DNA of 61,318 nucleotides, counting the filler, from Platydemus manokwari (taxonomy: Eukaryota), in NCBI GenBank assembly GCA_037951405.1. It is 6 parts of 6 records of this genome, joined end to end, with 100 filler letters (N's around TTAATTAATTAA, not from the genome) between each part and the next. Parts side by side here need not be neighbours in the genome. Positions count along the whole stretch, not along the records: positions 50,484 to 61,318 come from JBBMOY011101998.1; 5 more parts are not named here. One strand, written 5' to 3'. This document shows, piece after piece, positions 1 through 61,318 of the stretch. The notes under the pieces are model-generated. The model saw only the letters and a list, made by a program, of their open reading frames with translations. It made no database searches and was not told where the DNA came from. The stretch's first letter is position 1. Each line of letters opens with the position of its first letter. Both the position numbers and the translations under genes were made by a program.

Positions 1-2974
1 TTTTAATATCAAAAAACTCACGAAAAGTCATTACTTTAAAATTGGGTCAAAGGACCCTTTTTCTTAACTTAAGCCTAAATTTATTTTTTAAAATCACTGA
101 ATTTTTAAATCCGTTAGTTTAAAATTTTAATTTTTTTTTAATATTTATCATTTAAAAAAATCGGTTTTACGAAAATTAGTGATATTAAGCAATGGTACTT
201 TTAAAAATATAAAATAATTTATTGACTAAGAACGGTCTAAACTAAATATGAGATATTTTATTTTCACCAATAATCCAGACATAAATTTAGGTGATCGTCA
301 GCAGTTATGATTTGCCAAATAGAACGTCCAATCAATTTGATAATTTGTAAATATATTTTTCAAAAGTTGTTTAATGTATTTTATCGTCAATCCATTCAAC
401 AAGATTTAAACCACATGTATAAAAGTGTATAAAATTTTCAAAAGATAATTTCTTAAAACTTTTTAGTGATATTGAATAAATATTGATATGAAACGAAACG
501 AAATATTTACAATATATTCTACATAACGAATCAAGTTTAGTTAATGATAACGCATACCAATAATGGATATTAGTTGAGATTATTTTATCTGAATTTGATT
601 ATAATGGGTTATGAAGGTTTAAAAGAAATCCGTCGAACTGAAACTCTTTCAATGTAATATCATGACAATCTTGATCATTTATCACACAGAATTTTTCTTC
701 CTTGTATTATTTTCTTGAATCAATCTCAGTGATTTTTCATTAATTATATATATATACTACTTGGAGTGCTATGTAAATAAAAGTCTGAGGCTATCTCAGT
801 ATAAGATGTCTGAATTTAGATTTTTACTGAATCTTCATTTTTAAATAATAAATCGCTAAATTAGTTTGATTCCATAACAACCAAATAAACAACACTGTCT
901 GACTATCAACCCACACTAGATCGAAATAGAGCACAGAAGTAGCATGAGTTACAAAAATATGTTTTCGTTTGAGAAAATAGATTCGTAATTTGTAAAACGA
1001 TCAATAATTAATTAGCTGAAGTGAATTAGAAATCAACTTGTGTTTTCAGTAGTCTAAATTATTAAATGCTTTCAATAATTAATTAGATAAAAATAAATGG
1101 AAAAGCATAATTTATTCACCGCAGAGAAACGAGGCTAATAATAATCTTCCATTAAAAAGCTGACAGAAACGATAGGAGATTGCTAACGAGCTTGAAAATG
1201 TTCAAAGTGTTTGTCTTGTTGGTATTATCTTTCTAATGTTTGATTGGATAAAGATATTTTTGTTTTTCTTTCGATCATAAATACGCTGTTCACTTCATTC
1301 GCTAATGAAATGTCCAGTTTTGTTTAGCCACCTGTTGGTATTTGTGCATTATTTTCAAGGTACAATCTTTGAACTCGACATTGTTCTATATTCCACAAAT
1401 GTTAAGCGGAATATGAAAATCAAATACAAATTCCTTGTAATTCTCACAGTCAGAAAGATTGATTGAAATCATTTCGTTTTGAAATTTCCCACGTTCGAAT
1501 ATTTGGACTCATGATCTATATTGATACATGAATGATAGTATTCTAACTTTTCTTAATAAATTAAAAAGAAACCCAATATTAAGACAGAACATCATTTGTA
1601 ATAGAAAATTTAATTTTTTTAAATATTTTTTTTAAACCTTCTTTTACAAATGAATACGAGCTCTATTATCGATATTTTAATGTTATTACATCTTCTACCA
1701 AGTAAATCATATGAACGATAAAATCTATAAATGCATGAAAACCAAATTTTATTTTTTTGTATACATTACTGTCTAATATTCGTCATTATCACAGTTAGAA
1801 TTCTTATTATCGATTTATTCTTAAAAATTATCTGAGATATGTCAATCATAGCATTTTTTTTGTTATTTATTTTATGAATATATTGTAATATTTGGTTCGA
1901 TTTTTTGTTGTTCACAAATTTCTGATTGATTTGGTTTTTCCCTAAGGGATTTCTGTGAATATTATGAAGATTATTGCAGAAACAATTTTGACGAATAATT
2001 TGAAAAACTGATCACCGTGAACGAAGAATCTTTTCTTTTATGGTTATCGAATGATTTTTGTTGTAATGTCCAGTAAAATCATTATTATAAATTTTATCAA
2101 AATTTATGTTTATAATCCGTTTGTAGATCTATACTGACAACTGTGACATTCAATCAAATTTACTAGAGAGGTAGAGAGGTTTACCTTATAAGTCTTCATG
2201 CTTGGATTTCATCATCTAAGCAGTCCACGGCCGTAAATTAGAATACAATTTAAGAATTTTCGCTTCAATTTAAAATTCAAACTCGTATATTTATACTGAC
2301 AGAAAGTTTTTATCTGTCTTTCATTTTGTTTATTTCTTGTTGTTTTTATTGCCTACCTTTATAAATGCTATATTATTTATTTATTTTATTAAATGCTATC
2401 ACTGTTATTTGTATTTGGAATGAAAGTTATTATTTATACTCGTTAATTTGAGGTGCTTGTATTTTATATTTGGCCATAAACCATTCTCTCACCAACACCA
2501 ACCAATGAATAATACAATGAAGCCAATTAATGGTTCAACAGTGAATCCAGTCATAATAGTTATTCTTTGCATATATTGTTTTTTTTAATAATGATTTTCG
2601 TTTTAGGGACCATTTTCAAGGATGGATTAATTGTTTGAATGTATAGAGATTGAATTTGGTTATTTAGAGATAATTAACTTCTAAAATATAAAATTTTACC
2701 GAACAGAAAATTTAATCTTTTGGAGATCTTTTCGTAAAGGTAGATTGTCGACAGTAATATAACTTTATAAATAAATCAGAGTTAAATACCACCAACTATT
2801 ATTTCAAATATCCGCTCAATCTTAATTAGATTTGCATAATTAGAGGTTTAATTAGATATCAATGCCGCTCTTATGTGCTCGAAACATAGTTGCAGTTTAA
2901 ATGTGACTTAAAATGTCGAGGTTTTAATTTTCGTATTAATTCTTGAGTATATATCATTGACAGTAGTCTTCCTC

Positions 2975-3720
2975 ATTATTTTAGGGACTTATCAACATTA
3001 TCATTATATGGGTTGTGATAATAGGTACCTATGCAAGTACTCAGCCGATAGACATGTTTCGGAGTCCTTCCTAGTATTAAGATAGGGCTTCAATGGATTT
3101 GATTCCAATATTATTTTATTACTTATTATTATAATCATGATTTAGCGTCAAATCTGTATATTCCTATTAATCATCCTATTATATCAAGATTTTGTTAATG
3201 AGATTATCATGAAATCTTATGAACCCTGCTTATCTCGACAGTAAATAAAAATATCAATTATCAAAATCATTTTATTGAGAATATACTCGCTAGAAAATTC
3301 ATATTCTCAGTATAATATCAAATCAAGTGACAGTTGTGTTGTATCGAATAAAATTGTCGAGATTGAAAAGTCCAAAGATAAATAAGAGTTGTCCTTAATA
3401 AGAAAATCAATTGATAGAAAATAAATCCATTATTAATGAACACGGTTCGATATTGATATTCTACTACTTCATATGGTTTGAGGACAGAGATATAAGTGTA
3501 CTGACAAACTCAACATTGGTGACACTAGTGAATAGCTTTTTGAAAATCGACATAATACTTCTAGAAGTCATTTGGCTGCTCGAGAAGTTGTGCATATGAA
3601 TATTCTGATTCAATTCATTATGGATTAGGACGCCAATTTGAAGCTAGAGATAATGAATAGAATGATCAACTTTATTAAAAATAAAGACCAAAGAAAGTCA
3701 GAAATATGTCTAGACAACGA
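2975..3720 (+). mobile_element. Possible highly decayed LTR-retrotransposon pol remnant
   Basis: Scattered motif-like peptides in order: F*GLIN (cf. RT 'FLGLxNYY'), TYASTQPI (cf. RNase H 'TDAS'), H-NTSRS-H-LA (cf. integrase Zn finger). Many stops and frameshifts. Confidence 0.2.
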
Positions 3721-6468
3721 TTTATTTGTAATAAATCATCAGATCTTATGTGGAATTTAAACTACTAATTTAAACTGCTAATTGACTTAAAAATTATTTG
3801 AACCATGTTATGAAATCTTACATTATTGCTATCATGGCGATTAGAATTTTTATTAATTAATTATTAAGATTTTAAAATAGTTTCAACATAATTTCTTAAT
3901 CCAATACAACTCCATAAACCATAGAAGTCATTATTGAAAGGTTAGAATTGGATTAAATAGATTTCAATTAAATGGTTTGTTCATCTATGGAAAAAGTTCT
4001 GAATGATAGTATTGAAAAAAAACTATACGAAATTCTGAAAAATAGTCATTTCTTGAATCAAAATCTATCCCATATTTCAAAAACGTAAGCACTCACATAT
4101 AAACGTGACAAACCCTATATTTGATTATATTTAATAATAATTATAGCACGTTTATGGAAAAATATTTAAAATAATAATTCAATCAAAACAAAGTTTTGTG
4201 CTTGTTATAGACCAGGTTTACACCGTAATTCACTGAATGATCCAATTTTAGCTAAAAAAGTCGATTCCACTAGTAGAATCTAGGTTTTACATTTTTTAAA
4301 AATAATATCAAATACATCATGAAAAATTTGTTCAATACTCGTGCACTAATTCAATAGATTTCAGTATATTAACTTATATTTTCAAAATTTTACCTCATAA
4401 CAATTCAAAAAATTTAAATGATAATCGAAAATCTCTAGTATTTTTTCAATAATTTATTCTTCTTGTTTCACCGGGTTTGTGATGAATTACAATTTATTCA
4501 AAGATAAGACTCCACAATAATCTACAACACTTGCTATACCAGCTATTAGCTTACACAAAACAACATATGTACCCTTTTTTGTATTTGAAGGAAACATGAT
4601 TTTCAAATGTGTAACAAAGTTTAGATATATTTTTTAAATAACTTTTTCCAGACGGTTTTTTATAAAATAATTTAAAAATTAAAAAAAATGCTCATGATAA
4701 TTGTTAAAGGTAAAATTAAGTTTTTGAAAAATTATTAGAATCATTAATTAAGAATGTAAGTATATTTCGAAGAAAGATTGAAATAATTTACGTTGTGTTC
4801 AGAAATATAAATTTTCATTTAAAGAAATATTAAGCGGTTAAAATGATTTAAAAATTATTCCATTATAAAATAAATTAGTTCTTTTGAATATTCTTCACAA
4901 TATCCACGGATAAGTGGTAAATTTTTATTAAAATTAAAATGCATTATGATGTCCAAGAAGTTGTCAAAGTGGTTTGGAAGCATTTTTTTAATGAGCCAAT
5001 GAAATTTGGGAAGAAATTTTAGCTTGAATTATTAGACATTATGACTATCGTCACTAATAGATTACAAAGATTAATATTGTGGTTCAGAAACAACTTGTAA
5101 TAGCCCACGAGAAGTTCCTTCTTAAATTGGATAAAAATAATTTTCACATATTATTACTTTTACTGATCATTTAGTTGTGAAAATAAAAATTCTTCTTTTA
5201 TCAATGTTGATTTATTTCAACGAATAAAAAATATCTGGTAAAAATTGAAAATTATTTTAGTTAGAGATCCAGCTTGATGTTCTTTAAAAAATTCAATTTT
5301 CATTCAGTATCATAAAATCTCTTATCTTTGATCTTAATTATTTAAATTAACTTCTTTTGAATTCAGGAAATTATCAACATTGATTATTCCATCTCATTTA
5401 AATTCCAAATAGGAACTATTTTCAAGAAATTCTGATTTGATTTACATATTTTGTAAGAGTTTTCATTAAAATGTCGTTATGCAATCGTAAATCGTCCATC
5501 GAATCGATATATTCGTTTATGTAATGATTATAATTGGTTCCAATAGCAATTTCCATGACCGACAAGATGTAAATGTTTATTGTCATTTTGGGAATTGAAC
5601 TGGCTAGTGGAATTTATGTGATGTGTAGTGTTTTAGTAAATAATACCGATTTTATAAAAATAGCTTAGTAAAAAGGAACAATCGAAAATCAAGAATTTTT
5701 AAGGAGCAAATTATTCCTTTAAATCGAGTTTAGGTGGCTAAAAATGAGTATATTGGGTACTGTGTTTAGAGCAGAGTGGACTGATTTCAAAATTTTGGTA
5801 CTATGAGGTTTATCAAATAATATTATCAGTTATTTTATACGTGGAAAATGAAAATCATAAGGCCACATACCGATACGAAATCAAAATTCATGTTGAAATG
5901 CTAACAGATTCTAATCAACATGTAATCGATTTGTTAAATTATTGATTGTACGTCCTATTGGAAGGTTGTATGTTGAAATTATCGGTTGTACAATCACATA
6001 ATTCCCATAATTCCTCAAATATATTAAATACTGGTGTCAGCATACTACACACAAAATTACAATTTTAAAACATCATTTGTACAAATTTAATGAGACCGTC
6101 AACTTGCTATACTCAAAATTCATAAATGGTAGTTATTTAGAAAAACAAAAGTTCCAAAAATCACAAGTCAAATCACTACGTGATCAGCATTTGAAAGATA
6201 AAAATAATGACAGAAATTATCAACAATAAAAGACTGGTAATTATCAATGAGATTCAACACCTTTTTTAGACATGTACTGTATGTTGAAATGTTGCCTTAC
6301 AACTTTTCTTTTTATTCATTAAGAACAGTCTGAAGACGAGTCTACTGACAGATTTCAATCTATTTTCATGACATTTTAGTATCTCGATGTTCATTTCCTA
6401 TCGTTGATATGTGCAAATTCACCATTCTAAATTCACGAATTACGTTACTTACGAAATATACATACCGA

Positions 6469-6938
6469 CTCTAAAACTAAAATGAAACAACAATAAGAAC
6501 AAACTAAATGCATTGAGTTACTTAAATGGATAACAAAACACAAAAGCAGTAAGAACAAATAACGGTAAATAATAAGCAATTTCATAGCAACTGTTCAAAA
6601 TGTTCACTATCTTGCTCCAAACAAGTGGATCAGTTTCCAGTTTCTTCAAACTTCTGTTACCAGTATTGCACTGTTGTTCTAGCTGGTAGTGCACGATTGA
6701 AATGTTGAAATTCTTGGCAAACTTTTGCGCTACTGTGGTGCACTATTGCTTGGCTAACTATAAACACTCTATACGCAAGCGAAAATTTAACATCGCCAGC
6801 TGTTTCCGCCATATTGTAATAATGGAACTGATTAATAAGAAATAAGAAATAAAGTACATTAATCAGTGAATAATAATTAATATCAATGAGGATATATATG
6901 AGTATATTGTGTTTTGTTGTTTTATTTTAGTTTTAGAG
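6469..6938 (-). mobile_element. Internally deleted Tc1/mariner-type element (MITE-like) with TIRs and a transposase N-terminal HTH remnant
   Basis: 25-bp inverted repeat, 24/25 identical (6469-6493 ctctaaaactaaaatgaaacaacaa vs revcomp of 6914-6938). Minus strand 6812->6630 reads MAETAGDVKFSLAYRVFIVSQ.../QEFQHFNRALPARTTVQYW*QKFEETG, the DUF4817-type HTH found at the start of mariner-like transposases, with one frameshift and a stop. Confidence 0.7.
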
Positions 6939-8953
6939 AAGGAGACTTATGAATCACACGGTTTATAAATAACTGACTAATGCAATCATCGTACCTGTGT
7001 GGCAATTCTTTGATGGTTTTTCCCATAATCTGCTCAGGTATTCTTATCGTTTTTGTCCTTTACTTCACATAAGGAAAACTTGTTTGGCTTTGTAGAATAA
7101 ATAATTAGTTAAAATTTCGGACAAGATAACTTATTATTAAAACAACATTCATAATCAATGACCTCAATTTACCACAACTATTTCATTTAGCAAACATTTC
7201 CGGATATCATTGATTTTTAATTTTCGAAACAGATGGAAAAAGTTTGTCCTTTCTCAAGTGAACCAGTGAAGGAAATTTGTAGCAAAACGTGTGGAAATAT
7301 ATCATTTGCCAATCGCCTATGTGAATCGATTTATTTCCTCTTTAAAATATTTGTTATTATAAATAACATAATCTTTGAAATGGAAAATTAAGGCTTTTAT
7401 TTTATATTTTCGATTTTGAATTAAATTTGTATATAACTCTAACCATATTTCCATAAAAAATCGATCTATATTAAATTTGAACTGATTTGAATTTTTTCAG
7501 TTGTTTTTTTGTTTAACTGAACTGAGATGGGAGTTTGGAATATCTCAATTAAACTAAAAACAAAATCGGCAAAGAAAATGTTTATAAAATTCATTTTTTC
7601 GATAGAATAATATATATTTTTTTTAATAAATTTTCAGTGGTCATCATCATAATAATTCAATTTTTCAATTTTTAAAACAGAATTTCAAAAAATTATCAAC
7701 GATAAATTCTTTCTTTTTATTTTATATTGGGCAAGATTATTATATCCGTTTTAGTATGAAATATTAAATTTATAGATTAATAGATTTCTATTATTAATTA
7801 ATATGAATGAAAGAAAAATCATTTGATGATTTCTTATTTGTTATATAACATTTATGAATTCTTATTGAGAGGAAAAAATTTAATATGGACATCTTTTATA
7901 TGAAAGATTGATTTCGAGAGTTTAAAAATAAATAAAACAAGATTTGAATACGGATGAGAGTAATTTGGTTAGTTTGAAATTGTTATAGTTTTTTAATGTG
8001 GTTCATTCATTAACATTTCCGTTGCGTCGTTATCAAATCTATATATTGAGAACGGTAATTGTAGTCGTTTTGATGCGATATACGTTTTCGTTACGTCGAA
8101 TAACACAAGTTTTTGGATTAATTTGTTTTGACATACGATGTGTCATTGAATGAACTGACTGGTGAAAATAAACAATTAAACTAAATATTTGTTTATTACA
8201 AATATAATTACAGCTCGTTTAAGTCCATTCAATTGAGTCCAAGAAAAAAAAATAATAAAAAAAGAAACTAGATATTTTTCATCTCATTGCAATACGAGGC
8301 TTCTTTTGAGAGTAACTTAAAATCTATCAGACAAAAATGGTTTTAAGAAATCAGATTATTTTTTTAGAATATTTTTCAAGTTTTATTTTATCAGGAATTA
8401 TTATTAGTATTATTTGAAATGCAAATTTTTATTATCGAATTGAATAATATAATTTTATTGTGTTTTAATTGAAAGGAAAAAAGAAAAAAATATCAAATTC
8501 ACAATCAAGTGACCATGACAGATAATAAGACTTTTGTGATACCGAACTATTAATAAGTTCAATAAGTGAACTAACTGAAGCTAATGTCGTAGGCCTTGTT
8601 TTCTAAATATTCTTAGATTTCGAATCCATCTTTCGTTCAATGATCAAATTGAAACAGCTACTGTGGCTTGTGTTTGATAAAGTGTGTAAATGTAATTTGT
8701 TTTTAAACATGTATGTTGAAAGTTGAAACTGAAAATTTTATTGAATCTTAACAAGTGCCAATCAGCTGTAATATTCAAAGGAACAATGCGTTTACTTCTT
8801 TCTACCAACCATTTATGTAAAGTAATTTAAAGTCATATGTATATTTTGCTTGATTTTTGACTCTGATTCAATGTTCTGCTTTTCGCAATTCAAATGGAGT
8901 TTATTGATTTATCGTAATTGATATTCTTTAGTGCCTTGTACGTGTCACTATGT

Positions 8954-9053
8954 NNNNNNNNNNNNNNNNNNNNNNNNNNNNNNNNNNNNNNNNNNNNTTA
9001 ATTAATTAANNNNNNNNNNNNNNNNNNNNNNNNNNNNNNNNNNNNNNNNNNNN
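8954..9053. other. Artificial contig linker N44-TTAATTAATTAA-N44
   Basis: Identical 100-bp spacer with stops in all six frames, repeated five times in the window. Confidence 0.97.
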
Positions 9054-9087
9054 TATACATGTTACTTTTATTCTTTATTATTTGGTA

Positions 9088-9830
9088 TTATCGGAGACAT
9101 TTCCGAATACCTGTAAAGTAGAACCTATAAAATGTTAGGCACCAAACTCTTACACGGTCCTTGCGATCAGTGGCTTCTAAAGATGGGAGCAAAATCTCAT
9201 CAACTCGAGTACATTGATTATTAATCAGGACTTGTCGATCTTGTCGGGTGAAATAACATAAGTTGGTGAAATTCAGGTACGTGTTTGCCCTTACCACTAG
9301 CATGGATCGAACCTTTATAACAACGTCATGACATGTATTTACATTTATAATTATAGTAGAGATTCCCTCTGACAAATATCGACCTGAAGAGATTTTGTGA
9401 TAATATCCAGCCATTTTCAAATATTGGTTAACTTCTTTAACTGTATTTGAATGGAAAGGTGAAAATTAAGATACTTAAGTGAATCTTATTAAAAAGTCAT
9501 CAAACCAATCCAATGAATTTTTAATATAAACTGATTTGCCAAATAACTTTCTCACAGTAAAAATTATTTATTTGAGGATTGAAAAATAATCATTTTATTT
9601 CAAATATTATTTTATAGCGAGGAATGTGAACAATGACAATGAGGTTGATAAAATAAAAAAGATAAGTTCCAGTAATTCGAATTTGCTGAGTATTGAATTT
9701 TATCATGAGGTGTAGTATTACCCCCACAACCACTGTAGCTGTTATAATATAACTAAGGTAAAAGCTACCGATATTTTTATACAATCAGAAGGAGAGTCAG
9801 ATATTGTATAGTAGGCACGATATTCTGTCA
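9088..9830 (-). mobile_element. Degenerate Ty3/gypsy reverse transcriptase fragment
   Basis: Minus strand peptides RAYYTISDSPSDCIKISVAFT (cf. GYxQIxMxxxDxxKTAF), LNPQINNF (cf. LNPxKCxF) and NTVKEVNQYLKMAGYYHK (cf. TVKEVRxFLGxAGYYRK). Confidence 0.45.
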
Positions 9831-10339
9831 CAATTTCATTGAAAGACGTAATATTATGTATATGAATTAATAGAGAGTATTTTGGCTTATATCAGTTCGT
9901 TCCCCTGCTACGATTATTCCAGGGCTTATTTAGTTATAAATCTTTATAAATAGTCGTTATATTAATTTTAAACTTTTTAAATTCCTTTCTATTCATTGGA
10001 ATGTATATATATTGGAATGTATATTATATTTATTTTTAGCTTGAATCGATAATGGTATTTTTTATTATAATTTGATTGGAAGTGAGAATTGAAAAGATAA
10101 TATGTATTATATTATTTTTGAAATAAACTACATAAACTCTCACCTTGCATAAATTATTAGTAGATATTATTTCGTTAATAATACAAAATTCATAGTCATC
10201 TATCATCGAAACAAATTGCGATTTTCAGCTTTAAATCTTATCTTTAACCGATTCTAGTTATTTATAAATTATAAACAAATATTTTAGCATTAAATCTGTT
10301 ATATTTTCAAAATTTATCAACTTTAGTAATGTTGCGGAA

Positions 10340-13100
10340 ATGGTATGGAACAGGTTTTCCAATGATTATTCTAATAGTTATCACGATGGAAACCAATTTT
10401 ATAGTCCAAAAATCTCAAAGCTGAGTGAGATTAACTATAAAACGACACTTCCAGAGATAAAAACTCTACAAATTCGGAATAGAAACCATGGCATGATACC
10501 ATCGCTTGCACAGCATGAATTGCAAATGATAAATTATAATGAAGCTATAGCATGAAGGAATGTGTCACTTGCCATTGTAATTTTGTCAGTTTCAGTACAA
10601 TATCCAGTTTAACAGCTAGAACATATCCTACAAATATATGATACTCATCCAATAACCTTCACATTTAGAAATCCCTCAATATAAAGAAATAATCAACTAG
10701 GAATTAGGGAAAGGAATTCTATGGCAAATGAAAACGAATCTAATCTTATAGGAATAAGAATAAACAGACATCATGTTTACAACTTAATACACACTGATAC
10801 TGCTTCTAGTCTTATCAATTTAGGAATATTAAACCAAATAGAAGTTGATCAAATAGCACTAATAAATGTAGAAATAATAGGCATGAATGAAAATGAATTA
10901 ACACTTTTAGGACAACTCAACTATCAAATACATCTACGTAATCAGGACATAAAATTTGCGGTTCGCATAGTAGGAATAACACAATATGACTGTATTATTG
11001 GACAGAACTTCATAAAACAATTAAAGGACATCGTATATGAATGCGATAGAAGGGCAATTAATCAAAACTTTAAAACTATAATGGATTAGGCATGGAAGTC
11101 ATTTTCCCGCATCAAATGGAAAAAAATATGTTAAGCCTATATACAGCAGTCAAGTGACATTGGAAATTCTCTTCAGACCTGATCAACAGTTCACGAAAAA
11201 AACCAATATGTCAATTCATTGATTTTATTAATTTTATTAAATATTTTAATTCTCTTTTATGATTTGCGAGATATTTTAGACAATTTAAATTTCTAATTCA
11301 AATTTATTTCAAATTTAATTCAAAGTTTATATAAAATATTTGTACTTAAATAGAATTTTGGTGCCTTGACTTTTCAGTTAGTTTTAATGTGTTGTTTTTT
11401 AAAATATTAGCGGTTAACACCGTTAATAAAAGTTATGTTTAATAAACTAGGTGTAGAAAAAATCTTCTTGATATAATATATCATGCTTGATTTAGTTAAA
11501 TTAAGACCCACTAAGTTCGGGTGAGCCAGGAAAGAAGTCTAATATCTTGGACATATCATACCAACGAAGGGTTAACAAAACCCGAAAAAGCATACATCAT
11601 TCTTGACTAAAATCAATGCTTGACTAAATCAATCTTGATATACTCTAATATGACAAAACCATTCCTGATAATGACAGATACCAGTGGCTATTCTAAAGGA
11701 GATGTACTTGGTCAAATAGTTGACGATGGTAATGAGTATAAGATAACAATCTTGAGCAGCTGTCTGAAGAATCACGAGAATATCTATGCCGTTTTAGAGA
11801 TAGGGACTTTGGCATTAGTTTAGATCCTAGAAAGATTACGAAAATTTACGAACATTATTAACAAAGATACAACATCAATCTTGATTTCACGGCCACGGAA
11901 ACGGTCACACATTAAGCAATGGTGCGAATAATGTTAAATCTGCCAGACGAAAATCGTAACACAAGAAGTAAAATGAGATTATCATTCAAACCACTAGCCA
12001 TTCTTAGAGCGTCGATAGAATGAATCGCAATGGATTGCAGGACCGTTACAACTCAACAGAAAAGGAAATAGATATTTCTTAGTGTTTATCGATCACATGA
12101 CCTGATAGCCAGAGATGTATGCCACAATTGATAATTAGTAGTTTTCATCAGTCTTAGGATATGACTCCAAAGACTGATGTAAACTACTACTATTATTAAC
12201 TCTACATAAAATTCTTAAATTAAAAAAAAATTTCAAAAATTTATAAAATTTTAAAAATCATAAAATAATTTTCTTATTGAAAACCTATACTTAAAAATGC
12301 CGGAACAAAGTTTTTAAATTTCCAACACAACATTTGAAACAATTCAGGCTCTAAAAGTTCAGGAAGAATCAAAAAAGCGTATAGCGAAATTTAATGCTTT
12401 TATTAATAACAATGGTACAATTAATGAAGCCTCGTCTTCTTCAACCATGAGTGATATTTATAAAACCCATAAAATTAACAAAAAATCTCAACCAACTTAA
12501 GATATAATTTCTTACATTACAGAATTACTGATGTAAACTACTACTTCGATATGAAGGCCAACACGGTAACAAAAATATTCGTTAAGGAGATTGCCTATCG
12601 TTACACCAAAATATCTTCTTACCCACAGAGTAACCGAATTTTCAAACGACGCTTTAGAGACAGTCAATATGAAATTTAGAACCATCACAACCTATTATCT
12701 ACAATGCAGTGGACTTGTCGAGAGAATAAAGGTCACAATAGTCGGGATGATCACAGTCTAAATAGTATTTGGTACAAAACGATTGGTGAGTGCTTATACG
12801 ATTATAGGAACTCAAAACAAAGCAGTAATCATCATTATATGTAATGTACCGCCGATCTAGTCCCTACCAATTGACATGGAAATTACACCCAAGCTCTAAC
12901 AGTACACGGACTTCGAGGACTATATGTTGAAGGAAGGACCATCGGAAGCCTAAATAAAGACTCAGATAAACTTACAATTAGCAAATGAGCAAATGACGGA
13001 CAAATATGATAAAATCTTGGATCAAATTATACAATGATACTATAAAGCAAGGCCTGCATTAGAGAACTATCTCCAGAATTAACATGGGATTAGGTGAACT
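10340..13100 (+). mobile_element. Degenerate Ty3/gypsy retrotransposon (gag knuckle, protease, RT end, RNase H, integrase)
   Basis: 10721-11089 retropepsin-like (LIHTDTASSLI...DCIIGQNFI); ~11495-11560 KLRPTKF..KEV*YLGHII; 11620-11823 RNase H (PFLIMTDTSGYSKGDVLGQ...KNHENIY); ~12020-12760 integrase (IAMD..GPL...GNRYFLVFIDH, LLTHRVTEF, TTYYLQCSGLVER). Domain order PR-RT-RH-IN is gypsy type. Confidence 0.85.
12134..12545. mobile_element. 412-bp non-autonomous TIR element with (AGT)3 ends and a 6-bp TSD, nested in the gypsy integrase
   Basis: Left end attagtagttttcatcagt (12134-12152), right end actgatgtaaactactact (12527-12545). Flanks ttgata (12128-12133) / tcgata (12546-12551). Removing the insert plus one TSD copy restores the integrase frame PEMYATIDMKANTVTKIFVKEIAYRY. 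Confidence 0.85.
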
Positions 13101-14199
13101 ACTACTAAACCAATGTGGGTTTATATTAATCAGTGAAAAAGGAATGTGGACATCGACGAAATCATATCTGATCCTTACGATAAAGAAAGGAAACCACAAC
13201 ATCAATGAGGGCTCTCACATCTCTACCCAACGTGGAAGTAAATAATTATATCAAAAAAATTACACCATCGAACCCAGTAAAGACAACTTCACATTTGATA
13301 ACTTCAAATTTGCTAATCTTGTTGCAGCAATAGTTCGCCAATGGTCATATTAGCATAATCGAGTTCACCGTCGGTATTACCAAAAGATAATCATATGGCT
13401 CATGACATTTGAAGAAACTGTAAGGATAGTAATAGATGAGCAAAATAGCTACTTATCTAAATCCTTATAATGCAATAGTGTGAACCATTACCAGCTTTGG
13501 ATAAGGACAACACTTCCCTCTAAGCGATAGAACACATATTTCATGTGTTGCCAAGAAACCTATGTAAAAATGTTCTCATTCAAATTTTAGGATTTCATAC
13601 GGCTTATGACGAAAATTATGTTTATCTAAGTTTTGTTCATCGAGTCATACCGAAAGCATCGTTCTACTTTACTTGACGAAACCTAACGGAAAATCAGCGT
13701 ATAACAACTACTACATCAACACTAATACTGTTAAACTCTCATTTTAAAAATTATTGAAATTATTGAAGTATTAAACACAAAATTTAAAATTTTTAAAAAA
13801 ATAATGTAAAATAAAAACGTGGCCATTTTTATACTTAAATTGAAAATGAAGAAAAATCAGATAAAAATAATTTGAAATTTAATTTTTAAAGTTTATTTGA
13901 CTAATTGATTTTTTGTTCTGTTGAAAACATGACTTTTGATTCCGACATCAAGAATGAAGAAATTTTCCCAACTAAAAATCCTAGAAAAAGGACTAGACGA
14001 ATATTGAATATATAACCAACACTTTTTTAGTCACCATATTTCCACATATCAATGATGTATGTCGACTCATATCACTCATTTATTCAATCACCACTTAAAT
14101 CAGACAAAATTCATGCAAGACTCATTTTCTTGAGTGCACCCATGGTTGCTATTGCAAACTGGTGACCATTACTTTACTAGATTATACTGGTAGAGTCAT

Positions 14200-14880
14200 G
14201 ATGAACTAAAGAACATCTCCCCGAAAGCGTATTCATCATTGGAAAAACGATGATCTCGACAAGGTAATGAAAAAAGACATCATAGGCAAAATCTCCAACA
14301 TTTTGTAAGAATGTGGTATTAACAAGGATCATCTTTTGGGTATAAGATGCATAGATCGAGCCAATAATCTAACAAAACAAGATGTTCATTAATTCCGTGT
14401 TATTTAAATGGAAGAAAATCTCAAAGGTAGTGCTACCAAACTATGTGCAAGAGAGGATATCAGGTCAGTCAAGAGAAAATATGGCTCTTGAAATACGTCA
14501 GATGTATTTAAGTTTTGAATACACATTGAAAATCCAGGTACAAGACGTATTTGAGTCAGCCATGGAGATCAACGACGAAATGTGGGTAACCTAGTCATCA
14601 ACGAAGAGCGTACAAATCAGGAGCTAAACAGATATGGAGAGAGTCAGACACTCTTATTACAGGTTCTCACTGTTAATCGAAGGCCCCACCAAGAATCGTT
14701 ACGGAGTTACCGTTAACAAAAGAAAAAAGAACATGGATATCTACATTATGTAAACCCAATCGAATTAGACATGGATGCAAGAACATATGAGAAAAACTCA
14801 GCAAAGCTAGCAGAAACGAAACCCTACAAAAGTATACGGAAGCCAAAAAAGCCATATCCAAAGAAAACGGAAGTGCCAGA
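14200..14880 (+). mobile_element. Possible decayed retroelement ORF1/gag-like remnant
   Basis: Coding-like composition with broken frames (ESVFIIGK, ECGINKDHLLGIR, ORF 14382-14594, basic C-terminal stretch). No unambiguous diagnostic motif. Confidence 0.25.
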
Positions 14881-15082
14881 TAAAATCAACTCTTAGAAAA
14901 TTTTATCATGTTTCGCTTATGTTTATCTAAAGTATTGATTAATTTTATTCAGTTTTTATTAAACTATCCAATTGCATATTTACAAACTACTTGAAGGTTT
15001 TTCATTTGGTGCCCAACAATCTTGGTAAGAACTTTTGAAAAATTCATAAATAAAAAGATTTACACTCGGATCTGCATTTCAA

Positions 15083-16006
15083 ATGTTATTTTATAATTTG
15101 ATTTATTTATTCACAGGCATCGATGCTTACAATGGTAATTATAATTTAAAATTTAATAATATTTCATTTATTTATTATCACTTAGTTACTCTGCTATCGA
15201 GAAATCGACCAACATTTGCCGCTACGCAAATTCCACAATATCCTATTCATGCTGCAGTCGATGGCAATTATGATCCTGTAATGAAAAATGGTAAAAACTG
15301 AAAATAATTTTGAAAAATCACTTTAGTTGTTTCAGGAAATTGTTATCGTAGTAAAGGTACAGAGAACGAAAAATGGTGGATGGTTGTACTCGATAATGTT
15401 TCGATAATTACAAAGATACAAATTTATAATGCATTGGGATTGAGTTTGTGAATTCTGAATTCCATTTCACGTTTTATTATTCATTAAAAGCACATCGCAC
15501 TGCGTATATCTCACTCTATGGGAGCTATGATAGCCACACTAATTTCACAAGTAGCTCGTCGGATTTCTTTACTTTTAGTTACTATAAAGGACCAGCAAGA
15601 ACATTAATCACTAATTTCACTTTTAACAGATTGGTATTGATTGTGATTTCATAACATGATTAGTCTTTTATGTAGGTGTCGAGAACTGTTGTCATTTCGA
15701 AACCTTCTCACGATAGTTATATAAATATTTGTGAATTTGATGTTTTCGGATACAAGTTTGATAAATCGAACACAATGATTTGTATATTGATTTAAATATG
15801 ACACAAATGATGAAATATATTTAGATCATAATTATGGAACAGAGATGCCTTATACAAACGGAACACATTTCTACAAGCTAGTTGTCCGATCGAGAATCGA
15901 ATGCGCAAAGATTTGTATGGACATACTGAAGTGTGTTTCATTTACGATAGAAATCAATCTGCAATGCTATCTGTATCGTCACGGAGGTGGATCATATTTC
16001 TTGTGA
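15083..16006 (+). CDS. Secreted F-type lectin (fucolectin/FTP, F5/8-like) domain + C-terminal PAN/apple domain protein, ~231 aa, 6 exons
   Basis: Exons 15083-15134, 15186-15290, 15336-15443, 15491-15633, 15676-15781, 15825-16006. All introns are GT-AG, 42-51 bp, with consistent phases (696 nt total). Signal-like MLFYNLIYLFTGIDA; FTP motifs AAVDGN, C..., WWMVVL...IQIYN, INICEFDVFG; PAN motif SRIECAKICMDILKCVSF...CYLY. Confidence 0.85.
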
Positions 16007-16841
16007 ATTGATTGGTTTGATATATTCGATTAAATAGACTAGAAATTAGTTACAACATGATATAATATTTAATTTATTGATCATAAATATATGGATTTTA
16101 AATTTGAATTTGCCATTTAAATTTCTTTAAGTTTGCATTTTTAACATTTTTAAAACACAATTTGTCTTTCAAAACAATGATGTTCAATACCATTGTATTT
16201 ACAGCAATTCTGCATACAAAGTTTTCACTTTTCAAAGTAAAAAATACAATTCATTCAATAGATTACTGCATTTGTAATCCAAAATCGGCATACATTTGAA
16301 GACATGTTAAACAATGGAGCCGAAATATTATTGAAAAACCATGATAGAAGGAGAAAATTTTACTGTTACGAGATTTTCTTTCATGTTTATATTTCGATAT
16401 TCTGAGATATTTAAAATTTACAGACAACCATTTTGTGTTGTGATAAAGTGGCTTGAAATGAAAATTTTTGTTATAGCAAGAATAGGTTGCGATAATTTCA
16501 GAGTATACATATATCATTAATAATTAAGCAATGATGCGAATCGATAAAAAGTGAACAAATGAAATTCCATAAAATTAATAATTTCTAAATATTTCGAGAT
16601 ATTTCAAGTTGAATTCATTTTTCTATGATTGATATTGTGATTTTAATGATTATATATAATATGAACACAGTTTCATGTGAACATTTAAGTCAAAAATTAT
16701 TGAAAATCAAGTGGTTTTCATTTATGTTTTATAATACGAACACTGTTTATTTTGAACATTGAACAAAAAATTGTGCAAAATAAATCAATAAATTATACAA
16801 TTATTGATTAAATATTTAATTTTTAACTGTCTTTTATGAAC

Positions 16842-17530
16842 ATGGAAATCACCAATTCAAAACGAAAGAGAAAAGCAATTATCGAAGAGAAACAGAAATT
16901 ATTAAAATTATTGAATGAAGATAAAAGTTGTTCTCAACGATTCCTTTATCTAAAGACTGTATAAATAATCTAATGAAATCTAAAGACTCCATTTTTAACT
17001 CAAACTTGAATCTAAATAAAAACGAAAAACACATTTACATAGTGGATATCAAGTTGGTGCCATCCTATATGAATGGTTTCAGATCCAGTGTCAGTGGTGA
17101 TAAACTACAACAAAAAGCTTTAGAATTAGCAAATCTCTTAGGAAATCATGATTGGTTGGCTTAATTCTTTTCTTCCAAGGCATATGATATCATCGAAAAA
17201 AAGTTATTGGGGAACCTAAAACTGTAGATGAAAGGTATATTCTTAATTTTAATCAATTGTATATCGAAAATTTTAAAGAATATGAAGATAGAAACGTTTA
17301 TGATTGTCAAAAAGTGGACTGTTCTGGAAATGCTCATTTAACAGAACACATTCGATTTCAAAAGAGTAAAAGGCTAATGGTAAGTTTTCTAAAGATCGAA
17401 TTACTATACTCCTGAGAGCAAATATGTTAGGAGAAAAATAAAAGCCTTTAGTGATAGGCAGGTCGAATAAACCTCGTTATTTTTAAAATTTTTATATAGG
17501 AAAATTGTCTACCGTAGTTGGAATACAAAA
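16842..17530 (+). mobile_element. Truncated Tigger/pogo transposase pseudogene
   Basis: MEITNSKRKRKAIIEEKQK (CENP-B-type N-terminus), VSGDKLQQKALELANLLG (CENP-B HTH), SKDRITILLRANMLGEK*KPLVIGRSNKPRYFK (DDE_1 start). Stops and frameshifts; 3' half absent. Confidence 0.85.
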
Positions 17531-17868
17531 TGAGATTCAATTTATACATGGCAAATGGATAAAATGTTATTCTTAATTGTATAGTGTTTGATTCATATAT
17601 TTGATTTATTATTGATTTGAATTATTGAATGATTGTAGAAAACTATAACGATTATTAATATTTTAAAGTACTTGATATAATTAGGTCATAGAATTGATTT
17701 ATTAAATTCACATTAGCTAGTTTCATGAACACATTTTAAATAAATATTGGAACAATTATTTAATATAATTATTTAATAATAATTTAATATTCAGTACTGA
17801 TTAGCAAAAACGCACCACGTGTATATTTTAATTTAGAATTATTTTTAAAACTTACTCAATATAGTTTT

Positions 17869-17968
17869 NNNNNNNNNNNNNNNNNNNNNNNNNNNNNNNN
17901 NNNNNNNNNNNNTTAATTAATTAANNNNNNNNNNNNNNNNNNNNNNNNNNNNNNNNNNNNNNNNNNNN
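17869..17968. other. Artificial contig linker
   Basis: N44-TTAATTAATTAA-N44. Confidence 0.97.
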
Positions 17969-18345
17969 AAATCCTTACAACTTTAGGATTAATCATGAAT
18001 AATAATATTACGAATATGATTATTTTAATAATTATTATTAATAATTATTATTATGGCAGTAACTATTATTACTGTAATGGTATATTGATAAAAAACAAAC
18101 ATGACTACAATAGAATGTCAACATTTCATTTCATATAAATAAACATTTACATTTTGTTGTTAATTTTAAAAAAAAACAAATACCAATTCGACAAAATTTG
18201 TTCAGTGATGACCATCAAATTCAGCAAATAGCAAATACTGAATAACAGACATCATTCCAATTTCAAACAAATTGGATTTGACTAAATTTCTGTTTATCTT
18301 ATTGAACAAATAATTTGGTGAGAATAGATTTGTCAGATTTATTTC

Positions 18346-21300
18346 ATGATTGTCCACAGAAATTCCACTCGAAATCCATCTAAAGAAATGCAACATTTTA
18401 ATGTGAGTTTTTAGCTATTGATTTGATGTCATCAAAAACCATTAGACAAGGCCCAAACTTCACTTCAAAAGCTTGGCGAAATTGATTTTGGAATGTCAAA
18501 GATTAATTTCAGAATATTCGTTAAGGTAGATGATTGTTTATTACTTGTTAATTTATGGTTTTGCTGTGATTTTGTAAATATCATCAACAGTTTGATTAAA
18601 ATAACTATTTTAATTAAAATTTTCGATGGTTGAAGTTAATTAAAACCTTTTGATAAAAGTATTAACAGATATATCTATTGAGCATGAATAAAAATAAGTT
18701 GAAATTTATATTTTTATGTTAAAATTTAGAAATATCCGTGATAAATTTAGTGGTTCTGAGGCATAGCCAGTTGAACTATTGAGAATTCAAACTGATATTT
18801 TTATTTGTAGACCAATTTTTGTTGTCTCTTATACTCACCTGGACAGGATAGGATCACAAATATGTCATTTTACAATTGCAAATAATCAAGTCTTTAATGC
18901 AATCCAGTTTTAATTCATACGTTATATATTATTGTAAATATTATTGTTGGGTGCCAGACCCTACCCAGACGGAAACTATAATTAATGCAAAATGTTTTTA
19001 AAAACATCCGATAATAAAAATACTAAACCGCAAGTATGAAAATAAAAACAGCTAAAAAACAGTATGAGAGAAGCATAATCAAACAAAGAAAAGGTAAAAA
19101 GTATGAATACATGCAAAAAATGGCAGTCCCGCACCCATTACGCCCATTATCAAAATTTTAGAAACCATGTCATTATTGTCTAATCAGCCCACAAATTAAG
19201 AAATATTTTTAAACACCGACAAATCATTAAACGAGTATTAATCTAATGGTGAGGAACAATTTTATGAAAAGAAAAATCAAATAATTAAAAGAAAATTAAC
19301 GTATGTAATCGAAGAGGATTCATTAATAAATTGCAAATATTTTGTCAACTATATTGATTTTCACATTCAAATAATTATAATTATTATTGAATTTCTGTAA
19401 TTTTGATCTAGCCTTAAATGGATTGGATTCAGTCCAAACATTCAGTTAATTAAACCTAACTTAGTAGCTTAAATTTTTCTCAATAAGAGGAATGGCTGAT
19501 ACATATAGGCCCTATCCTCAACAAGTTATTCGAAAACTGGAACTCTTAAGGCGAAAGCACAGGCGACTTCAATTTTATTCTATAGGAATAATAGAATCCT
19601 AAATTAATCAATTGCTTATAAAGCCTGGCTATTGTTTCATAAATTAAAAATATTGTTGTCTATTTAAACTGTATCATTATTTTGTAATTATATATAATCA
19701 ATTATATTTTATTAAAAAGTATTCATTATTTTCATTGTAGTCAGATATCACTTTTTATCTGAATATTTGTTGGTGTTCTATTTATAAATCTATAATTTTT
19801 TATTCATAATATTTTTGTAAAATTCATAACAATTCAACATTATCTAGACAATCAAAATAGCTTGGAATTTAATTTTGGTATGAAATTTACAGTTATTGAA
19901 AAAATTGTAATGACATGAAAAATTGGAATTTTGGAAGATCATTAATAATAAAGGTGTCACATTATAATCGAATATACAAGAATCTCAAGTGAAATAACGA
20001 ACCATGTCTACTTAGTACCCTTGTTTCGATATTTTACATCCATATCTAAAGAGTCATAAGGGTGTGAACGGCCAATCAGAATCACCATGGGACGAAGATT
20101 TTAATTTGACAAAATACATGATATATGAAGACGCATACATAATGATTAACTAGGCCCAGTTGACATAAGTCGATAACTCATATCTGAACCTTCGCAACAA
20201 AAATACCGAATAGAATCACATGGCAAGGAACACGCACAAACTTTTAACAATAATTGTTATACCGAATGCGGATCGATTTTAATAAAGTCAGTAAAAGCCA
20301 GATAAAATGTAGTATTTATTTGCGTCTTGAGGAGGCTGAATACCACTTGGAAGGATGATCAACAAAACTTTTGTTATTAAATTCGTGTTCAGCATGAAAC
20401 AAAAGAGTGTGTGGGCCACTTATTTTTTAAAACGAGTGCATTCCATGGGAACATTCATTGGCCAGTTTCAGAAATATTTATGAATTTGTGTCAATGAACA
20501 ATACTCAAGTTTAAATCCGGTATTTCATAAATATAACAGAATTATTGGCTTATTGGCGTGTTTAATCTCTTATCTGTGACAAACCTTCTCAATTCGTTAA
20601 TTTGTTCTGGTAGTATAACACATTATTCACAATAATAATTCATTCTTTCTAATTTTGAAGTTTTTATAAATATTTGCATGAAAGATTTGATTTTAGAATT
20701 GATAAACACAATTATCCACAAATAAATTGTAAGCAAATTAAATTATACTTCAATTCCAGAAACAAAAACAATGATGAAATAATGCCATTTATACAGAATA
20801 TGACGTTCCATTACGAAATTGATTCACCACTTCTGTTTGATCCCAATATTTACAAGGCAGACAGACAGGTAAGAATATGATCAGACCTATATTCATAATT
20901 AAATAATACGAATATAAGATTATTGAAGATCGATTCAAAACATCAATTTTTATTAAATATCCCTAATTATTATAAATCCCTAATATAAGATGCAACGTGT
21001 TTTTTTGTTTCTAAAAAAAAATAAGCGACCCTCCGAATATTAGCGGTAGTAAATATGAATACTATATAAATAAAAACTAGAAATATGCAATTATTATGCT
21101 TGCATACATGTAAATAAAGAATTTATTAAATCAATCTTTCAAATTTTCAAAGGCTTTTAAATGAATATAATTCTCTCATCATAAATGGCTGAATGCAGAA
21201 AAAGTTACCCTGTAGAATATAAGAAGTCAACTGTATAAGAGTCTAGAGACAAGAAGCTAATCACTTCCTGCAAGTAAAAGAATCTTAACATAAAGATGAT

Positions 21301-24300
21301 TCAAAGATGGAAATCTGCTTGTGCAAACCTCTGGAAATCGGTTGCAGATGAGAACAATAAGAAGAGAAAGATAGAGATGCGAAGAGCGCCAGCAATAAAT
21401 GAATTAGAAAATACCATAACTGATTGGATTATTGGCCGGAGAGCAAGAGGATTAATCGTTAAAAGATGTGACATTCAAAACTTTGGAGTAGATTTGGATT
21501 CCAAAAATGAAATGTTGGATTTTAAAGCCTCACCTCACTGGCTTGATAGGTTTTTACTTCGTAATGAATTATCACTCCAAAAGGAAATACCTTTTAATAA
21601 ATTAGAAGATAATGAAATTGTTCCGAGAGCAATAGTATATAATAGATTTGTTGATAATATTGATTTTGAGAAATACCAATTGTTGTATATGATTGCAATT
21701 GATGAGACAGCTGTATTTATGGGACAAGATCCGCAGACAACAATCAATCTTTATTCTCTCAATAAGTTATGAAAGCCAGACAGTTACCTGTACTCTTCCA
21801 CTTCGTTTAGATGGAACAAAGCCAGCGCCTTTGATTATTATTTAAGGAAAGAAAAATAAAATTGATCAGCTGTCTGGTGTTTACATTCTGGAGACAGAAA
21901 GGGCATGGAGTTCCCAAGCAGCAATTAGAATATGAATTGACCTAATGTTACCAATGGCTTTGAGAGGCAGTAGAAGAGGTTTACTTATATGGGATTCAGC
22001 CAGTACTCATTGTACAAATTATATGAAGAATTTTCTTAAAGTGAGAGGCGTTGATCAAATAATGATACCAGCTGGAATAACAAGGTATCTTCAAAGTTTA
22101 GATTTTGTGATAAATAAGCCATTTAAGGACAATCTTAGATTAGAAATCAATGAGTATATTGAGAAGAAAAATGAAAAAGGGAACTTTGTAAAATCGAATC
22201 CACAGGAAATAGTCAAGTCGATTAATAATCCATGGGCTAAAATTAATAATACCTGTGTCAAAAAAGTTTCGAAGACTGCCTCTCTGGACAAGCTGACTTC
22301 ATTCGAATAAAGCTCCATAGCAAAAATGAGAGATTAGCACCATTTATCAAAGATAAACTTAATTAATTTAGAGGAATTAAGGGAGAGTGTTCAAAATCTT
22401 GTTGTTTTTGAAGATGTCGTAGGAGAGGACGATTTAACAGCGTTTGATTAAAATATTATGATTTTTTTATGATTTTTCAAGTAATCGGTAAAAAATATAT
22501 AATCGGTCCTCCAAATTAAAGTGGAGCCCCACTTTTTTCATTGGAAAATAATATAAGCGACCGATAATAATCGATAAATACGGTATTATTTAGTATTTTT
22601 TTTACTGATGAATATAAGAATAATCAGCAATTGCTGATTAAAGAATTGATAATACCAATAATTAGTCCTTTTGGGACCATTTCTGTTCATCATTATGTGG
22701 TCATTACAATTATTGACCTTATTAATTGATTAAAATTCATGATCACTTCAATATAATCTTCCTTCCAGCGTTAAAAACTTATTGTTTGTTTTTATTTCAC
22801 ATCGGATTAATATTCTCAGTCATTATTTGTGTCATTTGTTATTATTTTGTTTAGTTGGAAACATATTTTAAGGAAGTATTTTAAAATGTCAAAATTATTT
22901 GTCAGCTAAAAGTGCCAGAAAATATTAAACTGATACTGAGGAAGGATTGCAATGCAAGAACAAAAGACGATTTGAATTTGGTTAGAATTAATTATTTAAT
23001 ATAATAACGATCATATTATTGTGAAATTATAGAAACTAAAACAAGTTAATGTTAATTTAATATTATTTATTTTGCCAAACTTGAATTTTATTAATAATTT
23101 TTTTAAATAAAACTCAACCTTAACAACATTATAGCTCTAAACTAAATAATAGTAAATCATTTAATTAATAAAATTTAATAAAAGAATATAGAAAAATACT
23201 CAGACATTCGAAATACGATTAAAAATAGCGGCTCGACCGGACTGTGGAACTGTGCACTTTTGTTGTAGGGGTTCTTGGCAAACACAGACAAACTATACAA
23301 TCCTAAAGAAATTAAGGACGGATAAGAAAATGATAAACAAAATAGCTCATGGTGGCATAAATTTGATTAAAATGCGAACTACCTGCGATGGAGGTTCCAT
23401 ATGGGAATGATAGCAGCAACGATGACAGTTTTTAAAATAAGGGAAGAGGATATTCTAGACGACAGCAACTAGAAGGCGGAAACATAATTGACTGAAACGT
23501 TGAATTGATTGTATTATTGCAATAGCGAACTGTGATTCATGGAACGATCGAAGCAAAGAATCATGTACATCGCATATTTTACTGTGTGGATATGAAAGGT
23601 GAACAACAAACAATAATAATTTTAAAAAAATAACAACAATAGGCCCCTTTAGATAGTGATAAAATAAGTATGCCACACCTGTCACACATTGCAGGTATGC
23701 ATTGGAAAAATGTGCAATCTAAACTCATGTAAAGTAGTCATCTTTTCCATTTCACCAGTAATAAAAACTAAGAAAATTTATTATGAATATTAAAACTGCA
23801 GAATATAAAGGCAAGGATACTTTGGTTACAGATAAACTAGTTGCAAGTATTTCACTGGCGCTTATTGCAATAAAGGTAAAGAAAATTATTTTTTCCAAAA
23901 GTATATTCTCATAGGAAGAAACAAATTTGTAAAGGGATTCAGTCTTATTTTTACATTAACTTTATTGTTTCCGTTTAATTATTTTCAATAATATAGAACA
24001 ACTTGATTTTCGTGGTAACAAATAATTCTTATCGAACAGACTTAATTTAGTTAAAACTCAATGAAAACTCAAATTGTTTGGAGTCAAATTGGTTGATAAA
24101 GAGGACCGTTGAGTTAGATAGTATCAAGCGCACCAATATTAATGATATTTATTTTAATATTATAATTTGTAATATTATTGATAATATAATTAACAGTAAT
24201 AATAATATAATTATTATCAACACCATTATTAATATTGATAATTATAATAATTATATTTTAGGTTGAGATATATTTAAAAGGAATCAGTGTTGTAAGAGAG

Positions 24301-27300
24301 TATCCAATAAAGATGCAAGAAAAAATTGCAAAATTCGGCTATTATGAAAAGTATTTCTTTTTATTTTTCGGTTTTATTTATATATTTTAAAATGAAAAAA
24401 TTGATTTTTATAAAATGACCAACTGTTGTTGACCTTAGATCGACTTTCATTCGATTCAAATGGATACCGATTGAAATAGAGTTTTATTATCTTTAATTTA
24501 CACTGATATAATGAAGAATAGGAAGGACATAATATTTTGAAAATCATATATTCTAGTAGATTGCTTGATTAGTAGTTTGAATGAAAATACATCTGATAAC
24601 GTGTTATGAGATTCGATTGGAACAAAAATACTGATGTAACTGATTATTCTATATGTGCAAGATCTTGGAACGATTGAGAAATTTTCACATTTAGACCAGA
24701 GCACCATCGTCTAATTTGAGACCGTTTCCAGAGGGGATTAAGGGACACATGATAGGACTGGGGAAGGTCGAAATAGGTAGATATGATCTTAAATACGATA
24801 GATTAGATGGCCGACCACTGTGCCTCATAAAACTACAACAAATCAAGTGATCGCATTTTTAGCAATTTATTTCTGAGAGAATGTGGAACTAAAATAAGAT
24901 GTAAAGAAGATTGACATAAAAACTTACCGAAAATAATTCATACTCATGAAAAGGCTAGACAAAGTCTTAGAAAAGTGAAGAATGTGAACAGTAAGATCAG
25001 ATGAATGAATATCAATAATGAAAATAAATGATGATGTAAATGAAGATATAAGGAGAATAGAATATCAAGAAATTGCATTCAACAAAGTTTTGAAATGTGA
25101 TATATCTGAAATGAGACAGACTATAGAACCAGAAACTATAGAACCAGGTGCTATAGATGTGAATATAGAGTGTATCATCTTTAAAAGACATCATCTAAAC
25201 AATGTAAGAAAGAACGCCAATAGCAAGCTCATCTATAATTTTAAAATTTTACAATATAAAATTATTCTGATCAAGACAGACATTATTTCAACAACTGTCA
25301 GTATTATTTTAATGTTTAGAAATTTTGTTTTAACATCTCTATTAATGAATATACGCCACTGGATTTTCTTATGGATAATTTGAATGAATTGCAGCATTTT
25401 CATACAAAATCTTTTATTTAGAGATGATTTATTAAACTCGATATGGAATATACTTTCATATGAAATTTTCCTCATTCCACAATAAATATTTTCATTTATC
25501 TGTCTGGAATCATTTTCGTTAAATAATTATTTTCACATCGATCATCAATTTAGCTTATTGTTTTCCATTGTTGCATTTTGATTGTTTATCGCTGCTATAT
25601 TATCGATTTTCTCTCAGATACAATTGTAAGAGAATTCTCGTAAGACAAGGACATCGCGCATCCTCATTCTATATCATCTTGTCTGGTTGTGGTAAAAATT
25701 GTTCTACAATATATAATTTGTCAAATATGATATATACATTAGTTATTGTCATTGTTATGAATGAAACAAGAACAATGGGAAATGTGGCAGCATATCTACA
25801 AAAGGGTCAATCGTTTGGTGTAAGTTTTGTATGTCTTGTGGTATTTTGTAATTCACAGTTTCAATTCTATTTCGCTATTTTCTATTAAAATTGTTGTTGT
25901 CATAGAAACTGAAGTACATAACTACAATTTCTTTCAATATTAATAATATTAATTTTATAATAATAAAAATAATAATAATAATAATAAATGATTGTAATAT
26001 AACGTATTAATATCTTAGTACCGTACAGGTTTTCGTACTTCACTGAGTCCATGGTTACTAGTCACAACCAATTCATGAACTAATATTAATTTATTTATGT
26101 AGGTTCTTATCATGTCGGGTAGGTGAATTTCGAAGAAATTCGAGTAGAGTGCAAATATCAAGTCTAATGACAAATTAGTGTTTATATATGATCGTAATAT
26201 GAAAACACAAAGATTTGATTCCGAACATAGATTTACAATTTGTAAAAATATGAAAAATCACAGATTTATATTCAGATAAAAAGGGCTTTAAAATTTTTTA
26301 GTTTCACCTAATTCTATACAAAATTATTCCAATTAAAATCATCAACTGAACACATCATGAGCTATGTTGCATCATTAAACCTAAGTATAAAATATACTTA
26401 TAAAATTATTATAACTATATTTTCACTTAATTATTTACAAGCTATTCTTTAGGAGCTGGCCATCATTCACAATGCGAAAAGACAATCAACTGTAATCGCG
26501 AAAGAAACCGTTGAATTACTCTCCATTTCAATTAAGGTACTTGATGAAATTGGCATCATTATTAATTTTTTCAGTTAATTTTGTTCTACTGATAAATTGT
26601 AAATAGATTAAAATATTCTATTTATTCTTTCTGGAAAACATGGACTTTAAGTCAATTTCTCAATCTCGAAAGAAAATTAACTGCACAAAGTAGATCGGTG
26701 GAATTTGAAATGTTCAAAAGCATAATATCATGATAATACTATTAAAACGGAAAAAAGAGTACTTTTCCAAAAGAAATTAAAGCCGTTCCAAATATTAATC
26801 TCGGTCATAAAAATTTCTCCATCAATTTTTTCTGCGATTATCGCTGGGCGTAAATTTCACTATTTTGTGATTGGCGCGTGGTTATCCAAAAATCAGCCTA
26901 TTTTTCTACAGAAATAGTAATTGTGTGGATTTTAAAGTTTTGATAAATAATTATTTAAAATAAAATGATTCAAAATAAATTTCGATGGATTTGCAAAATT
27001 GTTGTCTTCGAAATGCACTTGAGTTGACTTGGGAAATTCGTTTTAAGTCACATTTAGTTAAATGATGGCAGTAATAACAATAATAATAACAACTAGATAT
27101 AGTAATGCTATCAAAGTAATTAATCTTTCATTAAACTTGTTAATTCCTCTCTTCATAATCATCAAAGGATTATCACGAAATATTCATGTCTGATGGAATG
27201 AGAATGATTCTAGATCCAGATCAGGATGTGTTCATCAAGTAAAATTTAAAATATCTTCAATTATTTGTCATGAAAATAATTAAGATCAAGCTTTCTGTCT

Positions 27301-27855
27301 GATTTTCCTAGAGCACTTTTAACATCGAATTCCGATAAATTTATATTTCAGTATTTCAGGTAATTTAATGTTACTGTTGCTGTAGCTTATTATTAATCAT
27401 TAAAAAAGAAAGAATGAAATTCTGTCACGTGATACAAATAAATCAAAATGGATTTATTTGGTCAAATCTGTTGGTGATTTTTGGTTATTATCGAATTATT
27501 AACATTACTATTTAGGGCGAAATTTCGGTCATTTACATTCAATATAAAAGTTATTATTTAATTTTATATTCGCACTTTCATCTGATGTCATTGTTTTGTT
27601 TTATTTAATTTTCAAATTTTCGTCTGCAGCATATTTCCAGTTTTGTTGACCACGCATGATTTCTTAAATATTTTGATGGGTATCTTTTGTATTACTTTGT
27701 ACGAGACTCCTTTTATTTATATAATCATATCAGTTTTTGATATGTTGAAAAGCAAAAATTACTAAACATTTGTTGTTTAGAGAAGAATTCATGCTACAGA
27801 AACGAAAAGATTCGTAAGGACGTTGAAAAGGAGAATATGGGAGTAAATAAATCAG
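18346..27855 (+). CDS. CNBD2: Cyclic nucleotide-binding domain-containing protein 2-like (CNBD2/CNBD1 family), at least 13 exons, 3' part beyond the contig end
   Basis: Phase-compatible GT-AG exons: 18346-18402, 18446-18525, 20760-20868, 22906-22980, 24262-24350, 25618-25691, 25743-25819, 26453-26536, 27168-27238, 27285-27359, 27409-27469, 27516-27549, 27781-27855. Peptides LLFDPNIYKA, LILRK..ARTKDD, EYPIKMQEKIAK..YE, RILVRQGHRASSFYIILSG, phosphate-binding cassette GQSFGELAIIHNAKRQSTV, second CNB start WIYLVKSG. The first exon/start is less certain. Confidence 0.8.
20970..22585 (+). mobile_element. pogo-superfamily DNA transposon (Brinker DBD + CENP-B HTH + DD35D; Passer-like), pseudogenised, in intron 3 of the CNBD2-like gene
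   Basis: Transposase ~21185-22451: MAECRKSYPVEYKK, ELENTITDWI...FKASPHWLDRF, IDETAV, WDSASTH-(35 aa between the Asps)-LDFVINKPFKD. Right end ...gataaatacgg|ta at 22585. Left end is decayed (~20970). ataagcgacc occurs at both 21021 and 22553. Confidence 0.88.
23181..23592 (+). mobile_element. 5'-truncated copy of the RLE LINE 3' end (endonuclease tail + 3' UTR)
   Basis: Colinear nucleotide homology to the reverse complement of 27995-28413, e.g. ggactgtggaactg, cctaaagaaatta, ttgaattgattg, tagcgaactgtgattc, catgtacat, catatttta. Confidence 0.85.
24790..25240 (+). mobile_element. Degenerate LTR-retrotransposon integrase fragment
   Basis: ...TTNQVIAFFSNLFLREC-like peptide preceded by RWP (cf. 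SRWPE...TTxxVIxFLxxLFxREG). Downstream ORF 25018- is coding-like. Confidence 0.35.
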
Positions 27856-27994
27856 GTGAAATTTTACTTTCCGTGATTTTACCGTAAATTTTTAATTAAA
27901 ACCTATTAAATAATCAATTTTTACATCAGTATTAATAAATATATTGAAAACCAATAATCATACACTAAACATTGATAAACATTGATATTCGAGG

Positions 27995-30250
27995 TATCCA
28001 TACATTAAAATATGGAATGTACATGGTTCTTTCTTTCGATTGATCCCCGAATCACAGTTCGCTAGTTCAATAATGCAATCAATTCAACATTTCATTCAAT
28101 TCTGTCTTCGTCATCCAGTTGATGTTGTCTTGGAAATCTTCTTCCTTTATTTATAAAGCTGTCTTTGTTGCCGTCCTGTTTCCTGTAAGAAACATCCATT
28201 GCAGATAGCTCGCATTTATATTCGACTTTATCCAGGCAAGAGCTATCTTATTTATCATTTTCTTGTTCATTCCTAATTTCTTTAGGACTGTATCGTTTGT
28301 GTTTGCCAAGTTCCGAAAACTTCAACAACAAAAGTGAGCAGTTCCACAGTCCAGTCGGGCAGCTATTTTTGATCGCATTTCGGAGGTCTGTGTATTTTCC
28401 ATATCCTTTTGAGATATTTCGGCCACTAAAGCAGGTTCGTCCAATGGCATTTTACATCGACTCGGATGATCGTGGATTTTTGATCATTTATTTGGTTTGC
28501 AGCAGGTGAAGACGTGTGTTTGCGATTCTACTACATGCCATTCCTCTCATGTACTTTTTATTCAGAGTGGGAAGGTTGTCTGTCCTTGCAATGGTTAGGT
28601 CCCCATTAAAAGCTACTTTTGACCACATTGGGCTAATCGCTTCTGAGTAGCTCCTATAGCGTCCATTTCTGATTTGATTAGTCCAGTTTAATTAGTGAAA
28701 TCGTACGAAACATTGTCTCAGCAATTTTGACATTTCTTTAATTTTCTTTGTTTCCACTATGGCACTCTTTTCGTAATGAGAACCTTTGATTGTAAGGCTT
28801 TGTTGAACTCGAAGCGTTATCTCACCGTTGACAATAGTGAAATAAATCGTGGTATATGTTTTCTTTGCGGCATATTTAATACTCCCTCTTATTTTATCCA
28901 CCATGTTTTGTTCCTTTCATTTGATGGAATATGTGAATTAATCCAATGCTTCTTCGATTGTCGCAGCTTGGTTATTCAATCCAGCACTTTTGCACAAGGA
29001 GTGTATAGCCGTCATCCTAAGCATTTCATGTTTGCTCTTTAATAGATAATACGCGTGGCTGATAGATTGTATTGTATAGTCCTCCGTCATGCTTTGTAGT
29101 CCACAATTACCTTTTGATTTTGTTGAATAGAAGTAATTCGATGAGCAAAATTTCGGTACCCAAGGATTTTTTCAGATATTTTCTTATCATCACGTCAAAC
29201 TGCAGTAATAATATATAAGTGACAAAGTAATTTCTCATGTAAAAGGTCAATTTGGTGTATTCGAAGAACGCAAAGGCCCTTAATTTCTGCCATGGTAATG
29301 AAATGCATTTTTCCAGTTTTTTCATCAGAGTTTACATATCGATGAACAGTTCTTCTGCTGAATTATGTAGCTTCAAAGAGAAGTTCACTCCTAGGTAGCG
29401 ATTGTGCTCTTCTAGACAGATTGTAAGAATTTTCTCATTGTGGATCAAGAGTTCTGCCATGTTAGTACTTGCTCTTTGATTATGTAAGTGCCCACATTTT
29501 GAGAGTTTGAACTTGAAACCAAGTTGGAACCCGAGTGCCAATGCTTCATTGATCATCATTTGGGGATCATTTTAGTTTTACGCAATAATTTCTATGCCAT
29601 GTGCATAGGCAAGGCATTAAATTGGATTATTTTCAATTATGAGGCCTCCAATAAGGCAGTTGTTCATTTGTACCAACATTGGATTGATGGCTATGTTGAA
29701 TAAAAGCATGGAGATCGGGCACCCTTGTCAGACTCCCCTATCAATTTTAATTGATTTCGTTTCATAATCTCCGAATTTAAGAGAAGTTTGGCAGTCTATG
29801 TAGAGACTTCTTATGATTCTGATGGCAGTTTCAGTCAGTCCCATATGCTCAAGGATTGTGAACATCACTTCAAGATTTAATGAAGGAAAGGCTTCTTCGA
29901 TGTCTAAGAATCGGATGTGAACATTATCGATATTTTTCTTGTTGTGTTCTTCTATATTAGCTCGAAGTAAAAGGTTGTGTTCTGCACATCCGTCATTTGA
30001 ACCTAAGCTCTTTTGGAGTATATGCATTAAGTTGTTTTCATCAATCCAATTTTTCATTTGCTTGTACAGAATAGTTGTGAAAATTTTATTGGTGCAGTCG
30101 AGCAGAACAACAGGGCGCTAAGAGTTGACTTGATGATAGTGACCTTCTTTCATGGGTTTTGGTATTATCAATGTTGTATATGTTTTCCATTCCTCTGGTA
30201 TTTCTTGGTTATCTAGACATTTTGTGAAAATCTTGTGTATGATTTTTGTC
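27995..30250 (-). mobile_element. Non-LTR retrotransposon of the RLE group (R2/NeSL/Utopia/HERO-like), degenerate, 5' end cut by the gap
   Basis: RT motifs QK...DGCAEHNLLL, FLDIEEAFPSL, RGV*QGCPISMLLFN, LAYAHG (cf. YADD), RYLGV. C-terminal VESQTHVFTCC (CCHC), RVDVKC (RLE), KY, FVVEVFGTW. 10-bp tandem taaacattga x2 (27966-27985) just past the 3' end. Confidence 0.9.
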
Positions 30251-30350
30251 NNNNNNNNNNNNNNNNNNNNNNNNNNNNNNNNNNNNNNNNNNNNTTAATT
30301 AATTAANNNNNNNNNNNNNNNNNNNNNNNNNNNNNNNNNNNNNNNNNNNN
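30251..30350. other. Artificial contig linker
   Basis: N44-TTAATTAATTAA-N44. Confidence 0.97.
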
Positions 30351-30492
30351 ACCTTAAATATTTATAACGATGCTTAATTATTTGAATCAGCAAAATTTTA
30401 AATATTTACAATAATAAAATATCAAATAATTTACAAAAATCCAAATAAAATTAATATAATTTTTATAAAGTATCAAAATAGCCAAAAGTATT

Positions 30493-33400
30493 AGTGAAAA
30501 CACCGTTTGAGAAGCACTTAATGTGGTCTTAAAGATTTCAAAATTCTGTTAGGACCTTCATAACGATCTCCGTTCTTTTTTATCTTGTGTGGTTCTTTCT
30601 TCACTAAAAGCTCTTTTCCAACCACGAAAATGCTACAACCTTAGGTTTGTGGCTACTGATTTTAGATGATTTTCCGTTTCTTAGATGATCTGATCAAGGT
30701 AGCTGGGTTCATTTAATCATAATCCAAACGTGTTAATTCATCGTCCAAATAAAATTTCAAAAGTAAAATGTTGAATTGAGATCTGATATGTCGCATTAAT
30801 GTTAAATTCTATCCGAGGCATTAATTTATCTCAAACCTGTTTCTATGATGCCAGCGTTGTTACTACCATGTCTCGGACTGTCCTAATCATACTTTCAGCT
30901 AAGCCTTTTGCTTGATGTTGGCATGGTGAGGTAAATTCTTGCTTTTTTATAAAATGTATCTCTAATTCCTTCATCTCCTTTACCTCGAAGACTCTATCCC
31001 AATCAGTGAGTATTGATTATGGAGCACCATACCTCTAAATCCAATAATCGATGATAGACTTGGAAATATTGATCTCGTCTTGTCAAATTAGTGGCACTAA
31101 GCTTACTAACTTATTGAATCTATCTACAATAACCAACAGATACTTGATTTTAGTCATAAATTCCCCAAAGTGCGCAACTTCAACAACGATCTACTCCAAA
31201 GAACTAAATTCTTCCCTTGGAATCATAACTTCTTTAGTCCACCCAGTTTATACCTTCCGCTTAGCACAAATATCACAATTCTATACTTCGTGTTCAATGC
31301 TTAGTGATATATTTGGCCAGAAGTAAATCTTTTGAATGTAGTCGACTAATTTCTCATTACTAATATGGCCCCACTTCTCATGAAGGTATCACGTTAGTTA
31401 CAGTGAATGGACCCCTGCCACACACATTCGCTTCTTTCCAATCTCATTATACACCACATTATTTTTAAATCATTCGTATTTCTAAAAAAGATTAAAATAT
31501 TTACTTTTTCTGATTACCGAATCGACTCCTCTTTCCGTTTTCTGTAACCATTTTAGAATGGAAACAACGATAGTATCTTCTTATTGAATCTTCCTTAGTT
31601 TGTCATTATTTGTCTGGATTGATTTTCAAATATGATGATTTAATCAACCTGAATACCTTGTCCAGTTTCTCATTGTGCTCTTCTACTGTTCTTCCATACA
31701 CTAAAATGTCGTCAAGACAAACAAGAAAGTCATTGTAAATCAAATCCTTGAATATCGAATTCATTCGGCTCTGAAACGTTTCTGGTGCGGTACATAATTC
31801 ATAAGGTAGTCTGTTAAAACAGTACTGTCTCGTTATAGTGCTCTCAGGTTCAACCTATGCTTGGCCTAAATCTATCGTTAAGAAAACTGTCGGGCCACAA
31901 ACCGAATCCAATGACGTTGGATATCGGTAACCGAAAAGTAAACTTCTCGACCAGTTGGTTTAATTTTCTGAAGTCTAAACGCATCCTGATTGATCCATCG
32001 TTCTTAGGAACCACGACCAAAGGAGAGTTCCATGGGCTCTTGCGAGGGGTTTGACATTACTTTCGAGAAGATTTTCTATTAATTCTTGAATTTTGGTTTC
32101 TAAATTTATTGGCTGCCTTCTGGAGTTTTGTGCAATAGGTTCTCTTTTTGTTCGGATTTCGTGATTTATCAAATCGAACCGAGCAGACATAAAAATTGAG
32201 CTATTTTCAATGAAATATCATTCTTATCAACAATACTCTTCAGTACTAATTCGATTCGGTGTTCGTCGCTGTATTTCTTCCCCACGTTCTTGGCATTACA
32301 TAGATTCTATTCCTGTGAAGAATATGCCACAGGTCTTCATCAACTCTTCCGAAAAATCCTGGTGCAATTTCTTTTATTATAATTATCTCCTTTTCCAGAA
32401 TTCTGTTGTTCCTTATTTTCCCTAGATACGATTTGTGTGTATTGCAAAATACACCTGCCAATAGAAAATCAATGAGCCAGAATCCAATAAAATTTCAATC
32501 TATGTACCGTTGAACTCAATTTTACTCCACTGTTTACCATTTGTTTTCTGATATATCTATAAGTGCTTCTTCTTCATCTTACCGTCTTTCTTATTTGCTT
32601 CTATTTTATCTCTAGATAATATGTGTCCCATTGATGCTAGTTTTTTCTCCTTCATGGAGAGTAAGCTAACACAATCATTTGCTTCAATTTTGGTTTGAAT
32701 ATCGGATTCATTAATGCATTGTATTTTCTTCGCACTATTGTAATTAGGTTTTCTGACTAAATCGCATTCTTCGAACGTATGCCTTTCTTTTCCACATAAT
32801 AAACATTTAGTCTGCAGTTGGCATAGATTCTTCCGGAGACCAAGCTTACCACAGCAAAAGGAAGCTTCTGGTTTTAAGTAATTACCACTCTACAATCGTT
32901 GTAGAATTTCGATGCAATAGCCTTCATCGATCTTATTGATCTTATATTGTTTGCATATTCCATGTGATTAACTGGTGCACGGTGATATTCCTTTACACCA
33001 AAATCTCTTTCCTGCACGATTTAGCTTGTAAGAAGTCTCATTCTGAAAGTTTTCTCGGGTCATTCAAAAATACCAACTGAGCATAAGCCATCTTGATGAC
33101 CATTATCGGTTTTGTTGGAGTTATCTTCTCCAAATTGACAGTCAACTCTCTTCTCCTGTCGTCGGAAATTGCAGGGCTAAGATTAAACGACTCTTTTCCT
33201 GCAGAATAAATAATCTTAAGATTTTTCAATAGTGTTTATTTTGTCAAACACCTCACTCACTAATTTCTTTACACGAAGTTCATAACTTCGGTATTTTTCA
33301 TGTGGTCTTTGACACATTGCTACAAAATCCTGAACCTTGTCGTATACTGTTTTGGTAATTGAGAAAGTTTCCAAAAACCATTTCTCAAACTCTTCATCTG

Positions 33401-33741
33401 AAATAGCTTTTTTGAAATTGCTGTATTCCTGCCACAGCTGTTTGGCGTCATCTCTCAATTCCATTTTATTAAATGTGACAATGTCATCTGGAACCATTTA
33501 TCACCATCTTGGATTAAATCATCGAAAAACCACGGTTTTGGAATCAATAACTCCTGAGGTTTTTTGGGCAGATTTACAAAAATACTCTGCCTCTCTTTTC
33601 TTTTGGCTGTAGTAAAAGCAATTATTTCGGTTTGGTCACCAGTAAAAACATTGTTTGTTTGCATCAAAATTTATTGTTATCAAGAATAACACGTGTTTTT
33701 CCAATTATTAAAACAAACCAATATCTAAGATTTATCGGACT
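30493..33741 (-). mobile_element. Ty3/gypsy element, short-LTR family copy 1 (gag, PR, RT, IN; RNase H deleted)
   Basis: 5' LTR 33741->33641 (AGT...ACT); gag ATG at 33664; PBS-like TGGTGACC at 33641->33634; two CCHC knuckles; protease LLDSGS; RT DFRKLN and CLDDILVYG; integrase; 3' LTR remnant ending ACT at 30493. TSD aatat/aatac (4/5). Confidence 0.92.
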
Positions 33742-35856
33742 ATATTTATAATCAAATATCAATTATAAAAAGATGATTATTTTGATTGGAATTCACATTT
33801 GGATTGGTTTTGGACTGGTTTAGAATTAATAAGAACAATTTAGTAACCATACTACAGTAAATAGCGTCAACATGGAATAACATCACTTGACCTCTGCCTA
33901 TTAAGAAGGCTTTTCTATGTTACAAATACAATATAGTTTTTCTAATACCATTTATTATTTAATCATTCACTAATATGATTTCCATTTATATTTATAAAAA
34001 TTTCCAAACGTATTTTTAGAATAAATTTGTAGAGTGTTATCAAATTTTTGGTTTTGAATAACTTATATAATGAAGACATTTGTTTTCTAAATGGTGGTGA
34101 TAAGCTCCAAACTTTTGTCAATATATTATGTTTATTCAACTTAAAATATAATTAATTCTCTCCATAAATTAGTCTATTATCAAATAAATCAAAAGACAAA
34201 GATTATTATAGAATAATCAGCTATTGAACAAAATATACAATAATTTACCGTAAATCAAAAAATATTAGAATTGGATTAATTTAGTAATCGGACAGTCTTT
34301 ACTTAGCTACAATACGGACATACACACGAAGATTTTAACTCAATCTAGTCTATGGATAAATTTCCAAAATATAGAATTATATTTTAGAAATATAGATTTT
34401 ATAATATATACTCAATACTCAAATTTAAGCTCGCACTCTAGAAGCCTTTCCTTGGTTATACAATATCCAATATCATCAAAAAAATTCATCCTATTTATTT
34501 TATTAAATTCTATAATTTTTAGTATATACTAGTTTAGACTTAAATTATCGACTATAAAACAAATAAATATTCGGGCCTAACAAAATCCGGCATTATCTAT
34601 TACAAAAACCATGGTCCATAAATTCCGTCACAAAATTCTGTCTAGTAAATGTTAATGTCAGTTTTGGAATTATATCGCAGAGAATTTCTATCTGATAAAT
34701 AAATCATAACATGCAAACTTTATTACTTTCATTAAATAAAAAATCGTAGAAATTTTCTACAAGTGACTTATCAGTACCTAAATAATGTGGTGGTCACTTT
34801 AGTTATTTTCACATTTAATACACAATTACTACCATCCTCGACTAAGTGATTCCATAATTCCATAATAGGGGTGAGAATATTGTTCCATGCCGATGACCAA
34901 GATACGAGTCACATAAGTGCTAAGTACAATATTAAAACATTTTAAAATATATACGATTCCTATTATTAGATACAAGAATTAAATTTATCACAAGGAAGAA
35001 AGCAAATTCATACTATTGCTTTGAAGATTGTCTGAAAATTGATTCAACAATTTTCACTAACCAAATTAACAAAAATAAAAATTCCACAATATTAATTTCA
35101 CGGAAATAAAATAAAAATAATGGGTTAACTGAAGAGTTAGTTATTTCAGATTTTTTCAAATTTTCTTCAAAAACTTCCAACTTTATTTATAACTATATTT
35201 CTACGTATCAGTGTGGCCATAGATACTTGTATATTTCAATGTAATTATTGTTTTTCTATGAATTGTGATTGTGCAGTAGCGTACATGTTTCGTTAAAAAT
35301 TGTAGTACATCCAGATGGTTTTTTCTCAACGAAATGTTTTCACTATTTTTGGGATAGGACCTGATATAGTATTTTTTGTGATAAAAGTATAAATTTTCAT
35401 AGATAAATATAGAATTATAGACCGGATATGGAAATTGTAATAAATTAAGAAAAAGTTAGGTTCTGTGTATTCCACATTTCTTTCCTAGTTTGTGGAACAA
35501 ATAAATCTGGGCCAAAATTTATGCAGGAATGCACATTCTATTACGATTATTTAGAGATCATATATAATAATTTCAACTTAACGTAAGTAAAACACACCAC
35601 GTTTTCATGTAGTGAATGAAGAAAACTTTATTAAAATTGGCTAGTCTAGTCTTAAAATAAGCAATCAAATGTAAAGATATCAAATAAATCCATAAAAATT
35701 AGTTTCTAATTATGATCTTTGAATGTTTCAATAGATTTTTCTACGTTTTTCATCCATGTTTTCACGAAAATCTTTGAAACAATATTCATTATATATTAAG
35801 AAAAATATAATAACATAATCAAATGATATTCTTTTAAACCATTTCTGTCTCTTTGA

Positions 35857-37936
35857 TCAACAACGGCGCCTGGAATTACGTGTTTTTTCCCATTTAATTG
35901 TTTCATTAACATATGCTGCCAATTCAGTTAGACGTGAAACAAAAGAAGTTGGACTCTCATTGTTACATGGATCAGGATATAAGAAGGGGTGCTCATCTGA
36001 AAAATTGACAACCGTAATAAGAAAAACTATTGATTGCAATTAATTTTTTGAAAATTATAAGTGATAATTAAAGAACTATTAAAGTGGCTATTTATTTCAA
36101 TTGAGCAAAAAAGATAAACAAAAACTATTTCGTTAAAAATGAGTTATATCATCATTGTTAATAATATAAATTAAAATAATTAATAAATTCGTTTTCAAAC
36201 CAGGCTAACATAATTTGTAAATTTTGTCTTTGATAGATGAAGCAAATGATTTCCAAAAATTAAACGTAATCTCTTCAGGATGAAATTGTTTACAAATATT
36301 TCCAAATCAACAAATGATAATAATATCCATCATTTTATTTGCCAAGTTTTTGTTTTTAACAATCATTATCAATCAATCGTGTTGGCAGAAATATTATCAT
36401 TTAAATTATCGATAATTAAATCCAAGAAGAATATATTTCTGACACAGATTAAAAATAATATGCTCCAAGAAGTTTATCTAATAAATTTAAAATTATATAT
36501 ATATGTGTGTGTGTGTGTCTGTCTCATATTATTTAATTTTCAAGATTTTAAAATTTCGGTTTTTAAACATTAATAAATATCAATGTTTATTGTCGAGTAA
36601 TACTTTACCCTTGCGGAACATATATACAAAAAAGTATTTGAGATATCATAAATGATATAGAAAGAATCGCAATCAATGGTTAAAGGTCTGTAGTAAGTTA
36701 TAATGACGATCAGTGGTCATTGAAGTGGTGATTGATACGATTCTATCCATAATCCAATCACGGAATGATAAATTTTAGGTTATATCCATTTCTGATGGGT
36801 GAAAAGGACTACGATGTAGGTGTATTGGTAAACTAAATTTATAAATTGGTTCGATAATCAAATCATTTTTACGAAAACAATTATAAATAAAAGGATAATT
36901 TGGTGAGAGAAATATCTAACTGTAAAGATGTAACATCAAATACACTGGTTCTCACGAGGTTATTGGAATCCCTTTCAACATAATAACTATTTTATTCCAA
37001 CAAACATGATTAGTTTTATATGTGGTAATATAGCAAACCAAATATTCACTAAACTTCATTTTAAACAGAAGTGAATTTAAGTCAAATCTGTAAATAAAAT
37101 TTTCTATTATATTCATAACTCGAAAAATAATGTCTGCTTAGCAGAAAGTTCGATGACAGATGTTTAATGTTGCGTATATGTAGACCATAACATAACTTGA
37201 TAATCAATTGCTTGCTTTTCTACTTTTTTATAACATATATGGGACCCCATGTTTAAGAAGGTTTTAATGGAAACTGATGAATATAGCGCTCTCAATATAT
37301 CAATGGTAATATTCAGTGTAAAATATTATTCAATTTCAAATCGACACAAGATGTGATACCTATTGCTGGAAGCATTCATTTATTAATCTATTATTTATAA
37401 TGGAAATAGAATTTCCATTAAAACGGAAATCATAAAATAAAATCATAATAAATCATAACTTGCTATAAAGATGAATTCGGAATTGTTTTGTCTGTTTAAT
37501 AAAGCTAGTTGAGTATTTTTTTGCGATGTTTCACCATTGGAAGTCGATTGAAAGTTCTTAACCTCATCATGACAGATAAAAGGCGGAGACGCAATCAGTT
37601 TCTGAGTGGAATGTGATGATTTTGTCATGACAGTTTGTGATCTGGTTGGACATGTTGCCGATTCCAAATTGGTTGTAAAGCGATCTTTGATTGGAATTAA
37701 AAAAGATGAATTGGATCTTTTGGGAATGATTTTTTCATTTGATATTGAAGCCTTTTTAAATTGATTTTTATTAGTATGAAGCTCAGATTGTGACAAAAGT
37801 GGGTGATTATTTGAAAGACCGGTTGACATTTTACTGCTTATATCAATGGGCTTAGGCTTACTGACTGGTAAATACTGAACGGAAGATAATGAGATTTCTT
37901 GAACAGCTTCGTTCTTTAAATTTGGATTTGATTTTT
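35857..37936 (-). CDS. Unidentified protein-coding gene (low-complexity S/T/N-rich exon plus a conserved-looking terminal exon); 5' end unresolved
   Basis: Open exon 37936->37460 (acceptor tttacag, donor gttatg, phase 1) is compatible with terminal exon 35996->35857 (acceptor tttcag) encoding EHPFLYPDPCNNESPTSFVSRLTELAAYVNETIKWEKTRNSRRRC*. Family not recognised. Confidence 0.5.
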
Positions 37937-39935
37937 CTGTAAATTGAATATAACTTTGTGTAATTTTAGATGAAACTCACATTTTTATCGATTATTTTAT
38001 AATTTCTATTAAATATGGTTTTGGCGATGAAATTATAATTTCTCAAAACATCATACATTGATTGCATCGTTAAGATTTATTGTAATTATCACAATAATAA
38101 AAAAAAATAATTCAATACTAGCTTTTCGTGGTAAGTTATACTGAATATAGCTTGACCATGTCATTAATTTAATAGACGATCGATATTCTAATTAAAATTT
38201 TCCTTTCAAAACTAATTATTAACCAAAGTCTTATTCTGTATTATAATTTATTAAGTATAGATACGAATAAAATTTGAAACCAAATCAAAGATTGTCTTGA
38301 AATATACAATGAAAACTTTTAAAATCATAAACTTCGGCGACTTATATTTGTTAATTTGTGCCTTGATCAATATTTCTATAATTCCAGAAATGTAATCTAT
38401 TAATCATGTTATGATGATTGCTTGTTTTGAAATTTTAAGTTTATGATTTTAGTTCTGTGCTCATAATTATCATTATCGTTATATATATTAGTGAAGTACC
38501 GATGGTCAGAAATAGGAATTGATTAATTAAAATTAATCTTATTATTTGAAAAATGTAGGTTTATTTTGTTATCTGTTATAAATAGAAATAAGCTAATAAC
38601 GATTGGTTTGATAAAATACGTTTATTGAAATTACTTATCGCCGTCAGCGTACTTTGTATCTCAAAATTTCAAGCATTACAGAAATGATGGAGGCAAAAAA
38701 TAAGATAGTTGATAATATAAAAAATTATTCCTATTTCTGTTTTCTTTTAATACTTTGCTTTAAAACCTGATTATATTCTTGGATACCAAGTAGTAAGTTG
38801 TAATTTTTAATTCTATTCTGCTCGGTTTTTAGCTCTAAACTATGATTAATGTAATTTATTTAAATCGAACCAATAAATCACGATACCAAATTATTTATTT
38901 AAAAACAATTATTTAAACAAATTAATATCTTTTGATTTAATTTTTTAAATTCTCACAGCTTATTCTTACCGATTTTATTTTTCCCACCATTTCAGAAATT
39001 ATATAAAAATTGACATTGAAATAAAACACTATCGTAGCGTGGGAAATATATATAACATAATCGATGCTTGGTCAATAGATTAATGAGTATATTAATCATT
39101 TTATGACTTATATTTAAATGGCTCTATAATAATTGTACATTTTTCTAAAAATTATATTCATTTCCATAAATTAAACGATCACATATTTATACCTGGAAAA
39201 AAAGAATTATTTCCTTCAAAATTACACTAAAAATCGTCTTGAACTTAAACAATTGATTCGATAAAACAAAATCAAATATTGAAAATAATTAATTGATCAA
39301 AACAAATAGTGGTCTAATCAATTATTAAATTATTATTTTGTCGAATCAGTAATTTGTAATGAGAAAATAGTGGATTGTAGCATTACAAATAATTATAAAT
39401 ATAAAACAATATTTTGGACTAATATTTTATCTTTATTAATTTCCAGTTAGAAATAAAATTAGGTAAGAAAGTAAAAGAAAATATAGAAACAAAATGAGTG
39501 TTAGTAGCAATGACTTCGCTTGGAATCGATGACTCAACAAAAGAAGTCATTATTACGATTTTCTAAACTTTTTATTTAATACCAACAAATCAAACAATTT
39601 TTAAACAAATTTAAATTCTTTTTAAAAATCTTTTCCTAGAGGGATTTAATTATCAATCTGAATCAGGTATAGATAAAAATGTTTAAATTATTTAATAATT
39701 ACTTTATATTGAATAATTTAATAAAATCTCAAAATACTATTTTTTTATTTTGAAACTTATTAAATTATTTTAAATTGTAATTAAAAAAAATATTATTTTA
39801 AATTATTATTAGTTAATTTAAATTTTCCTCACAATGAGTATGGCTTTCTTAATAAGAATAAAGTGATTATCTATCCTTATATAATGGAATATTTCAAATA
39901 TAAATATATCAAACATAGCATTGAATAAAATTATT

Positions 39936-40035
39936 NNNNNNNNNNNNNNNNNNNNNNNNNNNNNNNNNNNNNNNNNNNNTTAATTAATTAANNNNNNNNN
40001 NNNNNNNNNNNNNNNNNNNNNNNNNNNNNNNNNNN
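39936..40035. other. Artificial contig linker
   Basis: N44-TTAATTAATTAA-N44. Confidence 0.97.
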
Positions 40036-40780
40036 TCCACTAGAAAAATAGAGCTGGTTCGGTTATTGACTACCTGTAGGTCAACTCGCTGTTTTGATCC
40101 TGTGAATTGACAAAAACATCACTTTCGGTGTGATTGTTAATATAGTTTGATAGTAATTCCATGATGTTCTTATGTCGATTGAGAATAAAGGAGTTTGATA
40201 CGTTAGACTTTGTAAACACGTGGGTCTGAGATTCCACTTCGTAAAGGCACTTTTGGCATTGATATCCTTGCATAAATTTAACAAAAAACGTCACAAGCTC
40301 GATTTATCACATAATATAGCAAATTATCATACAAGAGACGGATTACAATGAATTGAAAACAGCCAAAAGAACAGAGAACAAATAAAATTCAACAATATAA
40401 CACATATTACCGAGCAAGCTCTTTTATAGACCTATTGTGTCTGATTGATGTCCTGGAAAATCGTTTTTCATTTGATGAATTCGTTCGTATATGCTAGTAG
40501 TTTTCCTTGCATCTTTTGTGCCATATATCTGAGTTTGCTGCCATTTATTTATTGATTTTTAAATTCTGAATATGAATCTATCTTAGAAAGAATCTGACAG
40601 GCCATTGGCAAGTGGGTTTAACGGATGTGCTTGTATCAATCCTATTAAAGGTTATTTACCTTTTCTTGCAAAAATATTGGCTGAATTTGTGATCAACCTA
40701 ACAACCAATTTAACTCGACGATTATTTCGCAATAAGATATGAATAGCATAGTGTAAAGATAAATTTTATGATTGAGAAAC
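40036..40780 (-). mobile_element. RLE LINE C-terminal fragment (related to the 27995-30250 element)
   Basis: ORF 40070-40294: CQKCLYEVESQTHVFTK...LNRHKNIMELL (CCHC + RH motif). Shares VESQTHVFT with the other copy. The upstream limit is approximate. Confidence 0.75.
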
Positions 40781-41741
40781 AAATTTAAAAGTATTGATTT
40801 TAATAACAAATTTGCCGGGGTTTTGAAAAATGAATTAAATTAGACCAAATTTTGTATGACGTTGTGAAACATTTTATGTAACAATTGTATTTTCCCGCAT
40901 GACGACACGTTAGACATGTAATAATTTTTACTTGAATATAATTAGTGTTTAGATAAAAGAGAATTTACCTAAGCGAATTTACCTAACACTAAAAACAAAG
41001 ACGAATCGAATTAACTTTCTAAGATTTACTTATTGCTGGCTATATGCAGTTAAAATTGATGTACAGATAAATATTAGACACACAAAAGGTGCAAAAATTG
41101 AGACAGGCAAAATAGAAGACAAGTTGTCAAAAAATTATTTAAAACTCAAACAGAATAGCTAGTGACCAAATAGACAAGTAGAGAGCTCTTCACCTGTCAA
41201 TGTTAGCAAATTTTCTGGTAAAAAGAATCTTAGTAGCTAACTTGTTGAATAATTGTATCTCTCGTTACATCAATATAGCGATTGATTTTGTATCTTATCC
41301 AACAGGTTAATTATCCATAAGGCATTAATCAAGAAATAAAGTAATAAATAAGAAACGAATGAAAAAAATTCTATGATTTCAAATAATCGGTCCTTCTTAT
41401 TCACTTTATATCATGAAATTTAAATTGAAGCAATATAATATTTATGAATTAATTTATTTACCATTTTAAGAATTATTAAAAATCCATCGAAATTTTCGAA
41501 GCAAATTATAAATAATCATTATAAGGTTATAATAAAACATTCAATAATTAACAACCCACTACGTCAATGCACATTACCCAAACATATAGATTCAGACAAT
41601 TTGAATTAAATATTAATTATCCCATTACAAATAGTAATTTCAAATTTTTAATCAAATGTTTAAAAAAGCATTAAATGTTATTAAAAATAATTCAACTTAT
41701 TTAAAATAATACTAAAGTAATCCATAAAAAATTTATTTCAT

Positions 41742-42352
41742 TTATTTTTTGTATCCTCTGCTGCTTCTTCTTCCACGAGCTCTTTCGAATTTACGTCCCT
41801 TTGATCTTACATGTGGTCTAGTGTGACTGTGTGGAACACCTGGAGCTGGGCCAAAGTATTTCTCAGCAGTTCTTTGAGATCTTGGACCTTGCAATAAAAC
41901 GGTACCTTTTCCCAAAGGAGCTCTGGTGGCCAATTGTTCTAAAGTGATAATTTCACCACCTGCTTTCAAGATTCTTTGTCTAGCAGAAGTGGTTACACGT
42001 TCAGCGCAAAGGATCATTTTTGGAACTTCTCTAATTCTAAGATCATCAGTAACGGTACCAACAACAACAGCGATTTTATCTTCACGTCCTGGTTTCTTCA
42101 TTTGCTTCATAAGACGAGCAAGTGACAATGGTTGTCTCAATCTTCTGGCCATAGCCAATCTTTTAGCGATAATTCCATTGAATTTCTTACCAGTTCTTCT
42201 TTCCAAAAATGAGAACAATTTAAAGTTTAAACGAGTGTAACTGTCATTAGTTTTTGGAGTTGTTCGTTTAACAATTCTATCGTTATGTGTGATATCTATT
42301 CCCTAATTCATAAAGTAATCTATTATATTAATATATATTCAATGCTTACCAT
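41742..42352 (-). CDS. RPL18: 60S ribosomal protein L18 (eL18), 187 aa
   Basis: Exon 1 is ATG only (42352-42350), intron 42349-42303 (gtaagc...ag, 47 bp), exon 2 42302->41742: [10 protein letters not shown]...[12 protein letters not shown]...[11 protein letters not shown]...[14 protein letters not shown]...[36 protein letters not shown]. Confidence 0.97.
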
Positions 42353-44956
42353 TATTTAAATTATAATTTTAACTAATTATTCATTATTTAAAACAAATAT
42401 AATTATCTTTTTTATTATTTAAGAATTTAAAATTTAATACATTTTGCTAATTTGTAATTTTGAAATTACATCAAAATTTGTTTCGTGAAAATTAAATATT
42501 GCTTTAAATCAAAAGTTCTTTTCTTCTGAATTATAGAGAATTAATTAAATTACAACTTAGAATATTTTCATTGTAATTATAAGAATCATATCATATTGGA
42601 CGTAATTGAATTCATAAGAAATTTAGAAAATTTATCAATAACATTACTAAAAATTAAAAGAATATTTCACTAAAACCATTTATTCCCGATAACTTGATAG
42701 TCGTATCTTATTCTGAAATATAGTGTATATTGTAATGGGTTTTTTTATTTTACAATTATTCATAAATTTTACTAGTCGACCGATTAAACCTAAAATATCT
42801 TTTGTTATTAATTTCTAATATTGTAATTACCAGTTTCTTCATTAAACAATCGATTATCAAACTTTATTCTTACATCTAATGTGGGTTTTATTTTGAACTT
42901 ACACTGATAATGAGATAATAAATAATTATGACAAAAAAACTTGGAAAACATATTTATAATACATAAAAAGATGGATCAGTCTATTTTGTTAATATTAACG
43001 GGGAATTCATATAAAATTATTAATTTGGGTTGTTTTATTTGCTTGATTACTTATCCATGTTATAATACTTAATATTAAACCAGAAATGATCCTCATCAAA
43101 ATAATTTATATTATCGATTTATTACTTATATTAAGATGTCAACAAGTTAATAATATAATACATTCTCTCATTAGATGAATGATTTTGAATGATTCAATAT
43201 GATTGCATTACATCTTATATGAATAATTTTTTGTAGAGATTTTATCAATATTAAAGGTTACCCAATTTATTATGAACAGTCATGTGTATACAATCATTTT
43301 AATTGATTTACATTGTTTGCAGCTATAAACGTGTCTAATCTGAAGTTACACTCAATCTTCCTTATAAATTATTTTGACAATTTTTTAAGTAATCCTCATT
43401 AAAAGTATTTTTCATAAATAATCCAAATGTATTACTTGTAATATTCAATTCTTAACAATGTGTTTTTTGTGTTTATGGAAAGCAGTCTATCGAGAAAACC
43501 TAGATTTGCCCATGTAGGGATTTAAATATTAAAATATAGTTTAGTTGCGACCTATCGATCATTGAAACATTGTGTTGTCTGTATGTGTTATGATTTACTG
43601 AAAATATAAAATAAATGCCTTAGAGTCCTTTATTTTTCACTGAATTGTGTAACAATCAATATCAATCGATGTGGCGATAAGTGGGCAAATGAGATTTTTT
43701 TTAAAGTGGGAATTGTTGGAATTAGAGCGGCTTTGTTAATTTCAACATATAGCCAATCGATTGCTATCCCATTCACAACGACCGTCATTACTTAATTGGA
43801 TTTTGGTTCCAAACCAGGAATATCCATCACGATAACAATAACCGTAACGTATATCTTCAAATCAAGGAACATACAGCAATTTCAGTCAAATTCATGCATA
43901 ATGATAGTAATAATAAAATATGAAGTAGCACTTGGAGTCTAATTTCACAATAATCATTAATGTAATTTGTGGTGCTCCAAATGTTCTGAGAAGCTTTATC
44001 CATTGGAATTATAACTGTATTGGAACCTAATAGCATTAAAGTGCAGTAAAATTTTCTTAATTAAATCTAAAAATGGTTAAAAATAGTTTTCTGAAGAAAT
44101 AAATCTTAAATTTCAGATTTGTTTCCGGATTTCCTAAATATTATCGATTTTATGTAGAAATTGTTGATTTTATTTTTCTAAAATAATAATCGAATTGTAT
44201 TGAAATCTTACCAGATTTATTCTATGATTTTGATCAAGTTACCGTGGGTCCATTTAGATATAAATATCATCGATAAGTAATTTTTAAAATGATAAATTTT
44301 AAAAAAAAACGTTATCCATAATATGAAGTAAATTTATTTATCGAATTAATCATCTTTGAAATATTGATAAGCACTTTCATAAAATTTATGTGTGCCTAAA
44401 TTAAAAATTCGATCATATAATCATTCATCTACTGTTGTATTCACTCAAATACTCGCCAGTTGAAAAGCTTTGACTTGTGCTGGACACTGTTATTGGTAAA
44501 CAAAACCTTTTTCATTCAGTCAAGATAAAATTTTATTAAGCTTGTAAAATCTCACTCATTAAATTCAATAACAATGACCATAACAGGTTAATGACGACTT
44601 AGAGCGTGTGTATGTTTCTGTTGAACGAACTGTGGAATAAATAATTGTTTAAATCTATTACATTTATATGTGATGATATCGGCAATAATTTAAGGAGTTG
44701 ATATCGGGGTAAGCTGACTAGAATGTATTGCCTATCAGTAACGGTTTATATATCTTCAAGAAAGCTGACTTTAAAATTATGAATTGATTTGGTCCGAAAT
44801 CTGAATAAATCCACCAATGTGGTGGAATACAAATAAATAAACAACTACAATAATAGATAAATAATTCAACCAAGGAGCCAATACGTTGAATAAACAAATT
44901 ATAACAAATCAATTTTCTTTCGGAAGCTGATATGTGACAAAATTGTCGTATAAAAA

Positions 44957-45841
44957 TCACAATTTGAAATCGCCTTCTTGACAATGACATCTGATCACGG
45001 CAATCATTATGGTAAAAAATGAAATCCAAATCATTAAAATCGTAAATATTCGCCAAACGTAATTTTCTGAAAAAGTCCAAAAATCATGAATAAATACATT
45101 ATCTATTGCAGATGTCATTACCATAGTAATAGGGATGGGCTTGGAAATCCTCGTAAGGATATGGAAGTACTGAAATCGATGAATTGATTCAAAAATATAT
45201 ATAAAATAATCACAAAGTGATTTCTCACCTACATCGGTACGGGAAAGATCAAAATAATCAGAAATGTCAATTCTGGTCTGAGGATCGCAATATTTTATCG
45301 ATCGCTGAATAACATCATTTCTAGATCCAGACTTCAAGGACCACAGGTTCTTTTGGAAACATTTCTTACAGTTCGACGCATTACATTTACCAGAAAACAG
45401 AGCATCCATTGTATATCCATAAGCATAGCAGTTCAGATTATATTTAATTTTCCGACATCGATGGTTTAAACACTGAATATCGTATGCCGCAGAACACAAA
45501 GATCCATACGGATCATATTTATTTGGAAAGCGGAAAAAATCTCTCACATTCATAACATTATGTTCTCGACAGGAATTAATGATCCGTCGTAAGTAATATC
45601 TCTTGGATTCACGATATAATTTCCAATTTCCTTTATAGTTGCATTGGTTACAGTAGGAATTTTTACAGGAGAAATTTGATTTTGTTTTTAGCTTGAATAC
45701 ATTCTCGTCAATGTATAGCTCATAAGTGACATGAATACATGATCGATTCAAGCAACTGATATCGTTCCTGAAATCAATGGAAATCGAAAGACTGATCAAA
45801 GGTAAATAGAGGAAAATAAGAATAAAATATGGTGGTTTCAT
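44957..45841 (-). CDS. Cys-rich single-pass membrane protein A (signal peptide, two tandem 6-Cys domains, TM, short tail), ~256 aa
   Basis: Exons 45841->45229, 45169->45122, 45066->44957 (GT-AG introns 59 and 55 bp, phase 1/1). Signal MKPPYFILIFLYLPLISLS; repeats start DISCLNRSC and DIQCLNHRC; TM WRIFTILMIWISFFTIMIAVI. Confidence 0.8.
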   Translation of the reverse strand: MKPPYFILIFLYLPLISLSISIDFRNDISCLNRSCIHVTYELYIDENVFKLKTKSNFSCKNSYCNQCNYKGNWKLYRESKRYYLRRIINSCREHNVMNVRDFFRFPNKYDPYGSLCSAAYDIQCLNHRCRKIKYNLNCYAYGYTMDALFSGKCNASNCKKCFQKNLWSLKSGSRNDVIQRSIKYCDPQTRIDISDYFDLSRTDVGEKSLCDYFIYIFESIHRFQYFHILTRISKPIPITMVMTSAIDNVFIHDFWTFSENYVWRIFTILMIWISFFTIMIAVIRCHCQEGDFKL

Positions 45842-48140
45842 AGAGAAATATATCCGGTGGTGAGTGACAAAAATAAATTTTAGATTGTCTTTCTTTAAAC
45901 AAATCATAATTGTTGTAGGAATAAATGAAAACATTATTAGATATTCCAATTTTCTAATGTCTTTTGTTTATTTATGTAAAATATCTGCTCCAACCAAATA
46001 TCATGAGCCGCAACCACCAATTAGAATTCTTCTACGTTATGTGAAATCACTGGAGTCACTAATAGGTATGAAACAAATAAATTTTCAATTAAGAATGCCA
46101 CTTAAACGATATCAGATGAATTTTTTACTTTAATTGATTTCCATTTTGTAAATAAGGATAAGGAAGGATAAAATAAGGACCCACGTAGCATAACTTGATA
46201 CCAATTAATATTAATGTTCCAATCAAAATACAAACGAATTATCCATTTTAATGAAATAGCGAAACAAAGGGAGAACATACATACATTATTCGATCATCTC
46301 TGGGATGAGTCGACTTGAAATTCTTAAGAAACTAAGATGACTCAATTCCTCAAAAATAATTCAAAGATTCTCTATCTTCATTTATTCCTTTTGTCAGGTT
46401 TGATATTATATTATAATTTTCTTTTGAATTTTCTTGGTTTATAGTGCTGAACCAATGACCGGATTTTGCTTAATAAAGTCTTGAAGTTAGATCATGTTAA
46501 ATTTAGATCCTACAGCAATATTGAATATTGATTTTTTGGTTGATTGTGCGCCACTGAACTGAATGGTTGGCGTAACTGATGATTCCGATTAAATCAGGGA
46601 AGCTTTTCAGGAATTTGATTTATTGAAAAAATATTTTCACCTTGTAGTTTCCAAATGTACTTTATTCTACATTTTCGTTTTGCCATAAACAAGGTCCAAT
46701 GAAAATTTTCCCATGAACAATTTTAATAGTGAAACAACGTTATCATGTAAAAAATAAATCATTAAAATATTTTTTAAAAAATGTGGCAGTTAACCGAACT
46801 GGCAACGAGAATGAGTTTTCCATTATAATTTTTAAACTTCCTAAAAATTCGGCTGTTAGAAGGAGTGGAGGTTAGAAAGAGGAATACTGTATCTGGTACA
46901 GCTAAAAGAAATCTGACGAATTTTCTGACAATGGTTTCTCGCGATAAATATATATATATGTGTGTGTGATTTGAATTGAGAACTAGTGTTTGTTTAAAGT
47001 GCTTTGTACTCGATCAATATCAAATTGAATGATTCTTCATGTACAATATCTTTAACATTTACCATCAGTTACATTTTTTTAATATTATAAGCCAGAAATA
47101 GGATTTTGTTACGATTCGTTCCCAATATTTACAGATCTGTTAGCTTGTCTCTTCAGCTCTTTGTCACCGTTATTTACACAGGCTTTCTTCAATTTATCCA
47201 AATTCATATCGCTTGTTTTATATCATCGTTATTTATCAGTTTGTTTGTGATTTTTCTTTAAAATTCATAATAGCTAATCAACAATTCAGATAGGAAATTT
47301 AGTTTCGCTCTAACAACACTCTTCAAACAACGTTTGAGTTACGAGAAAATCGTCCAAGTTGGGTTTGATTCGAAACAATCATAGCTTAACGATATTGATT
47401 TCGATAATATGTTATCATTTTAGTGGTGATTTCGGATTAATTCGTCATCAGTGAATAACCGATGAATTAACGAGCCTGACTTCGACAATTTAAAGTTTTT
47501 AGTTGTAAATAATAATATAAAACTTTAATAAATAAATGATAACGACATTAGTTTTTGTTTGAATGAAGTAAAATTGAATGAAAAATATTCGAGGAAAGAA
47601 TTATAAAATATCGAGCATACTAGAAGAAATTATGAAGTGCCATCAGAAAATTAAATACTGTGTTGAATAGCATTGGCCATTTATCTAGTGAACTTGAAGA
47701 TGAAAGGATATTTCGAATACGTTTATGATAAATATTGCTGCTATGGTTACGTGATTATCTCTCTATATAGGAATATGGTTAATAATAAATTTACACAAAA
47801 ACTATGTATGTCAGATCTATGTCATTTCTTTAAAATCGAAGAGTACCCAAAACTATGGTAAACCTAATGACCATAGCTTCACCATATAAAACCTGAAGGG
47901 TGAAGGTTCTAGTTTTAGAATTATTAACATTTAAAAAAAATAAGTCAAGATAGGTGAAAATATAATTAAATATATTTACAAATATTTTGGAGTATTTTTA
48001 TTATTGAGAATGATAGGCATTATAAAATTGATAGATGAGTTCACATGAAACCGTTCGAGGTAAAAAGAAAATCGTAAAAAAAATCTTTTAGATATGATCA
48101 ATAATTCGAATAGGTCTCGATCTTGGAAAATGAAAATCCT

Positions 48141-48969
48141 TTATCCATAATTATTGATGGTAATTGGAGTATTTCCGGTATTGCAGAAACATACTGATAA
48201 AATGACAATTAGAGTCACCAATGAGAGAAAGCTAATGATCACTGCTATTATTCTACCGAGATTCCAGAAATTTTCTAAAAAGAATTATAAAAATCAATAA
48301 ATCACTATCCATTTGTACCATAATTGGTTTTGTCTGCTGAATTCGACGATTTATCTGGAGATAAGAACTGATTAATTTAATTTATCAAAACTTATTACCG
48401 ATATTATCCGGTACAATGAAGAAGTCATTCAATTTGATCTGTTTTACAGCACGGCAAGAAAAAGACGTTCTTTCCAAGTGATCCATATCTGAAAAAAAAT
48501 CCCATCTACTAAGACTACGACAATTGCGACAGTTCGAGCTGTCACATGATGACAATTTAGAGTATGTGAAATGGTAGGTGTAGTCCAATATTAACGTGTA
48601 GTTGTATTTCGTACAAGAACCCATTGAGCATTCAATATCAGTCCATGTCGTTTTACGCGATGATAAATTCGGAAAACTATCATATGGGCTCTTCATCGTT
48701 TCGGCACGGCACCTTTGAACCGACCTCTCCAAATAATAATCACCATTCGTCAACTTTAGACGCCAATTTCCTTTAACTGAGCAACGATTACAGAAATTAT
48801 TTTGGCATGATTTAGTAGAAATAATAGACAATTGATATGATGATCCACTATAGTTTAACTGATATCGTACAACGGTACACGATCTGAAATTACAGCTGAT
48901 ATCAGTCCTTTCGTCGATTAATAACGATGAAGAATAGCAGAAAAAATAAAATAAAACGCTATATTTCAT
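48141..48969 (-). CDS. Cys-rich single-pass membrane protein B, paralogue of A, ~246 aa
   Basis: Exons 48969->48399, 48354->48319, 48274->48141 (two 44-bp GT-AG introns, same phases as A). Signal MKYSVLFYFFCYSSS; repeats DISCNFRSC and DIECSMGSC; TM IIAVIISFLSLVTLIVILSVCF. Confidence 0.82.
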
Positions 48970-49569
48970 GAGAGTTTCAATGACAAAAATGCAACCAAGC
49001 AACCATAAGCAACAGCTCTAAAATAAGCAACACCTATTTCATTCAGCCAATCAAATTGAAGTTTATGATTATAGAATATATGGTATCGATTTTTCTATTT
49101 TGAGCTCACTCATTGTGTAATGTATTAAGAATGTTGGTTGTTCTATCAATGGTGCTCACTTGACATTCAATATTGGTAATGTTGGTGGTATAGATGAAAC
49201 AAATTAAACAACTTCTAAAATAGATAATACCGATAATTTTCTGTTGGTTTTTTTTATGTAATTTGACCACTGAATACAAAAAACTTTTGCTTAAATTTTT
49301 AATATCTTGTTGAATTGATTATATTTTATTGGGTCCCATATCAAGCTTTCCGAAAATTGATCATAAGATGAGATGTAGATAAAAATTTTAATCACAACAA
49401 TTTGCACAATCAATATAAGTATAACCCAGTTTCACGTTATGTGAGATCAAATATTCATATAAAAGAACAATTCAATCAAATATAAATCTATAATTCGAAG
49501 GGAGATATACAGTGATATGCAATCAAATATATCAGCTATAATTTTTCCTAATTTTCGATTTCTTTATAA

Positions 49570-50088
49570 GTGATTTGAAACATGGTAGTAACAACGATGG
49601 TATCAGAGAAATGTGCTAAATTAAGACTTCGGATAGAATTTATCATCAATGCAACATGTTAAAGCTCAATTCGACATTATCCTTTTGAAATATTGTTTGT
49701 ACGACAAATTAATATGCGTGGGTTACAACTAAGTGAACCAAGCCACCACGACCAAATCATCAAAAAATGGAAAACCATCTAAAATCAGTAGCCACAAACC
49801 TAAGGAAATCCGATGATAAAAAACAGGTTGTCAAATTTTCGCGGTTGGAGAAGAAATTTTAGTGAAGAAAGAACGACACAAGATAAAAAAAAACGGAAAT
49901 CGTTCTGAGGGTCCTCAGAGAATTTTGAAATTTTTAAGTCCACATCAAGTGCTTTTTGATTTCCAGAGACAGTCAAAACCTTGAATAATTGCGTGTCCAA
50001 AAAGAATCTCAAAAACAACAGGAGAGAGAAGTTAGATCAATCTGAGATTTGTTTAAATATTGTGATGGAAACAACCGACGTTTATACG
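49570..50088 (+). mobile_element. Short-LTR gypsy family copy 2 (integrase C-terminus, PPT, 3' LTR)
   Basis: Colinear with 60430-60942. PPT ggagagaga, then LTR 50030-50088 starting agttag. Integrase ends KRISKTTGERS*. Confidence 0.88.
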
Positions 50089-50383
50089 TGTGGTCTATGT
50101 GGGTTGAAAATTTGCTTATGACACCAACAAGTAAAAAGAAATGACTTCAATGAGTTATATTTTTCTAATCTTGAAAATCAGAATAATGATTTCGTAAGGA
50201 TGTCAACGAAAAATTTTATTGAATTAAAGTTTGAATTTTTTTTTCATTTTATAGACTCCATTGAAATCATAATCAACGACAGTGTTTTCGTCGAAGAAGA
50301 ATATTGTGATATTGGGTCTATAACTTAATAACCGGAATTTGACACCAGATGTAAACACTTGTGTGTGTGCTGTAGCAAATCAT

Positions 50384-50483
50384 NNNNNNNNNNNNNNNNN
50401 NNNNNNNNNNNNNNNNNNNNNNNNNNNTTAATTAATTAANNNNNNNNNNNNNNNNNNNNNNNNNNNNNNNNNNNNNNNNNNNN
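50384..50483. other. Artificial contig linker
   Basis: N44-TTAATTAATTAA-N44. Confidence 0.97.
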
Positions 50484-50900
50484 TAAAGAAGTAAGTGATC
50501 GATATTTTGGAAGTCAAGAGATCTTTAATGTTCAAAGTTTTTCTTAATGTCGTAGTGAATTTTTATGCCTACAAAAAAGGCTTGATGTTTGGAATTTTTT
50601 TCCTATTACCACGCCAGGTCGAATAGTGGAAGAAATTTCAGATAAAGTGAAGTTAATATGGACATTGATCTTTAAATATTGGAGATAGTTTCTTAGAAAT
50701 TCAAGAATCATATTGTGTTGTTAGGTAGTTTTTTCAAGAGTTGTACAACAATGATCGAAAACATGGATAGAGGTTTTAGCTTTAGTGTTACAGCGTCTAC
50801 AAAGAATAAGTTTACAAGTTTCGATGAAGCAAGGAAAATAATTAAGCAGGAGAGGGTTTTGGCTGTCTCGGTAGCTGTATATTCGGATTTCCGGTGACAA
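50484..50900 (-). mobile_element. RLE LINE C-terminal fragment (more divergent lineage)
   Basis: CRRCNTKAKTSIHVFDHC (CCHC), *QHNMILEFL (cf. RHN), IRPGVVI (cf. RPD), ...KY. Confidence 0.7.
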
Positions 50901-52125
50901 CACTAATCCAATGGTCGTTGCCGCAATTGTAAATTTATTTATATTCAAATTGTCAAGACTAGGTGACAGATTGTTTTGAATTTTACGATTATCCATTAAT
51001 TTCTCAAGAAAAATGATTACTATTTGAATTTATCAATATTGATTATCCAAACTAAATTTTTCAACGAATTATTAGTTTTGTTCATTTAAATTCAAAAATC
51101 AGCGTTATTTCATTAGATTTTCAAATCCAATGAATGAATATTTGTACCAACTCATTTTAGTGACTCGTTTATTTTTTTGTTCTCAAGATGATAGCAATTA
51201 TCTATACAATCACTGTTCACTAGAATACGATAATACAAAATGACAGGATTATTTATCTCTCCAGGATCACAAATCTTTTGTTTTTAATACTTCTATATTA
51301 CTAAATCTTGAGATTAGAAAATTAAATTATTGACATTTCATATAAGTCATAATTGTACTGCAATGAATAAGCAAAAGTGGCTAACGAAACTGGAAAAAGA
51401 AGAGGAAACTACTTGCTTACTTTTACCAGGAAGAAGAATACAAGTAAATAACTGCAATATTATATATTATGTTGTAACAAAAAATGCAGTGTAAATAATT
51501 AGTTGAATTCCGCTCTACTACACTGAACAATTCAGCGACAAATTAAAGAAATCAATTTAATGTGTCCAGAAAACAGCTAGATGAAGAGACAATTTAAATT
51601 TATATAAACCAAATTACTCGAGTGTGTGGCAATTAGGAGATAAATGAGTCTTTCATTGATTTGTCTTTGAAAATTTATTCTTTACATATTTCTTCAATAT
51701 AAATTTGACATGATGAGTATGTAGAAATAAAAGAATGAAGGGCTTAAATATGTTTATTAAAAATTATACATTATTTTGAATAATGTCTTGACGAGATATT
51801 TGAATAAATTAAAATTTTCATTATTCTTATTAGTAACAGTTTTGCAATTTTTTTATTATCATCATATATGGAAAATGTTCGAAACTTAATTTTTGAAATA
51901 TTGTCATCAATTTTTAATAAAATAAATGTTAATTTCCGAAAACATTTCACATTACTCTAGTGAAGCACTTTGATTTCCATAAATATAAATTCGAAATTAA
52001 ATGCAATTATTTAAAAGAGATGTAAAAAAATGTGTCACACAAAATATATTGTTTTACTTCATCAATTAATTATTAATATAAATCTAATTTATTATTTTTG
52101 ATTTGATAAATACAAGGAAATAATT

Positions 52126-55100
52126 ATGGCATTTAAGTACGCTTTTGCCATTGTTAGCAGTTTGCCTAATTCGTTTGTACAATTCAATAAAAATCCTAAT
52201 TTTAATTTTCAAAAAGCTCGTGAAGAACATTTAAATTTTGTTGAGATTCTCCGCGAGATTGGAGTTGACGTTCTTGAGCTTGAACCAGAAGAAAGACATC
52301 CAGAATGCGTTAAAGTGGATGATACAGCAGTTATTTTAAATGGGACAGCATTAATGTGTAGTCCTTATGGTGCCCATAGGCAAGGAGAAGTAACTTAAAT
52401 TATATTGCATATATATAAATTTTCTTTAATTAATTTTAGGTTAATTTAATTAGACAAACATTGAAAAAAGAATTAGGTTTGAAAATCGTTGAAATTAATA
52501 TGGAAAATGCCAATCTAGCTGGTAGCGATGTTTTGTTTACAGGTTATAATTTCGAATTTAAAATAATTGTTAATGTTTTTTCATATAAATTTCAATATAA
52601 TTTCAATTTTATTTAAATTACACTGGAATATAATCTACAAATTCATTCAGTATTTAATGCAAACTCATTTAAAGTTGAATTTTGAATTTTTTTATTAGGT
52701 AAAGAAATAATCGTTGGTATCTCCGCCCACACAAATGAAAATGGTGCCCAAGCCGTTGCACGTGCATTTCCAGAATATCCGACAACAACGGTGCACGTTT
52801 TGCAACCTTTTCGAAACTTGAAAGAAGCCATTACGATGGCTGGAGTGAATGTGTTTGCTATTGGACAAAGTGAAAATGCTCGTAAAATGTTAACGGTTAG
52901 TTGAGTTCTCTATTTTATAAAAGCTCACAAATTCAATATAAAATATTTGTAGATTATTAAATATAAATGCTATAATAATGTTTAATTTAATTAACATTAA
53001 TTTTCTTGTTGAATATTTAATTTATGAGGGACACTGAATCGTGTTAAATGGCAAAATAGTATTTATTGATTGATAGTTCTGCCTTATATTGATAAGATTT
53101 GGAAACGAATATGTTCATTTAGTATAGCTTAACTCGATGAATTGCAGTCACTTTTTGTAATATATACATGGTCCCCCAGCGAACCTACAAGCCATATTTT
53201 ATAAAGAATTCCATTTATTCTTATCATAGACTCGAGAGCATGATTCTCTCACAAACCCTTTCATCCATATCATGGAATGCTTTGCAATTTCTATTTTCAT
53301 GTTCATCCAATGCTTGAAGATGACTCCGATAGATCATTTCTTGTATTTGACCGCAATGAAAGAAATCACCTGGTATTGAATCCAGTGATCTCGATGGCTA
53401 CTCTAAAAGCTTTCTTTGACGGTCAGTCTTACAGTTTGAACCATTATTGCTTAAAACCTGATTATTCCACCCTCTAATAACTGGAAGTTCGTTGTTGAAA
53501 GTTGTCCGAAAGATATATTGCTCATTAACTTGTTGTCCAGAAATATCCGCCCAAACGGTCATAGGGTTGATTTATAGATTTCCTATGAAGACGATTTCGG
53601 TTTTGATTCGACCATTGAACACATTTATAATGATTAATTGATCCATTTAGATTGAATTTGGCTTTATCTGTCAAAATAATTGAATTGAATATTCACAGAA
53701 GTTCAATACTGGATCAGATTAATTCTCATTAAACTGCTGAAATTCTGAAAGCTTTTGAGATCCAAGTTCATTTTAAGAAAGCCACGAATCGATGATTTTC
53801 AATATAAGATCCTTAAATGGCTTATATTTGGGAAAATATCAACCATTTCATTCACAGTATTAGCAATTGGATCAACTTTATTGTTTTAATTATCATTGTG
53901 AGCTTTGGGTTATGCTTTATCATCTATCTACTTCCAATTGTTTCAAATCTCAATTAAATAAATAATTGAATTCCAATCAATTAATTAATTGTAAACATCT
54001 TCAAAAAGTCGGCCCATTCCGTGACAGTTTCATGTTTTACAAAGATTCTTCATTATTGTTTCACGTCGATATCTGGTTGATATTTAATAATCTTACATTT
54101 GTCAATGATTTAAATAGTTTCAATTCTTATAGTTAGTAAAGTTTATTGCAATACTTTATTTGAACATCTAAACCATAAGATTCTGTGAAATATTGATTGA
54201 TTAAAAAATTTTTTTTTATTATTTCTATTTATTTATCTCTGCTCAATTTTTTATCTATTATTGAGCAATCACATTTACCGGACACAATTTTGCAAAATAT
54301 TGATTGATTTTACAAAATGTCGAAAAGATCAAAAATTGTTCTTTATTTATAGATGACAATATTAAATAATTTATATTAATTTTACTCATTCAACGAAACA
54401 TGGTATTTTGTAATTAAAACAATTTTATCGATGAATCATTTACTAAATCCACCGAGCTCGATAAAGCGAATCAAATTATTTGTTGTTTCATTTGAACCAC
54501 ACACACACACACATACAAACACATTCAATCATTTTGATGATTTATCTGTTTATTTAAACTTAAATTATCCGTGTGCTGTTGATATTGGTACAGACAAGAG
54601 ATATTAAATTGACAACTAGATAATTATTACAATCAAACAAATATTAGTTCTACATTTGGAATTTTTTAGATTTTTATTATTTTATATATTTTAACGAAAA
54701 TTTCTCGTCGATTATTTCTACAAAAAATATTTAATATCAAAGTAATTGTAAATAATTATGATACTATCATAAAAATAAATAAATAATTCAAAAACCAAAG
54801 CTTGATTTATATTTTTCTTGATTTTTAACTTTATTATGTGTGAGTAATAAGTTTTTATACAATATTCTTTATGCAATATCAGTAGGTGTTTTTTTCAATT
54901 TATTTTTAATGAAAGCCAAAAATTTATGGAATACAATTTTTCTTGTACAAAACTAGTTTTCATTAAAGCAGTGATGATTTTTACCTGATAATGTAATTGC
55001 AATTTTGGTTCACCTTTTATTGGAAATTTTTGTTTTCGCCATTTGATTTAATATGATGAAAATATTGAATTATTCATTTCTAATCAATGATCTTCTGACT

Positions 55101-56057
55101 GAATGATAGTTATCTAATTTGAATTAAATCGATAATGGGCTGTTCATAAATTAAAATTATAGAATGTTTCTGATTATGATTAATATCTAAATATGTTAGC
55201 AAATTTTTTCACATCAAAATGATTTTAATGTTTACTTCATATATCATGGGAAAATTGTCATATGAATGACATTATTATTAATCTCATAATCGTAATATTT
55301 GAGGCTTGGTTGTATAAAATGATTGTTTAATTATATTTCCCCGAAGATTATAGTTATAAATTCTATAAACTTGTATGTTACCGTAAATTTTGTAAAGCCA
55401 ATCACGTTTTATTAAATTTAATCTCTTTTTAATCCCAAGAGATTGTTCTATGTGTACAGTATAATTTTTAATCCTTTTCGTATCTCATTCTCTGACTGGT
55501 TGATATAAGAGGATTTATAACAACTTATAAATTGAAAATATCGAATTCGGATCAAGTTTCAAAGAGACAGTAGTGAGAATGAGACTATTTTAATTAAAAT
55601 GGAATGAGAGCTGATGTGAAATATAACAAATAACTATTCTCAATTGTTTATTTTTATTTCGAATCATTTTCATTATTGTTGATATCCTTATTATTTTGCA
55701 TTCATTTTATTGACCTTAATCTCAAGTTATTCTTATAGGAAATAATGAGTGTCGTGACCTATAATTATAAACAAATCTCTCTACCAGAAGACATCGCTGC
55801 TCAGACATTCTATATCAATCACATATTGATTCACCTGTGTGACGAAATGATTCCAAACAGTTTTGGGGTATGAGTTTTCCATATTTGATGAACATTATTG
55901 ATTATTTTTATTAAAGGTTTTTGAAAACAAGATCGATTTTAATCGATTGCCAATAGATCTGTCCGAGCTTTACAAAGCCGGAATAACATTACCGAAAATG
56001 GCCTTATTAGTAGGTAAATTCAAGAATCAGAAAAATATCGTTTCAACGCTGGCATAA
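52126..56057 (+). CDS. DDAH: Dimethylarginine dimethylaminohydrolase (DDAH)-like protein, 277 aa, catalytic triad substituted
   Basis: Exons 52126-52389, 52440-52542, 52699-52895, 55739-55867, 55917-56057 (834 nt, phases consistent, no stops). Motifs HPECVKVDDTAVI, GSDVLFTGKEIIVGIS.TNENGA, MAG, LPEDIAA, LSELYK. Confidence 0.92.
53165..54170 (-). mobile_element. Degenerate Tc1/mariner transposase (DUF4817-type) in DDAH intron 3
   Basis: Minus strand TDKAKFNLNGSIN (cf. SDEAxFxLNGxVN), MTVWADISG (cf. VTVWCGIS), *PSRSLDSIPGDFF (cf. WPPRSPDLTPxDFF). Possible TIR ta-catggtccccca at ~53165. The upstream boundary is approximate. Confidence 0.75.
54498..54513. repeat. (CA)n microsatellite
   Basis: cacacacacacacaca. 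Confidence 0.8.
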
Positions 56058-56205
56058 AGAGGGTTTTCGTGTGCGCGTGTGTTTTTTTTTATTTTTGTGG
56101 CAGAATAATCGATAATTGTTTATTTTTGAATCAATCTGTGCAGAGCGGAAATCATTTATCTTTTGTGTGTTGATACACATTTCCAATGACTCTAGCTTAA
56201 ATTAA

Positions 56206-56403
56206 TATTATTATTATTATTATAGCTCTTTTATAATTTGTTATATTATTATTATTATTATTGTGTGCGCGTGATCTGGTTGCATAATTATTATTAGCTT
56301 TTTATATTGACATTATCTCCAGAGATTGTTGTTTTCTTTCCTCATTTGTTTGTATTGATTGATACATCATGTCGAGATGATTAATAATAATAATAATAAT
56401 AAT
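56206..56403. repeat. (TTA)n/(ATA)n microsatellite tracts downstream of DDAH
   Basis: Three short trinucleotide tracts at ~56206-56223, ~56243-56262 and ~56383-56403. Confidence 0.7.
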
Positions 56404-58020
56404 TGATGAGATGACATTGATGTCGACGATTCCAATTGTACAGTGATTTACAACTTGTACTTGTGTTTACCGTTAAAATAATAATAATGATTATTGTTTG
56501 GTTATTCATTCTTTCATTGAATTTTGCAATGTTTTTCGATTCACTTTTATAACATGAGGAACACAGCTATTATATACAATTAATTTCATCAGGTTCTGTG
56601 CTTATTAGGTTTCATAACATATCAGTGATGCTTATCACCATGACATTCAGTCACTTAGTTACACAAATTTTGAATATTTTATATAACAGCAGATATATCA
56701 CAATTAATAAACCAATTTTTGAAAAAGTAAAATTTAATAATAACAATAATAGGCTTATGTTTAATCAATCGTTATGAATTGCATTGGTCACTGTTGGCCT
56801 GTTTTTAGGTAACTTAAATATCTTATTATTTGAGTCATATTTCCTCTACCATGATTATTCAATATTAATTACCCAAACTGTTTATTAATCGATCCAAATT
56901 TTATCTGATTTGTGCCAAGAGTAAATATTTTACATTCCTTAAATTTAACCAATAAGTGCTTCAGAATTCAAAATGTCATTATTTTCAGAGTGAGAATACT
57001 GTGTTTTATTCATTTCTAATCTGTAAATTTATATAATAATAATAATATTTGAAAATTATATTAATAATAAATACAATTCCATACAAATAGACATATTGGA
57101 GGTGTATCTATGTTAGACTTGAACTAATAAACTGGATGAATCAGTGATGATTTTTAATGGTTCTGATATTGATATAATCATTGATAATATTTTCTTGAGA
57201 TTCAATAAACACAAAGTGACAAATAATGGTTAGTGATTTGTTGAATGAAACATTATCATCTTAATTGTCATTTTATTCACTCAACCGGATCTGCTGATTG
57301 AAGTCTGTACTTTATATATTCATTTAAAGGCTAGAAATTTGTTTCACAATATGAACAAATCTGGGAACAAGAATAAGAAATTTGCAAACAATCGATTTAT
57401 TTAATGACTTGAAATTTAATCCCCAAATCACGGAGATTGAGTTGGCGATATTGATATGATATTGAAGTAAATTACAGTTTTCCATTAACAAACTTGATTA
57501 ATCACAAGATTATTGATCACAGAAAATGTCAAACTAGATGATTATCAGTAAAATGTGTGTAAAATAATAAATATTTGTGTTCAAAAATTGAGAAATGAGA
57601 ATAAAAATTGGAATGGATAAATAAAATATGTCAAATGGTAGATCTTGATATAATTATTTCTGTAACTAATTGATCAATATTAGTTATTTTTGGGTTCCAA
57701 ACATGGTTTATGACATTAATATAATATTAACATTTATTGATATTGTCCCCTTCTTAATCAATCTCTGGAATTCTGATGACACACGGTTAGTAATAAATCT
57801 TATTGTTTTGCTCGTCTTTCACCTCTATCACTATCACTCGTATTAGGTCGAGAAGAGTGATTTTGGGCAATGTATTTATCAAAAATCTTATATTTGATCC
57901 TATTTGTAGTTCCTTAATGACTCAGACTTTCTATATTAATACAGCGTTGAATTTTATTACTTATTCTATTATTGTTCCTTTATCAGTCTTGTGTACTTGC
58001 AAATTATTCTATTTTTTACT

Positions 58021-60942
58021 AGTTAGTTAAAAATGAGATTTGTTTTAATATTAAAGAAACGCATGTAATTTTGAAATACAAATAAAATATTGATGGAAGC
58101 AACCTGTGTTTTTACTAGTGACCACACCGAAATTAACGCTCTGACAAGAGCTAAACGGGAAGAGAGACAGAAAAGTTTTGCGAATTTACCACAAAAAACT
58201 CAGGATTTATTAATTCCGAAACCCTCATTCTTCGATTCATCAATCCAAGATGCAAAGAAATGGTTCGAAACAGCCAAAGATTTCACAACATTTAATCAAA
58301 TGGAACTATTATTTGCATTTGACATGTTGTTAAGAGATGACGCCAAACAACTGTGACAAGAATTCAGCAGTTTCAAAGAGGCCGTTTCAAATGAAGAAAT
58401 TGAGAAATGGTTTTTAGAAACTTTCTCACATGCCAAAACAGTGTACAACAAGGTTCAAGATTTGGCAAAAATGCAACAAAGACCAGATAAAAATATCGCA
58501 GATTTGAACTTCGAGTAAAGAAACTAGTTTTGGAGGTGTTTGACAAGGAAAACGCTCTTGAAGAAATTTCAAGACTATTTATTCTGCAATGTCTAAATAG
58601 CAAGAAATTAAAAGCATCATTTAACTCGACCTTGCAATGTCCGACAATAGAAAAAGAGACCTAGCTGTCAATTTTGAGAAATTAACTCCGACGAAGCCCA
58701 TAAACGCCATCAAGAGGACATATGCTCAGTTGGTATTTCAAAATGACGCAAGAAAGATTTTTCAGAAGGCGATTTCGTTCAAAAAGCCAAGTCCAATCGT
58801 GCAGGAAAGAGATTTTGATGTAAAAAAATATTATAGAGCATCAGTTAATCGCATTGAATCTCCAAACTTTACAACGATTGTAGAGGAAATCCCACACCAC
58901 GTGGAGATTATTTGAAACCAGGAGCTTGATTTTGCTGTGGTGAGCTCGTACACCGGAAGTTTGAATGTCCACTGCGGAATATGTTCATATGCAGAAAAGA
59001 AGGACATTCGTTCAGAGAATGTCATTTAGGTAGAAAGCCTAGGTACAATGGTCCGAGGAGAATATTTTGCATCCATGACGAAGAAGATGAAGTCGATTTT
59101 CAAAACGAAAGGGAAGCAAGTGATTGTGTTAGCTCACTTTCTATGGAAGACAAAAAAACTGGAAATTGGAGTGGAGTACAGAGTGTGAGGAAAGCTCTGG
59201 AAACCTTAAAGAAAAATTATGGTTAGCTCCGATTTTGGCCTTTCCGGATCCAAACAAAGAGATGATTTTAGATACCAACGCTAGTTTCGGAGCGATTGGA
59301 GGCGTTCTAATCCAGCTGGATGACAATGGAAAAAGAGTAGTGGTCTATGGTTCTAGAACTTTTAACAGTCATGAAAAAGATTATTGCGTTACGAGGAAAG
59401 AGATTTTGGCAATCCACGAGTTTACTATGCATTTTAGACATTATCTGTTGGGAAGGAAATCTGTGCCTCGCACCGATCACATACATGAAGAAAACTAACA
59501 AACCGATTAGCCCTCACTTTCAAATATGTTTTGCAATATAGAAAAGCATCAAATCATGGAAATGCAGTGGACTCTCAAGGATAGGCGAAGCATTTTGTTC
59601 ACAATGCTTAACTCAGCACCAGGGCGCTAAAGAAGGTAAACCAAAAACCCGGTTTATTAATGCTATCAAGCATTCAATTGCAAATAATGACGAACTAAGA
59701 AAGATTCAACAAGAAGATACTGTCGTTAGTTCCATTCGAAAATGGTTATGGAAAACAGAAGCAGAAGTCAATTCAACAGTCAAGAAAAGCAAATATTTTC
59801 ACACTATAGAGAAATATGAGTTGTTTGAAGATATGGTGGTGTATAATGTGAATGGAAAGAAGCTAATTGTTATACAAGAGGTTTATTTGCAGAAACTTAC
59901 GAGATACCTTCATGAGGCGTTGTACCATATCAATAATAAGAAATTGGTCGATTACATTCAAAAAATTTACTGCGGGCCAAATATGTCACGAAGCGTCGAA
60001 CACAAAGTGCGAAATTGTGATATTTGTGCTAAACGGAAGGTATACACTGGATGGACTAAAGAGATTATGATTCCCAGGGAAGAGTTAGGGCCTCTGGAAC
60101 AGATCGTTGTTGATGTTGCGCACTTTCGAGAATTTTTAACTAAAACCAGATATTTGTTGGTTATTGTAGATAATTGTTGATGATTCAGTAAGTTAGTAAG
60201 CTTAGTGCCACTTATTCGACAAGACGAGACTAGTATTTCTAAAGTCTATCATCGATTATTGGATCTATAAGTATTAGGGTCATATAAAGCTCACTGATCG
60301 GAATAGAGTCTTTGAATGAAGGGAATTGAAGGATTTATCGATACGTTTAGGAATAAAACAAGAGTATACCTCTCCATACCAACATCAGACAAATGGTTTA
60401 GCCAAAAGGATGATTAGGACAGTGCGAAACATGTTGGTAACATAGATGGCATCAGAGAAACAGGCTTGGGATAAATTAATACCGCAGTAAGAATTCATCA
60501 TCGATGCAACATATCAAAGTTCAATTCAACATTCTCCTTTTGAAATATTGTTTGGACAAAGAATTAATATGCATGAGTTACGACTATATAAACCAACTCA
60601 TCACGACCAGATCATCAAAGAAAAGGAAATGTAGCTAAAATCACTAGCCACAAACTTAAAGAAATTCGATGCTGAGAAAATAGTATGTAGAATTTTCACA
60701 GTTGAAGAAGAAGTTTTAGTGAAGGAAGAACCACATAAGATAAAGAAGAACGGAGATTGTTATGGAAGTTCCTCACATAATTCTGAAATTTCTAAGTCCA
60801 CATCAAGTACTTCTTGATTTCCAGGGCCAACCAAAACCTGAAGAATTGAGTGGCTAAAAAGAATCTCAAAAACAACGGGAAAGGGAAGTTAGATAAAAAT
60901 GACCTTTGTTTTAATATTAAAGAAACGACTTGTGTTTTTACT
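58021..60942 (+). mobile_element. Ty3/gypsy element, short-LTR family copy 3 (gag, RNase H, IN; PR and most RT deleted)
   Basis: Perfect 5-bp TSD ttact (58016-58020 / 60943-60947). 5' LTR 58021-58116, 3' LTR 60887-60942. gag ATG 58093; knuckle CFICRKEGHSFREC; RNase H APILAFPD...DTNASFGAIGGVL; integrase CDIC, IVVDVAHF, SPYQHQTNG; PPT gggaaaggga 60877-60886. Confidence 0.94.
58116..58129 (+). promoter_or_regulatory. Putative primer-binding site (T[G/A]GTGACC..., tRNA-Trp-like) inside gag
   Basis: Immediately follows and overlaps the LTR end. Copy 1 has TGGTGACC, complementary to a tRNA 3' end ...GGUCACCA. Confidence 0.5.
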
Positions 60943-61318
60943 TTACTAAAAGGCGAAAGTCTTTACGATTAAATTTATTGTAGTCCAGAAAATCCATAGC
61001 CGCTATTTTCCTATGATTAAGTATACTAATTGTAATTATTTTAAGAAGTTTCTAATCATTCTATTATATCGGATTTTTTTAATTTATTTTAATGGGGATT
61101 TTATAATTATTTATTTATTTTCGCACATTCTCCCGAAATAGTTAAGGTTATTTATACATGACATACTTGAATATCACTCAGAAAAAATTAATACTAATAA
61201 CTAATACCTTTATACATAAAATTTCTTTTAAATTATCATCAGTCCTTGAGCCTATACACAAACAAGTGAATTTTAAAAATTCAATGACTCTCCAGTTGAG
61301 TAGTTGGAAATTCGAAAT

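What the first reader, a model, noticed from the sequence alone, without database searches (positions are those of the whole stretch)
58016..60947. Gypsy family with ultra-short AGT...ACT LTRs: gag starts inside the LTR, the PBS lies inside gag, pol stops in the 3' LTR
Seen: boundaries are fixed by TSDs in two copies (ttact/ttact; aatat/aatac). The 5' LTRs are only 96 bp (58021-58116) and 101 bp (33741->33641) and end AGT...ACT rather than TG...CA. In both copies the gag ATG lies 24 nt before the LTR end, a TGGTGACC-type PBS follows within the reading frame (T-G-D / T-S-D), and the integrase stop TAG is bases 4-6 of the 3' LTR (agt-TAG; also in copy 2). Known: AGT termini occur in insect errantiviruses, and Ty1 has gag overlapping the LTR and PBS, but LTRs are usually hundreds of bp. 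Inference: a very compact family with essentially no UTRs that standard LTR finders (>=100 bp, TG..CA) would miss.
Basis: partly seen in the sequence, partly recalled or inferred. Interest (0 to 1): 0.72.

Follow-up and report, generated by a model that had tools for sequence, protein, structure and literature searches.

The report
Compact gypsy retrotransposon, protein-coding miniature LTRs
A decayed, high-copy jumping gene of an animal genome has terminal repeats only about 98 bases long with unusual AGT...ACT ends, and its reading frames start and stop inside those repeats, so its coat protein is likely translated straight through the tRNA primer site, a layout known from yeast Ty1 and shared by a large group of gypsy elements for which no name was found.

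Summary
Confirmed, with corrections. Window 58021-60942 is a decayed copy (protease-RT deleted, 3' LTR cut to 56 bp) of a high-copy Ty3/gypsy family. Of 160 full-length LTRs, median length is 98 bp, 140 start AGT, 140 end ACT, none is TG..CA; solo LTRs carry 5-bp TSDs (7 of 17 exact, 0.25 expected). An ATG sits 24 nt before the LTR end in 130 of 160, and 20 of 21 near-complete Gag relatives (about 30% identical) begin M-x(3-13)-TG[D/E/G], i.e. LTR end plus primer site read as protein. The pol frame ends at LTR bases 4-6. The primer site is TGGCGACCACGCC (tRNA-Arg ACG), not TGGTGACC-type; one LTR is fused to about 37 nt of that tRNA including CCA. Distant relatives with 122-264-bp TG..CA LTRs share the layout and primer, so compaction is clade-wide. 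Ty1 (PBS inside gag), errantiviruses (AGT ends) and LTRs down to 85 bp are in print; this scan noted a 121-bp AGTT-type element of this layout in another genome. Transcript ends and the named clade are untested. New variant of a known kind.

The parts
58016..58020 (+). left 5-bp target-site duplication (ttact)
   Evidence: 5-bp TSD tally
58021..58116 (+). 5' LTR, 96 bp, AGT...ACT
   Evidence: depth step at about 58024
58081..58086 (+). AATAAA, candidate polyadenylation signal (36 nt before the LTR end in 96 LTRs; motif present in 141 of 160)
   Evidence: function inferred
58093..59160 (+). gag remnant, frame starts at the ATG inside the LTR; capsid-like region and two CCHC knuckles; broken by stops and frameshifts
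58116..58128 (+). primer-binding site (decayed here), overlaps the last LTR base, complementary to tRNA-Arg(ACG) 3' end, lies in the gag frame
59149..59162 (+). gag-pol junction with an A-run (likely -1 frameshift site in the family); protease and RT are deleted just after it in this copy
59166..60892 (+). pol remnant: RNase H and integrase (broken); frame ends at the TAG in LTR bases 4-6
60877..60886 (+). polypurine tract, read as the last integrase codons
60887..60942 (+). 3' LTR, 56 bp after a 40-bp internal deletion; 52 of 56 aligned bases match the 5' LTR
60943..60947 (+). right 5-bp target-site duplication (ttact)
30493..33741 (-). second, more diverged copy (70-77% identity): 101-bp 5' LTR 33741-33641, same ATG/PBS layout, 3' end deleted except about 12 nt of LTR, TSD aatat/aatac
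49577..50061 (+). third fragment: integrase end, PPT and start of a 3' LTR (AGT-TAG at 50030)

Best explanation
This is a decayed copy of a high-copy, env-less Ty3/gypsy LTR retrotransposon family with about 98-bp AGT...ACT LTRs and 5-bp TSDs, in which the gag frame opens at an ATG 24 nt inside the LTR end and is likely translated through a tRNA-Arg(ACG) primer site, while the pol frame runs through the polypurine tract and stops at LTR bases 4-6. Shown: boundaries, TSD, ATG position, frame continuity in relatives, primer identity by complementarity and by a tRNA-fused LTR. Inferred: transcription starts in the middle of the LTR (AT-rich box near LTR base 25-35, start about base 55-65), giving a leader of a few tens of bases at most; the transcript is cleaved after the AATAAA 36 nt from the LTR end, so R and U5 together are about 40 nt, carry the first Gag codons, and minus-strand strong-stop DNA is about 40 nt; the terminal T of the LTR is templated by the tRNA's 3' A (PBS overlaps the LTR by one base); Pol is made by a -1 ribosomal frameshift 15 codons before the gag stop. 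The LTR- and PBS-coded residues are predicted to form a disordered N-terminal arm ahead of the capsid domain, which would explain why the overlap is tolerated. The layout is ancestral to a large group of compact 4.1-4.6-kb gypsy elements; the AGT..ACT ends likely mark one of its two branches.
For: 160 LTRs: median 98 bp, AGT 140, ACT 140; TSD 7 of 17 exact vs 0.25 expected. ATG at -24 in 130 of 160; ATG-to-end distance is 24 nt in 126 of 137 while start-to-ATG spreads over 66-81 nt; the T-run inside the coding part has its modal length in 106 of 116, the two upstream A-runs in only 49 of 114 and 33 of 90. 20 of 21 Gag relatives of 345 aa or more have TG[D/E/G] at residue 5-15, none starts further upstream than 14 residues; T is invariant in the 11 relatives of alignment A2. 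Three metagenome elements (48-50% RT-RNase H identity) with 122-, 253- and 264-bp TG..CA LTRs have the same 13-nt PBS inside an open gag frame that begins in the LTR. 85 of 91 pol relatives with the terminal motif (of 120 listed) stop within 15 residues of it. tRNA: L062 is a 5'-truncated tRNA, Rfam 36.8 bits, anticodon ACG, matching PBS positions 1-13 in 53-76 of 80 copies per position; L061 is an LTR joined to about 37 nt of that tRNA's 3' part with CCA. Pol is closest to Ty3 among solved structures (E 2.6e-108); Gag model matches PNMA2/Arc/retroviral capsids weakly (best E 1.6e-3), residues 1-24 pLDDT below 50. K/L-N lies 15 residues before the stop in 19 of 19 Gags listed, C-CCA-AAC at the same place in L192-L194 with pol in the -1 frame, and a hairpin follows in 3 of 4 natural copies folded.
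Against: No RNA, start site, poly(A) site or protein was observed. No copy examined read open from the LTR ATG to the knuckles (12 ATG matches, longest 156 aa). 3 of 5 two-LTR copies and 7 of 17 solo LTRs lack a TSD within one mismatch; one exact solo TSD lies in an (AT)n run. The fixed 24-nt end could also be held by integrase attachment and poly(A) downstream signals, and a 5-base T-run slips less than 6-7-base A-runs. Hairpin energies are only about 1.5-1.7 SD below simple shuffles and one copy is above; the A-run varies among copies. No DNA was obtained for the closest (TGDH-type) relatives, so their AGT..ACT ends are read only from protein ends. LTRs were sampled from the best 30-40 hits of six searches, not at random.
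Confidence: 0.85

Rival explanations
1. The element is real but Gag starts at a downstream Met (about codon 70); the ATG in the LTR and the open frame over the PBS are incidental.
For: Several database entries are called from a downstream Met (P0123, P0126, P0129, P0152); the N-terminal 24 residues are low-confidence in the model.
Against: Conserved helical capsid region starts at about residue 27, upstream of that Met; 20 of 21 near-complete relatives keep M 4-14 residues before TG[D/E/G] at about 30% identity; length of the ATG-to-end segment is fixed.
Confidence: 0.07
2. The family is an env-less derivative of insect errantiviruses (or took their LTR ends), which would make AGT..ACT ends and the one-base PBS overlap inherited, not convergent.
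For: AGT/AnT ends are described for errantiviruses and their derivatives (PMC5408687, passages).
Against: In the RT-RNase H tree the family's branch is sister (SH 0.987) to elements with TG..CA LTRs and the same PBS; no env, two CCHC knuckles (errantivirus Gags lack them: recalled); only a weak ATNAT target bias. No errantivirus RT was in the tree.
Confidence: 0.08
3. The short LTRs are eroded remnants or assembly artefacts of longer LTRs.
For: Assembly is very fragmented (1.99 million contigs); the focal 3' LTR has a deletion and 3 of 5 two-LTR copies lack TSDs.
Against: Same ends in 140 of 160 LTRs, directly between PPT and flank or flank and PBS; solo LTRs of 95-100 bp with exact 5-bp TSDs; summed contig depth steps from under 100 to over 20,000 at these ends in run X1, which may be the source sample.
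Confidence: 0.01

Closest known systems
Ty1 of Saccharomyces cerevisiae (Ty1/copia) (PMC5454406, passages)
   Same: Gag starts in the LTR-derived leader (53-nt 5' UTR) and the PBS (RNA nt 95-104) lies inside GAG.
   Different: Copia superfamily, 334-bp LTR, tRNAi-Met primer; here gypsy domain order, 98-bp LTR, tRNA-Arg, only 8 LTR codons, pol stop inside the 3' LTR.
Drosophila errantiviruses gypsy/ZAM/Idefix (PMC5408687, passages)
   Same: AGT/AnT terminal trinucleotides instead of TG/CA.
   Different: No env or room for one, no long 5' UTR, weak target preference, double CCHC Gag; sister group has TG..CA ends. Kinship not tested with reference sequences.
Mag-lineage gypsy elements (PMC3286476 table, passages; PMC11117352, passages)
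   Same: Short elements (4-5 kb), short LTRs (119-304 bp in Culex), mostly 5-bp TSD, occasional tRNA-Arg PBS; two CCHC knuckles and a 77-bp LTR in Bombyx Mag are recalled, paper not held.
   Different: Mag elements are reported with fused gag-pol; here gag and pol are separate frames; the Mag-like and CsRN1-like RTs of P0035 (labels recalled from motifs) fall outside this group; AGT..ACT ends.
Ty3 (PDB 7q5b, 4ol8)
   Same: Best solved-structure match of the Pol relatives; PR-RT-RH-IN order.
   Different: Ty3 has TG..CA LTRs of about 340 bp, gag start downstream of the PBS and a +1 frameshift (recalled).
Microsporidian Ty3/gypsy groups (PMC4202319, passages) and Saci2/lennie of flatworms (PMC12471100, parts 1-2 of 8)
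   Same: Candidate named homes for a compact gypsy group in invertebrates and their parasites.
   Different: Both are described with one Gag-Pol polyprotein; Saci2 has TGT..ACA ends and 4-bp TSD. The PBS string was not found in 2 searched supplements of PMC4202319; file 1 could not be searched. Kinship untested.

Membership tests
Ty3/gypsy LTR retrotransposon (Metaviridae-type) | two direct LTRs with TSD, PBS after the 5' LTR, PPT before the 3' LTR | tested here: met
Ty3/gypsy LTR retrotransposon (Metaviridae-type) | pol order PR-RT-RNase H-IN and gypsy-type RT | tested here: met
   order of P0001 matches along copies, Pfam, Ty3 best PDB match
Ty3/gypsy LTR retrotransposon (Metaviridae-type) | Gag with capsid fold and nucleocapsid knuckles | tested here: met
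   Retrotrans_gag in 6 of 12 and zf-CCHC_2 in 5 of 12 members, below curated cut-offs; capsid-only fold matches, best E 1.6e-3
Errantivirus (gypsy/ZAM/Idefix) | AGT/AnT LTR ends | tested here: met
   140 of 160 each end
Errantivirus (gypsy/ZAM/Idefix) | env ORF after pol | tested here: not met
   integrase frame ends inside the 3' LTR
Errantivirus (gypsy/ZAM/Idefix) | specific target sequence | tested here: not met
   only a mild A-T-N-A-T bias, 44-54% per position (98 upstream, 85 downstream flanks)
Errantivirus (gypsy/ZAM/Idefix) | RT groups with errantivirus references | not testable with these tools
   no named reference RT was returned
Mag lineage | single fused gag-pol ORF | tested here: not met
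   Gag relatives stop 15 residues after K/L-N; pol is a separate -1 frame in L192-L194
Mag lineage | RT groups with Mag references | tested here: inconclusive
   only a Mag-like segment of P0035 (label recalled) was in the tree and fell outside
Saci2/lennie | TGT..ACA ends, 4-bp TSD, fused Gag-Pol | tested here: not met
Ty1-like layout (works like) | gag start in the LTR, PBS inside gag | tested here: met
   translation itself not observed

The most novel reading that the evidence does not exclude
A large, apparently unnamed clade of ultra-compact gypsy elements makes both LTR ends protein-coding and translates its tRNA-Arg primer site; one branch, including this family, has independently evolved errantivirus-like AGT..ACT ends with a tRNA-templated terminal base and has shrunk R-U5 to about 40 nt, near the minimum for retroviral-type reverse transcription, while escaping structure-based LTR annotation.
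Probability: 0.5. Interest if true: 0.58.

Novelty: new variant of a known kind. Interest (0 to 1): 0.43.

Why it matters
It shows how little cis-sequence an autonomous-type LTR retrotransposon needs (promoter, poly(A) signal, integrase ends, first Gag codons and last Pol codons in about 98 bp) and suggests that AGT..ACT integrase ends arose more than once, which bears on the open question of which terminal bases non-TG/CA integrases recognise (raised in PMC5408687). Practically, a family with at least hundreds of copies falls under common LTR-finder length and motif settings. Each ingredient has a precedent (Ty1, errantiviruses, short Mag LTRs), and the copies seen are all decayed, which limits the surprise.

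Tried and rejected
Named clade: three homologue searches, cluster look-up and the Atlas for Pol gave no element or host names; the Atlas did not answer for Gag. DNA of close relatives: none in viral contigs or prokaryote genomes; the metagenome scan gave 8 loci, of which 3 intact sister-group elements were used, L195 is more distant and L196-L199 are fragments. Expression: no RNA holder listed; run X1 is contigs and may be the source sample. ARAGORN found no tRNA in L061/L062 because L062 is cut by its contig end; Rfam did. tRNA-Trp as primer (suggested by TGGTGACC, recalled) was rejected: C is the majority base at that position (53 of 80) and positions 1-13 match tRNA-Arg. One search had an off-by-one reference and was replaced; one search was a first regex tally (21 hits unresolved). 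Ten paper searches showed no listing that describes this family or clade; two searches returned nothing; subscription journals, Repbase and GyDB are not covered, so absence from print is not shown. PMC6238403 (passages) and PMC4007536 (passages) gave nothing on LTR ends or PBS. Phage search with the RPL18 frame was uninformative. Host: RPL18 at 41742-42302 matches animal eL18 best; a flatworm host is only a guess from composition and recall.
Full report
Setting. The window is a pack of six stretches from a 911-Mb, 1.99-million-contig assembly at about 29% GC. An RPL18 frame matches animal eL18 best; the lineage was not established. The finding lies in the last stretch (G000:C1101998). The window holds three related pieces: 58021-60942 (+), 33741-30493 (-) at 70-77% identity, and 49577-50061 (+).

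Boundaries. A search with the first 685 bases gave 2402 first-look candidates, 40 scored (not a copy number). In the 30 loci fetched, homology begins at the LTR start and upstream flanks are unrelated. With the 3' end as query, 28 of 30 loci run from the PPT through an LTR to its end and then diverge (read by eye). Pooling loci gave 166 distinct LTR hits; 160 were full length with flanks (6 dropped). Median 98 bp, range 88-105, 122 under 100 bp; 140 start AGT, 140 end ACT, none TG..CA. Of 19 solo LTRs 17 could be scored: 5-bp TSD exact in 7 and within one mismatch in 10, against 0.25 and 1.56 expected from mismatched pairs; 4- and 6-bp duplications 0 of 17. Two of five two-LTR copies have exact TSDs (focal, L072); three have none. 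Summed contig depth of run X1 rises from under 100 to above 20,000 at these same ends (possibly the source sample). The samples are the best hits, not random copies. The 300 bases after the 5' LTR are 85% alike at the median and at most 93% in 300 sampled pairs of 77 copies, LTR pairs with TSDs are 92-93% alike, and all frames seen are broken: the family looks old and inactive in this genome.

Focal copy. 5' LTR 58021-58116; ATG 58093; PBS 58116-58128; gag remnant with two CCHC knuckles; protease and RT deleted near 59162; RNase H and integrase remnants 59166-60892; PPT 60877-60886; 3' LTR 60887-60942 shortened to 56 bp; TSD ttact. Other copies carry PR and RT in gypsy order; Pol relatives match Ty3 best in the PDB.

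Primer. In 80 5' LTRs the last LTR base plus the next 12 read TGGCGACCACGCC, each position kept in 53-76 of 80, and identity to the tRNA drops at position 14. A genome pattern search found two matches, none with the reversed control. L062 is a 5'-truncated tRNA with anticodon ACG (Rfam 36.8 bits). L061 is an LTR followed by about 37 nt complementary to that tRNA, CCA included, the expected trace of reverse transcriptase copying this primer. The PBS overlaps the LTR by one base, as the T also ends 3' and solo LTRs.

Is the LTR end coding? ATG stands 24 nt before the end in 130 of 160 LTRs; the ATG-to-end distance is 24 nt in 126 of 137 measurable LTRs while the upstream part spreads over 66-81 nt; the T-run in the coding part is at its mode in 106 of 116, upstream A-runs in 49 of 114 and 33 of 90. 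More diverged subfamilies keep the layout. The strongest test is outside this genome: a full-library search gave 49 Gag relatives and a profile search 7 more; of the 21 with 345 aa or more, 20 have TG[D/E/G] at residue 5-15, mostly TGDH, which is the translation of ACT-GGC-GAC-CAC. The model has a disordered first 24 residues, then a helical capsid-like region (weak matches to PNMA2, Arc and retroviral capsids only). One genomic copy has a stop-free frame matching relative P0132 from residue 3 to 355, so PBS and knuckles share a frame. Translation itself was not observed.

Pol end and junction. The integrase frame reads through the PPT and ends at AGT-TAG (TAG in 55 and TAA in 6 of 65 3' LTRs). 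Among 120 Pol relatives, 91 show the terminal motif and 85 of these stop within 15 residues. Their tails fall into two types by eye: G-C, G-M-stop or G-D-V (purine tract then TGT) and E/G-S or G-E-L (purine tract then AGT; P0004, P0006, P0011, P0018, P0019, P0036, P0049); this read-out is inference. Nineteen of 19 Gags listed have K-N or L-N 15 residues before the stop; L192-L194 have C-CCA-AAC at the equivalent place with pol in the -1 frame; a hairpin follows in 3 of 4 natural copies, with modest energies. A -1 frameshift is the likely route to Pol; the genomic copies vary in the A-run and do not settle it.

Relatives and tree. Three intact metagenome elements (L192-L194) have TG..CA LTRs of 122, 253 and 264 bp, the same 13-nt PBS inside gag, in-frame ATGs in the LTR, and pol stops just before or inside the 3' LTR. 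A FastTree RT-RNase H tree of 66 sequences (a subset of the 120 hits plus L192-L195, rooted on P0107) puts the focal family with P0001 and P0004-P0028, P0032 (SH 0.959), sister to the TG..CA group (joint SH 0.987). No named reference was available, so the clade could not be named or excluded from a named group.

Mechanism. Shown: ends, TSD, primer, frame geometry. Inferred: promoter in the first half of the LTR (AT-rich box in 127 of 160), AATAAA 36 nt from the end (present in 141 of 160, at that position in 96) followed by a T/GT-rich tract, hence a very short leader, R plus U5 of about 40 nt, and a 3' UTR of about 70-80 nt; priming on 13 bases; terminal T copied from the tRNA's last A.

Comparison. 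Ty1 has a 53-nt 5' UTR and its PBS inside GAG (PMC5454406, passages). AGT/AnT ends are described for Drosophila errantiviruses, with the recognised bases called unclear (PMC5408687, passages). LTRs are said to span 85-5000 bp, the seven non-canonical plant motifs all begin with T, and common settings use a 100-bp minimum and TGCA (10.1101/137141, passages). Mag-lineage LTRs of 119-304 bp with mostly 5-bp TSDs are tabulated for Culex (PMC3286476, passages). Microsporidian and Saci2 elements are described with fused polyproteins. Ten searches listed no paper on this family or clade, within a library that lacks Repbase, GyDB and most subscription journals; supplement file 1 of PMC4202319 could not be searched and may bear on kinship. 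This scan's unchecked notes report a 121-bp AGTT-type element of the same layout in another animal genome (e1-9837252) and gag-in-LTR elements with 38-49-bp LTRs in a microsporidian-type genome (e1-9525309); these lower the claim to uniqueness and are leads only. A look-up by the Gag sequence found nothing.

Verdict. Real, well supported, a new variant of a known kind: Ty1-like coding overlap in a gypsy clade, with AGT..ACT ends probably gained independently of errantiviruses. Interest 0.43.

Noticed in passing
L061:~746-884 (G000:C615661), reverse strand: A lone LTR joined directly to about 37 nt complementary to the 3' part of tRNA-Arg(ACG), CCA included, ending next to the anticodon loop; the insert then ends in ACT and its flanks match at 4 of 5 bases. 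Looks like an integrated plus-strand strong-stop product that read far past the usual 18 nt of the primer (inferred).
   Followed up: partly
L064, L084, L086: Two-LTR copies without TSDs and with LTR pairs only 82%, 81% and 94% alike; likely inter-element recombinants or assembly chimeras.
   Followed up: partly
L194:1-7568: Metagenome contig with a tandem 4480-bp repeat of an intact sister-group element sharing one LTR (tandem insertion or one-LTR circle).
   Followed up: no
window 44957-45967 (-) and 48385-49017 (-): Two apparently paralogous Cys-rich reading frames (336 and 210 codons) with signal-peptide-like starts, the first with a C-terminal hydrophobic segment; no Pfam match.
   Followed up: no
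window 41742-42302 (-): Uninterrupted 60S ribosomal protein L18 frame lacking only the first residue(s); animal-type.
   Followed up: partly
window 23180-23592 and 27995-28410: A 420-bp inverted pair at 78% identity about 4.4 kb apart; a Tc5-type transposase DNA-binding fragment lies at 21278-21772.
   Followed up: no
window 29500-30250 (-): Decayed non-LTR (LINE-type) reverse transcriptase remnant, recognised by eye from recalled motifs.
   Followed up: no
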